Positions 1-64,000 of a DNA stretch of 64,000 nt are shown piece by piece. Every line of letters begins with the position of its first letter. The stretch's first letter is position 1. The stretch is taken from assembly GCA_049291975.1 (NCBI GenBank), contig JBATQJ010000152.1:601-64600 (forward strand), read 5' to 3'. Below the pieces are notes generated by a model. It searched no databases. It was not told where the DNA came from and saw nothing but the letters and a program-made list of their open reading frames with translations. The position numbers and the translations under genes were made by a program. This DNA is from Scrofimicrobium sp. Lineage in GTDB: Bacteria; Actinomycetota; Actinomycetes; Actinomycetales; Actinomycetaceae.

Positions 1-189
1 CTAACCTCCAACAGTCGCTGACTGACCGAATTAAGCGGACTGGCTACCGCTCGGACTGAGATCTGCTGCGTTCTCGTCCGGTGTCGCCACCACCTTCTTC
101 AGCACCCTCCTGCTCACTGCAACAATTAGGCTGCCGCGCGACTGCGCTGCCGCAAATTGAAGCAACACATGAGGCCCTACTCCGTCGGA

Positions 190-534
190 CTACTCTTGCG
201 GTTCCGCGTCCCAGAGCTCCTCGTACTCTGCGGCCACCGTGTCCCAGGCCATACGGGCGGCCTCGGACACGGCGGGCAAGTCACCGCTGCTCGCACGGAT
301 CACGAAGTCATGCGAGATAACCCGACGAGCGTGGTCTTGGCGACCTTTGGGGTCCGGGAATCGGAGCACCAATTTATCCCCGACACGTTTGGAGACCTTG
401 CGCTGATCGGCAACTCCAGCGAAGGCAGCTTCGTAGACGGGGAGCGGATCTGAGTAGCCGCCGTCACGTAGAAACCGGAACCCCCACAACTTGCCTCGGG
501 TCGCCCAGATGTATGATCCGGCCTCAAGCGTCAC
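190..534 (-). CDS. 114-aa hypothetical protein, translationally coupled to the upstream GTPase gene
   Basis: The in-frame GTG at 534-532 overlaps the TGA of the GTPase gene (GTGA), with GGAG 6 nt upstream. This is the C-terminal 114 codons of track ORF 190..828 (VTLEAGSYIWATRGKLWGFRF...EELWDAEPQE), which read as protein. The upstream 98 codons of that ORF overlap the GTPase gene and are Arg/Gly-rich junk. Confidence 0.6.
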   Translation of the reverse strand: MTLEAGSYIWATRGKLWGFRFLRDGGYSDPLPVYEAAFAGVADQRKVSKRVGDKLVLRFPDPKGRQDHARRVISHDFVIRASSGDLPAVSEAARMAWDTVAAEYEELWDAEPQE

Positions 535-1712
535 TTGAGGCTCCGCAGGAAAATCTGGTCTTCCTCTCCCTGATCCAGATCCATCTGGAATCGAGTCAGC
601 GTGGCCGTCACGTAGTTCTGCTTTGCGAGCGCTTCCTCGTTTACCTCTCGCAACTTGTCCCCTGCGAGCTGAGCCGCCTGATCCACAACGTCGGGGCTGA
701 TGAGCGCAAGGATCAGGCCGAGTGGACCGGGTTTGGCCTTGCCAAGGAGCGCAGCGGCAAGCAGCTTGGCACCACCGTTGATGATGCTCTCCGTAACCTT
801 CGCGGGGAGCTGCTGAAGCTTGGCCCACTTTGCATGCCGCTCCAACGGCAGAATTGCGGCGATCGGTAGCACGAGATCGAGCCCAACGCGCTTTGATACC
901 TCGATCTTTTCGGGCTCAAACTTCGCCGAAGACAGAAGTAGAAAGTCCTCAGCGACTGACATTGCGGCCGGATCTTGCACGAACCCGGCGAGCACCTTGC
1001 GGAGTTCATTGAGGTCGTCGGCAGCCTTGAGGTCGAGGAGGTCCCTGAACTTGAAGGCATCCATATCCGGGAAGAGGTCAGCCTTGGAGAGAACCATGAT
1101 CCAGATCCGAGGAAACTGGACGAGAGGTGCTCCATCCTCAAGGAGCTCGTCCTTGAGGCTTACAAGGCCGTTTGCGAAGTTACTAAAGAGCGACTTGAGG
1201 TACCGTTCTTCCTCCCCCGCGTGATCCTGCAGCCGCTGGCCGTCAACGAGAAGCAGGGCGATGTCTGAGCCTAGAAGTGAGCGGAACGTGTCGACACGCC
1301 GCAGTGCTTCTTCCTCGCCGCTTACACCCTGCTCAAACCATTCGCCCGGGTAGTCGTGCCACACGAGCCGCAGGGCATCAAACGGAGCCGCCTTGGCAGT
1401 CTTCGGGCGCGGAGGGTCCTTAAGCTTGATTGAGAAGGCATAGGAAGTCGCATCAGCGATTGTGGGGAGCGGAGCAACACCTTCGTCTCGCATGCCGAGG
1501 TAGTTGCGATTGAGTCGAGACCCTTGACCAATATCGTCAGCGACCACGCGGTAAAGACTCTGCTTGAGAAAGAACGCCTCTTGTGCCGCACCATAGAACG
1601 ACGACACGAGCACGGTCTTGCCGCTTCCACTCTCGCCAAACACTGCAATGTGCTGCTCAAGCACGGACTTTTTCTCCTGCATGTTTCTACTATAGAGGTC
1701 AGGGTCAGGCAC
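531..1712 (-). CDS. P-loop GTPase-like protein (TRAFAC-type motif order), family unassigned
   Basis: G1 is GESGSGKT (aa 26-33), G3 is DYPG within LVWHDYPGEW (aa 120-123), and a G4-like motif is LSKAD (aa 208-212). The C-terminal ~130 aa contain a hydrophobic stretch, GAKLLAAALLGKAKPGPLGLILALI. The start is GTG at 1712, or ATG at 1682. Confidence 0.75.
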   Translation of the reverse strand: MPDPDLYSRNMQEKKSVLEQHIAVFGESGSGKTVLVSSFYGAAQEAFFLKQSLYRVVADDIGQGSRLNRNYLGMRDEGVAPLPTIADATSYAFSIKLKDPPRPKTAKAAPFDALRLVWHDYPGEWFEQGVSGEEEALRRVDTFRSLLGSDIALLLVDGQRLQDHAGEEERYLKSLFSNFANGLVSLKDELLEDGAPLVQFPRIWIMVLSKADLFPDMDAFKFRDLLDLKAADDLNELRKVLAGFVQDPAAMSVAEDFLLLSSAKFEPEKIEVSKRVGLDLVLPIAAILPLERHAKWAKLQQLPAKVTESIINGGAKLLAAALLGKAKPGPLGLILALISPDVVDQAAQLAGDKLREVNEEALAKQNYVTATLTRFQMDLDQGEEDQIFLRSLK

Positions 1713-1952
1713 CGCCCCGAGTTAGGAGATGCGATCCGCGTCGCCAACCCGAACAACAAGGCCAGGCCGTGACCTCGTGAATGCCCGCGCGTTTCATGTG
1801 CTCACTCATGTGCTACCGGCGCTGTTAGGTTGTGAATCGCAGTGCAGTTTTCACAGGTAGGCTCCACAGAAATGGTGGAATCATGCGGTAGAACACCGAT
1901 TCACGATTTCGTGTGCAAGGGGGAACGGTTCAGTTCGACTCCGCGCTCCCAC

Positions 1953-2429
1953 TCAGAGCCGCAGGACGAGGGTGCCTTCTGATAGCTCGGCACCAGCAAG
2001 GAAACCCACTCGTTCATACAGCTTGCGGGCCGGGTTGCTTGCCTCAACACTGAGGCTGATTCCGTCGAGTTCACGGACATGGGCCTCGCGAATCGCCTCC
2101 TGCATCAGCGCCAGACCGACACCTTGTCCTCGATGCGGAGCATCCACCCAGATACTGAGTTCTGGGATGCTCTCTTGAACAAACCCATAGCCAGGGTCAG
2201 TTTCAGTGAAGAATCTCAACCAAACAACCCCAACAGGGCAACCTTCTACGCTCTCTGCGACGAATCCGAAGTCCTGTCCCGTCGGCCAGCACTCAAAGTA
2301 ATGGCGAAACTCTTGCCTCTGAAGTTCGTCCGGCGTGAATCGTTCGCCATTCCAGTTCAGATTCGCCAAGGTGGCCCGCATCAGCAAAGATTGATCTTCT
2401 ATCGTTGCTCTGCGCGTCAGTGGACTCAC
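1953..2429 (-). CDS. GNAT family N-acetyltransferase
   Basis: Acetyl-CoA binding core HRGQGVGLALMQEAI and C-terminal NPARKLYERVGF. The N-terminus RRATIEDQ is typical of GNATs. GTG at 2429 with AGGGG upstream, 8 nt after the stop of the preceding gene. Confidence 0.85.
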   Translation of the reverse strand: MSPLTRRATIEDQSLLMRATLANLNWNGERFTPDELQRQEFRHYFECWPTGQDFGFVAESVEGCPVGVVWLRFFTETDPGYGFVQESIPELSIWVDAPHRGQGVGLALMQEAIREAHVRELDGISLSVEASNPARKLYERVGFLAGAELSEGTLVLRL

Positions 2430-2436
2430 GATGCCC

Positions 2437-3138
2437 CTACCCAGCGCGTCCGCGACGGCCTGGCGGGAGCAACCCTCGGCCTCGGGCCTTGGCGATCCAG
2501 CCCTGCGCGGTACTGAGCGCGACGCCGTTGATGTCGGCCATCGTTGCCGAGGGGTTCCCGTCGCCCTGACCCGAGAGCTTGCCGTGCTGCAACGCGACAA
2601 GCTCGTAGAAATCAGGCACCTGCTTCGGGTTGCCGAGCGGCTTCAAGAGGTCTCGGTCGCTCACCTTGCGACCGCTCGGGAGCACGATCTTGTTGCCGGT
2701 AACGGTGGCGACGCGCTTCATGGCGAATAGGCGCTTGTTGATCGCGGCCTCGATCTTCGCAGTCGGCAGTTCGCGCAGCAGGTGGCTGGTGATGGGGTCA
2801 CCCGGTCGCCACGGCAGATAGATCACCCCAGTGATGCGCACTTCCTCGGGAGTTGCGTAGAGCTGCCGCTGCAAACGGATCATCACCCGCGTCGCCGTGC
2901 CCTCATGCTCGATGTAGCGCCAGCGACCGTCCGCGGTCTCGTTCTGCTCAGAATCGGCGCTCTCGCCCGTCGTTTGGTCGTCATAGCCGAGCACGCGGTC
3001 GATCTCGTCGCTCGCATCGTCAGGGCGCTCGCCGGGAAAGCGAGAAGCGAGGTGCCAGCCCGCAGGCAGGTCAGCCTGCGTGAGCAGCCCGTCTGCGCTC
3101 TGATCCCCTGCGCGGGGCGTGGGTAGTGCCATGCGCAC
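2437..3138 (-). CDS. Island hypothetical protein with a C-terminal HTH-like segment
   Basis: A 233-aa ORF divergent from xis. The C-terminus NPSATMADINGVALSTAQGWIAKARGRGLL looks like a helix-turn-helix. No other family recognised. Confidence 0.65.
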   Translation of the reverse strand: MRMALPTPRAGDQSADGLLTQADLPAGWHLASRFPGERPDDASDEIDRVLGYDDQTTGESADSEQNETADGRWRYIEHEGTATRVMIRLQRQLYATPEEVRITGVIYLPWRPGDPITSHLLRELPTAKIEAAINKRLFAMKRVATVTGNKIVLPSGRKVSDRDLLKPLGNPKQVPDFYELVALQHGKLSGQGDGNPSATMADINGVALSTAQGWIAKARGRGLLPPGRRGRAG

Positions 3139-3265
3139 GAGTCTATCGGAAACACGCGCTTATCTCATGTAGTTGCGGTTACACGTTGTTTATGTTCTAA
3201 TATCAGGTACTCGCAAGAACACTAGTTATTGGTGGCGTTCACGCGCACCCGATGAGAGGAAGGGC

Positions 3266-3463
3266 ATGACCGAGGCGACGACCCAGACGGACTACCTCAC
3301 GCGCTCCGAGGCCGCCGCCCGGTGCCGGGTGCCATTGCCGACGTTCGATAAGCTGCGCCGCGAGGGTCTGATCCCCGAACCGGATGCCGAGGTGGGCAAG
3401 CACAAGCTCTGGCGCGCTGACACCATCGACGAGTTCCTCGAAGTCGGCGGAACGAGACGCTGA
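3266..3463 (+). CDS. xis: Excisionase / MerR-like HTH DNA-binding protein
   Basis: A 65-aa protein, YLTRSEAAARCRVPLPTFDKLRREGLIP...KLWRADTIDEFL. GAGAGGAAGGG Shine-Dalgarno upstream. Its stop overlaps the int start (TGATG). Confidence 0.8.
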   Translation: MTEATTQTDYLTRSEAAARCRVPLPTFDKLRREGLIPEPDAEVGKHKLWRADTIDEFLEVGGTRR

Positions 3464-4755
3464 TGGCCGGCCGACCGTCGAACACCTCCCCGTGGCGTAT
3501 CGACCCGAAGACGGGTCGACCGCTGCCTGAGAGGATACGGTGGCGGGCAGATCGCAACCGCTATCAGATTCGAGTGACGGTCACCGATCTAGCGGGGAAC
3601 AAGCAGCATCGCTCGCGCATGTTCCTCACGCTCGCCGAGGCGAAGCGGGAGCTGGCGAAAGAGGTTGCTGGCCGTAACCCGAACGCGGGCATGACGCTCA
3701 CCCAGTGGCACGAGCGCTACTGGCCTGCCGTCGTGGCGTCGGTGCGGGTCGGAACGGCGCGCGGGTACGACGTGTCGTGGCGCAAGCGGGTGCAGCCGAC
3801 CCTCGGCGATAAGAAGCTCGAAGACATCACCTCGCCGCTCATCGAGTCGGCGATGGTGTCGTGGGCGGGTTCACCTTCGATCAAGGTCGATTCGCTCGCG
3901 GTGCTCAGCCGCTTGCTCGACGGCGCACGCCGGGCGAGGATCATCGACTACAACCCCGCACGCGAGGTGAAGCGCCCGAGCCAGGACACCTCCGTGTCGC
4001 CGACCTCTCGGGCGCTCACCGTGCGACAGATCACGAAGATGCTCGAACTCATCGAGCCGGGCGTGTACCGTCGCTACGCGGCGGCGCTCGTATTCACGGG
4101 GATGCGGGCGGGCGAGGCGACCGCGATGCGGGTGCGCGATGCCGATTTGCGGCAGGGCATCCTCCGCGTCAGCCGAAGCTTCTCACCCGGCAAACACGGC
4201 GAACTGATCGAGCAGAGCCCGAAGAGCCACAAGGAACGAGAGGTGCCGATCACGAAGCAGCTCGGCCCATACGTTCTCGAAGCGGCGAAGGGTAAGGAGC
4301 CCGACGACCTGCTGTGGGCCGGGCCGAACGGGGGCAGGCTCACCGCCCGGAACTTCCGCCGCGCGGTCGAGTGGGAGAAGATCAAGACCGCACTGCGCCG
4401 CCCCGACCTGCGCGTGCACGACCTCCGGCACACCTTCGCCACGATCCTCTTCGACGCGGGAGCATCCGCACCCGACGTTCAGGCAGTGCTCCGACACTCC
4501 AGCCTGCAAGTCACCGAACGCTACTCACGAGCCCGCGAGGGCGTCGCGCGGCGCGGTGGCGCGGTGCTCGACGGACTCTTCGAGTCCGACAAGCCGAAGC
4601 CCAAGAAGAACGGCAAGACTCCCGATGGGAAGAAACCGCGCCGCAACCATGCGATCCCGAACCCCAACGACCCGTTCGCCAATCCGTTCGGCAGCAACTC
4701 CGGCCGCCGCAATGGCCCAAATTTGGCCCAAGGCCATCAAGGGGTCGGTCTCTAG
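3463..4755 (+). CDS. int: Tyrosine-type site-specific integrase
   Basis: Catalytic-domain motifs GMRAGEATAMRVRD, HDLRHTFAT and LRHSSLQVTERYSR. Low-complexity Lys/Pro/Asn C-terminal tail. Confidence 0.95.
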   Translation: MAGRPSNTSPWRIDPKTGRPLPERIRWRADRNRYQIRVTVTDLAGNKQHRSRMFLTLAEAKRELAKEVAGRNPNAGMTLTQWHERYWPAVVASVRVGTARGYDVSWRKRVQPTLGDKKLEDITSPLIESAMVSWAGSPSIKVDSLAVLSRLLDGARRARIIDYNPAREVKRPSQDTSVSPTSRALTVRQITKMLELIEPGVYRRYAAALVFTGMRAGEATAMRVRDADLRQGILRVSRSFSPGKHGELIEQSPKSHKEREVPITKQLGPYVLEAAKGKEPDDLLWAGPNGGRLTARNFRRAVEWEKIKTALRRPDLRVHDLRHTFATILFDAGASAPDVQAVLRHSSLQVTERYSRAREGVARRGGAVLDGLFESDKPKPKKNGKTPDGKKPRRNHAIPNPNDPFANPFGSNSGRRNGPNLAQGHQGVGL

Positions 4756-4766
4756 ACCTCAAAATG

Positions 4767-4826
4767 GATCCTGCGACTACGCGCAGGATGACGGCGGCGA
4801 GATCCTGCGACTGCGCGCAGGATGAC
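4767..4826. repeat. Two tandem 26-bp repeats (4767-4792 and 4801-4826), each with an internal 8-bp palindrome
   Basis: GATCCTGCGACTACGCGCAGGATGAC versus GATCCTGCGACTGCGCGCAGGATGAC: 1 mismatch, 34-bp period. Each has the form ATCCTGCG-N6-CGCAGGAT. They lie between the int stop and the tRNA. Confidence 0.85.
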
Positions 4827-4844
4827 AGTAAGGCCACCTGACCA

Positions 4845-4889
4845 GGGAAAATAAAAGAGCCCCCACGAGTAGAAGCCTCGTGAGGGCTC
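4845..4889 (-). terminator. Rho-independent terminator downstream of the tRNA-Arg/tRNA-Phe pair
   Basis: 13-bp stem GAGCCCCCACGAG / CTCGTGAGGGCTC (1 mismatch) with a 7-nt loop. On the minus strand it is followed by TTTTATTTTCCC. Confidence 0.7.
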
Positions 4890-4914
4890 AGCAGCGGTGT
4901 AATACTCCGCTACG

Positions 4915-4987
4915 TGGCTCCGACCGGCATCGATCCGGTGACCTTTCGATTTTCAGTCCAACGCTCCACCAACTGAGCTACAGTGCC
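4915..4987 (-). tRNA. tRNA-Phe (anticodon GAA) with atypical 3' half
   Basis: 73-nt cloverleaf: GGCACTG TA GCTC AGTTGGTG GAGC G TTGGA CTGAAAA TCGAA AGGTC ACCGG ATCGATG CCGGT CGGAGCC A. CCA is not encoded. There is an A4:A69 mismatch, a G29:G41 mismatch, and a T-loop beginning with A instead of T. Confidence 0.75.
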
Positions 4988-5022
4988 GAAAGGTCGCCAT
5001 GACAGGACAACCCCCACAAGAG

Positions 5023-5095
5023 TGCCCCAAACAGGATTCGAACCTGCGACCTTTCGCTCCGGAGGCGAACGCTCTATCCACTGAGCTATTGGGGC
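5023..5095 (-). tRNA. tRNA-Arg (anticodon CCG)
   Basis: Canonical 73-nt cloverleaf: GCCCCAA TA GCTC AGTGGATA GAGC G TTCGC CTCCGGA GCGAA AGGTC GCAGG TTCGAAT CCTGT TTGGGGC A. Confidence 0.9.
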
Positions 5096-5160
5096 TCTCT
5101 CCACGAAGCCGTCGAATGACAGCCACATAGAAGCAGAAAAACTCTACCAGGCTTCCTGGG

Positions 5161-5946
5161 CTATCCCATCTCGGGGTCCCACAGCCCCTCTTCCTGAAAG
5201 GTCTTTTTTGCCAGTTCGGGAACGTCGGTGACGATGCCGTCAACTCCCATATTCACCAGCTTGATCATCTGCTCAGGATCGTCGACGGTCCAGACATGAA
5301 CCGCCAGGCCCGCCGTGTGTGCCGTGGCGACAAACCGTGGGCTAACAACCCTGATTCCCCGTGTCTTCTCGGGAACCTGAGCTGCTCTCGCGTGATGCCT
5401 GGGACCCGGGACACGCCACGTCTCAGCGTTTGAAACGGTCTCTGATGCGAGCAACAGGTTCACTATTGCCTTCACGCCCAGAGAGGTCGAGACCTCCGGA
5501 CCACCGATGAGGCGAATGTGTTCAAGCCTACGTTCCGAGAACGAGGCAATCATGGTCCGTCCGATCGCGTCGTGCTCCTTGAGCTCTTGGACGAGGGGCT
5601 CCGCGACCTCGTTCGTCTTGGCATCAATGTTCAAGTACAGCTCTGGGAACTCGGTGAGGACCTCAGAAAGCAGAGGCATCTTCTCGCCCGCATCGTTTCG
5701 AAGCTCAGAGATCTCTTCGTACGTGTGCTCGAAGATCTTGCCCTCACCGCCGTAACTCCGGTCGAGGGTCTCATCGTGGCAGACCACAACCTGGCCGTCG
5801 GCGGTCAGCTGCACGTCTGTTTCGAGGTACCTGATTCCGATCTCTGAAAGCCGATGGAACGCGGCCATCGTGTTCTCGGGGGCCTCAAGACCTCCGCCGC
5901 GATGCGCAAAGATTATGGGATACGGGCTGGCCGCTACGGGTATCAC
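5161..5946 (-). CDS. Glycerophosphodiester phosphodiesterase (GDPD family)
   Basis: IIFAHRGG...APENT...YLETDVQLTADGQVVVCHDETLDR. The GTG at 5946 overlaps the TGA of the upstream M23 gene (GTGA). Confidence 0.9.
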   Translation of the reverse strand: MIPVAASPYPIIFAHRGGGLEAPENTMAAFHRLSEIGIRYLETDVQLTADGQVVVCHDETLDRSYGGEGKIFEHTYEEISELRNDAGEKMPLLSEVLTEFPELYLNIDAKTNEVAEPLVQELKEHDAIGRTMIASFSERRLEHIRLIGGPEVSTSLGVKAIVNLLLASETVSNAETWRVPGPRHHARAAQVPEKTRGIRVVSPRFVATAHTAGLAVHVWTVDDPEQMIKLVNMGVDGIVTDVPELAKKTFQEEGLWDPEMG

Positions 5947-6803
5947 GAGCACTCCTGGCCGAGGAACACCGCGTCGTGAGCTTGAAGCCAAGGGCTGGGG
6001 TCTATCGTTTCGGTACCACCCATAGGGTGTAGCTCTAGGTGCAGGTGGGGACCAGTTGAGTTTCCAGTACTTCCGACAGAGCCGATCTGCTCACCGGCTT
6101 TCACGCTCTGACCAACGGCAACTACTTGTGTTCCCTCAGCCTGGTGCAGGTACCAGGACTGGATCATGCTTCCATCGGTGTCGACGTGATCGATAATCGT
6201 CAGGTAGCCGTACGAGTCGCGGAATCCAGCAAATGATACGGTCCCATCCGCGACAGCATTAATGGGTGTTCCAAAAGGTGCGGCGTAGTCGTCGCCCTGG
6301 TGAAGTTCATATGCCCCGGTAAACGGACTGAAACGGTATCCGTAGGGTGAGGAAGTCGTGTAAGTACCTTCACGAAGAGGAAAATAGACTCTCTGTGCTT
6401 CGGTGAAGCTACGTGAGCCGTTTGCTGCTGTGGGAAGAGCAAGACAACTGTCCACAACAACGGAGGCTCGAACACGGGCCCTGGATGCCGCAGTCGTCGT
6501 ACTCGCGAAGTCTCCCGTGTCCTGCAGACCCTCCGATGCGAGCCCGGCCCACGACCCTTCGCCTGGTAACGGAACGCTTCCGGTCGTCGTCGAGGGTTCA
6601 TTTGAGGACTCGGCTACTGCCGTGGCAGTGGTCGCGGGGCTTACCAGCAGGGTTGCGAGCACTCCGGTTAGCGCAACAACTCCACCAACCCTGGCCCATT
6701 GAACGTGGCTATCCGTACTTGGCGTTAGGACTTGAGTCTTAGAGGACGAACCATGAAGCTCCGTCCGACTAGGGAACGGCACACCCACGTTCTCCCGCGA
6801 CAT
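5943..6803 (-). CDS. M23 family (LytM-type) metallopeptidase, secreted
   Basis: HQGDDYAAPFGTPI...WYLHQ...GSTGNSTGPHLHLELH, with an N-terminal hydrophobic segment. ATG at 6803 has AGGAAAG about 10 nt upstream; the track ORF starts at TTG 6812. Confidence 0.9.
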   Translation of the reverse strand: MSRENVGVPFPSRTELHGSSSKTQVLTPSTDSHVQWARVGGVVALTGVLATLLVSPATTATAVAESSNEPSTTTGSVPLPGEGSWAGLASEGLQDTGDFASTTTAASRARVRASVVVDSCLALPTAANGSRSFTEAQRVYFPLREGTYTTSSPYGYRFSPFTGAYELHQGDDYAAPFGTPINAVADGTVSFAGFRDSYGYLTIIDHVDTDGSMIQSWYLHQAEGTQVVAVGQSVKAGEQIGSVGSTGNSTGPHLHLELHPMGGTETIDPSPWLQAHDAVFLGQECS

Positions 6804-6946
6804 CCATCCCAACTTTCCTGCTTGACTGCCTTTTAGTGCGCTCTACCACCGGCGTAGAAACACGCTCCGAAAATGATTGTACGCGTCAGAGGAGGATTGA
6901 CCAGTGCCCTTGGTCACGGCATCCGCCTGTTTCACAGCCAAATATG

Positions 6947-8005
6947 TCACTGAATGCCTCGTTGCAACGAATCCTTAACCTGACCGACCAGCTCTTCGAG
7001 CAGGTCCTCAAGAAAGAGCACACCTATTACTGATTCTTTCCCCGCAGACGAGTCAAACCTGGTAACAGCTTCCATATGTTTCGCACCCTTTTGCATGGAG
7101 CGAAGCACGGACTCTGCCTCAGCGTTTTCGTCCACCGACTCCAGTTCCCGAATACGCCAAGATTCAAGCGGCTCGCCCCGCTGATCACCGGTCGCATACA
7201 GCACATCCTTCAGGTGGACGTAACCGACCAGATTTCCTTCGTCGTCCGCGACGGGGAATCTCGAGAACCCAGTCTTCGTAACCAGCGCTTCAACCGAATC
7301 GGGAGTAACCGGCTCAGTCAGAACAGTGAGTTGGCCCAGCGGAACCATCAGGGAACCGGCCGTCTCCTCAGTGAACTCAAGGGTTCCAGTCAGCAATCCC
7401 AAGTCATCAACAAGTTTGCCCTCCTCGCGAGAGAGCTCGACAATCGAGGCAACTTCCTCCACCGTAAAAGTCGCGGAGATCTCTGACTTCGGCTCCATCC
7501 CAAAGACCCGCAGGAACCAGTTCGCGGTGTGGTCAAGTCCGACAACGATGGGACGCAGTACTTTTCCAAACGCGACAAGAATTGGGGCAAGCAGCAGCAG
7601 GGCCTTTTCGGGCGAGGAAATTGAAATGTTCTTCGGAACCATCTCCCCGAAGACAACATGAAGGAACAGGACTAGCAGCAGGGCAATAACGAATGCCACA
7701 CCGTGTGCTGCCCCCGCCGGAGCACCGATTGCAACAAGTGGGCCTTCAATCAGGTGGGCAATCGCGGGTTCTGCGATAACGCCCAGCGAGGTCGACATCA
7801 CGGTGATTCCCAGCTGACAGATTGCCAGCATCACAGAGACGTGTTCAAGCGCGTAGAAAGCCTGCTTCGCACCGCGACGCTGCTCGTGAACCAGCGGCTC
7901 AACCGCTGACCGCCGGGAAGAGGTAACCGCAAACTCCGAAGCCACAAAGAATGCATTGACCAGCAGCAGTATGACGGTGATTCCTAGTCCGAGCACGGGA
8001 TTCAT
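6947..8005 (-). CDS. CNNM/DUF21 + CBS-pair membrane protein (hemolysin/CorC-like)
   Basis: N-terminal DUF21 helices (FFVASEFAV, GEMVPK) followed by CBS-like repeats. Paired with its paralog immediately upstream. Confidence 0.9.
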   Translation of the reverse strand: MNPVLGLGITVILLLVNAFFVASEFAVTSSRRSAVEPLVHEQRRGAKQAFYALEHVSVMLAICQLGITVMSTSLGVIAEPAIAHLIEGPLVAIGAPAGAAHGVAFVIALLLVLFLHVVFGEMVPKNISISSPEKALLLLAPILVAFGKVLRPIVVGLDHTANWFLRVFGMEPKSEISATFTVEEVASIVELSREEGKLVDDLGLLTGTLEFTEETAGSLMVPLGQLTVLTEPVTPDSVEALVTKTGFSRFPVADDEGNLVGYVHLKDVLYATGDQRGEPLESWRIRELESVDENAEAESVLRSMQKGAKHMEAVTRFDSSAGKESVIGVLFLEDLLEELVGQVKDSLQRGIQ

Positions 8006-8007
8006 AG

Positions 8008-9342
8008 CTACTCCCCCGCCCCTGACTCTGAGATCGACTCATCGTCGCTCAGCGACTCGACATGTAGTCGCGTAATCCGCCGACCCCGCATGGCGACAAC
8101 ACCAATTCGCGCGTCGTCTGTGACAACCTCATCCCCGACCTCTGGAATACTCCCGAGTTCGTCCATGACGAAGCCCGCCAGCGTCTCGTACGGGCCGTCG
8201 TCGCCCACATCGATTCCGGTCTGCGCTAGTAACTCATCGGGGCGCAGCGTCCCAGGAACCATGTAACCACCACCGGGTGTGGACTTGATTCCCATCCGTC
8301 TGCGGTCATGCTCGTCGGAAACCTCCCCCACCAGTTCCTCGACCACGTCTTCAAGGGTGACGATACCCGCCGTGGATCCGTATTCGTCCACGACCACCGC
8401 CATCTGTAGTCCCCCGCGCAGGTCAACCAGCAGTGGCGCCAGCCCCACCGTCTCGGGAACAAACACTGGTTCGACGCTCAGCGAACTTGAGGTCGCGGGG
8501 ACTTCGCTACGCCGTTCGTAGGGAATCGCAACCGCTTTACGAAGTGACGCGATCGCGGTGACCGCTTCGCCACTTGGGTCAAGGATCGGGAACCGAGAGT
8601 GTCCCGTCTCCCTCGCCAGATCAATCAGATCAGTGGCCGTCGCGTCGCTAGGAAGCGCGCGCACCCGCCCGCGGTCGGTCATCACATCCACCGCCGTCAA
8701 CTCACCCATAAGGATTGAGCGAGTGAATAGATCTGCCGTCTCCTCGGCCAGAGTTCCCTCTTCCGCGGAGTGTCGGACGAGGAATGCCAGTTCGGAGGCA
8801 GATCTGGCGGAGGAAATCTCTTCCTTCGGCTCTATTCCGAAGAGGCGCAGAATCCAGTTCGCCGTTCCGTTCAACACTGCGATGATCGGCCGGAACAGCC
8901 AGGTGAATCCCATCTGAAACGGGGCGGTCAGTTTCGCCGTCGCCATCGGATCTGACAGCGCCATGTTCTTTGGAACCAGTTCACCAAAAAGCATCGAAAA
9001 CGCGTTTACAACGATCAGCGCAACAATCACGCCGACGGTCGTAGAAAGAGCGACCCTCACTCCGGCGTTCGTCAGAAGGTTTGTGAACAGCTCAGATAGT
9101 GCAACCTGGGTCGTGTAACCGAGCAGGATAGTCGTGAGCGTGATGCCCACTTGAGCCCCGGAAAGTTGGGTAGAAAGATGTTTTAGTGCTTTCAGCACTC
9201 CGGTGGCCCCGCGCTGACCCTCTTGAGCCTTCCGTTCAACGGAGGCCTGATCGAGTGCAACAAAAGAGAACTCCGCCGCGACGAACACCGCCGTACCGAA
9301 GGTTAAGACTACTCCCAACAGGATCATCAGGACGTCACCCAT
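8008..9342 (-). CDS. CNNM/DUF21 + CBS + CorC_HlyC-domain membrane protein
   Basis: FVAAEFSFVALD, GELVPKN, CBS repeats and a C-terminal transporter-associated domain (GYMVPGTLRPDEL...ITRLHV). ATG at 9342 is preferred over TTG at 9372. Confidence 0.9.
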   Translation of the reverse strand: MGDVLMILLGVVLTFGTAVFVAAEFSFVALDQASVERKAQEGQRGATGVLKALKHLSTQLSGAQVGITLTTILLGYTTQVALSELFTNLLTNAGVRVALSTTVGVIVALIVVNAFSMLFGELVPKNMALSDPMATAKLTAPFQMGFTWLFRPIIAVLNGTANWILRLFGIEPKEEISSARSASELAFLVRHSAEEGTLAEETADLFTRSILMGELTAVDVMTDRGRVRALPSDATATDLIDLARETGHSRFPILDPSGEAVTAIASLRKAVAIPYERRSEVPATSSSLSVEPVFVPETVGLAPLLVDLRGGLQMAVVVDEYGSTAGIVTLEDVVEELVGEVSDEHDRRRMGIKSTPGGGYMVPGTLRPDELLAQTGIDVGDDGPYETLAGFVMDELGSIPEVGDEVVTDDARIGVVAMRGRRITRLHVESLSDDESISESGAGE

Positions 9343-9733
9343 GGCGATACCAGCCCCTCGTGACTGAGTCAACGGATCCTCTGTATCTGGGTCTATTTAC
9401 CGCTGTTGAAACGTGCCAAATGCAACGTTCTACAACTACCTGATTCTGCCTCCCGCTGCGCCAGACGCAACGGGAGCCGAAATGTGGAGGTTCATCCTGT
9501 GCGCGAGCCATAGTGAGCCAACTATACCGAGACTTATATCCACCTCGCCCGGAGCGTTCAGTCTCGATTACCACCGATCTCTGATGCGGCGGAATCCGCT
9601 TGGTAAACACTGGGATAACAGCAGGTAAAACCCGGCGTTTCTGGTGGAACAAACTAAGACTTAGGGCCCGGATGTCCCTAGACTGAGTCGGGATTGATGG
9701 CCGCCTGGCTATCTTGGAGTCGAGGGAGCTTCC

Positions 9734-12700
9734 GTGAGCGAAGAAGGTCAAGCTGCATACGCAGAGCTTGGGCCAAACGACTGGTACATCGCGCATATGT
9801 TCGAGATGTTCACTGCCGATCCGCGCAGTGTGGATGACTCGTGGCGTGGATATTTCGAAGCGAACCCGGAGGTCGGACCCAAGTCGCTTGAATCGTTAGA
9901 TTCCGGGTCTGAGGGCCCAATCATGGAGAGTGAGACCGTTCCTTCAACGGAACTCGCCTTCGACGCCTCAGACCGTGATCCTTCGACCCCCGTTCCTAGG
10001 GCGACTCCGGCGACCAGACCGCATGATGAGCTGGTCACGCGCTCTGATCTGCCTCCGGCCCCCACACCGCAGATCAACGAGGCGACCTCTCCTTACGTTC
10101 GCGCTCACCAGCAGAGTCTTCGAGTCTCTATGCGTACCAACTCGAACGAAGAAGACGAAACGATGGTTCTTCGCGGTGCCAGCCGGGCGGTCGCGAAAAA
10201 CATGGAAGCTTCGCTGACGGTGCCCACCGCAACATCAGCGCGCGATATCCCCGCGAAACTGATGATCGAAAACCGCTACGTCATCAACAGCCACCTCGCA
10301 CACACAGTTGGCGGCAAGGTGTCGTTCACGCACCTGCTGGGCTACGCCCTGGTCGAAGCCCTCGCGGAGCTCCCCAAGCTGAACGTCCGCTATACGGAGA
10401 AGGACGGCAAGCCCGCGGTCGAAGAGCTTGGTCACATTGGCCTAGGTATCGCGGTTGACATCCCCAAGGACGACGGAAGCCGCTCACTGCTGGTGCCCGT
10501 AGTTCGGGGTGCGGACACTCTGACATTCCTTGAGTTCGTTGCGGCAATGAACGACCTAATTTCCCGTGCTCGGCAAGGCAAGCTCACCGCCGAGGACTTC
10601 CAGGGGGCAACCGTGTCCCTAACGAACCCTGGGACCCTGGGAACCACCCATTCAGTTCCTCGTCTGATGTCAGGACAGGGCGTCATCATCGGTATCGGTG
10701 CCACTGATTATCCAGCAGAATGGGCCGGCGTATCCCCTAAGCGCCTAGCGGAACTTGGGATCGGCAAAACCATGTACGCGACTTCGACGTACGATCACCG
10801 GGTCATTCAGGGCGCAGACTCCGGAACCCTTCTGAGGAAATTTGCCGACAAGCTAAGTGGTAAGGACGACTTCTACGACCGGGTCTTCGATGCCCTAGAG
10901 ATCCCGTATCCGCCGTACAGGTGGGAAGCAGACCGCGTCTATGACATCTCTCAAGAAAAGGGCAAGCAGTCCCGGACCACGGAGTTGATCCACGCTTACC
11001 GCTCCCGCGGCCACTTGGCAGCGGATACAGATCCACTCGCCTACCGAGTGCGACGCCACCCGGACCTGGAACTGGGTCGCTACGGCCTCACGGTGTGGGA
11101 TCTGGATCGAACGTTCCCGACCGGCGGCTTCGGCGGTTCATCCCAGATGGTCTTGCGTGACCTACTACAGCGCCTTCGCGACACGTACACACGTAGCATC
11201 GGGATCGAATACATGCACATTCAGGATCCGGCGCAACGACTCTGGGTTCAAGAACAGGTTGAGGCTCCCTACCAAAAGCCCAGTTCAGAAGAGCAAAAGC
11301 AGATCCTCACCACCCTGATCCACGCCGAGGCGTTCGAGGAGTTCCTCCAAACCAAGTTCGTCGGGCAGAAGCGTTTCTCGCTTGAGGGCGGCGAATCGCT
11401 GATTCCCCTCCTGGACGCGGTCATGTACGACGCGGCCGAGGCGGGGCTTGCCGAGGTAACGATCGGGATGGCGCACCGCGGCAGGCTCAACGTTTTGGCG
11501 AACATCGCCGGAAAGTCTTACTCCCAGATCTTCTCCGAGTTCGAGGGCAGCGAGCACATGCGCGGTACCCGGGGCTCCGGCGACGTCAAGTACCACCTGG
11601 GAACAGAGGGCGTGTACTCAGCAGGTGACGGCCTTGCAACAAAGGTGTATCTGGCGGCAAACCCCTCACACCTTGAGGCCGTTGACGGCGTTCTACTCGG
11701 CATCACCCGAGCCAAGGACGATCTGCTGGACGATCCGACCTGGCCCGTTCTCCCAGTGCTGGTCCACGGCGACGCCGCCTTCATCGGCCAGGGCGTGGTT
11801 TATGAGTGTCTGAACATGAGTCAGCTTGAGGGGTTCCGTACCGGCGGCACCCTTCACGTGATTATCAACAACCAGATCGGTTTCACTACCGGCCCCACGG
11901 CCGGGAGGTCAACCCGGTATCCAACCGATTTAGCGAAGGGCCTGCAGGTTCCGATATTCCACGTCAACGCGGATGATCCCGAAGCCGTGGTCCGAGTCGC
12001 CCGACTCGCTTTCCGCTACCGCGAGGAGTTCAACAAGGACGTCATCATCGACCTAGTTTGCTATCGGCGTCGTGGACACAACGAGGGCGACGACCCGTCG
12101 ATGACTCAGCCTCTGATGTACAGGCTCATCGACGATCTTCCTTCGACCCGAGCCGTTTACACAAGCAACCTGATCGGTCGTGGTGACATCAGCCAAGAGG
12201 AGGCGAACCAGTTCCTTCAGGAGTACGAGGTGCAGCTGGCGAAGATTCTCGATGAGACCCGCGAACGAGGAGGCATACCTGATCGCCAAACCGCGGCAAG
12301 TCAAACTCCTGGCGCTGACCCCCACTACCCCGTGGCGGAACGGCACGGCCTTGAGGTTCCTGAGTCACAACTTCCCGGCTCGGGCATGATGATTGGTTGG
12401 ACCTCTGCTGTCTCAGCGCAGGAACTGGAACGAATCGGCGAGGCCTACACTTCTCTTCCCGAAGGGTTCACGCCCCACAAGAAGCTCGAGCAACTCTCCG
12501 AGCGGCGACTTGCGATGTCCCGCGGTGAGGTTCCCATCGATTGGGGATTCGCTGAGCTCCTGGCCTGGGGAACCATGCTGATGGACGGCACGCCGGTCCG
12601 CGTCAGTGGTCAAGATGCCCGACGCGCTACGTTCGTTCAGCGTCACGCGGTGCTCCATGATCAAAATGATGGCAGGGAGTTCACTCCGCTCAATTTCCTC

Positions 12701-13612
12701 ACCGAGGATCAGGCTAGCTTCCAGATCTACGACTCTCCCCTGTCTGAATATGCCCCGCTCGCCTTCGAGTACGGTTACTCGGTTGAGCGTCCCGACATGT
12801 TCGTTGCCTGGGAGGCGCAGTTTGGTGACTTCGTGAATGGAGCTCAAACGGTCGTCGACGAGTTCATTTCATCCGCCCAGCAGAAGTGGGGCCAGGCAAC
12901 CTCGATGGTGATGATGCTGCCGCATGGGTACGAGGGGCAGGGTCCCGACCACAGTTCCAGCCGCATGGAGCGCTATCTGCAACTGGCGGCCGAGGACAAC
13001 TTCTGGGTGGCCCAGCCTTCGACTCCCGCGAACCACTTCCATCTGCTCCGCACACAGGCATATCGCAGGCCTAGGAGTCCTCTCATCGAGATCACTCCGA
13101 AGCAGCTTCTGCGACTCTCGGCGGCAAACTCGTCCCGGGAAGAGTTTGTCCAGGGTGAGTTCCTCCCCGTGATCGGCGAGGCGGACCCGGAGATCACGGC
13201 AAATGCCAACGCGGTACGTAAAGTCCTGATCTGCACTGGTCGGGTCTACTACGACCTGGCAAAGCAGCGGGAAAAGCTGGGAGCCAAGGACGTGGCGATC
13301 ATCCGTATGGAACGTCTCTACCCTCTGCCGGTAGAAGAACTCAGTGTGGCGCTTCAACCATTTGGCGACGCTGAGTTGGTGTGGGTGCAGGATGAACCCG
13401 AGAATCAGGGTGCGTGGCCGTTTATGGCCCTGAACCTGTTCCCGCTATTGGGCAGAGTGCCTCTGACCTCGGCGGCTATCACTAGCGGAACGATCCCGAG
13501 GTGTCCGACGGTCTCAGTCATATCGCGCGAGGCTGCTGCCTCACCGGCAACGGGCCTGGGCTGGCGTCACCGCGAGCAAGTGGCATCAATCCTCGACCGT
13601 TCCTTCGAGTAG
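9734..13612 (+). CDS. kgd: Multifunctional 2-oxoglutarate decarboxylase/dehydrogenase E1 with E2-like succinyltransferase domain (Kgd/OdhA type)
   Basis: A 1292-aa protein. N-terminal FGPN-like start, E2-like core (TSTYDHRVIQGADSG), TPP-dependent E1 motifs (GMAHRGRLNVL, HGDAAFIGQGVV) and C-terminal ASPATG. GTG start with GAGGGAG upstream. Confidence 0.95.
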   Translation: MSEEGQAAYAELGPNDWYIAHMFEMFTADPRSVDDSWRGYFEANPEVGPKSLESLDSGSEGPIMESETVPSTELAFDASDRDPSTPVPRATPATRPHDELVTRSDLPPAPTPQINEATSPYVRAHQQSLRVSMRTNSNEEDETMVLRGASRAVAKNMEASLTVPTATSARDIPAKLMIENRYVINSHLAHTVGGKVSFTHLLGYALVEALAELPKLNVRYTEKDGKPAVEELGHIGLGIAVDIPKDDGSRSLLVPVVRGADTLTFLEFVAAMNDLISRARQGKLTAEDFQGATVSLTNPGTLGTTHSVPRLMSGQGVIIGIGATDYPAEWAGVSPKRLAELGIGKTMYATSTYDHRVIQGADSGTLLRKFADKLSGKDDFYDRVFDALEIPYPPYRWEADRVYDISQEKGKQSRTTELIHAYRSRGHLAADTDPLAYRVRRHPDLELGRYGLTVWDLDRTFPTGGFGGSSQMVLRDLLQRLRDTYTRSIGIEYMHIQDPAQRLWVQEQVEAPYQKPSSEEQKQILTTLIHAEAFEEFLQTKFVGQKRFSLEGGESLIPLLDAVMYDAAEAGLAEVTIGMAHRGRLNVLANIAGKSYSQIFSEFEGSEHMRGTRGSGDVKYHLGTEGVYSAGDGLATKVYLAANPSHLEAVDGVLLGITRAKDDLLDDPTWPVLPVLVHGDAAFIGQGVVYECLNMSQLEGFRTGGTLHVIINNQIGFTTGPTAGRSTRYPTDLAKGLQVPIFHVNADDPEAVVRVARLAFRYREEFNKDVIIDLVCYRRRGHNEGDDPSMTQPLMYRLIDDLPSTRAVYTSNLIGRGDISQEEANQFLQEYEVQLAKILDETRERGGIPDRQTAASQTPGADPHYPVAERHGLEVPESQLPGSGMMIGWTSAVSAQELERIGEAYTSLPEGFTPHKKLEQLSERRLAMSRGEVPIDWGFAELLAWGTMLMDGTPVRVSGQDARRATFVQRHAVLHDQNDGREFTPLNFLTEDQASFQIYDSPLSEYAPLAFEYGYSVERPDMFVAWEAQFGDFVNGAQTVVDEFISSAQQKWGQATSMVMMLPHGYEGQGPDHSSSRMERYLQLAAEDNFWVAQPSTPANHFHLLRTQAYRRPRSPLIEITPKQLLRLSAANSSREEFVQGEFLPVIGEADPEITANANAVRKVLICTGRVYYDLAKQREKLGAKDVAIIRMERLYPLPVEELSVALQPFGDAELVWVQDEPENQGAWPFMALNLFPLLGRVPLTSAAITSGTIPRCPTVSVISREAAASPATGLGWRHREQVASILDRSFE

Positions 13613-13637
13613 ATCCAGGTTTGCTATCCAAGCGCGG

Positions 13638-13683
13638 AAGAGCCCCCGACCTATCGGTCCTACGACCGTGGTCTGGGGCTCTT
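13638..13683. terminator. Stem-loop between the convergent kgd and bL37 genes (possible bidirectional terminator)
   Basis: AAGAGCCCC (13638-13646) pairs with GGGGCTCTT (13675-13683). The 28-nt interior has short GACC/GGTC pairings. Confidence 0.45.
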
Positions 13684-13733
13684 ACTATTTGGCCTTGCGG
13701 CCCATCTAGTCCTGCGCGGATTGTCCGCGCGGC

Positions 13734-13808
13734 TTAGGTGTTGGGGCGCTTGCCGTGATTCGCCTTGTTCTTACGACGTGCCCGCTTCTTGCGTCCGCGT
13801 GTGCTCAT
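13734..13808 (-). CDS. 50S ribosomal protein bL37 (24 aa)
   Basis: ATG at 13808 preceded by GGAGGCAGTA. It translates to MSTRGRKKRARRKNKANHGKRPNT with a TAA stop, matching the conserved actinobacterial bL37 pattern (xxKRGRKKRxRxxxKANHGKRPN). Below the track's 60-aa cutoff. Confidence 0.8.
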   Translation of the reverse strand: MSTRGRKKRARRKNKANHGKRPNT

Positions 13809-13953
13809 TACTGCCTCCGTATCGCCCGCAATCCGCGAGTCCTCGTACTGCTACCAGTGAAAACTATCAGGATCACGGCCCTAAGCGGAACCTGAGGCCG
13901 TGTGAGATTCGAAAAAGATTCGCGTATCCGGCGCCCAACAGGGCAGCCACGCG

Positions 13954-14196
13954 CTAGTTGTCGTCGGGCTCCTCGTTCAATTCCCTGAAGGTCAGGGCGA
14001 CGAACCGTACCTCGCGCACAATTCTTGCCTTGAGGGTTGGCGGGCAGGCCGTCGGCATGCATGCACGCAGTAGTGCCCGCATCTGCACCACTTCCCAGGG
14101 GGCGTGATCCGAACAGACAGGGCAGTCTTTGCCGTGGTCCTCCGGCGCGTTTTCCCCACGATCCGTGGAGTCATCAATCGAGTCTGCTTCCAGCAT
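13954..14196 (-). CDS. rshA: Zinc-associated (ZAS) anti-sigma factor, RsrA/RshA type
   Basis: HxxxCxxC motif present as HGKDCPVC, plus a downstream Cys pair. The ATG at 14196 overlaps the sigma-factor TGA (ATGA). Confidence 0.8.
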   Translation of the reverse strand: MLEADSIDDSTDRGENAPEDHGKDCPVCSDHAPWEVVQMRALLRACMPTACPPTLKARIVREVRFVALTFRELNEEPDDN

Positions 14197-14822
14197 CAGT
14201 CCACCTCCCATCCTCGTGCTTCGGCTTCTGTCCGCAACGACCTTCTCAGTTTCTCGCGGCCCCTATGGATCCGACTAGTCACAGTACCCATTGGAACTTC
14301 AAGTAGCTCTGCGATTTCCTTGTAGCTGAACCCCATAACGTCAGACAGATACACAGCCCGGCGCTGGTCACTCGGTAGTTCTTCAAGCATCCGAAGCACC
14401 TCAGCACTCTCAAGCTGAACTATGGCTTCGCTTTCGGCAGATGGAGAAACAGGAGCATTCGCAATCATCGACTGCTCGGGGCCGTTCGAGTCTTGGGCGG
14501 CGCTGCTCAGTTGCCAGTCGGCTGGGAGCGGATCACCGATCCGTCCCAAGTCCCTTCTCTTGCTGCGGTAGTCCGATATGAATGTGTTGGTCAGAATCCG
14601 GTAGAGCCACGCCCGGACGTTCGTTCCCTCCTCAAACGACGCAAAATTGGAGAAGGCACGCAGGTAAACATCCTGGACCAAGTCCTCCGCATCGCTTGGG
14701 TTTCGCGTCAGGCCGAGCGCAGCGGCATACATCTGGTCAAGGAAAGGCAGTGCCTCCGCCTCAAACCTGGCCTCAAGTTCTTCGAGTCGCAACGTCTCCG
14801 CCGCACTTGGTGGTGCATTCAT
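14196..14822 (-). CDS. sigH: ECF sigma factor, SigH/SigR-like
   Basis: Region 2 [14 protein letters not shown]...WLYRILTN and region 4 [34 protein letters not shown]. The real start is MNAPP at 14822; the remainder of the 412-aa track ORF is antisense to aroA. Confidence 0.9.
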
Positions 14823-14882
14823 CCCCTCAAGGCTACAGCCACCCGCATTCACAATCCTCTGCGAATGAAATAGGGCCCGAAG

Positions 14883-16331
14883 TTGGCGAGCACTGTGGAC
14901 GTAATTTGGACCAGGTCCCACAATGGGAGGGTGACTATCAACTGGCCCGCCCCGACGCCCCTGGCGCCTCTCAGCGCTGAGGTTGTGCTGCCCGGATCCA
15001 AGTCCCAGACCAGTCGCGCATTGGTCATTGGAACTATCGCTCAGCACCCAACGATTATTCGAGGGGCATTGGCTTCGCGAGACAGCTACCTTGCCTCGAA
15101 GGCTATGGAGCAGTTTGGTGCCCGATTCGAGTACAGCCAGTCGTCGAATGAGGTCACCGTGTATCCTCCGGTAGAACTCAAGGGCGGAGGCACCATCGAC
15201 TGCGGACTCGCGGGAACGGTGATGCGTTTTGCTCCTGCTCTCGCGGCATTCGCGAATGGAAAGACCCAGTTCATCGGCGACCAGGCCGCTCAGAAACGCC
15301 CGCTCGCCCCCCTGATGAACGCCCTCATCTCCCTCGGTGCCAAGGTGAAGTATCAGGGGGAAGAGGGCTATCTCCCCCTGCGCGTTCGGGGGCGCGCAAC
15401 TCGGCCTACCTCCGCGTTCGAGGAACTGGGCCACGGCAGGTGGGACGCACCCTCCGCTCCGGACGTTGCCGTCGATACCACCAGCTCATCGCAGTATCTT
15501 TCTGCCCTCCTCTTGGCTTCTCCGCTGTTCCCGGTGCCGACGGTGCTGAGGGCTGAGGGACGCATCCCCTCGTGGCCCTACGTGCAGATGAGCATTGACA
15601 TGCTGGCCGATCAGGGAGTGGACATCAAGAGAACCTCATCGTCCAGCTGGCTCACCGAATCGATTCGTCCCTGTGGGAATCCGATTAGCATCGAACCGGA
15701 CCTTTCAAATGCCGGGCCCTTCCTGGCGGCGGCCTTACTGAGCGGCGGGAACGTCACCGTCCGTGACTGGCCACAAGACACTGACCAGGTCGGCAAGTAC
15801 TGGCTGGATCTTCTACCCCGTTTCGGCGCGACCGTGGCGCTTTCCCGACTCGGGTTGACCGTCCACGCCCCCCGCGGCCTCGAATGGTCGGGGATGGAGT
15901 TTGATCTGGCTCCGTGCGGAGAACTCGCCCCTACTGTTGCGGCGCTTTGCCTGTTCGCCACATCACCCTCGACCATTATCGGTATCGGCCACCTCCGCGG
16001 ACACGAAACGGACCGGCTGGCTGCTCTTGCTGAGCAGATCAGCAAACTAGGCGGCAAAGCAAAGATTCTGCGAGACGGGATCCGGATCATTCCCGCTCCT
16101 TTGAGCCCAACTCTGATCAATACCTATGACGACCACCGCATGGCCACCTTCGCGGCACTGGTGGGGCTGCGAGTTCCCGGATGCATCGTCGAGAACATTG
16201 AGACCACTGCGAAGACCCTCCCGGCGTTTCCGGCCAGGTGGGGGTCGATGCTTGACGGCGCCGCCTCGCCCGAGCCGCTTTGGCTCTCGCAGGTCGTCGC
16301 TGATCCCTCTATCGTTGGAAGCAAGCACTAG
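14883..16331 (+). CDS. aroA: 3-phosphoshikimate 1-carboxyvinyltransferase (EPSP synthase)
   Basis: [32 protein letters not shown] and DDHRMATF. The start is uncertain: TTG 14883 or GTG 14931. Confidence 0.9.
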
Positions 16332-16361
16332 ACGGGAAGCAAAAGGCATCGAGAGGCACTC

Positions 16362-17396
16362 TTGGCGAAGTATGACACCGGAACGGATGACGGGCGGGTA
16401 CGTGTAAGACCCCCCAAATCCTCGCGTCCCCGCACAAAGCGTCGCCCAGACTATTCGGACCGACCATCGGGGCGCGTTGTGGCTGTGGATCGCGGCCGCT
16501 TTGCCGTCGCCCTCGACTCTGACCAGGACCTAGTCGTATCGGCCGTCAAGGCGCGGGAGCTTCCTCGTGCCTCAGTGGTCATCGGCGACCGGGTGCGACT
16601 GACAGGGGACCTCACCGGAGCCGAAGGCACGCTCGCCCGCATCGCTCAGGTCGAGGAACGCAAGAACGTTCTGCGCAGAAGTCTGGAAGAAGCCGCAGAG
16701 GGCCGAGGCGAGAAAATAATCGTCTCGAATGCAGACCTGATGATGATTGTGGTCGCGGCGGCGACTCCGCCACCGCGTGTGCGAATGGTTGACCGTTGCC
16801 TGGTTGCGGCGCACGAGGCGGGAATTCCGGCGGTCCTGTGCCTGACCAAAACGGACCTGGCTGACACGGACGAGTTTGCCGGACACTTTGACGGCTTCGG
16901 CCTCACCATCGCCCAAACCAAAGTGGTGGACGGCAAGATGGTGGGGGTCGATGAGGTCGAAGACCTGGTTACAGACCGCTTCTCCGTGCTGATTGGCCAC
17001 TCTGGTGTTGGAAAGTCAACGCTAATCAATGCCTTGGCACCCAATGCCGACCGAGCCGTGGGCGAGGTTAACCAGCACACCGGCAAGGGTCGTCACACCT
17101 CAACCAGCGCCGTCGCGCTTCCGCTGCAAGACGGAGGCTGGATGGTTGATACGCCCGGGGTGCGATCATTCGGTCTGGGTCACGTCAGTGAAGCCGACGT
17201 GCTTGAGGTTTTCCCCGGGATTGCGGAGGCAGCTGAACTGTGTCTACCAAACTGTAGTCACGCGGCTACGGAACCCTCGTGCGCAATTGATGCCTGGGTT
17301 CAGGAAGCTCCAAATGATGGGGCGGTACCGCGAAAGGAACGCGCCGAACGGGCAAGGAGCCTGCTGGAAGCACTCCCAAGCAGCCACTGGGAGTAG
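16362..17396 (+). CDS. rsgA: Ribosome small-subunit-dependent GTPase A
   Basis: Circularly permuted GTPase: LTKTDL, then GHSGVGKSTLINAL, then DTPGVRSF. C-terminal Cys/His zinc motif (C..CSH...EPSCA). TTG start. Confidence 0.9.
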   Translation: MAKYDTGTDDGRVRVRPPKSSRPRTKRRPDYSDRPSGRVVAVDRGRFAVALDSDQDLVVSAVKARELPRASVVIGDRVRLTGDLTGAEGTLARIAQVEERKNVLRRSLEEAAEGRGEKIIVSNADLMMIVVAAATPPPRVRMVDRCLVAAHEAGIPAVLCLTKTDLADTDEFAGHFDGFGLTIAQTKVVDGKMVGVDEVEDLVTDRFSVLIGHSGVGKSTLINALAPNADRAVGEVNQHTGKGRHTSTSAVALPLQDGGWMVDTPGVRSFGLGHVSEADVLEVFPGIAEAAELCLPNCSHAATEPSCAIDAWVQEAPNDGAVPRKERAERARSLLEALPSSHWE

Positions 17397-17398
17397 TT

Positions 17399-18217
17399 CT
17401 ATTCCTGAGCCAGGATCTTAAGTACGGGCTCAGCCAACCTACCGTTGGTGACGACTGCGCCCGGACCCCAGGGCCCGGGATCACCGTGCAGGTTGGTGAA
17501 TGTGCCGCCTGCTTCCGTGACGATTGGCACCAGGGCCGCCATATCGTGAAGGGCCAGTTCGGGTTCGGCGGCGAGGTCGACCACTCCTTCGGCAACCAAC
17601 ATGTAGCTCCAGAAGTCCCCGAATCCACGGGATCGCCAGCATTCGCCTACCAGCCGCTGGAACTGGGCTCCGCGGCCCGTCGTGACCCATCCCTCGTACG
17701 AGGAGTACGAAATGAAAGCATGATCCAGTGCAGCGACATCCGAAACACGGATCGGCCTGGGTACCGATGAGTCGTACGAGGCCGAGGTGAACGCCCCACC
17801 CCCCTTGGTTGCCCACCAGCGCCGCCCCAGCGCCGGGGCGGAAACAACACCGAGAACTGGAGACCCATTCTCGATCAAGCCAATGAGCGTCGCCCAAACC
17901 GGGACGCCCCTGACATAGTTGTGAGTTCCGTCAATCGGATCGATGACCCACTGACGAGCGTTAGATCCCTCCTCCAAGCCCTCTTCTTCACCGAGAATCG
18001 CATCGTCTGGCCGCCGTCGTCGCAGGATTTCGCGAATCTCCGCCTCACAAGCCTTGTCAGCATCTGACACAAGGGTCATGTCCGCCTTGGTTTGGACATT
18101 CAAGTCAAGCGCTCTGAATCGGGTCACTGAGACCAGATCGGCTGCGTCCGCCAGGGACAGGGCCAGTAGTAGGTCATCGTCGAGTAGGCGGCCGGGAGGA
18201 TTCTGGGAAGGACTCAT
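17399..18217 (-). CDS. hisN: Inositol monophosphatase family protein, probably histidinol-phosphatase HisN
   Basis: EE...WVIDPIDGTHNYVRGVPVWATLIGL and WDMAALVPIVTEAGG-type motifs. Confidence 0.8.
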   Translation of the reverse strand: MSPSQNPPGRLLDDDLLLALSLADAADLVSVTRFRALDLNVQTKADMTLVSDADKACEAEIREILRRRRPDDAILGEEEGLEEGSNARQWVIDPIDGTHNYVRGVPVWATLIGLIENGSPVLGVVSAPALGRRWWATKGGGAFTSASYDSSVPRPIRVSDVAALDHAFISYSSYEGWVTTGRGAQFQRLVGECWRSRGFGDFWSYMLVAEGVVDLAAEPELALHDMAALVPIVTEAGGTFTNLHGDPGPWGPGAVVTNGRLAEPVLKILAQE

Positions 18218-18314
18218 AGTGCCAGGCTACTTTGATCCGTCACAGTGTGAGTCGTCAGACCAATCCCACAACTTGGTTGACTGTGCTTTTGGTACCTGCA
18301 CTACCATCAGTCAT

Positions 18315-19064
18315 ATGCCCGGGCGTTTCCTAATGATGACCACGCGAACGATCGAAACAGTTGCCGAATCGGAACGCGAAGCGATGCTTAGGCTGACTGG
18401 GCTGGGTGAGGATGATCTGGTGAACGTCCGGCTTGAGCGTGAGTTGTTCCCGCAGGTCGACTTCCGCCACTGGGACGGAGTGATTCTCTGTGGCTCCTCT
18501 TACGATGTCTCAGCGCGCGAAGATGACAAATCTCTGCGTCAACTCGACATCGAGAGGAACATGCGTGAGTTGACCACGCGTGCGATTAAGCAGGATTTCC
18601 CTATTCTGGGAATCTGTTACGGGCTGGGCATAGTCGCTCAGAATCTTGGCGGCACTGTCGGACATGACATCCATGAGGACATCTCCGCCCCCGTCTTGCA
18701 GGTGACCGCAGAGGGACGTCGAGATCCCCTTCTCGATGGCGTCCCGGAGCGGTTCCACGCCTATGTTGGACACCATGAGTCGGTCGTCATCCCACCGCCG
18801 CAGATGGTTCCGCTTGTGACTGGGGCAGTCGCTCCGCTACAAATGGCACGGGTAGGCCGGAACGTCTACCTGACCCAGTTCCACCCGGAGCTTGATTTTG
18901 AGGGAATAAGCGTTCGGATCGAGAGTTTTGCGGACTATGGCTACTATCCTCCGGAGGAGCGGGCACTGGTCGAGGCCCGGGTTGCCGGAGTCGATGTCAG
19001 CCACGCGCACAAGATTCTGAGCAACTTCGTGGAGCGTTTTTCCTCAGATCGGTATGCCGCTTAA
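18315..19064 (+). CDS. Class I glutamine amidotransferase-like protein
   Basis: FPILGICYGLGIV (nucleophile elbow) and FHPE near the C-terminus. The start is ATG 18315, or 18333/18336; the track ORF start at 18054 overlaps hisN and is rejected. Confidence 0.8.
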   Translation: MPGRFLMMTTRTIETVAESEREAMLRLTGLGEDDLVNVRLERELFPQVDFRHWDGVILCGSSYDVSAREDDKSLRQLDIERNMRELTTRAIKQDFPILGICYGLGIVAQNLGGTVGHDIHEDISAPVLQVTAEGRRDPLLDGVPERFHAYVGHHESVVIPPPQMVPLVTGAVAPLQMARVGRNVYLTQFHPELDFEGISVRIESFADYGYYPPEERALVEARVAGVDVSHAHKILSNFVERFSSDRYAA

Positions 19065-19111
19065 ATCGAGCCATTTTCTTCTCGCGGTTGGGCATTGGTG
19101 TGCTCGGTCGG

Positions 19112-19522
19112 TCACCACTTCCCTGAACCGGGCCGCTCTGTAATGTCGAACCACTCAAGTGGCACATCGAACAGTGCTTCTACCAGCACATTCGCCTCGT
19201 CTTCATCCTCGGAAACCAGAATCTGACGCACAATCTCGGCTCCCTCGCGTCCGTCTGCCATTAGGGAATCAATCTGATCCCATGACTCGAAGAACTCGCC
19301 GTCACCAGGCAAATCGCCCACAGCAACGACGCGGCGACCCTCACCGCCAATCTCCTGTGCCAGTTCGAGCGATAGAAACGAGGCCTCATCCAGGGCTTCC
19401 TCTAGCTCAGCCTCGCGGTCATCGGGCGTGGCGCCTGCGGGGACTACAGCATTGATGACCTGGCGTTTCGGCGGATTGGTATCCGAAAGTTCGGCCGGGG
19501 TTAGGGGAAGGTAGGCGCGCAT
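19112..19522 (-). CDS. Conserved acidic hypothetical protein
   Basis: A 136-aa ORF with coding-type composition (MRAYLPLTPAEL...). No motif recognised. Confidence 0.65.
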   Translation of the reverse strand: MRAYLPLTPAELSDTNPPKRQVINAVVPAGATPDDREAELEEALDEASFLSLELAQEIGGEGRRVVAVGDLPGDGEFFESWDQIDSLMADGREGAEIVRQILVSEDEDEANVLVEALFDVPLEWFDITERPGSGKW

Positions 19523-19732
19523 GAAACCAGTGTGCCACGTCAGATCCGAGCTTCAAGGAGACCCTCTCTGTGTGAACCCCGGTTAGGTCCTTTTTCCACA
19601 GGCTCGCAGATTGAATCTCTCCCCCTGGGGGCACTGCTAATGTCACTTTTCATCCAGAAAGTACGGCACGCTCAGGGAAGCGGAAACGCCCAATCGAATG
19701 CCCGATCAGGTGGCCAGTGACAGGAGTGAGTC

Positions 19733-20866
19733 GTGAGTGTAAAGGTTGAAAGAGCGGTCGTTGTTCGGTCCGATGGTTTGGGCTCAAAGGCGGTCCAGCC
19801 TTCGGCTAGTTCAAGAAAGCCGCCATCGCATCGAAGAGGTAGTCGACATCTTCGAGCTACCGGGGTCTTGTTGGTTCCGGCTTTAGTTCTGGGCCTGACA
19901 GTACTGGCAGGACAGCACCTGATTCCTCTGGTTACAGCACGAGGCTTCCATGGCCCCGAAGCCCTAGCACTGATTCTTGTAGTCATGATTGAAGCGGCCG
20001 CCCTCTGGTTCCTGGTATGGGCTGCATTGGCGTTGCTTTCGACCGTTCGGTTACTCCCCGCTAGGTTCCGTTCGCGGTTAGCCACTTCGGTCATTTCCTA
20101 CGCGCCGACTGCTGCGAAGACCATTGCCTCCCGCGCACTCGTCTCGACTGCAATCGCGGGCTCAGCTCTGGTCGGTCCAGCAGCGTTTGCGGAGGACCTG
20201 GACTCCGGCGTTGACGATCTGCTCTGGGATACCGCCACTGCTACGACCGACGTTCTGGACACAGCAGCTAGCGGGGCGCAAGAGGTCTGGCTCCCGGGCG
20301 CCACAACCGAAGCACTACCAGGCGAAAACTCCGAATCCTGGTCCGCGACCGCGCATGACCCAACAGGGGCTCAGGCCTCTCCGCAGACTCAGGTGCAGGC
20401 AGAGACCCCCGTACCATCGACCACTCCGGCCGGAGCCGAAATGGGTGAACCTGAACGCGCCGATGCCGCGCCCACCCACGCTTCCGCGGCGACCTCCAGC
20501 GCTACAGGCATCACCCCGAAGACTGACGAGGTCACCCGTAGCGGGGCAAGCAAATACGCCGCACGGCACCAACTCCGCGATCATGAACTGACATCAGGGT
20601 CGATCGGTAACAACGCCAATCGGCCGGTTCAGTCCGCTATGACTGAACCAGAGGCCATAGATGAAGCACGCGTTGCAGAAACCCTCAGCTACACCGTAGA
20701 ACCGGGTGATTGCCTCTGGAACATTGCTAAGGCTCAGCTCCCGCAAAGTGCCGGGGACCAGGAAATTGAAGAGGCTTGGAAGCAGATCTACCAGGACAAC
20801 CAGGACATCATCGGATCGGACCCAAATCTCATTGAGCCGGGACAGGTTTTCTCACTCCGAGGGTGA
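19733..20866 (+). CDS. Membrane-anchored LysM domain protein
   Basis: N-terminal hydrophobic helices, a low-complexity Ala/Thr/Pro linker and a C-terminal LysM domain (YTVEPGDCLWNIAKAQL...IEPGQVFSL). GTG start with AGGAG upstream. Confidence 0.8.
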   Translation: MSVKVERAVVVRSDGLGSKAVQPSASSRKPPSHRRGSRHLRATGVLLVPALVLGLTVLAGQHLIPLVTARGFHGPEALALILVVMIEAAALWFLVWAALALLSTVRLLPARFRSRLATSVISYAPTAAKTIASRALVSTAIAGSALVGPAAFAEDLDSGVDDLLWDTATATTDVLDTAASGAQEVWLPGATTEALPGENSESWSATAHDPTGAQASPQTQVQAETPVPSTTPAGAEMGEPERADAAPTHASAATSSATGITPKTDEVTRSGASKYAARHQLRDHELTSGSIGNNANRPVQSAMTEPEAIDEARVAETLSYTVEPGDCLWNIAKAQLPQSAGDQEIEEAWKQIYQDNQDIIGSDPNLIEPGQVFSLRG

Positions 20867-20912
20867 TCGGACCACGGATCCAGGTGAAGTTGACTATGAG
20901 GAGTAGAGCCAA

Positions 20913-21398
20913 ATGACCGCACAGACCCTGGTCTCGACGCAGAGCCACGCGGCACGAAAGAAGCATCCGATTCGCTCGTACTCTCCGCTCTACCCACCTC
21001 ATCGCGCCAGCACCCCCTCAACAGATGTCGACTCGGAGGAACATGGCTTACTGGAGGCAAACAAGCCGTGTCCCTCTGATGACAACCCCGAGATGTGGGC
21101 CCTGGCTCTTGCAAGTGCAATTTTCGATGCGATGGCGGGAAGAAGAGATCTCCGGAGTCTGGACCGATGGATCACCAGAGAACTGTTCACTCAGCTTGCA
21201 AAGTCATGCCTGCCATATCAAAGGGGCGATCAGAAGCCGCTTCGCTCCCAGCCGTGTTCGACTCGGACCTGGTACGTCTCAAGTAGGGTAGCGGAGATCG
21301 CCGTGACCGTATGGGATCAAGATCGACTGCGCGCCGTGGCAATGCGAATGGCGCTACGCAACAAGGGTTGGATAGTCACCGCCGTGGAGTATGGATAG
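20913..21398 (+). CDS. Rv3235-family conserved actinobacterial protein
   Basis: AIFDAMAGRRDLRSLDRWIT..LF..L...VAEIAVTVWDQDRLRAVAMRM matches my recollection of this family, which is typically found near secA. Confidence 0.7.
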   Translation: MTAQTLVSTQSHAARKKHPIRSYSPLYPPHRASTPSTDVDSEEHGLLEANKPCPSDDNPEMWALALASAIFDAMAGRRDLRSLDRWITRELFTQLAKSCLPYQRGDQKPLRSQPCSTRTWYVSSRVAEIAVTVWDQDRLRAVAMRMALRNKGWIVTAVEYG

Positions 21399-21415
21399 TG
21401 TCTCGCACCGTCCAG

Positions 21416-24313
21416 CTAGCGCTTTTTCGAGCCACCCTTCTTCTTCGACTGGGCACGGCGTTGCGCTCGGTTCATGCTTGTCTGTGACGAGGTGGGGGCT
21501 CCCCCGACAGTCTGAGCCGCTTCACCCGGACCTTCGAGCGTCATTCGCTTGGGTGCGGCCTGCCGCCCAACGTCTCCCATAACGTTCTTGACTGCCCTGG
21601 CGGGAGCTGGACCCTGTTTCGCGGCCTTCTTGTCCTTCGTGCTCTGCTTAGCCGTGGCGTTCTTGCTTGCATCACTCGCCGGTGTTGCCGCAACGTTCGC
21701 GGCAATGCCAGCTGCTGCCACGCCGGCACCGGAAACATCGACGCCGGAGGCCAGCAACTCCTCACGCTGTTCCTGAAGCTTCTGGAACTGGGTGGAGTAG
21801 TTGAACAACTGCTGGACCGACTCCTCCTGAATCCGCTCCATCATCGCCTGGAACATCAGCGCGCCTTCGTCTTTGTATTCGACGAGGGGATCACGCTGAC
21901 CCATTGCGCGGAGACCAATGCCTTCCTTGAGATAGTCCATCTCGTACAGGTGCTCCCGCCACAGGCGATCAACTGTCGCTAAGACTACTCGACGCTGTAG
22001 CTCGCTTCGCGGATCATCACCAAGCTGATCAATTGCAATGGGGTTCGATGCAAGATCCTCGACCGCGGTCTGATACGTGGCCTTGATGTCCCCCGTCAGC
22101 TCAAACGTGATGTCTTCGCGCGTTATGCCCTGCAGTCCTCCATGTTCCTCAAGCACCTCGTCAACTGTTACTGAGACCGGGTAGTATCCGCGCAGCTCAA
22201 CCCAGAGCTTGTCCAGATCCCACTCTTCAGCCCTCTCTGCTGCGGTGAACTGAGCCACGGCGTTGGAAACCAGTGATTCCTGAAACTGATCAACCTGATC
22301 GGCCAGATCCTCTCCACCCAAGACTCGTGCTCGCTCCTCATAGACGAGCGAACGCTGGGCGTTCATAACGTCGTCATATTTCAGAACGTTCTTTCGAATC
22401 TCAAAGTTCCGTGACTCAACCTGCTGCTGCGCTGACTGAATCGAACGGGAAACCATCTTTGACTCAAGAGGCATGTCCTCCGGGTAAGCACCCGACATCA
22501 TTATTCTCTGTGCCATTCCTGAGTTGAACAGGCGCATCAGGTCGTCTTCCATCGACAGATAGAAACGGGACTCGCCCGGGTCTCCCTGACGTCCGGAACG
22601 ACCGCGGAGCTGGTTGTCGATGCGGCGGGACTCGTGACGCTCAGAGCCGAGGACGTAGAGTCCGCCCAGTTCCGCCACCTCGTCGTGCTCTTCCGAAACC
22701 GCTCTGCGCGCGTCCTCAAGCGCGTCAGCCCAAGCCTCGCGGTACTCCTCTGGATACTCGTCGGGATCGAGACCGCGACTCTTGAGGTTGGCCTGAGCGA
22801 TGAACTCTGCGTTACCACCCAGCATGATGTCAGTACCACGACCAGCCATGTTGGTTGCAACAGTGACGGCACCCTTGCGTCCGGCCATGGCAACGACCTG
22901 CGCTTCGCGTTCGTGTTCCTTGGCGTTTAGAACCTGGCGAGGAATACCGCGCTCAGCCAACATCGATGCGAGCAGTTCGGACTTTTCGACGGAGGTGGTG
23001 CCGACCAGTACCGGCTGCCCCTTCTTGTGACGCTCCGCGATGTCATCAATGATCGCGTTGAGCTTGCCCCCCATGCTCGGGTAGACCAGGTCGGACTGAT
23101 CAACGCGGATCATGTCGCGGTTTGTCGGAATCGGGATAACTCCGATCTTGTAGGTCGAGGCGAACTCCGCTGCCTCGGTTTCCGCAGTACCGGTCATGCC
23201 CGAGCGCGAACCCTCGGGATAAAGACGGAAGTAGTTCTGCAGAGTCACCGTTGCCAGCGTCTGGTTCTCAGCCTTGATCTCTACCTTCTCTTTGGCTTCG
23301 ATCGCCTGGTGCATACCTTCGTTGTAGCGCCGCCCTGGTAGAACACGCCCGGTGTGCTCGTCAACAATCAGAACTTCCCCGCTCTTGACGATGTAGTCCT
23401 TGTCCCGGTGGTACAGCTCCTTGGCACGAATCGCATTGTTCAGGAAGCCGATCAAAGGGGTGTTGGCCGCCTCGTACAGATTGTCGACTCCCAGCTGATC
23501 CTCGACCTTCTCAATCCCGGGTTCGAGGATGCCTACGGTGCGCTTCTTCTCATCGACCTCGTAGTCGATCTCTGGTTCGAGGACCTGAGAGATCCTCGCG
23601 AACTCCGTGTACCAACGATTCAGGTCGCCGGACGCGGGGCCGGAGATGATCAGAGGGGTTCGCGCCTCATCGATGAGGATCGAGTCAACCTCGTCAACAA
23701 TTACGAAGTTGTGCCCGCGCTGCACCTGATCTTCCGGGCGCTGCGCCATGTTGTCACGCAGGTAGTCGAAGCCGAACTCATTGTTGGTTCCGTAGGTGAT
23801 GTCAGCGTTGTAGACACCGCGGCGCTGCTCGGGAGTCTGCCCCTGAAGGACACACCCAACTGTGAGTCCAAGGAACTTGTATATGCGTCCCATCATCTCT
23901 GACTGGTATTCAGCAAGGTAGTCATTGACCGTGACGACGTGCACGCCGTTGCCCTCAAGGGCACGAAGGTAAGAGGGCATGGTCGCGACCAGGGTCTTGC
24001 CTTCACCGGTCTTCATTTCTGCAATGTTTCCACCGTGAAGGGCCGCACCGCCCATTACCTGAACGTGGAACGGCTTCATTCGCAATACTCGCCAAGCTGC
24101 CTCTCGCACCGTTGCGAAAGCTTCAACCAGAATGTCATCAAGGGTCTCACCATCGGCAAGGCGTGCCTTGAACTCATCGGTCTTTGCCTGAAGCTCCTCA
24201 TCTGAGAGATTCGCGAAGTCTTCTTCGAGCGCATCCACCTGGGTGGCTATGTTGTCGAGCTTGCGAAGCTGTCGGCCTTCACCGGCCCTGAGGATCTTGT
24301 CAACAAATGACAC
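21416..24313 (-). CDS. secA: Preprotein translocase ATPase SecA
   Basis: [31 protein letters not shown] and [12 protein letters not shown] at 24313 ([14 protein letters not shown]) with AGGAG upstream is preferred over the track start at 24358. Confidence 0.95.
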
Positions 24314-24671
24314 TGGGACTCCTAATCTTTGCCTTCGCGGCGCTGCTGGCGAAGGCAACGTGGGCGATCTGCCCGCTAACCATCCTCCAGTCTACGGAAT
24401 TCCTCGCAGGTAGGCCCCTACGCAGAGCAAAAGCACCGTGAGATTCCAGCAACTAAGCGACAGAAGCAATCCTTGCGCTATCGGCTAACACCACCCGTTT
24501 CGATTCTGAGAAACAGGTCACAGTCAAGTAAGATTAATGAACTCTCTCAGAGAGCCGGGCGTGAGCCCAATCGATATGTGATCGATATTGTGAAGGAGGC
24601 ACGCAATACAGCGAAGCTCCTTTAGCTTCGCGGTTCACTTTTCCAAATCCGAAGGTTTCCTGGAGGCCCTA

Positions 24672-25346
24672 ATGGACATCGTCGTCACCGGACGCAACGC
24701 AGAAATTCATCCAAACTTCCGCCAAGCGGTAGAAGACAAGCTTGAGAAAGTAACGCTCTTCTATCCTCGTGCTCAACGCGTCGAGGTCGTGCTAACGCAC
24801 GAAAGTAATCCTCGCCTCGCTGACCGTAGCGAGCGGATTGAGTTGACTGTCTATGGAAAGGGACCCGTTATTCGAGCCGAGGCCGAGTCTGCGGACCGCT
24901 ACTCGGCAGTCGACCTGGCAAGCGCCAAACTGTTTGAACGTCTGCGCAGAATGCGCGATCGGGTGAAGGACCGTCGCAAGGGCAAGGGTAGCGCCGCACC
25001 TGAGCCAAACGGACTGGCCCCTGAGATTATTGATGAGGCACTGACCGAGGACTTCACTGACGCCGAGGATTGGGCACTTCGCTCAGCAGAAGACCTTAAG
25101 GTTGGCGAGGTACGTGAGGAGCAGCTTGGCGATTCGCCGGTGCTGGTTCGTCAGAAGGTACATGAGGCCGCGCCGATGTCCGTTGATGAAGCACTACAGC
25201 AGATGGAACTGGTCGGACACCCGTTCTTCCTGTTTATTGATCAGGACACCATGCAGCCTTGCGTTGCATACCACCGCAAAGGTTGGACTTACGGAATCAT
25301 CCGCCTGAACACCAGGGTGGATTCAAAGGGAGTAGTAAACAGCTAG
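24672..25346 (+). CDS. hpf: Ribosome hibernation promoting factor, long form
   Basis: N-terminal S30AE/RaiA domain (MDIVVTGRN...YSAVDLASAKLERQL-like) and C-terminal dimerisation domain (MSVDEALQQMELVGHPFFLF). Confidence 0.95.
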   Translation: MDIVVTGRNAEIHPNFRQAVEDKLEKVTLFYPRAQRVEVVLTHESNPRLADRSERIELTVYGKGPVIRAEAESADRYSAVDLASAKLFERLRRMRDRVKDRRKGKGSAAPEPNGLAPEIIDEALTEDFTDAEDWALRSAEDLKVGEVREEQLGDSPVLVRQKVHEAAPMSVDEALQQMELVGHPFFLFIDQDTMQPCVAYHRKGWTYGIIRLNTRVDSKGVVNS

Positions 25347-25360
25347 TAGAAGGTAACGCG

Positions 25361-25402
25361 ACCCCCGTGTGATGAAGCAACGATGCCGAACCACACGGGG
25401 GT
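25361..25402 (+). terminator. Stem-loop after hpf
   Basis: 11-bp perfect stem ACCCCCGTGTG / CACACGGGGGT with a 20-nt loop, 15 nt after the hpf stop. No strong U-tract. Confidence 0.55.
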
Positions 25403-25518
25403 TCTAGCGTCTCTGCGGTGTTTCACACCCTTTCCTAACAGTTTCCTGTTTTGATGCTTATCCCCGGGAACATCCGCTACCGGACACGGACAAGCCGGAA
25501 ATGGCGTACTAATGGCCC

Positions 25519-26358
25519 ATGAACCCAGATTTCGCTACTTGGGCTGATCGGGCCAGCCGAGCCCATCGAACACTGCGCGCCCTCATCTGGTCAGTCCAGT
25601 GCGCTGGCTGCAACAGGTGGGACGAGCTTTTATGTGCCCATTGCGCGCGCCTGGGGACAAAGATTCCCACTGACCTTGTCCTGGATGATGCTGAGGGAAT
25701 CCCCTCCTGGCCGATGCTCGCAAATGGTAAGTATGAGGGAGCACTTCGAAACATTCTCCTCGCCGCAAAACATGACCCTGTCATGGACCTTAGTGAGTTT
25801 CTTTTTCAGGCCGGTTACACGCTTGGTACGAACCTTGGGAAACGGGTACATATCGAACGAGGCGAGAAGATCTGGGTGGTTCCAGTTCCCAGTTCAAGGA
25901 AACGCCAGCGCGATCACGCAGAGATCGTTCCGTTTATCGCGGAGGGAGTTCAGATCGGACTCAGGAATGCTCTAGCTCTTCGCACTGATACTGCGGGTCT
26001 TCGTACCGACGCTCCGACGGGCGCAGTCCCTCAGGTTAGCGTTGTTTACGCAGTACGACCTCGCTCCCTCTTCGCCCTCGCATCGACAGAGAAGACAACT
26101 ACCGCATCTCTCCTCGAACGATTCGTTCCTGCACCCATAACAGCGATACGCAGCAGCTCACAGCGGGGACGAGGTGTTCGCGCCCGGGGTTTAGCGCGAG
26201 CCGGGACAATGGAACTTGCCCTTAAGCTTCCTAAGAACGTTCGAGTCGTCGTCGTTGACGACGTTTGTGCTTCCGGGGCGACGCTACGGGAAGTCCTGAG
26301 ACACGTTGGTGATCAGACACTGGCGATAGCCGTGGTTGCAGCGAGTGGACCCTCTTAG
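25519..26358 (+). CDS. ComF-family phosphoribosyltransferase-domain protein
   Basis: N-terminal Cys-rich motif (CAGC...CAHC) and a C-terminal PRTase loop (VVVVDDVCASGATLRE). Confidence 0.85.
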   Translation: MNPDFATWADRASRAHRTLRALIWSVQCAGCNRWDELLCAHCARLGTKIPTDLVLDDAEGIPSWPMLANGKYEGALRNILLAAKHDPVMDLSEFLFQAGYTLGTNLGKRVHIERGEKIWVVPVPSSRKRQRDHAEIVPFIAEGVQIGLRNALALRTDTAGLRTDAPTGAVPQVSVVYAVRPRSLFALASTEKTTTASLLERFVPAPITAIRSSSQRGRGVRARGLARAGTMELALKLPKNVRVVVVDDVCASGATLREVLRHVGDQTLAIAVVAASGPS

Positions 26359-26415
26359 CCCAGGGAAGCAACCTGGACGGCCCCGAGACCGCCACCAGCG
26401 GAACCCCGGACCCTC

Positions 26416-28080
26416 TTAGCCCGGGGAGGCAATGTACTCAAACGATCCGGATATCGGCCGCCATGACGCCCCTACCCGCTGAAATGCGGCCTGATCTTCC
26501 CGCTGGGTGATCCACTCCGAGCCACCCACCCCAGAGTTCACCCAACGCACCTCATCCGGGGCCGGGTACCTCGCCAGGAATCCTCCAACTGGCACCACCC
26601 TGACTTGGCGTTCCTCGGGTTCAGCGACGGCCGTGTTCGTCAGGGTCAGCAACGTTGTTGAACCCGCCCACGAAATGCTGAGGACCGAGTCGACCAGCCT
26701 CTCTTCCGGACTCAAGCGCGAGACAGAGACCTTCCCCTCCGAGTCCCGGACGAGGGTGCCGATCCAGACTCCCCCCGAGCGTGTCAGCAGAGCGATCCTC
26801 GCCCCGCCGGGTGACACTGCCACCTGCACGACCTCTTGCTCGCTCAGTCCCGTCGCTACTGGCGACGGCTCCGCACCGGGCTGAATAACAACAATCTCGC
26901 CTCTGTTCCCCGCGGTCGTCGTCCAGACGTTTCCCCACCGATCGATGCTCGGCTTCGAGGGTCCCGCGAGCTCCACCGTTCTCACTTCCCCGCCAGTGCT
27001 CTGCGCAATTGAAACGGTGTCATCATTCCCAATCCACGCGAGAGGGCTGTCAGTCAATGGCCCGACGGCGGGATAGGCCGGATTCTCTCCCACGCCTTCA
27101 GCGGGCACTACAACCCGGTTGTCCGAGGAGAGACCAGCGTTTATTGCCCCCTCTTGAAGCCAAACGAGCCGTTCAAGGCTGTAGGCGGGACCCATCGGCG
27201 GCTCCGGAGCATCCAGGTTCACGTCATTGACCGTGATCACAACGTCCGTAACCGTCGCGGACTGCTTGAGCGTCTCCGTTATCTCCCACTTGAGAAGTCT
27301 GCGGGACTGGGCGTCGTCGGGCGCCTGCCCACGTAGATCCACCCGGGCTACACCCTTGGCGACGTCCACGCTCTGGGTCGCCAAATCGAGTCCCTCGGCC
27401 AAATGACTCATTACAGCACCCTCAAGGATCTCCGGCGGCCCCTGAAGCACTGCCTGGGCCAGGTGTGAGGCGACACGCGAGCGCGGGACCCATCTTGGGT
27501 CCGCGACCAGTTCCTCGCCGTCAGCTGACACAAAATAGACGTTGAACGCGCTGAATTCCGTGGTGAACGACGATTGGGAGAGGATCACCCCGTCCTCAAG
27601 TGCCGCGATTCTCCACTCGCCATCCTGCTTCGCGAGCCGGAAACGAAGCGTAGTGTCCGTGTCTGTGCCGAACTCATGCAGGAACCCGTCCTCGCCCAAA
27701 GTCGCCTTTGTGGGAATCGTGAGCGTTACCTGCGCCGTGTTTCCGGACTCTTCCTCGCCCAACTCTGGGACCGGAATGTGGTCTGTGGAGAAAACCGTCA
27801 CCTGCGCGGTGGGTTGCCATGACGCCGCAGCATTCGGAAGCAAATAGGTTTTGGCCGTGTCGTAGTTATCGAACGAACCCGCCGCACTCGCACGTAGAAA
27901 GTCCGAAATCAGTTGTTCGGGAGTCGACCCAACCTGGGGTCCCGACCCGATCTGTCCCAGCGGCTCTCGGTCGGGTGCCTCAATCGGAAACGAGTGTGGT
28001 GAACCGGCCATCGGCAACTGGGCGCAACCAGTAACCAGGAGCAAGGTCGCCGCGATCAGTGCTGCTACCGATCTTCGCAT
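26416..28080 (-). CDS. lpqB: Lipoprotein LpqB
   Basis: Signal peptide with lipobox MRRSVAALIAATLLLVTGC. Conserved position after mtrB. The ATG at 28080 overlaps the mtrB TGA (ATGA). Confidence 0.9.
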   Translation of the reverse strand: MRRSVAALIAATLLLVTGCAQLPMAGSPHSFPIEAPDREPLGQIGSGPQVGSTPEQLISDFLRASAAGSFDNYDTAKTYLLPNAAASWQPTAQVTVFSTDHIPVPELGEEESGNTAQVTLTIPTKATLGEDGFLHEFGTDTDTTLRFRLAKQDGEWRIAALEDGVILSQSSFTTEFSAFNVYFVSADGEELVADPRWVPRSRVASHLAQAVLQGPPEILEGAVMSHLAEGLDLATQSVDVAKGVARVDLRGQAPDDAQSRRLLKWEITETLKQSATVTDVVITVNDVNLDAPEPPMGPAYSLERLVWLQEGAINAGLSSDNRVVVPAEGVGENPAYPAVGPLTDSPLAWIGNDDTVSIAQSTGGEVRTVELAGPSKPSIDRWGNVWTTTAGNRGEIVVIQPGAEPSPVATGLSEQEVVQVAVSPGGARIALLTRSGGVWIGTLVRDSEGKVSVSRLSPEERLVDSVLSISWAGSTTLLTLTNTAVAEPEERQVRVVPVGGFLARYPAPDEVRWVNSGVGGSEWITQREDQAAFQRVGASWRPISGSFEYIASPG

Positions 28081-29699
28081 CACTGTCCCTCCCAGACCAT
28101 CAGAGGAAACTCCGTTACCGCGCTCAAGGCCTCCCGGGGGAGCGTCACCACGAACGAGGCGCCCTTTCCGAGCTCCCCCCACACGTTGATCACGCCGTTA
28201 TGGAGCTCAACATCTTCCTTCGTTATCGCCAGCCCCAGCCCGGTACCACCGGTCGTACGTGCCCGCGCCGGATCCGCGCGGAAGAACCGGTCGAACACTC
28301 GCTTGGCGGTCTCGGGCGACATCCCCACCCCGTAGTCACGCACTCGGAGAGCAACTGAAGTCTCACCGGCCGCCACAGTCACCTCAACGGGGTTCCCTTC
28401 GGCGTGTTCGTATGCGTTCACCAAGAGGTTCCGCACCACCCTCTCCATCCGCTTAGGATCGAGCGGTACGGAGCAGCGTTCCGGCCTGGCTGAAAGCTCC
28501 ACTTCCACGCCCAAACGCCCAGCTAACCCAGCGTTAGCATTGATGACTTTTTGTACGAGGGAGTACACGTCCGTGGACTCACCCTCCAACTTCGCACTGT
28601 TCGCGTCATACCTGGAGATTTCGAGTAGATCGGCCAGCATCTCCTCGAAACGCTGAGCCTCAGAATGAAGCAGTTCCGCAGAGCGATGCCCTGCCGGACT
28701 CAGTTCCTCCCGCTCCTCGTAAATCATGTCCTCAGCCATGCGAATCGTCGTCATTGGGGTACGAAGTTCGTGTGAGACATCCGAGACGAACCGCTGTTGG
28801 AACTGTGACAGTTCGTCGTAGTCATGAATCTGTTTCGACAGGGAATCGGCCATGTCGTTGAAGGCGCGGCCAAGCATCGCCATTTCGTCGCGCCCCTTCT
28901 CATCGACGCGGCTGTCCAGGTCACCATCAGCAAAACGCTCGGCAGCCACCGCCGCTTCGCGTACGGGTCGAAGCATCCGATAGACCAGGTAGAAGGTCAG
29001 AAGACTCATGACGACCAGAATTGGGACGGTGCCCCAAATCAGCACATTGATTACCAGGTCAACAGTTTTCTGTTCATTCGCGAGCGAGTAGAGAATATAG
29101 ACCTCGGATTCCCCAGCCAGCGGCAGATCAATCAGCGTGCCAGCAAGAATTGCCGGCTGCGTGCTCTCCTCAGCCTCGAGTGGAACCGACTGCCAGGACC
29201 CCTCGTCACGAGTCAGAACGTCCCGCAAACCCGATTCCGCAGCCAACTCCTCTACCACACTGGAACCCAGGGCGTTTATTCGGACTGCAGAGGCGTCCTC
29301 CTGCGTCGGAGTGAGGTACACGCCGACCGCTCCGGCACCCCGGGCTGATTCAAGCATTGAGTTAAGAATCTGGGCTGTCGATTCCTGCACCTGATCCGGC
29401 GTGGCGGCAACCGATTGGTCCAGGCTTCCCTGCGCGGCAGAGAAGCGGAACGAAGCATCTTCCAGGATTGCGTCGCGCCGCTGCTCGAAGAGGCCGGTAC
29501 GAAGCTGAGTTGCAACCCAGAACGTAAAAAGGGCAAGGACAATCGTTAGGAAAGCCGCGAGCGTCGCCGCGATGCGCGTCGAAAGCGATCCGGCAAGCCA
29601 GCTGGGTGCCTCAAGTCGGGCAACTCTGCCGTCATTGACGGATTCGTGCTCGGGGATTTGATCCTCCGAGTGCCCGCTCCCAGGCAGGATTTGACTCAA
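28080..29699 (-). CDS. mtrB: Sensor histidine kinase MtrB
   Basis: Two TM segments, a HAMP domain, the H-box FVSDVSHELRTP, the N-box NAYEHA, and GTGLGLAI. The TTG start overlaps the mtrA TGA. Confidence 0.9.
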   Translation of the reverse strand: MSQILPGSGHSEDQIPEHESVNDGRVARLEAPSWLAGSLSTRIAATLAAFLTIVLALFTFWVATQLRTGLFEQRRDAILEDASFRFSAAQGSLDQSVAATPDQVQESTAQILNSMLESARGAGAVGVYLTPTQEDASAVRINALGSSVVEELAAESGLRDVLTRDEGSWQSVPLEAEESTQPAILAGTLIDLPLAGESEVYILYSLANEQKTVDLVINVLIWGTVPILVVMSLLTFYLVYRMLRPVREAAVAAERFADGDLDSRVDEKGRDEMAMLGRAFNDMADSLSKQIHDYDELSQFQQRFVSDVSHELRTPMTTIRMAEDMIYEEREELSPAGHRSAELLHSEAQRFEEMLADLLEISRYDANSAKLEGESTDVYSLVQKVINANAGLAGRLGVEVELSARPERCSVPLDPKRMERVVRNLLVNAYEHAEGNPVEVTVAAGETSVALRVRDYGVGMSPETAKRVFDRFFRADPARARTTGGTGLGLAITKEDVELHNGVINVWGELGKGASFVVTLPREALSAVTEFPLMVWEGQ

Positions 29700-30376
29700 G
29701 AGCCCGTGCCAGCACGATAGCCAACCCCGCGCACAGTGATGATCAGCGACGGGTTCTCCGGATCACGCTCGATCTTGGAACGTAGGCGTTGAACGTGAAC
29801 GTTCACCAGACGCGTATCAGCGGCGTGACGGTAGCCCCAAACCTGTTCTAGCAGTTCTTCGCGGCTGAAGACCCGCCATGGTGCCTTGGCCAGAGCAACT
29901 AGAAGATCGAATTCAAGCGGGGTGAGGGAGACCTGTTCTCCGCCCCTTGCCACCTCATGCCCCGAGACATCAATCTGTAGGTCGCCGAGCTGTAGCTGTT
30001 CTTCTTCCGTGTCCTGTTCGCCGCGAAGCCTGGCCCGCACTCTGGCAACAAGTTCCTTGGGCTTGAACGGCTTTGGAACGTAGTCGTCGGCGCCAGCTTC
30101 CAGGCCCTTGACCACGTCTTCGGTGTCAGAGCGAGCCGTAAGCATGACGATTGGCACATTCGACACGCGACGAATGGCGTCACATATCTGAAACCCGTTC
30201 TTTCCTGGCAACATTACGTCAAGTAAAACCAGGTTGGGTTCGTGTCGCTGAAACGCAGCGAACGCTTGGTCTCCGTCGTAGCAATCCACGACCTCATAAC
30301 CCTCAGCGCGCAGGACAATGCCGATCATCTCAGCCAGAGCGGCATCATCGTCGACTACCAGAATTTTCGAAGGCAT
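29696..30376 (-). CDS. mtrA: OmpR-family response regulator MtrA
   Basis: ILVVDDD...LDVMLPG receiver domain and a C-terminal winged helix (VNVHVQRLRSKIE...TVRGVGY). Confidence 0.95.
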   Translation of the reverse strand: MPSKILVVDDDAALAEMIGIVLRAEGYEVVDCYDGDQAFAAFQRHEPNLVLLDVMLPGKNGFQICDAIRRVSNVPIVMLTARSDTEDVVKGLEAGADDYVPKPFKPKELVARVRARLRGEQDTEEEQLQLGDLQIDVSGHEVARGGEQVSLTPLEFDLLVALAKAPWRVFSREELLEQVWGYRHAADTRLVNVHVQRLRSKIERDPENPSLIITVRGVGYRAGTGS

Positions 30377-30503
30377 AGACCGATGTTGCCACGATCGCGG
30401 TTACCTGTCACCTGTAACCTGCATTTCCCGACTACCAAAATGTCACTTCCGCGTCCGTGAGCCGTCTCTGGCGTGGGAGCGACATAGGACTGACAATGGT
30501 TTC

Positions 30504-31634
30504 ATGAGCAATCAGAATGGAAGCTGGGAGTGGCCCGCCAACTACCCGCCTCAAGGTCCTGGAAACCAAACTCCGCAAGGCCTGGGGAATTACCCGCCCT
30601 CAAACTACGGGCAATCGTACGAAGGGTGGAACCAGGGTCCCTATGCAACGGAGCCGAAACCACCCGTGGTACCGTTCCGACCCCTCAACATTGGTGACCT
30701 GTTCGAGGGAACTTTTGCTGCCATCCGCTCAAATCCCAAGGTGATGTTCACATTTTCACTTGTGACCATGGCCATCGTGGGGGTCATTGCCGGCATTGCT
30801 AACGCCTTCGTCTTTGAGAATCTTCCTGCGTGGGCCGACGGCTTCGATCCGACTGCCCTGGACCCGGGTGCCAGCCCGATGATGACACTACCGACCCTGT
30901 CGCTGCAGTTGATCGTTTCTGTCTTGCAGTCGGCGGCCGCGATGCTTATCACGGGCATGCTGGTCCTATCAGTCACGAATGCCGTTGTCGGTCTGAATAA
31001 CGACACGACGAGCACCTGGCAGCAACTTCGCCCTCGCTTCTGGAACCTAGTCGGTACGACCCTGCTGGTCGGGCTGATCATCGGTGCTATCGCCACAATC
31101 GGAGTGATCGGGATTGTGGTGGTGGTTGTTGCAATCTCCAGCGCAGTCGGAGACTCTGGCCTGTTCCTCGGGATACTGGTTCTGATCCTGGTCCCGGTAT
31201 TCATCGCCGCGATTATCTGGCTCTCGGTCCGCCTGTATTTCGCGACGATGTGCACCGTGGTTGAGGACGTGTCACCAACCCAGGCCCTCGGTCGATCCTG
31301 GCAACTGACAAAGGGGGCGTTCTGGCGGGTCCTTGGCCGGGTCGCACTCATGATTCTGGTTGTTGGGGCCGCGTCATCAATCCTCAGCGGAGCGGTAACC
31401 ACGGTTGTCCTCGGTCTGCTGAGTTTCCTTGACGCGCCGTGGCTGATAGGTCTGGTTTCGACGCTTCTCGGTGCTCTGGTCTCAGGTTTGGTTCAACCGG
31501 TAACCGCGGCCTTCAGTTCCCTCATGTACATCGATGAGAGGGTCAGGAAAGAGGATCTTGCCCCGCGTCTGCAAGCGGCCCTCGACGCGAATAGACAGGC
31601 TCCGACGCCGGAGGCACAGCGTCCCCCTCTATGA
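30504..31634 (+). CDS. Polytopic membrane protein with a Pro/Gly/Gln/Tyr-rich N-terminus
   Basis: MSNQNGSWEWPANYPPQGPGNQ... followed by about 6 hydrophobic helices. Start taken at ATG 30504 rather than the track start at 30318. Confidence 0.7.
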   Translation: MSNQNGSWEWPANYPPQGPGNQTPQGLGNYPPSNYGQSYEGWNQGPYATEPKPPVVPFRPLNIGDLFEGTFAAIRSNPKVMFTFSLVTMAIVGVIAGIANAFVFENLPAWADGFDPTALDPGASPMMTLPTLSLQLIVSVLQSAAAMLITGMLVLSVTNAVVGLNNDTTSTWQQLRPRFWNLVGTTLLVGLIIGAIATIGVIGIVVVVVAISSAVGDSGLFLGILVLILVPVFIAAIIWLSVRLYFATMCTVVEDVSPTQALGRSWQLTKGAFWRVLGRVALMILVVGAASSILSGAVTTVVLGLLSFLDAPWLIGLVSTLLGALVSGLVQPVTAAFSSLMYIDERVRKEDLAPRLQAALDANRQAPTPEAQRPPL

Positions 31635-32010
31635 CCGTGAAGTGATCCCTCTGCCGCAGAGGCGCGTATTTGTCCTCCGGAGAGCGTGAGGAGGCGCGCG
31701 TGAACGAGGGAGCATCTTCCAGGCCGCGACCGTTTCCCGCCGAGTTGTTTCCCGCAACCTCACGAACGACTTCGACCAGGGCGAGAAGGTCGTCGGCAGA
31801 TGGAGGAGCCGGTTCAAACTTCGACTGAAGCCTGATGACCTCCCAGCCGCGCGGAACCGTCAGTCCCTCCGCATGCGCCTCGCAGAAGTCGAAAGAGTGT
31901 GGTTCGGGCGAGGTTGCGATGGGTCCCAGGACGACGGTCGAGTTGGCGTAGTCATAGGTCAGGGTTGCAACCGCATGACCGTGACATCCTGGCTTCGAGC
32001 ACTGTCGCAC
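31543..32010 (-). CDS. DUF3499-family protein
   Basis: RQCSKPGCHGHAVATLTYDY...LGP...FDFCEAHAE...PRGWEV is the family signature as I remember it. GTG start. Confidence 0.8.
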   Translation of the reverse strand: MRQCSKPGCHGHAVATLTYDYANSTVVLGPIATSPEPHSFDFCEAHAEGLTVPRGWEVIRLQSKFEPAPPSADDLLALVEVVREVAGNNSAGNGRGLEDAPSFTRASSRSPEDKYAPLRQRDHFTVIEGDAVPPASEPVYSRRGPLADAGQDPLS

Positions 32011-32267
32011 TGCGCACCGCCTCTTTCCTCTGTTCGCCTCAGAACCCCGTTAATGCTACCCGGCCCCCTGCTGATTCTTCCGAGGCGCTGCCGAGCGGCG
32101 CGGCGCCTCTCCACGCGGGGGTGAGGCCAATTACGCGGGCGCGTTCGCTGCTGTGACTTCTCTCCACGCAAGGGTGACCGGCGCGAAACCCACGGACCTG
32201 GCGAGATTCCGGCACGCATAGCAAACGCTCGCGTCCGCCCGGGTCACCTTCACGGTACCGTTTACGT

Positions 32268-32762
32268 ATGAGCACAACAGGGCGACGCACCAGGTACCGC
32301 GCCTCGGACCGATTACGGATCGCCGCGCTCAAGGATGACGACTCGCGCCTTGGTACCGATCCTCCAGAAACTCGATACCGTGATCGACGGGGTCGTGGAC
32401 TGCGAGGTCCGCTCTACCATCCCGCTCTTCCCGGCTGGTTGACCAGACGTGAACAGTTCATTGAGCTGGTCCAGCAAATCATGAGCGAGTTTGGGGAGAG
32501 GGTGCCCGAGGTGGAAACCATCGAGTTCGGGGTCGAGGAGGTCCCACCCTCCGATCCGGCGGACTGGGAAGGGCACGAGACCACGCTGTCACGCTCTTTT
32601 CCTCGTGATCGCCGCCGCGGACTTCGGCCACGCGTCGTTTTGTACCGACTACCAATTGTTCGTTGCAATCCAACGAGCCAGGTCGTCCCTGCGGTGTATT
32701 CCCTGCTTGCGGCGCGCACCGCCGAACTGCTGGGGACTTCACCGGATGACCTGCTCGGCTGA
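32268..32762 (+). CDS. Zincin-like metallopeptidase family protein (DUF1025 / Rv3259-like)
   Basis: RGRGLRGPL..P..P...R.EQF..LV...IEFGVEEVPP is the characteristic pattern, and the position next to DUF3499 is conserved. Confidence 0.75.
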   Translation: MSTTGRRTRYRASDRLRIAALKDDDSRLGTDPPETRYRDRRGRGLRGPLYHPALPGWLTRREQFIELVQQIMSEFGERVPEVETIEFGVEEVPPSDPADWEGHETTLSRSFPRDRRRGLRPRVVLYRLPIVRCNPTSQVVPAVYSLLAARTAELLGTSPDDLLG

Positions 32763-32835
32763 TTGGGCGGCTAATCCGCGCGATGTAGAGACGCCCACCA
32801 CTCGGTGAATCGACTACGCCGGACCGAAACGTGGG

Positions 32836-34272
32836 TCATCCGCGGGCGGGAAGAACGTCCACCTGCCGGTTCACTGTACCCGCGACGTCCTGACCGAGGT
32901 CCATCACCGAGGCGATTTTCCCGGCTGGTGCATCCACCGTCACCCGTAGCGCGGCGTATATCGGCCAGTTCGAGGTTAGCGCCACAGACGCTTCAGATCC
33001 GATCTTCGAAAGGTCAACGGTCTGCGTGGACTCGGCTGGCACTTCAATCTCGATGTCGCCCAGGGTCGCCGTCGCAACCTGGTCTCCGAGGTTCGCGATC
33101 ACCAGTTCGCCGCTGACGGCTCCAAGTCCAAGCTCACCGCTCAACGCTCCCAGCACCGTCAACGTTGGCACCACCGCACTGTCCAGTGAGTCGGCGGGCG
33201 AAAGCAGGTTACGAACCCCGACGTTGAGGTCAGGTGAGGCTGCGAAGGCGTTGCCTTCGCCCAGTTCCAAGACGGACGAGGTGATTGGAACACTCGAACT
33301 GACCCTCAGAGCTTTAGTTCCCGCGGGCAATCCGGCAAGGTCAACGTCGAAGACTCCCATTGCTTCAACCTCAAGGTCTTCCGTTCCGCCGAGCGTGACC
33401 GGCTCATCTTCCCCGTACGCCGTGACCTCGATGGTTCCCGGTTCCGTTCCCGCGTTTGCGACGCGGAGCGTCTTCGCGTTCTGGGAGTCCAGACCAACCA
33501 GCACCGACTCGGTGGCCGGCACGGTCCCCGGGACGCGTGAGAGTCCGAGAGGAAGCTCTCCATCGAGCCGGGATGCTTGAAGCCACGAAGCCACGCCCAT
33601 GCCGTCGGCGTGAACGCGGACCGCGATCCGACTCTCGCCGGATGCCCAGACAGCGGGAAGAACAGACACCGTTGATCCGGCGGCTACTGTAGTGGTCGCG
33701 GGTTGATCCATGGCGGGACCAATCGCCGTCATTACCTGAACCTGAACCTCGACAGATTTGATCCCCGGGTTACTCAGGATCAGGACGGTGTCGTCTCCGA
33801 TCTCAGTTGCGCCTGCGCTCAAGACCACGTCTCTGCTGGGGATGGCGCATGACTCTAGCAGGAACGAGGCCAGGTCACCCTGAGGCTCCCCTGAAACGAC
33901 AGCTGCGGCATAGGAATCGCTCTGAAGAGCCTCAGCGGGCACCTTTAGCGCGGAGCCACCGCCCTGGAGCGGTTCAGCGGTGATTCCCGCGGTCTCCCAA
34001 AGTTGCGGTTCAGTTTCGCGAGTTTCGACCGTGATTGGGTCAATCAATCCCGGGGGGCAAGCCAGAACAAGCTCTCCCTGCTCAAGGGCGACGTCCACTG
34101 GCCGTCCAACGGTTTCTGTTCCACTGACGGTAGCTACCGGTGACTTCTGCTTCAGCAGAGTGATGCCGCCCATTCCACCGATCAGCAGGAGGAACACGAG
34201 CACACCGACCACTATTCGAATCGGATAGCCAACAATGGGCCCACTGGGGCGGCGCAATTCCATGTCACTCAT
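32836..34272 (-). CDS. DUF5719-like secreted/anchored protein
   Basis: A single N-terminal TM helix (IVVGVLVFLLLIGG), then a long Thr/Val/Gly-rich beta-type region. It always follows the giant GT2 membrane protein in my recollection. The start ATG 34272 overlaps the upstream stop. Confidence 0.7.
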   Translation of the reverse strand: MSDMELRRPSGPIVGYPIRIVVGVLVFLLLIGGMGGITLLKQKSPVATVSGTETVGRPVDVALEQGELVLACPPGLIDPITVETRETEPQLWETAGITAEPLQGGGSALKVPAEALQSDSYAAAVVSGEPQGDLASFLLESCAIPSRDVVLSAGATEIGDDTVLILSNPGIKSVEVQVQVMTAIGPAMDQPATTTVAAGSTVSVLPAVWASGESRIAVRVHADGMGVASWLQASRLDGELPLGLSRVPGTVPATESVLVGLDSQNAKTLRVANAGTEPGTIEVTAYGEDEPVTLGGTEDLEVEAMGVFDVDLAGLPAGTKALRVSSSVPITSSVLELGEGNAFAASPDLNVGVRNLLSPADSLDSAVVPTLTVLGALSGELGLGAVSGELVIANLGDQVATATLGDIEIEVPAESTQTVDLSKIGSEASVALTSNWPIYAALRVTVDAPAGKIASVMDLGQDVAGTVNRQVDVLPARG

Positions 34273-37200
34273 CACTGCCCGCCTCTTCAGGCTCTTCCAC
34301 GGGTTCCAGTTCAAGATCTGCGATTGGTTCAACTGATGCCATCGGGATGCGTTGCGCGGACCTGGCACGAAGAGGGATTGAACTAACGATCAGCACCAGG
34401 GTCATTAGTGCCACCGCACCGATCCACCAGGGCTGGTATCCGACCGCATATTCAATGCTAAGCTGACCGCTTCCTGCGGGAATCACGAAGGCCTGCCGCC
34501 AGTCTCCGCTGTCAGCTGGTTTCAGCTCGGCCCCATTGAAGGTCGCTTTCCAGGCAGGATCGCGGGTCTCAGCCATGACCAGCGTACCGCTCTGATTCAA
34601 ATCGAGGTTGGTGTTGACTCGGACCGGATCTGAGGCCACCTCAATGCCGGTGCCATCAGCAAACTGGACCTCAACCCTGGTCGGCACCGACTGAGCGGGG
34701 CGAACTCGCCACATGGTTCCCGCTTCGACGGTTCCAATGCGCTCCATGCCCTCAGTGGCGTCAATGGTGTTAGTTATGTCGGCGACGTGGTCACTGTCCG
34801 ACCGAAGCAGGACAATATCGACGGCGTGTTTCTTGAGATCGACCGCCGAGTCCCCACGAATCCCGGTGATCAGCGCAGCGCCGGCCTCAGCAAGAGACTC
34901 CTCGGAGGTCTGCACCGCCAGGCTGTTCTCGCTTTCAGCAACTCCCGTCCAACCGTATATGTCAGCGATCTGTGGCCCTGATCCCCGTAGCAGCATGAGG
35001 CGCAGCAACGGGCCGTCGGTCGAAACTTCCAGGACTCGTCCTCGCCGCGCTCCCTCTTGCGCTTCCTTAGCGATCAGCGGGAACGCCTCGTCGCGACTGG
35101 GAACAATGGCAAACGATACAAGTTTGGAGTCACTGCTTTGAGCCCCAACCTGCGCTGGTCCAATAGCTCCAAGTAGTAGCACCGCAACGATGGCAGAAGC
35201 GGCACCAATCGACGGAACGGCACCGAGTAGACCGCGTGCCAACGCCCCTCGGTCCGCTGCCCTCTCCCTCCTGAGTCCGGGGGCCGACACCACCAGCGGC
35301 GACAGGCTTGTCGTCGCCGTGCAAAGCAGCAACAGGATTCCTGCGCCCATCAGGACCGGCGCGATTCGTTCTCCATCGCTGGCCGTGGCAACTGCAATCG
35401 CACCGAGCCAGAAGACGACGGTTCCCGCGAACGCAAATGCCGGAGTCCATCGGATCCCCTGCTGGTGCAGTAGCGCATAACCGAGCGAGACGACTGCCCA
35501 GACCAACAGGGTCAAGCCGGAGGTGACCGCCAGAATCATCCACACGTTCGACCACCCGGAGGTGAGTTCCGCCGCGAGCGCCATGGGATTCAACTCGTAG
35601 CCGGCCAGGAACTGCCACCAGGTCGAGGCCTCTGTACCCGCAGGAGTTGCTCCAACCATCCAAACCACAAACTCTGTGGCCTCAAACGAGGAAATATAGG
35701 CCGCGAGCGACGGAAGGACCAGGACGAACGATGGTACAACGGTGACCAGGATGCCCCAGAACTTGGTGCTTCTCTTCGGTTTGGCTTGCTCGACGACCAG
35801 AGCCACTTCCGGCGACAGCGGTACCCGAGCCAGCGTGGACATCGAGGTGCCAAGCGTTGCGACCAGGATCCCGACAACTAGAACCACCAGGATCATCACC
35901 GGCGAGACCGCGCCAATAAATAGTGTTGCGAAACCGGCAACCCCAAGCCAGGCAAACCTGTCGGCTCGGGAAACCAGGACCACCTCGGACACCGACCTAA
36001 CCCGCCTGGGCGCAGACGGACCCAGGCCTCGTAGCAGCCCCGCCCCGGCAACCGGGAGCAGCAGGAGGGCAAGCGTCGTCGGAAGGTCCCCTCGTACCAA
36101 TGAAGTCATTAGCGGGGGCGAGGCCGCCCAGAGAAGCGCGCCCGCTAGCCGGATCGGGATTGAGTGGGTCAACGTCGAAGAGAAAAGCCAGCCAGAGCAC
36201 GCCGCCAACGGCAATGCGAACAGCGGAAGGAGTGTCGCGATGGTGATTGGCTTGATCCCAATCAACGCGAAGGGTGCACTGAGAAGTGCAAACGGCACCA
36301 GAACCGGACTGGCGGGCCCAGCGGCTCCATCGCCTGAGATCTGCCACCCACTGACTGCTTGGTCCAAGAGCATGCGCCAAGAAGTGGGGAGGTCTCCCCA
36401 GAGTCCGCCCTCAATGCCGTTCAAGTAGGAGCGCCAGATGAAGATTGAGGCAATCATTGCCAGAAGCAGGGTGATGCCCAACGTTACGCCTGCCTTGAGT
36501 CGGTGTTGATCCAGCGCATTTAGTGCGCTTTGGTCCAGCACCGTCGCACTGAGGCGTTCCTGGCTCGAGACCCGCTTCTTCATCCTTCGAGCTCGGGTGA
36601 TGTCGGCGGGGCTGGCCTCCAACTCTGCAACTGCGCTTCGAGGGACCTTCGCAACCTCAGCGATGTTGCGGCGTCCGCGCATGATCGAACCGGACATCCC
36701 AACCAGTCGGAAGTAGGCGCTTACCTCGGCTAACGCCAACTTCGGTTGCCTGGTTAGTAATCGCCCGACCGAGCGCAAAACGGTGAGAATCGGAAGCCAT
36801 AACGCAAGGAAGGGGAAGGCGACGGGCGAAACGGACAGGCACCAGTTGTAGATTTGAGCGGTGCGGCGATCCTCGAACGACTCGTTGCCGCCGTGCTCGC
36901 GCGTCCGGGCTGACTGCTCGTGCAAGACCCGAGCATCGGGGGCGACCACGACGCGGTGTCCGGCTCGACGGACACGCCGCCCGTACTCAAGACCATCGCC
37001 GAAGGGACCGAGGGCTGGGTCAAGTCCCCCGACCTCGTCCCACACCTGTTTACGGACCAGCATTCCGGCCGTTCCCACGGCGAGCACATCCTGGCGAGAG
37101 TCATACTGACCCTGGTCAATCTCGTCGACCTCAATGTCCTCGACGCGTCGACTGCTACCCGTTGCTCGAACCCCCAGTTCGAGCAGTCGAGTCGGATCCT

Positions 37201-37654
37201 CATAGTCCAGTTGCTTGGGGCCGAGGGTCGCGATGCTGCCGGAGGGACGTCCGGTTCTCAGTAGCCACGCCAGTGCTTCCGGCTCAGCGATCATGTCGTC
37301 GTGCAGTAGCCAGATCCACCGAGCCCTGGACACGCCGGGGATCGTCTTAACATCCGGATGTTCAAGGGCAGCGTCGACTGCCTGTCCCAGGTTGGTCGCT
37401 GTCGGCGCATGGACCTGCTCGATCAGCGTGTCAGCGTGGGGGAAACTGAGCTTGGCGGGCGGTGCATGGCTGACGTGCACCAGCAACACGACTCCAGGAA
37501 CGGCGGTCTGCGCAAGGACAGAATCTAGTGCCTTCAGGCCCTTCTCGGTTGGAACCCGGGGATTTTCGGTGTCGCCGCGAACAACGACAACCGCGACCAC
37601 ATCAGATGCGTCGACGTCTTGAGCAGAGCTTTGCTTGGACGATTGTTCGGGCAC
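34265..37654 (-). CDS. Giant GT2 glycosyltransferase fused to a multi-pass membrane domain (1129 aa)
   Basis: N-terminal GT-A region (VVAVVVVRGD...WIWLLHDDMIAEPEAL...), then more than 10 hydrophobic helices and a C-terminal extracytoplasmic region. GTG start 22 nt after the whiB2 stop. Confidence 0.85.
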   Translation of the reverse strand: MPEQSSKQSSAQDVDASDVVAVVVVRGDTENPRVPTEKGLKALDSVLAQTAVPGVVLLVHVSHAPPAKLSFPHADTLIEQVHAPTATNLGQAVDAALEHPDVKTIPGVSRARWIWLLHDDMIAEPEALAWLLRTGRPSGSIATLGPKQLDYEDPTRLLELGVRATGSSRRVEDIEVDEIDQGQYDSRQDVLAVGTAGMLVRKQVWDEVGGLDPALGPFGDGLEYGRRVRRAGHRVVVAPDARVLHEQSARTREHGGNESFEDRRTAQIYNWCLSVSPVAFPFLALWLPILTVLRSVGRLLTRQPKLALAEVSAYFRLVGMSGSIMRGRRNIAEVAKVPRSAVAELEASPADITRARRMKKRVSSQERLSATVLDQSALNALDQHRLKAGVTLGITLLLAMIASIFIWRSYLNGIEGGLWGDLPTSWRMLLDQAVSGWQISGDGAAGPASPVLVPFALLSAPFALIGIKPITIATLLPLFALPLAACSGWLFSSTLTHSIPIRLAGALLWAASPPLMTSLVRGDLPTTLALLLLPVAGAGLLRGLGPSAPRRVRSVSEVVLVSRADRFAWLGVAGFATLFIGAVSPVMILVVLVVGILVATLGTSMSTLARVPLSPEVALVVEQAKPKRSTKFWGILVTVVPSFVLVLPSLAAYISSFEATEFVVWMVGATPAGTEASTWWQFLAGYELNPMALAAELTSGWSNVWMILAVTSGLTLLVWAVVSLGYALLHQQGIRWTPAFAFAGTVVFWLGAIAVATASDGERIAPVLMGAGILLLLCTATTSLSPLVVSAPGLRRERAADRGALARGLLGAVPSIGAASAIVAVLLLGAIGPAQVGAQSSDSKLVSFAIVPSRDEAFPLIAKEAQEGARRGRVLEVSTDGPLLRLMLLRGSGPQIADIYGWTGVAESENSLAVQTSEESLAEAGAALITGIRGDSAVDLKKHAVDIVLLRSDSDHVADITNTIDATEGMERIGTVEAGTMWRVRPAQSVPTRVEVQFADGTGIEVASDPVRVNTNLDLNQSGTLVMAETRDPAWKATFNGAELKPADSGDWRQAFVIPAGSGQLSIEYAVGYQPWWIGAVALMTLVLIVSSIPLRARSAQRIPMASVEPIADLELEPVEEPEEAGSDE

Positions 37655-37675
37655 AGGACCTCGGTTAGAGAAAAC

Positions 37676-37975
37676 CTAGGAGGCGGAACGACGTAGTCTC
37701 CGCCGCTCCCTTTCGGAAAGGCCGCCCCAGATCCCGAAACGTTCATCGTTTGCTAGGGCGTAATCAAGACATGCCGCGCGAACTTCGCACTCCGCACAAA
37801 CGCTCTTCGCCTCTCTGGTTGACCCGCCCTTCTCAGGAAAGAAGGCTTCCGGGTCAGTTTGCGCACAGAGGGCCTGGTGTTGCCAAGCTAGCGGACCATC
37901 AAAGATCTCCAGTGCTGGACTCAATCCGGAGTCCGGGGTGAACGTGATCTCACCCTCTCCGAATATGTTCCACAT
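37676..37975 (-). CDS. whiB2: WhiB-family Fe-S transcription factor, WhiB2/WhmD type
   Basis: CAQTDPEAFFPEKGGSTREAKSVCAECEVRAACLDYAL..DERFGIWGGLSERERRRL. ATG at 37975 with GGAG upstream is preferred over TTG at 38005. Confidence 0.9.
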   Translation of the reverse strand: MWNIFGEGEITFTPDSGLSPALEIFDGPLAWQHQALCAQTDPEAFFPEKGGSTREAKSVCAECEVRAACLDYALANDERFGIWGGLSERERRRLRRSAS

Positions 37976-38207
37976 ACTGGCTCCAATACTGATGGGAAGT
38001 AGCAACCTGCGCCTCGCTACGTCGCCCGGCGTCCGTTCGACACCTAATTACACCCGTGTGATTCGACCTCTGTCAAGCCGATTTCGAAGACATCGAAGAA
38101 AATCAGCGTGTCGCACCCGCGTGGCGCGAGTCGTTCCAGCCGTCCCGCAAATAGAATTGCCGGTCGCTCATGAGGCTTTCCACACTCAGCAACGCTAGTC
38201 TGAATGG

Positions 38208-39095
38208 GTGGAACTACTCAACGCGGCCGGGCTCACCAAGCGAATCACCGACGTCTCAGAACCGGTCCTTACATGGTTCACCCTTAACGGCGAGGAACGA
38301 ATCGAACTCTCCGGCCCCGTGGCGCGTCGCTGGATCGCTAAGACCGACAACTTTATGGCATCGGAATTTCCATACGGCGGCGAGCGCTTCTGCATCGTGC
38401 TTCCCCCGCACTGGCGCACCCCGTTTTGGCTCCTCATTCCGTGGATGAGGGGAATGCGTCTAGAAACGCCCCACATTGCTGCCGACGTCGACCTGGTTGT
38501 GAGTGCTGACTCTGGTTTCCTCCAGGCGGTGGCAGATGAGGGAGGACCAGATGCCCTCCTCGCCCAGAACCTTGATTCTCTCGCGCTCTCCTGGCCCGGC
38601 GAGCTACCCGGCACACTACTTGATGGAATCGCTGACGTTATGACCTACGGCGACTGGGTTGAAGACCCGGTGACAGCGAAACCTGGAACTCATCTGGTGT
38701 CGGAGTCGATTGATTGGGTTCCTCCAAACCTGTGGACGAAACCCAAAGAACAGACCCTCCCCATTGAGACCCTTGGCTCCCTGGACTACGTCGGATCGCT
38801 CTTTGCGGTGGGCGACGGGAAAGGCCGTCTCCACCCCGGCGCCTCGTCAGGCCAGGAATCCCCCGCCCAGACCGGATTGCCGCTCAGCGCGAGCTCAGTG
38901 GATCTGGAGGGTGCGCGCGTCCTCGTTCACACCCTCGACCCAGTGCTTTTCACCGCGCAACTTGCGGGGCTATGGATGGCTGGTGCCAGGGTGATTTGGG
39001 CTCCCGGGGACGGCATCCCGCAGGAAATCCTCGACCAAGAGCGCCCGGACTACCTGCTACCAAGCGGCACTGCGTCCGGGTCGACGCAAGACTGA
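38208..39095 (+). CDS. TIGR03089-like conserved actinobacterial protein
   Basis: TWFTLNGEERIELSG..ARRWIAKTDNF pattern, and the position between whiB2 and the wbbL-like GT. GTG start. Confidence 0.65.
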   Translation: MELLNAAGLTKRITDVSEPVLTWFTLNGEERIELSGPVARRWIAKTDNFMASEFPYGGERFCIVLPPHWRTPFWLLIPWMRGMRLETPHIAADVDLVVSADSGFLQAVADEGGPDALLAQNLDSLALSWPGELPGTLLDGIADVMTYGDWVEDPVTAKPGTHLVSESIDWVPPNLWTKPKEQTLPIETLGSLDYVGSLFAVGDGKGRLHPGASSGQESPAQTGLPLSASSVDLEGARVLVHTLDPVLFTAQLAGLWMAGARVIWAPGDGIPQEILDQERPDYLLPSGTASGSTQD

Positions 39096-39175
39096 CGTAC
39101 CGTGATCGGACCCGAAGCCTGAGGGACCCCGCAGGAAATCCTCGACCGCGAGCGCCCCGACTTTCTACTACCAGA
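39017..39175 (+). repeat. Diverged 48-bp direct duplication (39017-39064 and 39128-39175) of the 3' coding end of the TIGR03089-like gene
   Basis: Copy 1 encodes PQEILDQERPDYLLPS. Copy 2 is offset by 111 bp (in frame) and encodes PQEILDRERPDFLLPD, followed by PE and TAG. Confidence 0.85.
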
Positions 39176-40130
39176 CCCCGAGTAGGCAGGCCCCACCGAG
39201 TGCCAGACCGTCCATGCGGCCTCGGCGGATCTGCGGGAACCGGAGGAAGAGTTTCGTGCGAGCGGCGGGAGAAGTGTCCTCCAGCAACGCGGTTAACTCA
39301 GCAAGTTCGTTCAGCCACCCCGGATTGACTCCGACCTCGTTCGCCACGCGCGCCGAGTCATGTGCCACCCGGACGAACTGGTCACGGTACTTGCCGCTGC
39401 GAAGGTTCCGCAGGCGGGCGAGGAACGCCTCTTTCCCGCTGTGTTCCCCGAGCGCATTCTCGGAATGCTGACGGTAGGCGACCTGCGGCTCTGCTTCAAT
39501 CACCCAACTCAGACCCGCGGCGCGAACCAGAGCGTAGACGTACCAGTCGTGGAGCCAGACTCCGTCGGCGCCGAAGCGGCGATACTGGTCCGTGATCAGC
39601 TTCCACGACCTATAGTCCATCAGGAAAGTGGAGCCGGGGCCGGGGGCTTCGAAAATAAAGTCCCACTTGGTTTGAGGTTGGTCCTTGCGGATCACGTGTT
39701 TGCTCAGCGTGCCGTCAGGATTTCGTTTGAAGGACAGGACGTTCGAGGACACGGCGTTCGCGCCGTTCTCTCTAAGAAACTGGACTTGATGGGCTAGCTT
39801 CCCCGTGCGCCAAATATCGTCCTGGTCGGCAAACGCGGCGTACTCACCTGGCTGCACATCCAGACCGTTAAGGGCGTAAAGGAAGTTGGCACCGACTCCT
39901 GCTTCGCCGCTGCGAGGAGGCAGCAGTGTAACGCGGCTGTCTTTCTGCGCCAGTTCGTCAACCCATTCGGCGGTGCCGTCGGTGGAACCGTCGTCGGAGA
40001 CAGTGAGGGTAACCTGAACGCCGTCCTGGTCGAGGATAGAGCGCACCTGCTGCTCGATCCAGCGGCGCCCATTGTAGGTGGCCATGGCGACGTGAACGAC
40101 CGGCAGATCCATGTGCTCATTTGCAACCAA
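39168..40130 (-). CDS. GT2 glycosyltransferase, WbbL-like rhamnosyltransferase
   Basis: VAMATYNGRRWIEQQVRSILDQ...TVSDDGSTDGT...FADQDDIW. The start is TTG 40130 or ATG 40112. Confidence 0.85.
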   Translation of the reverse strand: MVANEHMDLPVVHVAMATYNGRRWIEQQVRSILDQDGVQVTLTVSDDGSTDGTAEWVDELAQKDSRVTLLPPRSGEAGVGANFLYALNGLDVQPGEYAAFADQDDIWRTGKLAHQVQFLRENGANAVSSNVLSFKRNPDGTLSKHVIRKDQPQTKWDFIFEAPGPGSTFLMDYRSWKLITDQYRRFGADGVWLHDWYVYALVRAAGLSWVIEAEPQVAYRQHSENALGEHSGKEAFLARLRNLRSGKYRDQFVRVAHDSARVANEVGVNPGWLNELAELTALLEDTSPAARTKLFLRFPQIRRGRMDGLALGGACLLGVW

Positions 40131-40389
40131 CTATCCACCGTCCATTCCAAGGCTCTGCAGCCTCTCGTCCAACAGTCGAGGAGCCGAATGTGTTTGTCTT
40201 AGGTCCATGTACGCGTGCATTTCCTGACCAACAGCCGAAGGACCGCGCATACACAGTAGGAAAGCTTACCGTCGAAGCAACACCAGAGGCCCAGTCTCGT
40301 GGATCCTCGAGTGCATCAATGAAATCAAGGCAGTTATCCCCAAAGAACGACCGGCGACGACGGTGCAGGATTGGATAGCTAACCAGCAT

Positions 40390-40647
40390 CTAGAGCGCGT
40401 CAATGAGGTCGCGAACTAGTTGGGAGTTCGAAATCTTGCGCTGACGAGCTACCTCCTCAAGCTTGGCGCGGCGATCGGTGTCAAGACGAACGGTGATCGG
40501 CCTTGCATCCGAACCAACGCTTACCGGGCGACCCATAACTGGCTTCCCAAACCTCCAGCCAGAAAAGTCGTCCTCTGCTTCTTTCGCCCATCGTTCAATG
40601 TCCTCGTCGTCAAACTTCGCACCGTTTGCGCCTACATAGGTTGCCAT
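40390..40647 (-). CDS. Ribbon-helix-helix (CopG-like) antitoxin
   Basis: C-terminal RHH: ITVRLDTDRRAKLEEVARQRKISNSQLVRDLIDAL. Strong GGGAGG Shine-Dalgarno. The start lies 3 nt after the stop of the upstream small gene. Confidence 0.8.
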   Translation of the reverse strand: MATYVGANGAKFDDEDIERWAKEAEDDFSGWRFGKPVMGRPVSVGSDARPITVRLDTDRRAKLEEVARQRKISNSQLVRDLIDAL

Positions 40648-40650
40648 CTT

Positions 40651-40914
40651 CTACCTCCCCATCCCGAGCTCGTTCAGGACTTTTCTCGTTGCAGCCATCG
40701 CGTGGAATATGAGCCATTCGTCGCCACTCAAGTTCACAGCAACGTATTGCAACAGACGCCCATTCATATCAATCCCGATTCCGACCCACTCAGGCGGAAA
40801 ACTTGTTCCTTCCCTCGGCGCCGCGCGGATACTGTTCTCAAGGGCCGCAATAGCGTCTTCGTCTTTGATCTCCGGATGTATTCGATTCACACGCTTATGC
40901 ACTCGGATCAACAT
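40651..40914 (-). CDS. Putative toxin partner of the RHH antitoxin (BrnT-like by architecture, family uncertain)
   Basis: An 87-aa ORF immediately upstream of the RHH gene. The ...GRLLQYVAVNLSGDEWLIFHAMAATRK segment resembles the BrnT-type C-terminal strand pattern. Toxin-first order as in BrnTA. Confidence 0.55.
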   Translation of the reverse strand: MLIRVHKRVNRIHPEIKDEDAIAALENSIRAAPREGTSFPPEWVGIGIDMNGRLLQYVAVNLSGDEWLIFHAMAATRKVLNELGMGR

Positions 40915-41483
40915 GTCGCTCGACCACTGTTCGCGAAGCTAGAAACAATTGTATTACATAAGTTCGGAGACTCATATATCGATTGATTTGGCATGCCGTG
41001 ATACTGGCAATTCGCGCCGCTTCCAGCAACCGGCACCATCCACAGCTAGGGAGAACCCCCATAGCCCGTCCCTGTTCACGGCCTTCTGTGGACAACCACA
41101 GACGCTCTCACCAACAACTTGGGAAGCCTAGCCTTTGTCACCATTTGGGAACTGGCCCGAGAGGAAACATAGCCGCGATCACCAATTCAGACCCCAGAAT
41201 CCGCATGATCTCGGTGGCGAAGTGGCGACTTCGGCTCTCTTTCCAAGACCATGTCCAAAGAAATGGCGGCCTGGGCTACCTTTCCACCACCCCAAGAGAA
41301 GAAGCGCCCACAGTGCACCTCCCTGTCTACCGGGCAGGAGTCATGGCGCATCTCAAAAGAGAATGTGACCACGGCGGTCTTCTCGGCTACAAAGAGGAGC
41401 CAGGAGCTACTTTGTTTGGTTCTTCCCGTAGCGGTGGAGTCGGGTAGGCCCATTTCCAAGGTGTCAGTGACCTGGGTTGCTTC

Positions 41484-41603
41484 GTTGTGGCGACCTTTGG
41501 TTGCACTAGCAGCGTCTAGTCAGCAGCACAGAGCCAGAATCCGGGGAATCAGGGCCGGTGTCGCTGACAAGGGCTCACCAATGCAACCAAAAGCCGCCAC
41601 AAC
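41484..41603. other. About 120-nt imperfect long hairpin / inverted repeat in non-coding DNA
   Basis: 22-nt arms GTTGTGGCGACCTTTGGTTGCA (41484-41505) and TGCAACCAAAAGCCGCCACAAC (41582-41603) are 20/22 complementary. An inner pair GTCAGCAGCAC / GTGTCGCTGAC is 9/11. Confidence 0.6.
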
Positions 41604-41651
41604 AACACCAGAAACCACCGACGACTCTCTGGTCGGGGCCAATGGCTGGCT

Positions 41652-41894
41652 TCAGATCTCATGGACATTCACCAGCTGAGCGAGAGGCACCGGACTTCGA
41701 TGGATGTCATACTCACGAAGAACCTAGATGTATTTGCGCTTGTCAACATTCCAGTCAAGGAGTTCTAGTGACTCCGAACTCTGAGCGGCAATGAATGCAA
41801 AGTCTCCAAGTGGCCCCGTCGTCCTGCCATTGCCGTCCATGAACGGATGGATCCAAGGGTAGTTCTGTTTCCCCGTACCCGGATCGAGCGACAT
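41652..41894 (-). pseudogene. Decayed Fic-domain toxin gene
   Basis: A 56-codon ORF (41724-41894), MSLDPGTGKQNYPWIHPFMDGNGRTTGPLG..., carries the Fic motif HPFxDGNGR only 16 aa from its start. It ends at an in-frame TAG after ...DKRKYI, and the reading frame continues (VLREYDIH...). This is far shorter than any Fic domain. Confidence 0.55.
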
Positions 41895-42064
41895 CAGGCT
41901 CTCTTCAGATACTCAACCACGAAGACTTCGGTTCGAGGAGAACGAACAAAATCCGGAGGAACTACACGCTGCTCCGAGGCCGCAGACTCAAGTACAGATC
42001 TTTGCGCAGCACGACGGACCGCACCGCGACTGATCGTTACTTTTCTCTTGGCTTGGTCTGTCAC
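41894..42064 (-). CDS. VbhA-like antitoxin (Fic inhibitor), 56 aa
   Basis: GTG at 42064 with AAGGAGG 7 nt upstream. Sequence VTDQAKRKVTISRGAVRRAAQRSVLESAASEQRVVPPDFVRSPRTEVFVVEYLKRA. SAASEQ fits the inhibitory S/T-x-x-x-E-G/N motif except at the last residue. The stop overlaps the Fic remnant start (TGATG). Below the track cutoff. Confidence 0.6.
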   Translation of the reverse strand: MTDQAKRKVTISRGAVRRAAQRSVLESAASEQRVVPPDFVRSPRTEVFVVEYLKRA

Positions 42065-42143
42065 GCGCCTACCTCCTTTGCGACTCCTCTGTGTAACTAT
42101 TCACTTCCAACAAAAGCGTGCCGCATATAGCCCAATCGGACAA

Positions 42144-42968
42144 TCAGAGCGCTGCAGTTCCCATGGATCGGATCAACTGCTGGACGAGCATGCTTGCTGA
42201 AGAAGCGACGAGGTCCGGGTCTCCGACGAAACGCTCAGCTCGCCCGGCCATGATTGATCCAAGGGATTCCGGAGTCCCGAACAGCGAATCAATATAGTCC
42301 AATCCCCTGCTACTGACTTCCGCAGACAACGGGTCAGCTAGCAGTCGCCCAAATCGGGATACTAGACCCTCGGTCGAGCAAGCGACGAGCAACCTGTACA
42401 TGTCGTGAGCGTCTTTGTCTTTCAATCGCGTTGGAGCACAATCCCGCCGTTCTCCAATCCTGTATGCCTTGGAAACTAAGAGTGCGCTCGGGCCCGCAAC
42501 ACGTATTTCGCCTGTGCGATCATCCTTAGCAAGGGAATCCACCTGCATTCTGTCATTGTCGACGAGGGACGCTTCAAGCCCATGCGCGCTTCTGGCAACC
42601 TTCGAGTCGTGAGGTGGAATCTCCACACTCCGACGCCCTCGTCCAGCAAGAGTCGCTGGAACCATTAGGTCTACAGGTATACCCAGGGGAGATATCCAAG
42701 CACCTGGTTGCGAGCTGGTAGGGTCTTTCATAAATCCCGCGTCGCTCATAACCTTTTCGATCAAGGGTTCATCTCTCAAACTGCGTGGGTCGAGCACAAA
42801 GTCTGAGTCAGCGGTCGCCGCCGCTATTCCGAAGTCGGTGTCCCCGGTCCGCAAGTACACTGCCTGCGCTCCAACAAGTATCACCGAATCTATGTGGGAG
42901 TCCAGGGCTTGCAGTGCGTCCAACAGGGCCGTGCGTGCCTCAACGATTAGATTTACGTCGCCACTCAT
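42144..42968 (-). CDS. Nucleotidyltransferase-fold protein, AbiEii/MenT-like toxin candidate
   Basis: Minimal NTase signature ILVGAQAVYLRTGDTDFGIAAATADSDFVLD (G-x-x, then DxD) and a C-terminal KDKDAHDMYRLL-type motif. ATG at 42968 overlaps the upstream gene by 29 nt. Confidence 0.7.
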   Translation of the reverse strand: MSGDVNLIVEARTALLDALQALDSHIDSVILVGAQAVYLRTGDTDFGIAAATADSDFVLDPRSLRDEPLIEKVMSDAGFMKDPTSSQPGAWISPLGIPVDLMVPATLAGRGRRSVEIPPHDSKVARSAHGLEASLVDNDRMQVDSLAKDDRTGEIRVAGPSALLVSKAYRIGERRDCAPTRLKDKDAHDMYRLLVACSTEGLVSRFGRLLADPLSAEVSSRGLDYIDSLFGTPESLGSIMAGRAERFVGDPDLVASSASMLVQQLIRSMGTAAL

Positions 42969-44055
42969 CAGGATTTTCCTCCATCCATTGCAGAAGGCGC
43001 TCACCTTCCGCCGGATTCCTACCGGGACCATTCAATAGATCAGCGACCGCTTGACTGGGTGCGACGACCGTGAGGCCCTCCCAAGAATTCGTCCTTTCAA
43101 AGACGACATCAGACTTGGGTGCCACCATGACAACATTTGTGGGCCCATCCGTAGGCGTTAACCCTAGATCGCTGGCAAGAGCTTTTGGATTCTCTGAGTA
43201 GATCATCGCGAGCCTAGACTGCGCATACGGGGCGTATAGCTGGGCTGCGATGGAACCTGTGGCTGCGTACGAGCCTGGCGATACCTCCTCAGTCAGTCTC
43301 TGGACTAAAGAACTCACACCCCGAGGCTCAAGATAGCTGTGAGCGATTGATTCCTCGAACAGTGAAGAGTCTTCCGCCCACTTGCGTAGCAGTTCGGGCC
43401 ACTTAACGACATATATTGGGCCACGTTTCTCCCGTTCTAGAAGGGCTTCGTCTTCCAGGTAATCCACAAGTCGGTACGTGGCACCGATGGAGCTACCGGC
43501 AAGCTCCGCTAGCCCGGGCACAGAATACGGCGGAATAAAGTCAACTAACGCGCGGGCTATTCTCGCAGCAGGAAGCCCTTTCAAACTGGTAGTTGGGCGA
43601 CCGGGGCCTCGCCACGGATTGCTGGGGGCCCCTCGTTTACTAATCGCGATCAACGGCTCATCCGAGACCAGATATATGTTTCCAGTTACATCCGCATAGC
43701 TCATCCCACGAGACTCCAGAATCTGGCATACCGGCGGCGACAAATACCTAGCGAAGAGGACAGGTTTGGTATGCAACACGTCCGAAACAGTTACGAGGGC
43801 CAACGCATCTCTCTTAGATACGTCAGTCCGAAACTCCACATTGAACTTGGCCCTAGGCTCCCCGCGATACAAAAGTCTTAGTTCGGGACGTGGACCTTTT
43901 TCACTAGGTCCTGAATCCGGGACCAATTCCGCCGACCACCCCGAAGGAAGGGCTATTCTTACTTTCTCAGTGGCCGCGCGCCCCAGAATCTGCGGTGCTG
44001 GAGTTGGGGAACGATCCCCCATGAGCAACCTAGCGACGTCCGTTTCTAGCTTCAT
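42940..44055 (-). CDS. AbiEi-like antitoxin/transcriptional regulator with extra N-terminal domain (371 aa)
   Basis: Central winged-helix-like segment (LPAARIARALVDF...VPGLAELAGSSIGATYRLVDYLEDEALLERE) and a C-terminal AbiEi-type segment (VAPSQAVADLLNGPGRNPAEGERLLQWM). Immediately upstream of the NTase gene. Confidence 0.65.
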   Translation of the reverse strand: MKLETDVARLLMGDRSPTPAPQILGRAATEKVRIALPSGWSAELVPDSGPSEKGPRPELRLLYRGEPRAKFNVEFRTDVSKRDALALVTVSDVLHTKPVLFARYLSPPVCQILESRGMSYADVTGNIYLVSDEPLIAISKRGAPSNPWRGPGRPTTSLKGLPAARIARALVDFIPPYSVPGLAELAGSSIGATYRLVDYLEDEALLEREKRGPIYVVKWPELLRKWAEDSSLFEESIAHSYLEPRGVSSLVQRLTEEVSPGSYAATGSIAAQLYAPYAQSRLAMIYSENPKALASDLGLTPTDGPTNVVMVAPKSDVVFERTNSWEGLTVVAPSQAVADLLNGPGRNPAEGERLLQWMEENPDEWRRKSNR

Positions 44056-44071
44056 TTTCCGATAATACCAG

Positions 44072-44092
44072 TATTCCGTATCCGACGGAATA
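44072..44092. promoter_or_regulatory. Inverted repeat TATTCCGT-N5-ACGGAATA upstream of the AbiEi-like gene (candidate operator)
   Basis: Perfect 8-bp arms at 44072-44079 and 44085-44092, 17-37 nt upstream of the ATG at 44055, in an AT-rich intergenic region. Confidence 0.4.
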
Positions 44093-44149
44093 TTCTAATA
44101 AACGGAAAGATGTCCTTTAGTAATGGTTTATCACCTCACGACTCGGTGG

Positions 44150-45286
<1,137 letters not shown>

Positions 45287-45388
45287 TCAGAATTACGTCG
45301 GTAGCAGAGAGCTAACCCTCTCAGAGCGCCAATTCGCAAACCCACGTCTTTCGGCGTGGGTTTCTGCGTTTCTGGGTAGAGTCTTAGG

Positions 45389-46372
45389 GTGGACTCTCTT
45401 GTTTCGGCTGTTGTTGTCACATTCAATCCAGATCCGGTTGAACTCATGCGCCTCCTCGCAGCGCTTCGGCCCCAAGTCGACTCAGCAATTATCGTTGACA
45501 ACGGGTCCGGGAATCAGGTGGAAGTCCACGACCTCGCCAAAGAACACGACGCCACCTTCATCGGCTGCGATCAGAACATTGGTATCGCCGCCGCCCAGAA
45601 TTTGGGAATTGAGCAGGCACGACAGGCAGGCGCGAAATATGTCCTGCTGAGTGATCAGGATTCTGTTCCCGCACCAGACATGGTCCAGCAACTCCTCGCG
45701 TGCTTCTCCGATCCCCCGCTACCCGAATCGCCTGGACCACTAAAACTGCTTCCCGCCGCATCGGACGAGGTTATGCGTCAGTTTCCCTCAACCGCAGTCG
45801 ACGGTCCGCTGGCGGCTGTTGGCCCGGTCCCCTCTGACGGACGAGGGGACGGAACCGGCGGCGACCTGGTCTATTCCTTCTCAAAGTGGCGGGCAGTCCG
45901 AGAGCGTACACCGGCACCCGGAGAAGTACTACCAGTTCCATTCGTGCTCGCCTCCGGTTGCCTGATTCCGATGACCGTCTTGGACGATGTTGGTCCTATG
46001 AACGAGGGTCTGTTCATCGACCATGTGGACCTGGCCTGGTGTCTGCGTGCCATCCAGAAGGGATACCGGATTCTGGTTTCCGGTGACGCGCACATCTACC
46101 ATTCACTAGGCGACGAGGTGGCACACGTGCCGGGGAGGAAACGCGCAGTGCACCTGCACTCCCCCATTCGCAACTACTACATGATGCGGAACACCCTGCT
46201 GCTCCAGAGGGCACCCTTCCTTCCGAAACGTTGGAAACAACGCTATCTATTCTGGATGCTCAAGTACATGGGCTACTACACTCTGGCACCGGGACGAGGC
46301 GAACGCATCCCGATGATGATGAAAGCACTGAAGGACGGCCTGCGGGGAGCTACCGGACCAATTAGTTCGTAG
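45389..46372 (+). CDS. GT2 glycosyltransferase (rhamnosyltransferase-like)
   Basis: VSAVVVTFNPD...IIVDNGS...NIGIAAAQNLGI...LSDQDS. GTG start. Confidence 0.85.
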   Translation: MDSLVSAVVVTFNPDPVELMRLLAALRPQVDSAIIVDNGSGNQVEVHDLAKEHDATFIGCDQNIGIAAAQNLGIEQARQAGAKYVLLSDQDSVPAPDMVQQLLACFSDPPLPESPGPLKLLPAASDEVMRQFPSTAVDGPLAAVGPVPSDGRGDGTGGDLVYSFSKWRAVRERTPAPGEVLPVPFVLASGCLIPMTVLDDVGPMNEGLFIDHVDLAWCLRAIQKGYRILVSGDAHIYHSLGDEVAHVPGRKRAVHLHSPIRNYYMMRNTLLLQRAPFLPKRWKQRYLFWMLKYMGYYTLAPGRGERIPMMMKALKDGLRGATGPISS

Positions 46373-47633
46373 CAGTGTCGTCGATGGACCCGGATTCTAA
46401 GGCCCGATCTCTCCTGAGGAAGTAAAGCAAGAACGCCGCAAAAATGGCTACAAGGATCAGCATCGCCCCGGCATAGGCCAGCGATGCTCCCATAACCCCA
46501 TGACTTTGGACCAAAACGGTTGACAAGAAAAACACGGCGAGGGCCGAAGCAACGTAGCCGACAAACACCGCCTTCTGTTGTCGCATCGTTGTCAACCCGT
46601 AGTAGAGAACCACACCAATCGCGTTAAATGATCCACCGACAACAAGGACCAGCATGTCTGCCTTGTATGGTCCGATGTCAACGCTGGATAGGACGTTCAA
46701 CAAAGGAACACCAACCAATAAGGTGACTAACAGAACCAGGACAGATCCCGCGACAGCGCCCGCTACCCCAAGAAGGACAAGTCGGGCAAATCCCGCCCGA
46801 TCTCGCCCGACCCACACGACCGCCAGTCTAGTTAGAAGTGGTCGGAACATAAGTGTCGACAGAAGGTTCACTGCGAAGGCCGGCATAAAAATAATGGCGA
46901 AGAATCCAAGAGCATCTGCATCCATATAGCTACCGATAGCGAAGGTTGGAGCGTTAGACAGATACACGGCCAGGAACGCCGCCAACGCCAACGGCAGACA
47001 CTCTTTCAGGACTTGAACACCTGGGCGAACCGCGAAGAGCGGGCGAATATCAAAGTGTCGGCTCGCTGGAATGATAACCATCGTGACCATCGAAATCACT
47101 GAGACAGCAAGCGTGACCAGAGTGGTGGTCCAAACATCTTCAGTCAGGACCAAGACCAAGCAGAACACAAGCGTCGTGGTGAACACGCGGAAGAAGTAGG
47201 CTTTCCCTCCAAGATCCAGTCGATCTCGACGTTGAAACTCGCCGAAGAAGACGTCTTCGAAAGCATCTATGAGGCGAAGCGCCGCCACAAGGATGATGAG
47301 CACCAAGTCTTCGCGCGGCTGGTTGGTGATCACCGGGTACAGAACCACGCAAACCAGCATAAAAAGGACCGTATATATTCGAACCGAATGATAGGTTCCG
47401 AACGAGAATCGATTACGTACATCAGTTGCTTGATAGGGGCGAACCTCGTACATTCCAAGACTCTGGAACTGCTGACCAATCTTCGTTCCGAGTGCGAACA
47501 AGCCCGCGAGCGCAACCCCTGACACGCGCGTAACCGCGAGAGTCATAATCAGTGTTGAGGCGGCGGCCATAACACTGCTAGCCGTATTCCATACGTAGTC
47601 CCGGCGGACTTGCTTTCCGATCCGGTCAGTCAT
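46362..47633 (-). CDS. Wzx-like polysaccharide/oligosaccharide flippase (MOP superfamily)
   Basis: A 423-aa protein with about 12 hydrophobic helices. Typical N-terminus (...RDYVWNTASSVMAAASTLIMTLAVTR). Convergent 11-bp overlap with the GT2 gene. Confidence 0.75.
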   Translation of the reverse strand: MTDRIGKQVRRDYVWNTASSVMAAASTLIMTLAVTRVSGVALAGLFALGTKIGQQFQSLGMYEVRPYQATDVRNRFSFGTYHSVRIYTVLFMLVCVVLYPVITNQPREDLVLIILVAALRLIDAFEDVFFGEFQRRDRLDLGGKAYFFRVFTTTLVFCLVLVLTEDVWTTTLVTLAVSVISMVTMVIIPASRHFDIRPLFAVRPGVQVLKECLPLALAAFLAVYLSNAPTFAIGSYMDADALGFFAIIFMPAFAVNLLSTLMFRPLLTRLAVVWVGRDRAGFARLVLLGVAGAVAGSVLVLLVTLLVGVPLLNVLSSVDIGPYKADMLVLVVGGSFNAIGVVLYYGLTTMRQQKAVFVGYVASALAVFFLSTVLVQSHGVMGASLAYAGAMLILVAIFAAFLLYFLRRDRALESGSIDDTATN

Positions 47634-47675
47634 CTGGTTGTTCCCTCAGAATATGGCTAGTCGCTTTGGAAACGC

Positions 47676-49412
47676 CTAAGGCTCGGGCCATGCGACAACC
47701 TCCACGTTCGGATCGCCTTCACAGCCCGCAACGCGCGCTTGAGTAGCCGCGACTTCTTCTGGAGCGGTGTGAACCGTTACAGGAATGTCCCACACTGTCA
47801 CCAGATCACACAACTGCTCATTCGTCCAGGGCTGCGGAGTATAGATGTATATAGAGGCGGGATTCGGAAGTCCCTCGGCGACAGAGAGCCTGATCAAATA
47901 GAAGTTCGGCAACCCATACTCAAATGGGTCGTCGCTGAGCACCACATTCGCTCCGTACGGATCAGCATCAAATATCGTGACGAGCCGATCGACGCTCTGC
48001 AAATGAGTCTCGCTGTAATCAGTGCCAAGGATAGTGACAGCACTCGCCACTGCCATCTTCTTCGTCTGATAATTGAAGGGAGAAAGAGTCGCGAAGAGGA
48101 ACACCGCCAGCGCCAGCACTCCGGCCGCAAGTTGCTTCACCAGCCCAGTTCCCGAGGAGATCAAGACTGCTACCTGTCCAATCAGTACCGACGCGGTCAA
48201 TGTGAGGACCAAAGTCAAGTACTTCACGGGATAGTAGCCAAGCAGGGATTCCTGACCGAGCCTCGGAATAACTAGAAGTCCAAAGCCCGCAATGGATGAG
48301 GCCAACATCCACAACTGTCCCTGATTCACCAGCCGTGCCTGAGACCATCCCCTTCTTCCGGCGGCAACCCAGAACCACACGGACAAAGCAGCATAAAGAA
48401 CGAAACTGATCGCGACGGTTCTAGTGGTGTAAGGGGCGGTCCAACCATTGGCGGCCAATGCCTGGCCGTGTCCACGAAGATCTGCTAGGGAGAACGCCAC
48501 CATGTAGATAGCCATCTGCACAAACGAAAGTAGCGGAAGCAGCCACCCTCCAGGGCGCCTCACGTCTTCAGTCTTCCGCTGGCCCCAGGTGGTGGCCAGG
48601 AGCGAAATCACCAACGCAAACGGCACCGTCATCAAGGGAGCCCAAGCAGAGGCCGCGACTGTGACCAGCCCAAAGAGAATCGCGATCTTGCCCTGCAGGC
48701 CTATTAGCCAATGTGGGGACGCATGAACAATGACCGCCAGCCACAAGACCAAGTACGCTATCCAGACGTTTGCGTGACCAGCAGCAAAGATCTGATGAAG
48801 AAGAATCCCAGTGTACGGAATCCATCCCACACCGAAAACGAGGGCGGCGCTCATCAGAGGGTTCAACTGCCTGGTGAAGCCAAGAGTGAACCAACCTGAT
48901 AGCAGCGAAGCGGTAGCTCCAACAAGCAACAGAACTAGCGCGTTGGAAAAGATGGCTTGGAACAAAGACGGGGTTTGATCAAGCCCATAACCAAGCGCGA
49001 AGAGCAGATTCGTAAGCGGAGCCGGGTTTGGGTTTGCGCCGAACCCAACTCCTCCGGCCTCATGGATTGCAAGAGACTGCATTGTGTTGGTGGCCATGTC
49101 GCCCTCAATCGCCCACATCGGGTAACCACCGGAACGGAACCAAGCCGTGACCAGTAGGGCAGTGCCAAGTATGGGAGCAACGATGACGGAAATCCATGAA
49201 AGGCCCAAAGGCTCAGCCCGCTCTGGTCGGCTACTAACTCGCTTCCCGACCAGGATCCACGTGGCGACGGCCGAAATAACCGCGATTGCCAGTTCTATCA
49301 GAATGCCAACAGGACCCGGTTCAACACCGACTAATGCCGGAAACCGAGCAACCCAGATGAAGACTAGTAGCGAAACTGACAGACTGGCGGCTAGCTTATA
49401 CAGGTTGGTCAT
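47676..49412 (-). CDS. Large polytopic membrane protein with a C-terminal soluble domain, function unknown
   Basis: More than 12 hydrophobic helices, then an approximately 130-aa non-hydrophobic C-terminus. ATG at 49412 is preferred over TTG at 49433. Confidence 0.7.
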   Translation of the reverse strand: MTNLYKLAASLSVSLLVFIWVARFPALVGVEPGPVGILIELAIAVISAVATWILVGKRVSSRPERAEPLGLSWISVIVAPILGTALLVTAWFRSGGYPMWAIEGDMATNTMQSLAIHEAGGVGFGANPNPAPLTNLLFALGYGLDQTPSLFQAIFSNALVLLLVGATASLLSGWFTLGFTRQLNPLMSAALVFGVGWIPYTGILLHQIFAAGHANVWIAYLVLWLAVIVHASPHWLIGLQGKIAILFGLVTVAASAWAPLMTVPFALVISLLATTWGQRKTEDVRRPGGWLLPLLSFVQMAIYMVAFSLADLRGHGQALAANGWTAPYTTRTVAISFVLYAALSVWFWVAAGRRGWSQARLVNQGQLWMLASSIAGFGLLVIPRLGQESLLGYYPVKYLTLVLTLTASVLIGQVAVLISSGTGLVKQLAAGVLALAVFLFATLSPFNYQTKKMAVASAVTILGTDYSETHLQSVDRLVTIFDADPYGANVVLSDDPFEYGLPNFYLIRLSVAEGLPNPASIYIYTPQPWTNEQLCDLVTVWDIPVTVHTAPEEVAATQARVAGCEGDPNVEVVAWPEP

Positions 49413-49466
49413 CTGGCCCGAACCCTTCTTCAAGCCTCATCCAGGAGCAAGCCGGTTCAACAGGAG

Positions 49467-50999
49467 TCACTGTTTTGCGCCTTCCCTCACCGAGCCAATC
49501 GTCCTATAGCTAGTGAAACTAAGCCAGGACAGCAAGGTAACCCCGCTCGACATGGCCACTACGCCAATCACAAACGTCAACAGCGGACTGAGTCCCCATG
49601 GCCACCACTCAGAGTCGTGCAGCAGACTGCCGTCCACACCGACAGAGAATCTCTCGATAGTCCTGTACAGAGCAAACGCGTGGGCAATGCACACAAAGAC
49701 AACCATCAATACCCACTGCATTCCGCGATCCATCAATGTGCTTTGCCGCATTCCTGCAATCCAGACCAAGAAGAATACGGCCATCAGAGGTAGCAGGTAC
49801 CGAGGCTGGTAGTAGTTCACCGGATAGACGTGACGCAGGGTCATCGACACGATGGGTATCCCAGCTATCGCACCAATTAGCACCAGGCTTGCGAGGGCCT
49901 TGCGGACACCAATTTCCCGGGCCCCCGCAAATACCACGCCTCCGGCAACGATGAGCATGCCAAACACAGTCCAGCCATCAAGTGTGGTGTCAAACCATCC
50001 GGGACCCGCACCATAGCCCCACATGCCCGCGATGTAGTCAGGGATCGTTTCAATGTTGTTGATGAGGACCCTCAACGTCGACGCGTTAGCGTCCACCGGC
50101 CATCCTCCAGAATCGGTCAGGGACCCCACCTGCCCCGCTCTGAGAAACATCAACAAGGACAAAAGAGTTAGACCCACCGACCAAACGAAGATGCTCCGCC
50201 TCTGCCGCCTAATTGGGATCAATAACCAGAGCGCCAGGGTCACCACGAAAACATAGAAAGCTGAATCGGCACGTGATGTTGCAGCAAGGACGGTCCCAAA
50301 TACCATCATCGCGACTTCAGCCCAACGTCGCCAACCGACCGCCTCAGCGGCAGCGATAGTTGCTGCCGCATATATGAGCACACCCGTTATCGCCCAGCTT
50401 GTCGGGTTATTCGACGCGATGAAATACACTCCCATCGGAACCCACGCGACAGTTGCGGCGAGAAACAGTGCTGGTCTGAGCTTCCGCGATGCGAAGGCCG
50501 CAACCAGCACCAGGCCGCCCAGACCCAAGACGACGTTAACCACCCGCATCACCATGATCGAGTGAAAGACATCCCCACCCACCAGTAGCCGATGGAGTTG
50601 GTAATAGCCCGGCGGATAGGTCCCATCGTCGAATCGTTCCGTCTGAACGATGTCATTGTCCGAGAGCGTCTCCGTGCATTCGGCACTGATCTCCGGATGG
50701 AATGCATAGCAGGCAGCCGACCCAGCCACAGATTCGGGCACGCCTACTGTCGCAATCTCACCATCTTCCACCGTGTAGTCGCACCCTGAGTCCGCGACCG
50801 GCCACGGGCACCAGACGCTCCCCAAGTGGTAGTCGTCATCAGGTGAAGCTCCGACCGGAGAGGAGGAGGCCCACACCAAGAAACCGACAAACACCGCGAG
50901 CACACCAACGGCTGCCGCAACTACTCGTCTCCAGTCTCTCGTGCCCTGCTCGATAGTAACCACGTCCAGGGGAGCTGAATTTGACGGAGTCAGACGCAT
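49467..50999 (-). CDS. DUF2142-like polytopic membrane protein (putative GT-C fold glycosyltransferase)
   Basis: An N-terminal TM helix followed by SPDDDYH (resembles the DUF2142 PDE..H loop), then about 11 helices. Confidence 0.65.
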   Translation of the reverse strand: MRLTPSNSAPLDVVTIEQGTRDWRRVVAAAVGVLAVFVGFLVWASSSPVGASPDDDYHLGSVWCPWPVADSGCDYTVEDGEIATVGVPESVAGSAACYAFHPEISAECTETLSDNDIVQTERFDDGTYPPGYYQLHRLLVGGDVFHSIMVMRVVNVVLGLGGLVLVAAFASRKLRPALFLAATVAWVPMGVYFIASNNPTSWAITGVLIYAAATIAAAEAVGWRRWAEVAMMVFGTVLAATSRADSAFYVFVVTLALWLLIPIRRQRRSIFVWSVGLTLLSLLMFLRAGQVGSLTDSGGWPVDANASTLRVLINNIETIPDYIAGMWGYGAGPGWFDTTLDGWTVFGMLIVAGGVVFAGAREIGVRKALASLVLIGAIAGIPIVSMTLRHVYPVNYYQPRYLLPLMAVFFLVWIAGMRQSTLMDRGMQWVLMVVFVCIAHAFALYRTIERFSVGVDGSLLHDSEWWPWGLSPLLTFVIGVVAMSSGVTLLSWLSFTSYRTIGSVREGAKQ

Positions 51000-51130
51000 G
51001 TTCCAACTCTAGGCGGAAAGAAGCAAATGATGGCTTCCCCTGACAGAAAAGCGGCGGGTTTCTCCAGTGGGAAGCAACACCTTGCGCCACTTCAAGTCGG
51101 TTGAGACGGAGCTGCTGAGATACTGGACTC

Positions 51131-52000
51131 GTGATTGATATCTTCGTTCCCTTCTGGGGAAAGCCAAGTCAGCTATTCGAGGCGGTCGAGTCGGTAAAAG
51201 CTCAGTCTTCACCCAACTGGCGGCTTACCATCGTGGATGACTGCTATCCCGAGGACGTTTCGGCTTACTTTGTAGATCAGAGCGACCCAAGGATTAGGTA
51301 TATCCGAAATGATCAAAATCTTGGGATTATCGAGAACTTCGCAAAGTGTCAGTCCCTAGCAGAAGGCGACTACACCGTCTTCATGGGCTGCGACGATCTC
51401 CTTGATCCTGAGTACGTCGAGGTTATTGAGAAGGTCGCGTCCAGGCTGCCTGGGATTGAGATCATCCAACCTGGTGTTGAAGTGATTGACGAGAACGGCG
51501 AGGTCACATCACCACTAGCAGACAAGGTGAAAACCCTCATCCGTCCACGAGGAAGTGGCACGATCGTGATTTCCGGCGAAAACGCGGCAAAGTCCCTACT
51601 TGTCGGCGACTGGCTCTATTGGCCCAGCCTCGCATTCCGGACCGAAGCTCTGAAGACTGTGGAGTTCTTGCCCGACTACGAAATCATTCTGGATCTGGGA
51701 CTCATCCTTGATTTGATACAGGGTGGTGCCCGTATCGCGATAGTCCCAGAAACGGTGTTCAAATATCGGCGTCACTCCGAAAGCCTCAGTTCACAGGCTC
51801 TCCTTGACGGTCCTCGGTTCGAGGATGAACGACGATTCTTCAGTGATCGCGCCGATCAACTTCAGCAGATGGGATGGACCCGCGCAGCCCGGTCAGCGCG
51901 AACACACATAACCTCCAGGGCCTATGCGCTCACCCTGCTTCCGACCGCTCTGAAATCCAAGAATGGTCTTCGCGCACTGCTACAGCACGTTGTGAGCTAG
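51131..52000 (+). CDS. GT2 glycosyltransferase
   Basis: IDIFVPFWG...VESVKAQSSPNWRLTIVDD...GCDDLLDPEY. GTG start. Confidence 0.85.
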   Translation: MIDIFVPFWGKPSQLFEAVESVKAQSSPNWRLTIVDDCYPEDVSAYFVDQSDPRIRYIRNDQNLGIIENFAKCQSLAEGDYTVFMGCDDLLDPEYVEVIEKVASRLPGIEIIQPGVEVIDENGEVTSPLADKVKTLIRPRGSGTIVISGENAAKSLLVGDWLYWPSLAFRTEALKTVEFLPDYEIILDLGLILDLIQGGARIAIVPETVFKYRRHSESLSSQALLDGPRFEDERRFFSDRADQLQQMGWTRAARSARTHITSRAYALTLLPTALKSKNGLRALLQHVVS

Positions 52001-52356
52001 TCGTTCGTCTTACGCTCTAGCTCGCCGACTCGCTGGTCCAGAAGCGCTAGCTCTTCGACCAGTCTTCGCTCGCGGTCGGCTGCCCTGGAAAGATCAACGC
52101 TGTACTGGAGTGTCATTAGTAAGAGGACCAGCCCGCCTGCAAACAATCCAAGGTTCAGCGGAACTTCAACCCCCAGTTCGTTACTCAACCACGTCAGTAT
52201 TCCGGGAAAAACCGAGATGAGAACAATCGTGATTCCGATGAGGATCCACCAGAACGCGTAACGTTCCTTCATTCTTCCGGCACGGAGGTTCCAGAAGATA
52301 GCGGCAAAAACAATCAGTGCGAAAGCGATTCCGAACGCATAACTAGTGCTAGTCAT
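51997..52356 (-). CDS. DUF2304-family small membrane protein
   Basis: A 119-aa protein with four hydrophobic helices and a C-terminal coiled segment. Its start overlaps the stop of the GtrB-like gene by 8 nt. Confidence 0.75.
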   Translation of the reverse strand: MTSTSYAFGIAFALIVFAAIFWNLRAGRMKERYAFWWILIGITIVLISVFPGILTWLSNELGVEVPLNLGLFAGGLVLLLMTLQYSVDLSRAADRERRLVEELALLDQRVGELERKTND

Positions 52357-53101
52357 CGGAGGCTCCTGTCTCGCTCTTGCCGGGCTTCCGGGTTAGCGCA
52401 ATCCCTAGCGCGAACCACGCACGAAGCAGGAATCGCGAAGACTTTATCGGCCCATGAGAAGGTTCCCCGCCCACCCTCGGCCTCATTTCAACCGGAACCT
52501 GGGTGATCTTTAGCCCCTCGCGCGCGCCAAGCGTTAGCGCTCCGACAGTATCCCCCAGATATTCGGCTGGATAGTCCGCGGAGAAAAGCTCTATGGCCCG
52601 ACGCGAGTTTAGCTTGAACCCAGAAGTGGTATCCGTAAGCTTGGCCCCGGTGACGGGTGAGAGTATCCACGACATGACACTCATCGCCCACTTTCGCGGG
52701 CCCCGAGCCTTGTAGTCGCCTTTACCCGCGAACCGAGCACCTATCACAACGTCAGCGTCTGACCACAATGCCTCGTCCATTAGGGTTTTCAGTTCCGCTG
52801 GATCATGTTGTCCATCAGCATCCAACTGAGCAGCCCAACTGTATCCGTGGCGTTTGGCGTAGAGATATCCCGCTCGCATGGCCCCGCCGACTCCGAGATT
52901 AAGAGGAAGGTCCAGCACGGCTACGCCTCGGATGCGCGCCTGTTCCACCGTGTCATCGGTCGATCCGTCCGAAACAACCAGAACATCAACCTCTGGCGCC
53001 ACCTTACGAACTTCGTCGAGAACTCCACCGATTACAGTTCCCTCATTCCATGCGGGAATGATTACGAGGACGCGATCATCCGGCACACTCTTGCCGGCCA
53101 T
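52349..53101 (-). CDS. GT2 polyprenyl-phosphate sugar synthase (GtrB/DPM1-like)
   Basis: VLVIIPAWNE...VLVVSDGSTDDT...DADGQHDP. Confidence 0.9.
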   Translation of the reverse strand: MAGKSVPDDRVLVIIPAWNEGTVIGGVLDEVRKVAPEVDVLVVSDGSTDDTVEQARIRGVAVLDLPLNLGVGGAMRAGYLYAKRHGYSWAAQLDADGQHDPAELKTLMDEALWSDADVVIGARFAGKGDYKARGPRKWAMSVMSWILSPVTGAKLTDTTSGFKLNSRRAIELFSADYPAEYLGDTVGALTLGAREGLKITQVPVEMRPRVGGEPSHGPIKSSRFLLRAWFALGIALTRKPGKSETGASDD

Positions 53102-53109
53102 TTCCCGCC

Positions 53110-53976
53110 TTACCTCTCGTCGAGAAGGGAAACCAGGTACTCGCCGTATCCGGACTTCCGAAGGGGTTCCGCAACCTCGCGTAGCCGGTCGTCACTCAGA
53201 AAACCCCTCCGCCATCCCACTTCTTCAGGGGAGCCGATTTTCATTCCCTGCCGATCCTGAACCGTCCTCACAAACACCGCCGCGTCTGCCAGATCATTGA
53301 ACGAGCCCGTGTCCAGCCAAGCTGTCCCACGAGGAAGTACCGACACGGACAACTTGCCCGCCTCAAGGTACTTCTTGTTCACATCCGTAATCTCGTACTC
53401 ACCGCGAGCGGAGGGTTCCAGACTCTTGGCAATCCCAACGACAGAGTTGTCATAGAAATAAAGTCCGGGAACCGCATAGTTCGAACGAGGCTTTTCTGGC
53501 TTCTCTTCCAGGGAAAGCGCTTTGAAATCACTGTCGAACTCAACAACTCCATACTCACGAGGATCAGCAACGTGATAGGCAAACACAGCTGCCCCATCAA
53601 TGTCATTTAGTTGTGAGAGTCGCGTACCCATTCCTGGGCCGTAGAACAAATTGTCCCCAAGGACCAGAGCAACCTTGTCGTCTCCAATGAAGTCCGCTCC
53701 GATCACGAACGCCTGGGCCAATCCATTCGGTACAGCCTGTTGCGCATAGCTGATCTTGACGCCGTACTGGGAGCCGTCGCCGAGAAGACGCTCAAACCCG
53801 GGAGCGTCGTGAGGGGTGGTGATCACAAGAATCTCATCGATTCCGGCCAGCATCAAAGTCGTTAGGGGATAGTAGATCATCGGCTTGTCGTAAACCGGCA
53901 TTAGCTGCTTGGATGTTCCAAGAGTCAGTGGGTGTAGACGAGTTCCTGAACCGCCCGCCAGAATAATGCCCTTCAT
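53110..53976 (-). CDS. rmlA: Glucose-1-phosphate thymidylyltransferase
   Basis: [18 protein letters not shown]...[17 protein letters not shown]. Confidence 0.95.
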
Positions 53977-54127
53977 TGCAAGACCTTTCTGAAGACTGGA
54001 GTCTCCAAAAGGTTATCGTAACGCCAGAGCAGTCGAGGCAACACGCGACAATAGATGGTGTATCAAGAGCACATCACCTATCGGGTATCGACTGCGAGTC
54101 GGATCCGCAGCAAAGGCGGCGAAGCCC

Positions 54128-56428
54128 TTAGTCCAAATCATCAGACAGTAGGTAACCGATAGGTTGCGGGTGAGCGAGCTGATCTCTCAGGTTGTTCATC
54201 GCCACTTCGCACCTGCCCCGCGCGCAAATCGATACCTCTCCGTCTGGGTCATATCCGGACGGGTAGACCAGGAAGGGGTCGTTCAGGACGTCAAGGACTC
54301 GCTGAGAAAAGAACGGAGCGACACTACGTGAGTACGCCGTCGTGACGTGATTGCCATCGAAGTAGACCATCACGTTCCCGATAATCGTCGGACAAATCCC
54401 GTCTACGCAGTAGGCGTCCCGCATATCGAGAAAATGGAATCCGTCCAGTCGAAGAAGCGGATCTAGGATCTCTGAGTCTGCAAAATGTTCGTCTTCAAGA
54501 AGAAGGCAACCGCCGTACGGAGCGTTCTCTGGCCGTTCACTGGAGCACTCGAATAGGTTATTTTCGGCACGTATGCTGTCCGAGATTCCAAAAACCATGA
54601 CCCCTCTGTCTAGTAGCTCTTGAACCAATTCAACCACCCCATCTACCAGAACCTCCTCGTTGGAGTCGGCCTTCGTTAAGGTGACGATGAGGAATGCGTA
54701 GTCGGGAGGGTTCTGATCCACATACTCAAAGAGTCGCTGGTTCTGATCAGAGCACTCTTGGTGGTAGTTCCCGGGCATCGTCCAGGGACACCCCGGAAAC
54801 AGGACCGAGAACACCTCCCAATCTTGGGATTGGATTAGCGGAGGAATCTGCCAAGTCAGTAGTTGCTGCGCGTGGCTACTGCCCGCGAGCACAACCGTCT
54901 TTCCTTTGCTGTCCCTGTCTCCGAGGGAGCTGCATAGAGGAGCGGCTCCCTCTCCAATGAAGTCGATGACGCTGGGCGGACAAGGATCGTCGTATATCGG
55001 CTGCGCGGCGGCAGTGAGGGCGTCTGGTATCGGCTCGACGCCGGCAAAATCGGGCTCGGCCTCCCCCAGAAGAATCCGCGCACCGGGATGCTCCGCTGAG
55101 CCCGGCCCTGCTATTGGAATGGACTCATCGAGCCTGATCTCTAGTTTTGATTCCGCTGATCCGACCAGATCAGATTCTGCGTGGACCACCACAGATGCAT
55201 CGGTCTCCTCATTGATTCTGTCGTTTAGCCAGATCCAGCTTGCAGTGACCGGAAGAAGCCCAATTATTAGCCACAGAACAACCATGACGTACTTGTTCTT
55301 CGTTGAACGATTCGTCCAAGGTAGCTTCCGGAGTGGGTCATCGACAAGCTTGGTGAGAACCCAGCCAAGTACGACTGAGATGACAATCAAAGCAATGCCG
55401 CTATTCAACCCCAGTTGTTCCTGGTCTCTGTAAGCGAGGAAGAAGACGAAGACTGGCCAGTGGACCAAGTAGACCGCATAAGAGATGTCGCCCAGGGCTA
55501 CCAGCGGCTTCCATGCCAACACCCTTCCGACTGCGTCGGTCGGAGCATCCGGGTTGTATAGCAAAATGACGCTTACTGCCAGGATCGGGACTGCGGCCAT
55601 TGGTCCCGGATATGAACCGATTGAGACCAGGCAGTAGAGGATCAACACAATGAATGCCGTCGGCACCAGCAATCGGGTTAGTTTACGTGGGAGCCTAAGC
55701 CATGGTGCGAGGGCCGCGATCATTGATCCGAGCGCGAACTCCCATATCCGAGACCGAGTGTCAAAGTAGACCGAAGCATCATCCGGAGAGAATTGCATGA
55801 GCCACAACAGAGAGAACGCTGCAACCAATCCGAAGGTAATGGCCACAAGGCCGCGTGGACTGACCCTGATCTTGCGCGCGATGACGACGCAGATGGTCAT
55901 AAGCAACGGCCATAGTAGGAACATTTGGCCTTGCATCGACATTGACCAAAGGTGCTGAAGCGGACTTGAAAGGGCGTGATCGTCGGCGTAATAGTCAGCT
56001 GACACCGCGGCAAGACGCCAGTTTTCCCAGTACGTGATCGAGGCGAATGACTGAACTGTGATTTCGCGCCAACGATCCGCAGTCAAGATAAGTAGGGATG
56101 CGCCAAGCGTCGCGAGAACAACGATAACCAAGGGCGGAAGTAGACGTTTGAACGTGTTTCCCCACCGCTCGATGAAGAACGGCATCTTTCCAGCCTCTGT
56201 GCGACGCAAGAATGAAGACGTCATCAGATATGCGGAAATCATGATGAATGAGTCGACACCGATCGGCGAACCGATTCTCCAGGCATGGTACAAGAGCACC
56301 TGCGCCATGAGAATGGCGCGAAGCCCCTGAATGTCGTAACGCCGCTTCGACGGAGGCACGCCAAGTGCAGGGACCGTTGTCCCCTGCTTCAGTCGGCCCT
56401 CATTCTGCCGCTTCGGCGATGCCCACAT
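54128..56428 (-). CDS. Acyltransferase-3 membrane domain fused to an SGNH-like extracytoplasmic domain (OafA/YrhL type)
   Basis: YDIQGLRAILMAQVLLYHAW start of the AT3 domain, about 10 helices, then an approximately 350-aa soluble region. Confidence 0.85.
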   Translation of the reverse strand: MWASPKRQNEGRLKQGTTVPALGVPPSKRRYDIQGLRAILMAQVLLYHAWRIGSPIGVDSFIMISAYLMTSSFLRRTEAGKMPFFIERWGNTFKRLLPPLVIVVLATLGASLLILTADRWREITVQSFASITYWENWRLAAVSADYYADDHALSSPLQHLWSMSMQGQMFLLWPLLMTICVVIARKIRVSPRGLVAITFGLVAAFSLLWLMQFSPDDASVYFDTRSRIWEFALGSMIAALAPWLRLPRKLTRLLVPTAFIVLILYCLVSIGSYPGPMAAVPILAVSVILLYNPDAPTDAVGRVLAWKPLVALGDISYAVYLVHWPVFVFFLAYRDQEQLGLNSGIALIVISVVLGWVLTKLVDDPLRKLPWTNRSTKNKYVMVVLWLIIGLLPVTASWIWLNDRINEETDASVVVHAESDLVGSAESKLEIRLDESIPIAGPGSAEHPGARILLGEAEPDFAGVEPIPDALTAAAQPIYDDPCPPSVIDFIGEGAAPLCSSLGDRDSKGKTVVLAGSSHAQQLLTWQIPPLIQSQDWEVFSVLFPGCPWTMPGNYHQECSDQNQRLFEYVDQNPPDYAFLIVTLTKADSNEEVLVDGVVELVQELLDRGVMVFGISDSIRAENNLFECSSERPENAPYGGCLLLEDEHFADSEILDPLLRLDGFHFLDMRDAYCVDGICPTIIGNVMVYFDGNHVTTAYSRSVAPFFSQRVLDVLNDPFLVYPSGYDPDGEVSICARGRCEVAMNNLRDQLAHPQPIGYLLSDDLD

Positions 56429-56446
56429 TGCTGCTATACGTCACCA

Positions 56447-57646
56447 CTAACTGTCAGAGGCAGGACTCAACTGAGCGCTAACTTCTGAAAATATTGTTCC
56501 TATGCTCTGATGGCCCGCCTCGACACGGAATAGGCCCACCCCATCCGTCCGGCAGACCTCGCGTTGTTGACCATCGAAATATCCCACCGACAAGGTGTAT
56601 CCGCCCTCTCCAAGAGACAGATTGGGAAACTCCATAGTCACAACTTGCCTACCTTGAATCGGCAAATTTCCAATACCTGACGCGTGTGCCGAAGTTGCCA
56701 TCACAGTCGACTCAAGGGGATTGACAAGCCCGACAGTTAGGTCCCATCTGTCCGTAGGGTCCTCAACCTCAAACTCAATATTGACAGTCAGTGCCTCCCC
56801 TGGGTGCAACGCAGATCCGTCGGGTACAGAGGATATAACCGAATGTATCCGAGCGGCGCGGGGTTTGTCATCACTTTGTCCGGAGACGTCAATGACCCCT
56901 TCCGAACCATTGAAGCCCGCACGAAGCACAGTAATGCCTTCCTCGGGTTCCCCATCGAAGAGCATGTGTCCATGTCCGAGAACTACGACTCGGTCGCACA
57001 GGGACGCAATCTGCCCCATAGAATGGGACACGATAATGATCGTTCTTCCTTGTTTTTGGAACTCAGAGATCTTGGAGAGACACTTCTGTTGGAACGCTTC
57101 GTCGCCAACGGCGAGTACCTCATCCACCAGTAACAGGTCTGGATCGGAATGTATCGCTACTGCAAACGCCAAGCGCACATACATCCCGGAGGAATAGAAC
57201 TTGACCTGAGTATCGATAAACTGTTCGATCCCAGAAAACGAGACAATTTCGTCGAACTTCTCTTCAGTTTCTTGCCTGGACATCCCAAGTATTGACGCGT
57301 TTAGGTATACGTTCTCGCGGCCAGTGAGATCGGGATGAAACCCTGCCCCAAGTTCAATCAGCGCCGCTACCCTTCCCCTGGTCTCAACTGAACCTGTATC
57401 GCTATCGATTATCCCGCCAATGACCTTGAGCAATGTTGACTTGCCGGAACCATTTGGGCCGATCAAGCCTATTGTGGAGCCAGCTTTGACCTCTAGATCG
57501 ATGTCTCTCAGGGCCCAAAAGTCTTCCTCGAACTGCTTTGACTGAAACGGATGAAGTAGTCGGTCTTTGACAGACTTATCCTTTCGTAGCACGAATCTTT
57601 TGGAAACATTCCTAAGTTCAATGACTGTTGGAATTACCTGTTTCAT
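56447..57646 (-). CDS. ABC transporter ATP-binding protein, Wzt/TagH type, with C-terminal extension
   Basis: GPNGSGKSTLLK, the signature YSSGMYVRLAFA and LLLVDEVLAVGD, then an approximately 150-aa beta-rich C-terminal domain. ATG at 57646 overlaps the permease TGA (TGATG); GGAG upstream. Confidence 0.9.
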   Translation of the reverse strand: MKQVIPTVIELRNVSKRFVLRKDKSVKDRLLHPFQSKQFEEDFWALRDIDLEVKAGSTIGLIGPNGSGKSTLLKVIGGIIDSDTGSVETRGRVAALIELGAGFHPDLTGRENVYLNASILGMSRQETEEKFDEIVSFSGIEQFIDTQVKFYSSGMYVRLAFAVAIHSDPDLLLVDEVLAVGDEAFQQKCLSKISEFQKQGRTIIIVSHSMGQIASLCDRVVVLGHGHMLFDGEPEEGITVLRAGFNGSEGVIDVSGQSDDKPRAARIHSVISSVPDGSALHPGEALTVNIEFEVEDPTDRWDLTVGLVNPLESTVMATSAHASGIGNLPIQGRQVVTMEFPNLSLGEGGYTLSVGYFDGQQREVCRTDGVGLFRVEAGHQSIGTIFSEVSAQLSPASDS

Positions 57647-58590
57647 CACAACTCCTGCGCGAAGTTAGCTTGGCGTCTAGCAAAGTACCTCTGCGCGGCC
57701 CACAGCGCGACAAGCCCAACAAGACCGGCGATTAGCATCCTCAGCCAAAGGTCGGGAAGCAACTCTCCTCCGCTTGGGATCGCCCAGAAGGCCTCTTGGA
57801 AACCGATGACGGCGATGGTGATGGGGTTGGCCATGTATATGCTGGTCAGCCAGTCCAGGCCCATATCTCCGAACGTTTCCCGAACAAAAGTCCAAGAATA
57901 GAGTATCGGGCTGAACCACATCAGCAGCATCATTACGACGTCTGTTAAGAATTGGATATCGCGCATGAAAACGTTGGCGGCTGACAGAGTCAATCCCAAT
58001 GCCAACGCCCATACCATGATGACGAAGAACGCGGCGAACGCGAACAACAGGTTGGTTCCGACCGATATCGTTCCTATCAATAGCGCAGCTATCAGCAGGA
58101 TTATCAACTGGATCGCGAAATTGAATAGTGAAGCCCCTGCCGCAGCCAAAGGAAAGACTTCCCTCGGCAAGTGGACTTTCTTAATCAGTCCAGAGTTGGA
58201 GACGACGGAACTGGTCATCGACGTCACCGTTTCGCTAAACAGGCCGTAGATGGTCAGACCGCAGAAAATGAATACTGCAAAGTTGTCGATGCCGCGAGCG
58301 GCCCCGAGGAACTTCCCTATGACCAGGTAGTAGATGAACAACTGGGTTAGTGGCCTCACCAAACTCCAGACCAGTCCAAGAGCAGAATCCTTGTACTTTC
58401 CAACCAGCTCTCTGCGTACCAATTGCCCGAGGAGTTCGCGCCGCCCCAAAACGTCCTTCAGTGAACTGAAAAAGCCCGAGACTGCGTTTCCCTGACTCTT
58501 ATAGGAAACGAAAGGCAACTCCGACAATCTCGTATAGCGGGCTTCTGCCGCGACCACATCAGGATCACTCACACTCTGCTCTCTTTCCAC
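57646..58590 (-). CDS. ABC-2 type polysaccharide export permease (Wzm/TagG type)
   Basis: 6 hydrophobic helices and the typical N-terminus (...LVRRELVGKYKDSALGLVWSLVRPL). GTG start. Confidence 0.9.
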   Translation of the reverse strand: MEREQSVSDPDVVAAEARYTRLSELPFVSYKSQGNAVSGFFSSLKDVLGRRELLGQLVRRELVGKYKDSALGLVWSLVRPLTQLFIYYLVIGKFLGAARGIDNFAVFIFCGLTIYGLFSETVTSMTSSVVSNSGLIKKVHLPREVFPLAAAGASLFNFAIQLIILLIAALLIGTISVGTNLLFAFAAFFVIMVWALALGLTLSAANVFMRDIQFLTDVVMMLLMWFSPILYSWTFVRETFGDMGLDWLTSIYMANPITIAVIGFQEAFWAIPSGGELLPDLWLRMLIAGLVGLVALWAAQRYFARRQANFAQEL

Positions 58591-58989
58591 GCCCTACATC
58601 GGCTGCAACTAACCAATGATATGTGAGAGCGCCCTTTCGAACCGACAATGCCGCTAGACTCCCAGATGAATGTCCATGGGATTCGAGGAAGCAATACTCC
58701 TAATCACGGTCGAGCAAAGGATTGCATCAAGCTGAAGAGCCCAGCGGAAAACTACCTCTTAGCGAAACCTGACAAACGTGACGACAAGTACCAACATGAT
58801 GACAGCCCAGCGGAAAACGCCACACGGGTCGATTATCGAATCGCTCACCCGAACGAACACGGTTAAGCCTGAGGAGGTCGATGCCGTGGTGAGAAGGTGG
58901 GGGCGCCCCGTAAGGGATCCCTATGTTCCGTTCACGTCCCATAAGCAGTACATGCGCCTGCGCGGCGGAACGACTAACCTCACTACTAG

Positions 58990-60840
58990 CTAACTGCGCC
59001 CAAGTCGACGCTTCATTCCCCCAACGGTCCGCTTCACGAATGCCTCGGCGCTAGCCGCTGCGGCGCCAGTTCGTGGATACCGAGTCTTTAGTTGACGTCG
59101 GATCAGGAAACGAACCTGCGCGTCACTCGGTGCGGTATCGCCTCCGCCCAGCAGCTTGATCTGCCTGGTGGCGAACGGGAACAGATAGTGACTTACCTGG
59201 TCATACTTGTACTGAAGTGCGACTGAAGAGATCTCGGCTAGTTCTTTCTGCTGAACACAGCGAGCATAGTAGCCCTGACTAAACACCACGTAGCTAAACA
59301 AGCGTTCGATTACGTGGGCGAGGGAACCGTCGCGATACCCATCCGCGTCCGGGAACTCCTCCGGCCGAAAACCCGCGTCAACCAAGGGAAGCAGTGCCTC
59401 ACGTCGCGCGTAGAACATAGAACCGTATGGCGATAATGGAGTGAAAGTGTCGAACGGAATATCAACCTTCAATCGTTTCGCGAGTTGCTCAGCAGGCCCC
59501 TTGTTGAGGGTCCAACCGTTCCCCATAGTCGGCACTCCCATGTGGATGACAGGGGGCATGATGATACCCAGTTCAGGTTCATCCTGGAAACGCTTCAGTA
59601 TGTGCTTCACATATCCGGGCGAACCGAGGAGGTTCTTGAACAGATGATCGCGGAACCACGCACTCACTGACGAAGGATCCTGGACCGAGCGCTTGGAATG
59701 CAATTTCAGAATGACGTCGAACTTGGGATCCCTCAGAATGTCCTCGCAGTCAACCAGGAGAGCTGACACGTCCCTACCACGGTTCGTCGTAACCACCCGC
59801 ACCTGCCAGGTGGCAAGGCGGTCTTGTCCCTTCAAGATCGACTCAAGTTCCTGACGCTTTTCTTCGGTATTGGTCGTAACAAAAAGCTCAACGGGGTCCG
59901 GAACGTTTCCGGCATACTTCAGTATCTGGGCGAGCATTTCGGGATAGAAGACGTGGGCAATGACTGCCGTCTTCATTTCGTTTACGAAACCTCGGGGTGC
60001 GGTGTTCGGAAGGATATCCAGTAGTGACAGATTGGTGTACCAGGTCTGAGGAGGGCAACTGCTGAGGATCCGACTCCAGAAGAGACGAGACGGATACTGT
60101 GACCTACTCGTATAGTCATAGGCGTACCGAGGAACGATCGCCCACCTTTCCAGAACCAGCGGATTGGAGGTGAAGATGGCCCAGGGAAGAAGCGGGATTC
60201 CCTCGTGCAAGTAGAACTCGAGATCACGGGCAAAGAGGTCGTTCGGGCCATCGAACACCGGTCGAACGGCTACTCCCTCCGCCTCTAGCGTTCGGGTGAA
60301 TCCGGCCAAGTCCAACCACCCGAGCTCTGCTTCCGCAAGGTCAGTGGCTCTGCGCGTGGCCTCCCAAAAGCGCTCAGTGCCGAGCAGACCGCGTGGAATC
60401 CTCAGCCAGGTGAGCTCCATCGCGAGCGGCCCTGCGGGTTCCGCGGTCGGCAGAGTCATGTCCTCAGTTGCATCTTGTCGTCCGTCGGAACCGACAAGAG
60501 TCAGAACCACACCGGAGTCTTCGCCCGCCATCAACTCGTCGATGGACCCCACCGGACCGAAAACCTGATCACTAATCACAACCAGGTCACGCGAAGTGTC
60601 AAGAGAACCAAGGGAACGCAATCGCATTAGGATCCCAGCGAGCCCCTGTTCTGGAACGTATCGAACCTCGGCTCCACGGTCCGCGTCAGACAGGGCCGTC
60701 TCTGCGTTTCGCGCAGGTGCCGCAGTAACCAATCCGCTTGTCAGACCATCGAAGGCCGCAAGAAGGTGACGATCTTGTTCCGCCCACTGTCTACCGGTAC
60801 GCACAAAGAGGAGCGCTGGAAGCGCCATTTCATCTCTCAT
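58990..60840 (-). CDS. Rhamnan synthesis protein F (RgpF)-family glycosyltransferase
   Basis: C-terminal half TAVIAHVFYPEMLAQILKY...LFVTTNTEEK...GRDVSALLV... matches the RgpF pattern. The ATG overlaps the upstream TGA (ATGA). Confidence 0.75.
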   Translation of the reverse strand: MRDEMALPALLFVRTGRQWAEQDRHLLAAFDGLTSGLVTAAPARNAETALSDADRGAEVRYVPEQGLAGILMRLRSLGSLDTSRDLVVISDQVFGPVGSIDELMAGEDSGVVLTLVGSDGRQDATEDMTLPTAEPAGPLAMELTWLRIPRGLLGTERFWEATRRATDLAEAELGWLDLAGFTRTLEAEGVAVRPVFDGPNDLFARDLEFYLHEGIPLLPWAIFTSNPLVLERWAIVPRYAYDYTSRSQYPSRLFWSRILSSCPPQTWYTNLSLLDILPNTAPRGFVNEMKTAVIAHVFYPEMLAQILKYAGNVPDPVELFVTTNTEEKRQELESILKGQDRLATWQVRVVTTNRGRDVSALLVDCEDILRDPKFDVILKLHSKRSVQDPSSVSAWFRDHLFKNLLGSPGYVKHILKRFQDEPELGIIMPPVIHMGVPTMGNGWTLNKGPAEQLAKRLKVDIPFDTFTPLSPYGSMFYARREALLPLVDAGFRPEEFPDADGYRDGSLAHVIERLFSYVVFSQGYYARCVQQKELAEISSVALQYKYDQVSHYLFPFATRQIKLLGGGDTAPSDAQVRFLIRRQLKTRYPRTGAAAASAEAFVKRTVGGMKRRLGRS

Positions 60841-62528
60841 TTGCTGTCGTCCCTCTCTCCTCGGACAGCTTCCTTAACGCGTGCCTCCATGGAATGGAGC
60901 GTCTCAAACGCCGATGGTGACACCTGCCTGACGAAGTGTCCGACCTTGCTCTTGAAACTGGGGGCGGCAATCTGGCCTGAGTACGGGTAGTCGAGGTATC
61001 CGGGTTGCACGTACGGCTTTCGTGAGTAGGCATCCTGCAACAGGCTCGCCGAGCGCCGGAGTTCGGTCTCTGTTCCTACCTGACCGACAAACCAGCCCTC
61101 TTCCTTGGCGATGTCGCCGACAAGCAGATCAAGGATACGGACGAGGGTATTTTCGTCTCCGGCCACCCTCGTTAGTGCGGACCATCCGCCTGCACGTTCA
61201 ATCCGTCCGCTAGCGGACTCCAAGAGTTCCCGGCGGTACGCGGCGATGCTTCGATAGGGCGCCAAGACAGACGTGTGACTGAACGGACCGGAGAGTCCCA
61301 GAGCCTCCGCCACGCTCTCCGCAACCTTCGTCCTTGAAAACCACTTACGTCCATCAACCGGCTCGCTCAACAGATCCATGTAGGGGAAGACTGCCGCCAT
61401 CAATGGTCGTTCCAGTAGACGACCGGACACGAACCCAGATGCTTCGACAACCGCCGAGTGGGCGTAGTTGTAGGAGGAGACGGCTCCGTCGGAGAGATGA
61501 CCACGTCGCGGAGCGATCGAGTCAACGATCAGAATCTTCGCATCTCCGAGAACCGCTTCAACTCCATTTGTTGCCAGGCGTTTCCAGGGGCTTCCCACTA
61601 TCGTTGTAAACTCTCCGGCGTCATCTGCAACTTCGCATCCGTCGTCAGAAGACGGCGGAACCATGAAGGTTGCGTCCATGCCGAAACTCAACTCTCTCGC
61701 GGTCGCACGTCGATGAACGCCCTCAAGAACAAGCTCTTCGGGGTACCCGAGCTTCACTGCCTCCGCAGTCACTGAACCGGAAAACACTCCCTGGCGCGCA
61801 AGCCACGGCGCATCGTGAAAGTACAACCGCTTTTTAAAGAGGGGACAGCCGTCGCGCAGTAGCGCCAAGGGCGCTTCCATCGCAGAGTTTCGAACTCCGT
61901 AGTCCGAGGCGGGATAGGCGGCTTTCCATTTGAAGCCAAGCTCTGAAAAATGTTCTGTGAACCTCGTTTCAAAGCTGGTTATCACTCCCTCGTAACTAGT
62001 TGGGTCTTCAAGTCCGATCCAGTACGACCGGAAGGCATCGCTGGCTAGAAGCGGTCTGCGCACGGCAAGCCAAAAGGATTGCAAGTGAGCAGGCATAGTT
62101 CCTTTTCCTGACACCGGATCAGGGGTGACCCTCGGATGATCGGTGATCCCCCAGAAATCGACGCCGCTCTCCCCCATTTGCTCCAAGACGGGACCGAAGG
62201 AGCCAACCGGACCAAAGAACGTGTAGTTGACCATAAGTAGCTCATCGAACTGGCTCAGCTCATCCCATCCGACGTGGGAAAAGGCATCGCGATATGCACC
62301 AACGTCATATCCGACGTTTTCCCTTTCCAGCACGTCATCGGCGACTGACAGCAGCGCCAACTTTGCCTCTTCCTTCAGTCGTCCGTTGCTCACTACGAGT
62401 ATGTGCTGTGCGAAGGGGCGAAAACCTCGGAGGGTGTAGAGGGTCGATTCGTCGCAAAGACCGTCTGGATCGTAAAGCAAGAAAGTGAGGATTCGTCTAG
62501 TGGACGGCTTCGAGGTGGAGGTACTCAA
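60837..62528 (-). CDS. RgpF-family glycosyltransferase (second paralog)
   Basis: N-terminal half ILTFLLYDPDG...VVSNG...ENVGYDVGAYRDAF...LLMVNYTFFGPV matches the RgpF pattern. TTG start, uncertain. Confidence 0.75.
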   Translation of the reverse strand: MSTSTSKPSTRRILTFLLYDPDGLCDESTLYTLRGFRPFAQHILVVSNGRLKEEAKLALLSVADDVLERENVGYDVGAYRDAFSHVGWDELSQFDELLMVNYTFFGPVGSFGPVLEQMGESGVDFWGITDHPRVTPDPVSGKGTMPAHLQSFWLAVRRPLLASDAFRSYWIGLEDPTSYEGVITSFETRFTEHFSELGFKWKAAYPASDYGVRNSAMEAPLALLRDGCPLFKKRLYFHDAPWLARQGVFSGSVTAEAVKLGYPEELVLEGVHRRATARELSFGMDATFMVPPSSDDGCEVADDAGEFTTIVGSPWKRLATNGVEAVLGDAKILIVDSIAPRRGHLSDGAVSSYNYAHSAVVEASGFVSGRLLERPLMAAVFPYMDLLSEPVDGRKWFSRTKVAESVAEALGLSGPFSHTSVLAPYRSIAAYRRELLESASGRIERAGGWSALTRVAGDENTLVRILDLLVGDIAKEEGWFVGQVGTETELRRSASLLQDAYSRKPYVQPGYLDYPYSGQIAAPSFKSKVGHFVRQVSPSAFETLHSMEARVKEAVRGERDDSK

Positions 62529-62785
62529 GATGTCTTCAGTTCTGTCGGTTGCATGCTATTTCCCGCATCAACATTATGGCCCTAACGTCTGTCTATTGCC
62601 GGGTTCTGGCTACACGTCACGTTGCACCGTTTCTGGACGGGCCGACGCGATGTACCGAACACACGATCCATCTGTAATCTACGATACTGGTAGCCCAGAT
62701 GAGACGCAGCTTGCCGGGCAGTGTCGCTGGGATCCGCTCCATAACACAGAGCGCCATCACTACGTAGAACCCCGGGGACGGTCGG

Positions 62786-64000
62786 ATGAAAGCCACAGAG
62801 GAGCGAGAGCTCTCCACAAGTTCAGTCTCAACTCCCTCGTTCACCCTCGTTTTACCGGTAGACAGCGAAGACTCCCTCGTTCCCGATGAAACGATCAAGA
62901 CGGTGCTGGAGCAGAGCTTCAATGACTGGGAAATGATCCTCGTCATTACAGGTTCCGGCACCGCGCGGACCAGCAAACATTGGAAACAGCTGAGGGAGGA
63001 CAGGCGTGTCCGCCTGATCAGGGCAGAGGAGGCGAGCGCAGTTGCCAGCCTCAATGCCGCCGTAAAGAGGTCCACTGGCGAGTGGATCATCCCGATTGAC
63101 GGTTCCATGCAACTGCGACCAAATGCCCTGGAAGTGCTCCAAAAGGCGGCGAGTGAAACCCCTATTGCTGGCCTTATCTACTCCGACGAGGGCGAGATCG
63201 ACGACCGGGAACGGAGGAAGCCGTCTGACCAAAAGCCTTCCTGGTCGCCGGAGAGACTACGCCACGGAATGTACCTGGGAAACTTCGTCGCTTTCAGACG
63301 CGACCTTACCCTAAACGTCGACATGTATCGTCAAGAGTTTGAGGGTGTCCACAACTATGACCTTGCTCTGCGGATCTCTGAAACAACAGCAGATGTTGCG
63401 TTTGTTCCCGCAGTGCTGTGTTACCGCTTCATGGCTACGGAGGAACTTAGCGGACTCGAGAATGACGAGCAGGCATTAGGCCGTGCCGCCATCCAAGAGC
63501 ATCTGAATCGGATCGAACTTGAGTCATACGAAGTAGTGGATGGACCGCGACCGGGGACCTATTCCCTGAAGCGTCCGTTTGATCCCGAGACTAGGGTTTC
63601 AGTAGTGATTCCGACGCGGGGCGGGTCCGCAGAAATTCGTGGTCAAGAAAGAGTTCTCGTAACTCATACAGTCCGCTCACTTATGGAACACACAACCCAC
63701 CAGAATCTGGAAGTCGTCATCGTCTTTGACGCTGACACTCCTCAGAGCGTGCTCGCCGAACTCGAGAGTATCTGCAGTTCAAAGCTGGTGCCGGTGCGCT
63801 ACGAGCGACCGTTCAATTTCTCTGAGAAGTGCAACCTCGGATTCGCAGCCTCCAGCGGCAACATCGTAGTGTTCCTGAATGACGATATGGAAATAGTTTC
63901 GGATCGTTTCATTGAGGATCTCTGCGCTCCACTCCAAGAAAAGGAAGTTGGTGCTACGGGAGCCAGGTTGATCTTCGAGAACGGCACGATTCAGCATGCC
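62786..64000 (+). CDS. Two-domain GT2 glycosyltransferase, 3' end outside the window
   Basis: Not in the ORF track because there is no stop inside the window. ATG at 62786 follows an in-frame TAG at 62765. The first GT-A domain is FTLVLPVD...NDWEMILV...IPIDGS...YSDE; the second is VSVVIPTRGG...VVIVFDADT...VFLNDDME. The frame stays open to 64000. Confidence 0.8.
   Translation, partial: MKATEERELSTSSVSTPSFTLVLPVDSEDSLVPDETIKTVLEQSFNDWEMILVITGSGTARTSKHWKQLREDRRVRLIRAEEASAVASLNAAVKRSTGEWIIPIDGSMQLRPNALEVLQKAASETPIAGLIYSDEGEIDDRERRKPSDQKPSWSPERLRHGMYLGNFVAFRRDLTLNVDMYRQEFEGVHNYDLALRISETTADVAFVPAVLCYRFMATEELSGLENDEQALGRAAIQEHLNRIELESYEVVDGPRPGTYSLKRPFDPETRVSVVIPTRGGSAEIRGQERVLVTHTVRSLMEHTTHQNLEVVIVFDADTPQSVLAELESICSSKLVPVRYERPFNFSEKCNLGFAASSGNIVVFLNDDMEIVSDRFIEDLCAPLQEKEVGATGARLIFENGTIQHA

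Follow-up and report, generated by a model that had tools for sequence, protein, structure and literature searches.

The DO-GTPase clade has been placed, on computational grounds, at the center of multi-gene conflict systems: Kaur et al. (2020, eLife; PMC7159879) predicted the DO-GTPase2 family (Pfam PF19993) to be the switch of such systems, gave a glutamate in the Walker B motif as the hallmark of the clade, and described the DO-GTPase–GAP1 pair as being without close relatives elsewhere. Our literature searches found no experimental test of the clade, and its canonical systems, being many-gene assemblies, are hard to reconstitute. Here we analyze a minimal cassette of 1.5 kb, comprising a gene for a GTPase and one for a 114-residue partner, at the beginning of a 64,000-nucleotide stretch of Scrofimicrobium sp. 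DNA (contig JBATQJ010000152.1; hereafter the window). The best reading of the pair is that it is a minimal two-gene variant of the GTPase-centered conflict systems, apparently undescribed: NCBIfam does not recognize it, literature searches on PF19993, the motifs and related topics returned no description of it, and bioRxiv 10.1101/2025.01.08.631966 deals with six Streptomyces systems made up of different proteins. The original prediction, made from the sequence of the window, had presented the two-gene architecture as uncharacterized, and this stands for the pair; the kind of GTPase is not novel, since the prediction of PF19993 as a conflict switch in 2020 means that it counts as already described, if only computationally.

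The GTPase and its family placement

The GTPase was initially taken to have 393 residues. The frame is indeed open that far upstream, but the start is likely the ATG at 1682, giving a protein of 383 residues (MQEKK...), because this codon is used by the deposited annotation and, at the equivalent position, by the closest of 1977 homologues, while the 10 residues upstream of it are unconserved (Table 1). The protein is laid out as a TRAFAC-type G domain (approximately residues 1–260) followed by a helical C-terminal region (approximately 265–383). We compared its motifs with the TRAFAC pattern (G1 GxxxxGK[ST], a switch-I Thr, G3 DxxG, G4 [NT]KxD and G5 SA[KL]) in an alignment of 21 homologues with 63–100% identity. 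The canonical order claimed at the outset for G1, G3 and G4 is borne out, with T79 (383-residue numbering) as the likely G2/switch-I threonine between G1 and G3, and almost every motif residue is either invariant or shared by at least 90% of the homologues. In G3, P112 and G113 are invariant, and the position that follows, 114, is mostly E, with D or Q in a few homologues; the window protein reads DYPGE and thus has the Walker B glutamate of the DO-GTPase clade. In G4, a Ser replaces the Asn/Thr of [NT]KxD, K200 and D202 are invariant, and the middle residue alternates between A and S. A G5 motif, which the initial motif list lacked, was also located, with S251, S252 and K254 invariant.

Table 1. 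Features of the cassette and the adjoining island end, in window coordinates.
Feature	Position	Strand	Basis and remarks
Small partner gene, 114 aa	190..534	−	ORF; single alpha/beta domain; identical to deposited annotation P0121
212-aa ORF enclosing the small partner gene	190..828	−	ORF list
GTPase gene, 383 aa	531..1682	−	ORF call and homologue starts; likely start ATG at 1682
GTPase ORF, upstream-extended, 393 aa	531..1712	−	Open back to GTG at 1712
Coupling junction	531..544	−	Sequence; GGAG 544–541, 6-nt spacer, GTG 534–532, TGA 533–531
G5, SSAK (residues 251–254)	921..932	−	Invariant S251, S252, K254
G4, SKAD (residues 199–202)	1077..1088	−	NKxD variant; K200 and D202 invariant
G3/Walker B, DYPG (residues 110–113), then Glu114	1344..1355	−	Sequence and homologue alignment
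G1/Walker A, GESGSGKT (residues 16–23)	1614..1637	−	Invariant or nearly invariant columns
xis-like HTH_17 gene	3173–3463	+	Pfam
Tyrosine integrase	3463–4755	+	Pfam
tRNA-Phe(GAA)	4914–4987	−	Probable integration target

Profile comparisons place the protein in the DO-GTPase2 family (PF19993; it scores 30.6 bits where the cut-off is 27, over model positions 91–173). Divergent members of the pair match the same model at 40.3 and 46.9 bits over positions 3–192, and reach 19–21 bits with DO-GTPase1; a precomputed PF19993 match is on record for most of the homologues. The best reading of the larger protein is therefore a guanine-specific TRAFAC GTPase of the DO-GTPase clade, predicted to bind and hydrolyze GTP. 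The earlier view that it could not be assigned to the housekeeping GTPases was right, but a family can be named for it.

These matches invite the question of whether a canonical multi-gene DO-GTPase/GAP1 system has left the cassette behind as a fragment or minimal remnant. That idea is largely refuted and we consider it exceedingly improbable: an N-terminal zinc ribbon is missing from the GTPase; no GAP1 component (GAP1-N1/N2, GAP1-M or GAP1-C) lies downstream of it or is fused to it, the next gene coding for the single 114-residue domain; and neither a GASH or FNIII-repeat component nor variable effector genes were found among the clustered neighbors of 79 loci. Moreover, 30 partner sequences scanned against Pfam at E-values up to 5 yielded noise only, with no Longin, Robl_LC7 or GAP1 family among the matches. 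Since the pair is intact and strongly constrained in hundreds of genomes, it is not a decaying remnant.

Neither protein matches a system model of PADLOC-DB v2.0.0, the GTPase returning only P-loop-level matches (mad8, E 0.002; HerA, E 0.02) and the partner none. No recognizable effector domain (nuclease, NADase or pore) was found in either protein, and a PDB sequence search with both family profiles matched no solved structure. The structural model of the GTPase (pLDDT 45.9) is unusable because the alignment behind it, 21 sequences all at least 63% identical, is too shallow; the best Foldseek matches of this low-confidence model, GBP1 and the atlastins at TM 0.25 or below, are a weak lead. 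A membrane-directed hydrophobic hairpin had been proposed for the region after the G domain. We rejected it: the top 19-residue Kyte–Doolittle mean is 1.47–1.54, under the usual cut-off of 1.6, and conservation of the stretch among the 21 homologues is poor, with indels.

Coupling, conservation and genomic settings of the pair

The 4-nt overlap of the GTPase stop and the partner start as GTGA, and the GGAG upstream of it, were read on the minus strand as originally described, and the partner gene does lie nested in a longer spurious frame, the deposited annotation agreeing exactly with the 114-residue call. The gene order with an [A/G/T]TGA overlap of 4 nt recurs in 74 of 79 independent loci, which puts the pairing beyond chance, and a Shine–Dalgarno-like motif precedes the partner start in 62 of 76. 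Translational coupling of the two genes is thus supported by the sequence pattern across the family. Among the 79 genome loci, one per species, 77 have the partner immediately 3′ of the GTPase, and clustering of the neighbors of these loci gave no third conserved gene, no other family occurring in more than 12 loci and the recurring ones being generic enzymes. Distance matrices of the GTPase and the partner are correlated (r = 0.63; none of 2000 Mantel permutations reached this value), although simple co-inheritance would also produce such a correlation. Two GTPase–partner fusions (P0175 and L050) are apparent frameshift read-throughs, with an Arg/Gly-rich stretch where the C-terminal helices should be, and were excluded as Rosetta-stone evidence.

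The pair is a real conserved unit, held together in hundreds of bacteria. It is rare and patchy, being detected in 321 of 185,579 species representatives, with Arthrobacter species as common carriers and further occurrences in Microbacterium, Streptomyces and Mycobacteroides; both proteins are 63–90% identical across orders. The arrangement also occurs on a Curtobacterium plasmid, on an actinobacterial scaffold (GTPase identity 48%) and in low-GC metagenome contigs (approximately 42% identity), and one genome has two diverged copies of the pair.

In the window, 3.2 kb separate the cassette from the integrase and xis genes adjoining tRNA-Phe, in keeping with the tRNA-associated island that had been proposed. 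The island extends leftwards from the tRNA past the start of the window, the small gene being 189 nt from that edge, and no att repeat was found within positions 1–5100. Elsewhere the pair occurs at the edge of an integrative and conjugative element (ICE), on plasmids and in defense islands, beside genes for TrfA, RepSA, TrwC and transposases; its neighborhoods vary even among close relatives. These occurrences support horizontal mobility across unrelated contexts.

A census of the longest ORFs around the pair loci gave mostly restriction enzymes, helicase/nuclease genes, CBASS, type III CRISPR, relaxases and transposases. Individual loci have as neighbors McrBC with a DEAD/MZB helicase, GmrSD, a Type ISP restriction enzyme, Mrr and AAA_15/21, MmeI/Eco57I enzymes, a CBASS system or a type III-B CRISPR system, while the results of PADLOC, run over these neighborhoods, were dominated by redundant models falling on the same four GmrSD-like proteins. 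None of the three outcomes that the original prediction had named as counting against it was observed: confident homology of the GTPase to a characterized housekeeping or known defense family, a lack of conserved pairing, or homologues lying mainly in conserved core-genome settings.

Its retention in hundreds of bacteria, most often next to restriction enzymes or on mobile DNA, makes the pair a good candidate for a new anti-phage system. This genomic context suggests a self-contained, mobile two-gene conflict module, most likely serving in defense against phages or mobile elements, a reading to which we assign a probability of about 55%.

Two other explanations bear on the same neighborhoods. 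The pair could help a mobile element with its own transfer or with exclusion, such as conjugative entry exclusion, given that relaxases, TraG-like ATPases and ICE gene sets adjoin it at several loci; most loci, however, are free of conjugation genes within 10 kb, and on non-conjugative DNA the pair is also found beside CRISPR and restriction genes, which makes this very unlikely. Alternatively, the proteins might be a cellular regulatory or stress GTPase and its cofactor, perhaps envelope-linked like YcjX/YcjF, that has spread horizontally and has no role in conflict. Genes for a YcjX-like (DUF463) protein and a DUF697 protein follow the pair in two low-GC contigs, some loci are set amid ordinary metabolic genes (permeases, dehydrogenases), many relatives of the partner have a membrane anchor, and Escherichia coli YcjX has a DYPGE-like Walker B and a [ST]KAD (TKAD) motif resembling those of our GTPase. 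Against this, the GTPase has no Pfam DUF463 match and no significant sequence match to YcjX, and a rare, patchy pair with shifting neighborhoods enriched in restriction and mobility genes, of which one genome can have two diverged copies, is hardly what such a role would predict; we regard it as quite unlikely.

The small partner, its phage homologues and a candidate mechanism

The partner family is marked by the motifs WATRG..WGFRF and RFPDPxGRxDxxxRxIxHDF, and has Arg, Asp and His residues that are invariant across three subfamilies. A final homologue search, with P0207, returned only that sequence itself, on a 1.1-kb contig. The AlphaFold2 model of the partner is confident (pLDDT 92.1, pTM 0.86) and has the order beta-beta-alpha-beta-beta-beta-alpha. 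Its PDB Foldseek list is headed by the longin/roadblock domains of SEA/GATOR1, FLCN–FNIP2, BLOC-3 and TRAPPII, with E-values of 0.04–0.7 and TM-scores of 0.33–0.47 that lie under the same-fold mark of 0.5, so that the modeled partner resembles longin/roadblock GTPase regulators only weakly. Nprl2 and FLCN supply an arginine finger to their GTPases, and by analogy the invariant arginines of the partner could act likewise. If the partner were a longin-like regulator, the pair would bear on the origin of eukaryotic GTPase–regulator pairs.

Homologues of the partner are also encoded, as gene 8, by the Arthrobacter phages Nightmare and Tokki (Foldseek E 1.7e-8, TM 0.82; hhalign 99.9%). The phage versions have a membrane anchor and a DUF7211 motif, which also occurs in a family annotated as virion structural protein; some on the phage side are fused to a 2H-phosphoesterase domain, and neither Nightmare nor Tokki encodes the GTPase. 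It may be that these homologues do something else in the phages. The idea that phages also carry the GTPase was rejected: there is none in IMG/VR, and the sole match in a GenBank phage record is an unverified scaffold.

From the gene pair, its motifs, coupling, conservation, mobility, neighborhoods and phage homologues we infer the following course of events. The DO-clade GTPase would be the switch, and the partner, made in fixed proportion to it through translational coupling, would bind it and control its nucleotide cycle in a GAP-like or inhibitor-like manner, possibly via the invariant arginines. A cue from infection would disturb the complex, and the freed GTPase would change state, probably oligomerizing through its helical C-terminal region, with the outcome that phage growth is stopped or the cell is killed. 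The membrane-anchored phage copies of the partner could then be counter-measures that hold the GTPase off. A more specific proposal, which we think improbable in its entirety, is that of an immune GTPase restrained by a longin-like mini-regulator, the partner being a prokaryotic equivalent of the longin/roadblock GAPs, in which infection frees the GTPase to oligomerize and abort the infection, and actinophages have captured the regulator domain, anchored it in the membrane or on the virion by a DUF7211–transmembrane module, sometimes with a 2H-phosphoesterase fusion, and use it as an anti-defense device. Were it true, a new defense system, its natural inhibitor and a link to eukaryotic GTPase–regulator pairs would come together in one cassette.

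The same coupling and phage homologues also bring to mind a toxin–antitoxin-like addiction module, in which free GTPase is toxic, the small protein neutralizes it, and the pair stabilizes islands, ICEs and plasmids. Two tightly coupled genes of unequal size on plasmids, ICE edges and integrase islands are what such a module would look like, and the phage copies of the small protein recall known antitoxin mimics. However, a small gene placed second, whose translation relies on that of the large gene, is unusual for a classical type II system, both proteins are strongly conserved across orders and have no known toxin fold, and the company of restriction genes is more typical of defense cassettes. 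An addiction role thus appears unlikely, and it need not exclude defense. For the defensive conflict module that we favor, a conserved 1.5-kb cassette, tractable hosts and candidate inhibitors in culturable phages make the function of the DO clade directly testable.

Comparison with known systems

The arrangement of the pair has parallels in several systems. Eleos (the dynamin-like LeoA/LeoBC), other defense systems that contain a GTPase, and the eukaryotic immune GTPases of the GBP and atlastin type likewise combine, in a defense setting, a large GTPase domain with a helical extension at the C-terminus, but the pair has no match in PADLOC, which covers dynamin-type systems, and no dynamin-family Pfam match. 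YcjX/YcjF (DUF463/DUF697) is similarly an NTPase-and-partner arrangement of two genes; the partners are unrelated, and YcjX/YcjF is a widespread chromosomal pair whereas ours is an island cassette. In MglA/MglB, GATOR1 Nprl2/3, FLCN–FNIP and Ragulator, as here, a GTPase is combined with a small alpha/beta-sandwich partner. The modeled partner has the longin-type order of strands and helices, though the fold match is weak, as noted above, and sequence similarity is lacking; the GTPase, 383 residues long and with a helical tail, is no Ras-like small GTPase.

The closest systems remain those of DO-GTPase/GAP1 (PF19975, PF19993). Unlike these, the pair comes without GAP1, GASH, FNIII, a second GTPase paralogue, the zinc ribbon or variable effectors, and its partner has no detectable similarity to GAP1. 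Like them, it centers on a TRAFAC GTPase with the Walker B glutamate and a partner encoded immediately downstream, and both are mobile, patchily distributed and predicted to be conflict switches.

A co-inherited GTPase-partner pair

We found that a TRAFAC GTPase of the guanine type and a small 114-aa partner domain form a co-translated, co-inherited and mobile pair, whose surroundings are enriched in genes for restriction and other kinds of defence. With a probability of about 0.55, we read this pair as a self-contained mobile conflict or defence module. Scanning 185,579 species, each represented by a single genome, returned 321 relatives. Among the best 79 loci, which we examined, the partner lies immediately downstream of the GTPase in 77, the two exceptions having a disrupted (L006) and a truncated or fused (L081) GTPase gene. 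Its start overlaps the GTPase stop in the form [A/G/T]TGA in 74/79 loci, and an SD-like motif precedes this overlapping start in 62 of 76. The pairwise distances of GTPases and partners correlate (r = 0.63, a value reached in 0 of 2000 permutations). Thus, the two-gene pairing and translational coupling of the original prediction recur across the examined loci: in the window the GTG/TGA junction, with its GGAG six bases ahead, reads on the minus strand as claimed, and the partner is indeed concealed within a longer ORF of the mechanical list (see table). The pairing is kept on a Curtobacterium plasmid with a GTPase of 48% identity (its partner is unlisted in the gene table), in an unverified "bacteriophage" scaffold, and at ~42% identity in low-GC contigs, whose partner carries a membrane tail; among metagenome loci with upstream room and a full-length partner match, the GTPase is present in every one. 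That such a pair is a TA-like addiction module appears unlikely to us.

Kocuria cellulosilytica carries two diverged whole pairs in opposite orientation and 4.4 kb apart (L031:3910-5549, minus; L031:9980-11490, plus), with GTPases 73% and partners 66% identical. Apparent GTPase-partner fusions are seen in the 514-aa protein P0175 and at the locus L050:329-1849, which reads through as a single ORF. In both, an Arg/Gly-rich stretch takes the place of the GTPase's C-terminal helices, and we therefore read them as probable frameshifts into the partner frame and do not count them as true fusions.

Features of the window and of the phage homologues (residues in 383-aa numbering)
Feature	Position	Strand	Remarks
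GTPase ORF, GTG start	531..1712	-	393 aa (ORF call)
GTPase, ATG start at 1682	531-1682	-	383 aa; deposited annotation of the source metagenome-assembled genome (Scrofimicrobium sp.)
GTPase G1 GESGSGKT	residues 16-23		
GTPase candidate switch-I Thr	T79		
GTPase G3 DYPG	residues 110-113		followed by E114
GTPase G4 SKAD	residues 199-202		
GTPase G5 SSAK	residues 251-254		
Partner gene	190-534	-	114 aa; ORF reading and identical deposited annotation
Partner start codon GTG	534-532	-	overlaps GTPase stop TGA at 533-531
GGAG	544-541	-	six bases upstream of partner GTG
Mechanical ORF containing partner	190..828	-	212 aa
GNAT acetyltransferase gene	beside pair		Pfam
ORF between GNAT and xis-like genes	2437-3138	-	233 aa; no family
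HTH_17 xis-like gene	3173-3463	+	Pfam
Tyrosine integrase gene	3463-4755	+	Pfam; abuts tRNA-Phe
tRNA-Phe(GAA)	4914-4987	-	beside integrase
Nightmare gene 8	L093:5301-5912		large terminase - gene 8 - portal
Tokki gene 8	L094:5270-5884		large terminase - gene 8 - portal

The two proteins

Residues of the GTPase are numbered from the ATG, since this is the start in all close homologues and the ten residues preceding it are unconserved in their alignment; the original prediction counted ten higher. All five G motifs are present and in order, G1, G3 and G4 as predicted and with the addition of T79 and G5, and their residues are nearly all invariant or >=90% conserved among 21 homologues (63-100% identity). 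Of these, G4 and G5 point to specificity for guanine. The protein scores 30.6 bits against the Pfam family DO-GTPase2 (PF19993; cut-off 27), and more divergent GTPases of the same pair reach 40-47 bits over nearly the entire model while also touching DO-GTPase1; hence, the DO-GTPase2 assignment is sound. Searches of NCBIfam, PADLOC and PHROGs with the GTPase gave P-loop noise alone, and no PDB chain matches its family profile. Its predicted structure is of low confidence (pLDDT 45.9), with an unreliable Foldseek list topped by GBP1 and atlastins (TM <=0.25). We abandoned the membrane-directed hydrophobic hairpin suggested earlier (residues 303-327), because its best 19-residue Kyte-Doolittle mean of 1.47-1.54 falls short of the usual transmembrane level and the stretch falls where the homologue alignment is least conserved and rich in indels.

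The partner matches no Pfam family (scan of the window protein and 30 members), and clustering all neighbour genes of the examined loci yielded no third conserved gene; both observations speak against the pair being a remnant of a system with GAP1, the described partner of the DO-GTPases, a view that is largely refuted. The partner family is marked by the conserved motifs WATRG..WGFRF, DPLP.Y and RFPDPxGRxDxxxRxIxHDF, and from a 30-sequence alignment the 114-aa protein is confidently predicted to adopt a beta-beta-alpha-beta-beta-beta-alpha fold (pLDDT 92.1, pTM 0.86). A Foldseek search of the PDB with this model returned nothing significant (E 0.04-0.7, TM 0.33-0.47). The top of that insignificant list consists almost entirely of longin/roadblock domains from GTPase regulators and SNAREs (SEA/GATOR1, FLCN-FNIP2, BLOC-3, TRAPPII, Ykt6, VAMP7, Sec22b and C7orf59-HBXIP), with GAF, PAS and profilin folds further down; we treat this predicted likeness as a lead and not as a membership. 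That the GTPase has a regulatory role outside of conflict is, in our estimate, improbable.

A partner-domain profile retrieved 272 clusters from 1.84 billion representatives, in three architectures: a free domain of ~110 aa; a form that has a membrane helix C-terminal to the domain; and a phage type, in which the HYGVKGMKWGVR motif (Pfam DUF7211) stands at the N-terminus and a membrane helix separates it from the domain. As the TRG arginine, the DP, a loop Arg and Asp, a second Arg, the I.H and a Trp form a core common to all three, this conservation suggests a single binding or catalytic surface.

Mobile settings and phage homologues

As had been predicted, the pair sits beside int/xis genes on a tRNA-associated island, whose probable integration site is the 3′ end of tRNA-Phe. 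The absence of a repeat of the tRNA end from window positions 1-5100 implies that the island extends past the window start. The 233-aa ORF, unmatched in Pfam, NCBIfam, PADLOC and PHROGs, is probably another island gene. On the minus strand tRNA-Phe(GAA) is joined by tRNA-Arg(CCG), with 35 nt between them (4914-5095). Between the integrase stop and tRNA-Phe lie two tandem 26-nt copies of the internally palindromic GATCCTGCGACTACGCGCAGGATGAC (4767-4826; 34-nt spacing, 96% identical), which could serve integrase or Xis as arm sites or else act as terminators.

Elsewhere, the pair is found in the following settings: with McrBC, a DEAD/MZB giant helicase and UvrD in Leifsonia; GmrSD in Streptomyces anulatus; a Type ISP enzyme, transposases, an nSTAND protein and a TrwC relaxase in Arthrobacter; Fic, AAA_15/21, Mrr, resolvase and TraG-like genes in Mycobacteroides abscessus; two MmeI/Eco57I-type enzymes in Microbacterium; at the edge of an ICE-like gene set; in a Tn7-like plasmid region with a Type ISP enzyme and CBASS; and on metagenome contigs with a type III-B CRISPR locus or a TrfA replicon. 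When the closest large ORF on either flank was assigned to Pfam families (77 loci, 150 ORFs), the commonest were AAA_19 (9), GmrSD_N/C (4), AAA_30 (4), ResIII (4) and N6_Mtase (3), followed by UvrD, Mrr_cat, Eco57I, RAMA and NERD (2 each). The GTPase is absent from the 2.9 million viral contigs of IMG/VR, and hence islands, ICEs and plasmids, not phages, are the vehicles of the cassette. A transfer or exclusion function on such elements strikes us as quite improbable.

On contig L233, type III-B CRISPR-Cas genes (4550-9106; RAMP/Cmr1-like, Cas10/Cmr2, Cmr3) start 0.9 kb downstream of a divergent pair, whose partner lies 255 nt from the GTPase with no overlap. In two low-GC metagenome contigs (L176:1582-2913 and L177:2298-4987) a YcjX-like gene (DUF463) directly follows the pair, and in L177 a DUF697 membrane-protein gene comes next. 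The YcjX of E. coli has DYPGE-like and [ST]KAD-like motifs, as does our GTPase, but the two show no significant sequence match.

The partner domain also occurs in gene 8 of the lytic Arthrobacter phages Nightmare and Tokki, which have no GTPase; Arthrobacter hosts often carry the pair. The ~203-aa phage protein combines the DUF7211 motif, a membrane helix and a domain homologous to the partner (Foldseek E 1.7e-8, TM 0.82, 38% identity; profile-profile probability 99.9%); a match to phrog_38171 was obtained as well. The 25-aa DUF7211 motif recurs in a dozen or more PHROG families, of which one is annotated as a virion structural protein; joined to differing C-terminal domains, it is also present in hundreds of viral contigs, as a modular N-terminal tag across many actinophage protein families (viral loci L096-L175). 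In the proteins P0287 and P0298 an N-terminal 2H phosphoesterase precedes DUF7211, the membrane helix and the partner domain; some anti-defence enzymes have this 2H-phosphoesterase fold. We take the phage-borne proteins to be candidate inhibitors of the host's GTPase and, as such, possible anti-defence proteins.

A proposed mechanism and comparison with known systems

For the pair as a conflict or defence module, we propose steps that are each considerably less probable than the module itself. The GTPase and partner would form a complex, in which the partner might regulate the nucleotide cycle in a GAP-like or inhibitor-like manner, perhaps via its invariant arginines. Infection could disturb this complex, upon which the GTPase would oligomerise via its helical C-terminal third, blocking infection or killing the cell. 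Partner-domain copies in phages might oppose this action.

PADLOC v2 does not recognise the pair, and a literature search by family, motif and keyword found no description of it; six new actinobacterial systems in a 2025 preprint (bioRxiv 10.1101/2025.01.08.631966) involve different proteins. The DO-GTPases were described computationally as a new clade of TRAFAC GTPases that carry a glutamate in Walker B, serving as the switch of "GTPase-centric" conflict systems with a three-domain GAP1, in a DO-GTPase-GAP1 pair without close relatives elsewhere (Kaur et al. 2020, PMC7159879). The present pair is such a relative: it shares the GTPase clade but falls outside the DO-GTPase/GAP1 definition, as it is without GAP1, a GASH/FNIII component, an effector array and a zinc ribbon. 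It is not a surprise of principle but a promising, compact and testable candidate.
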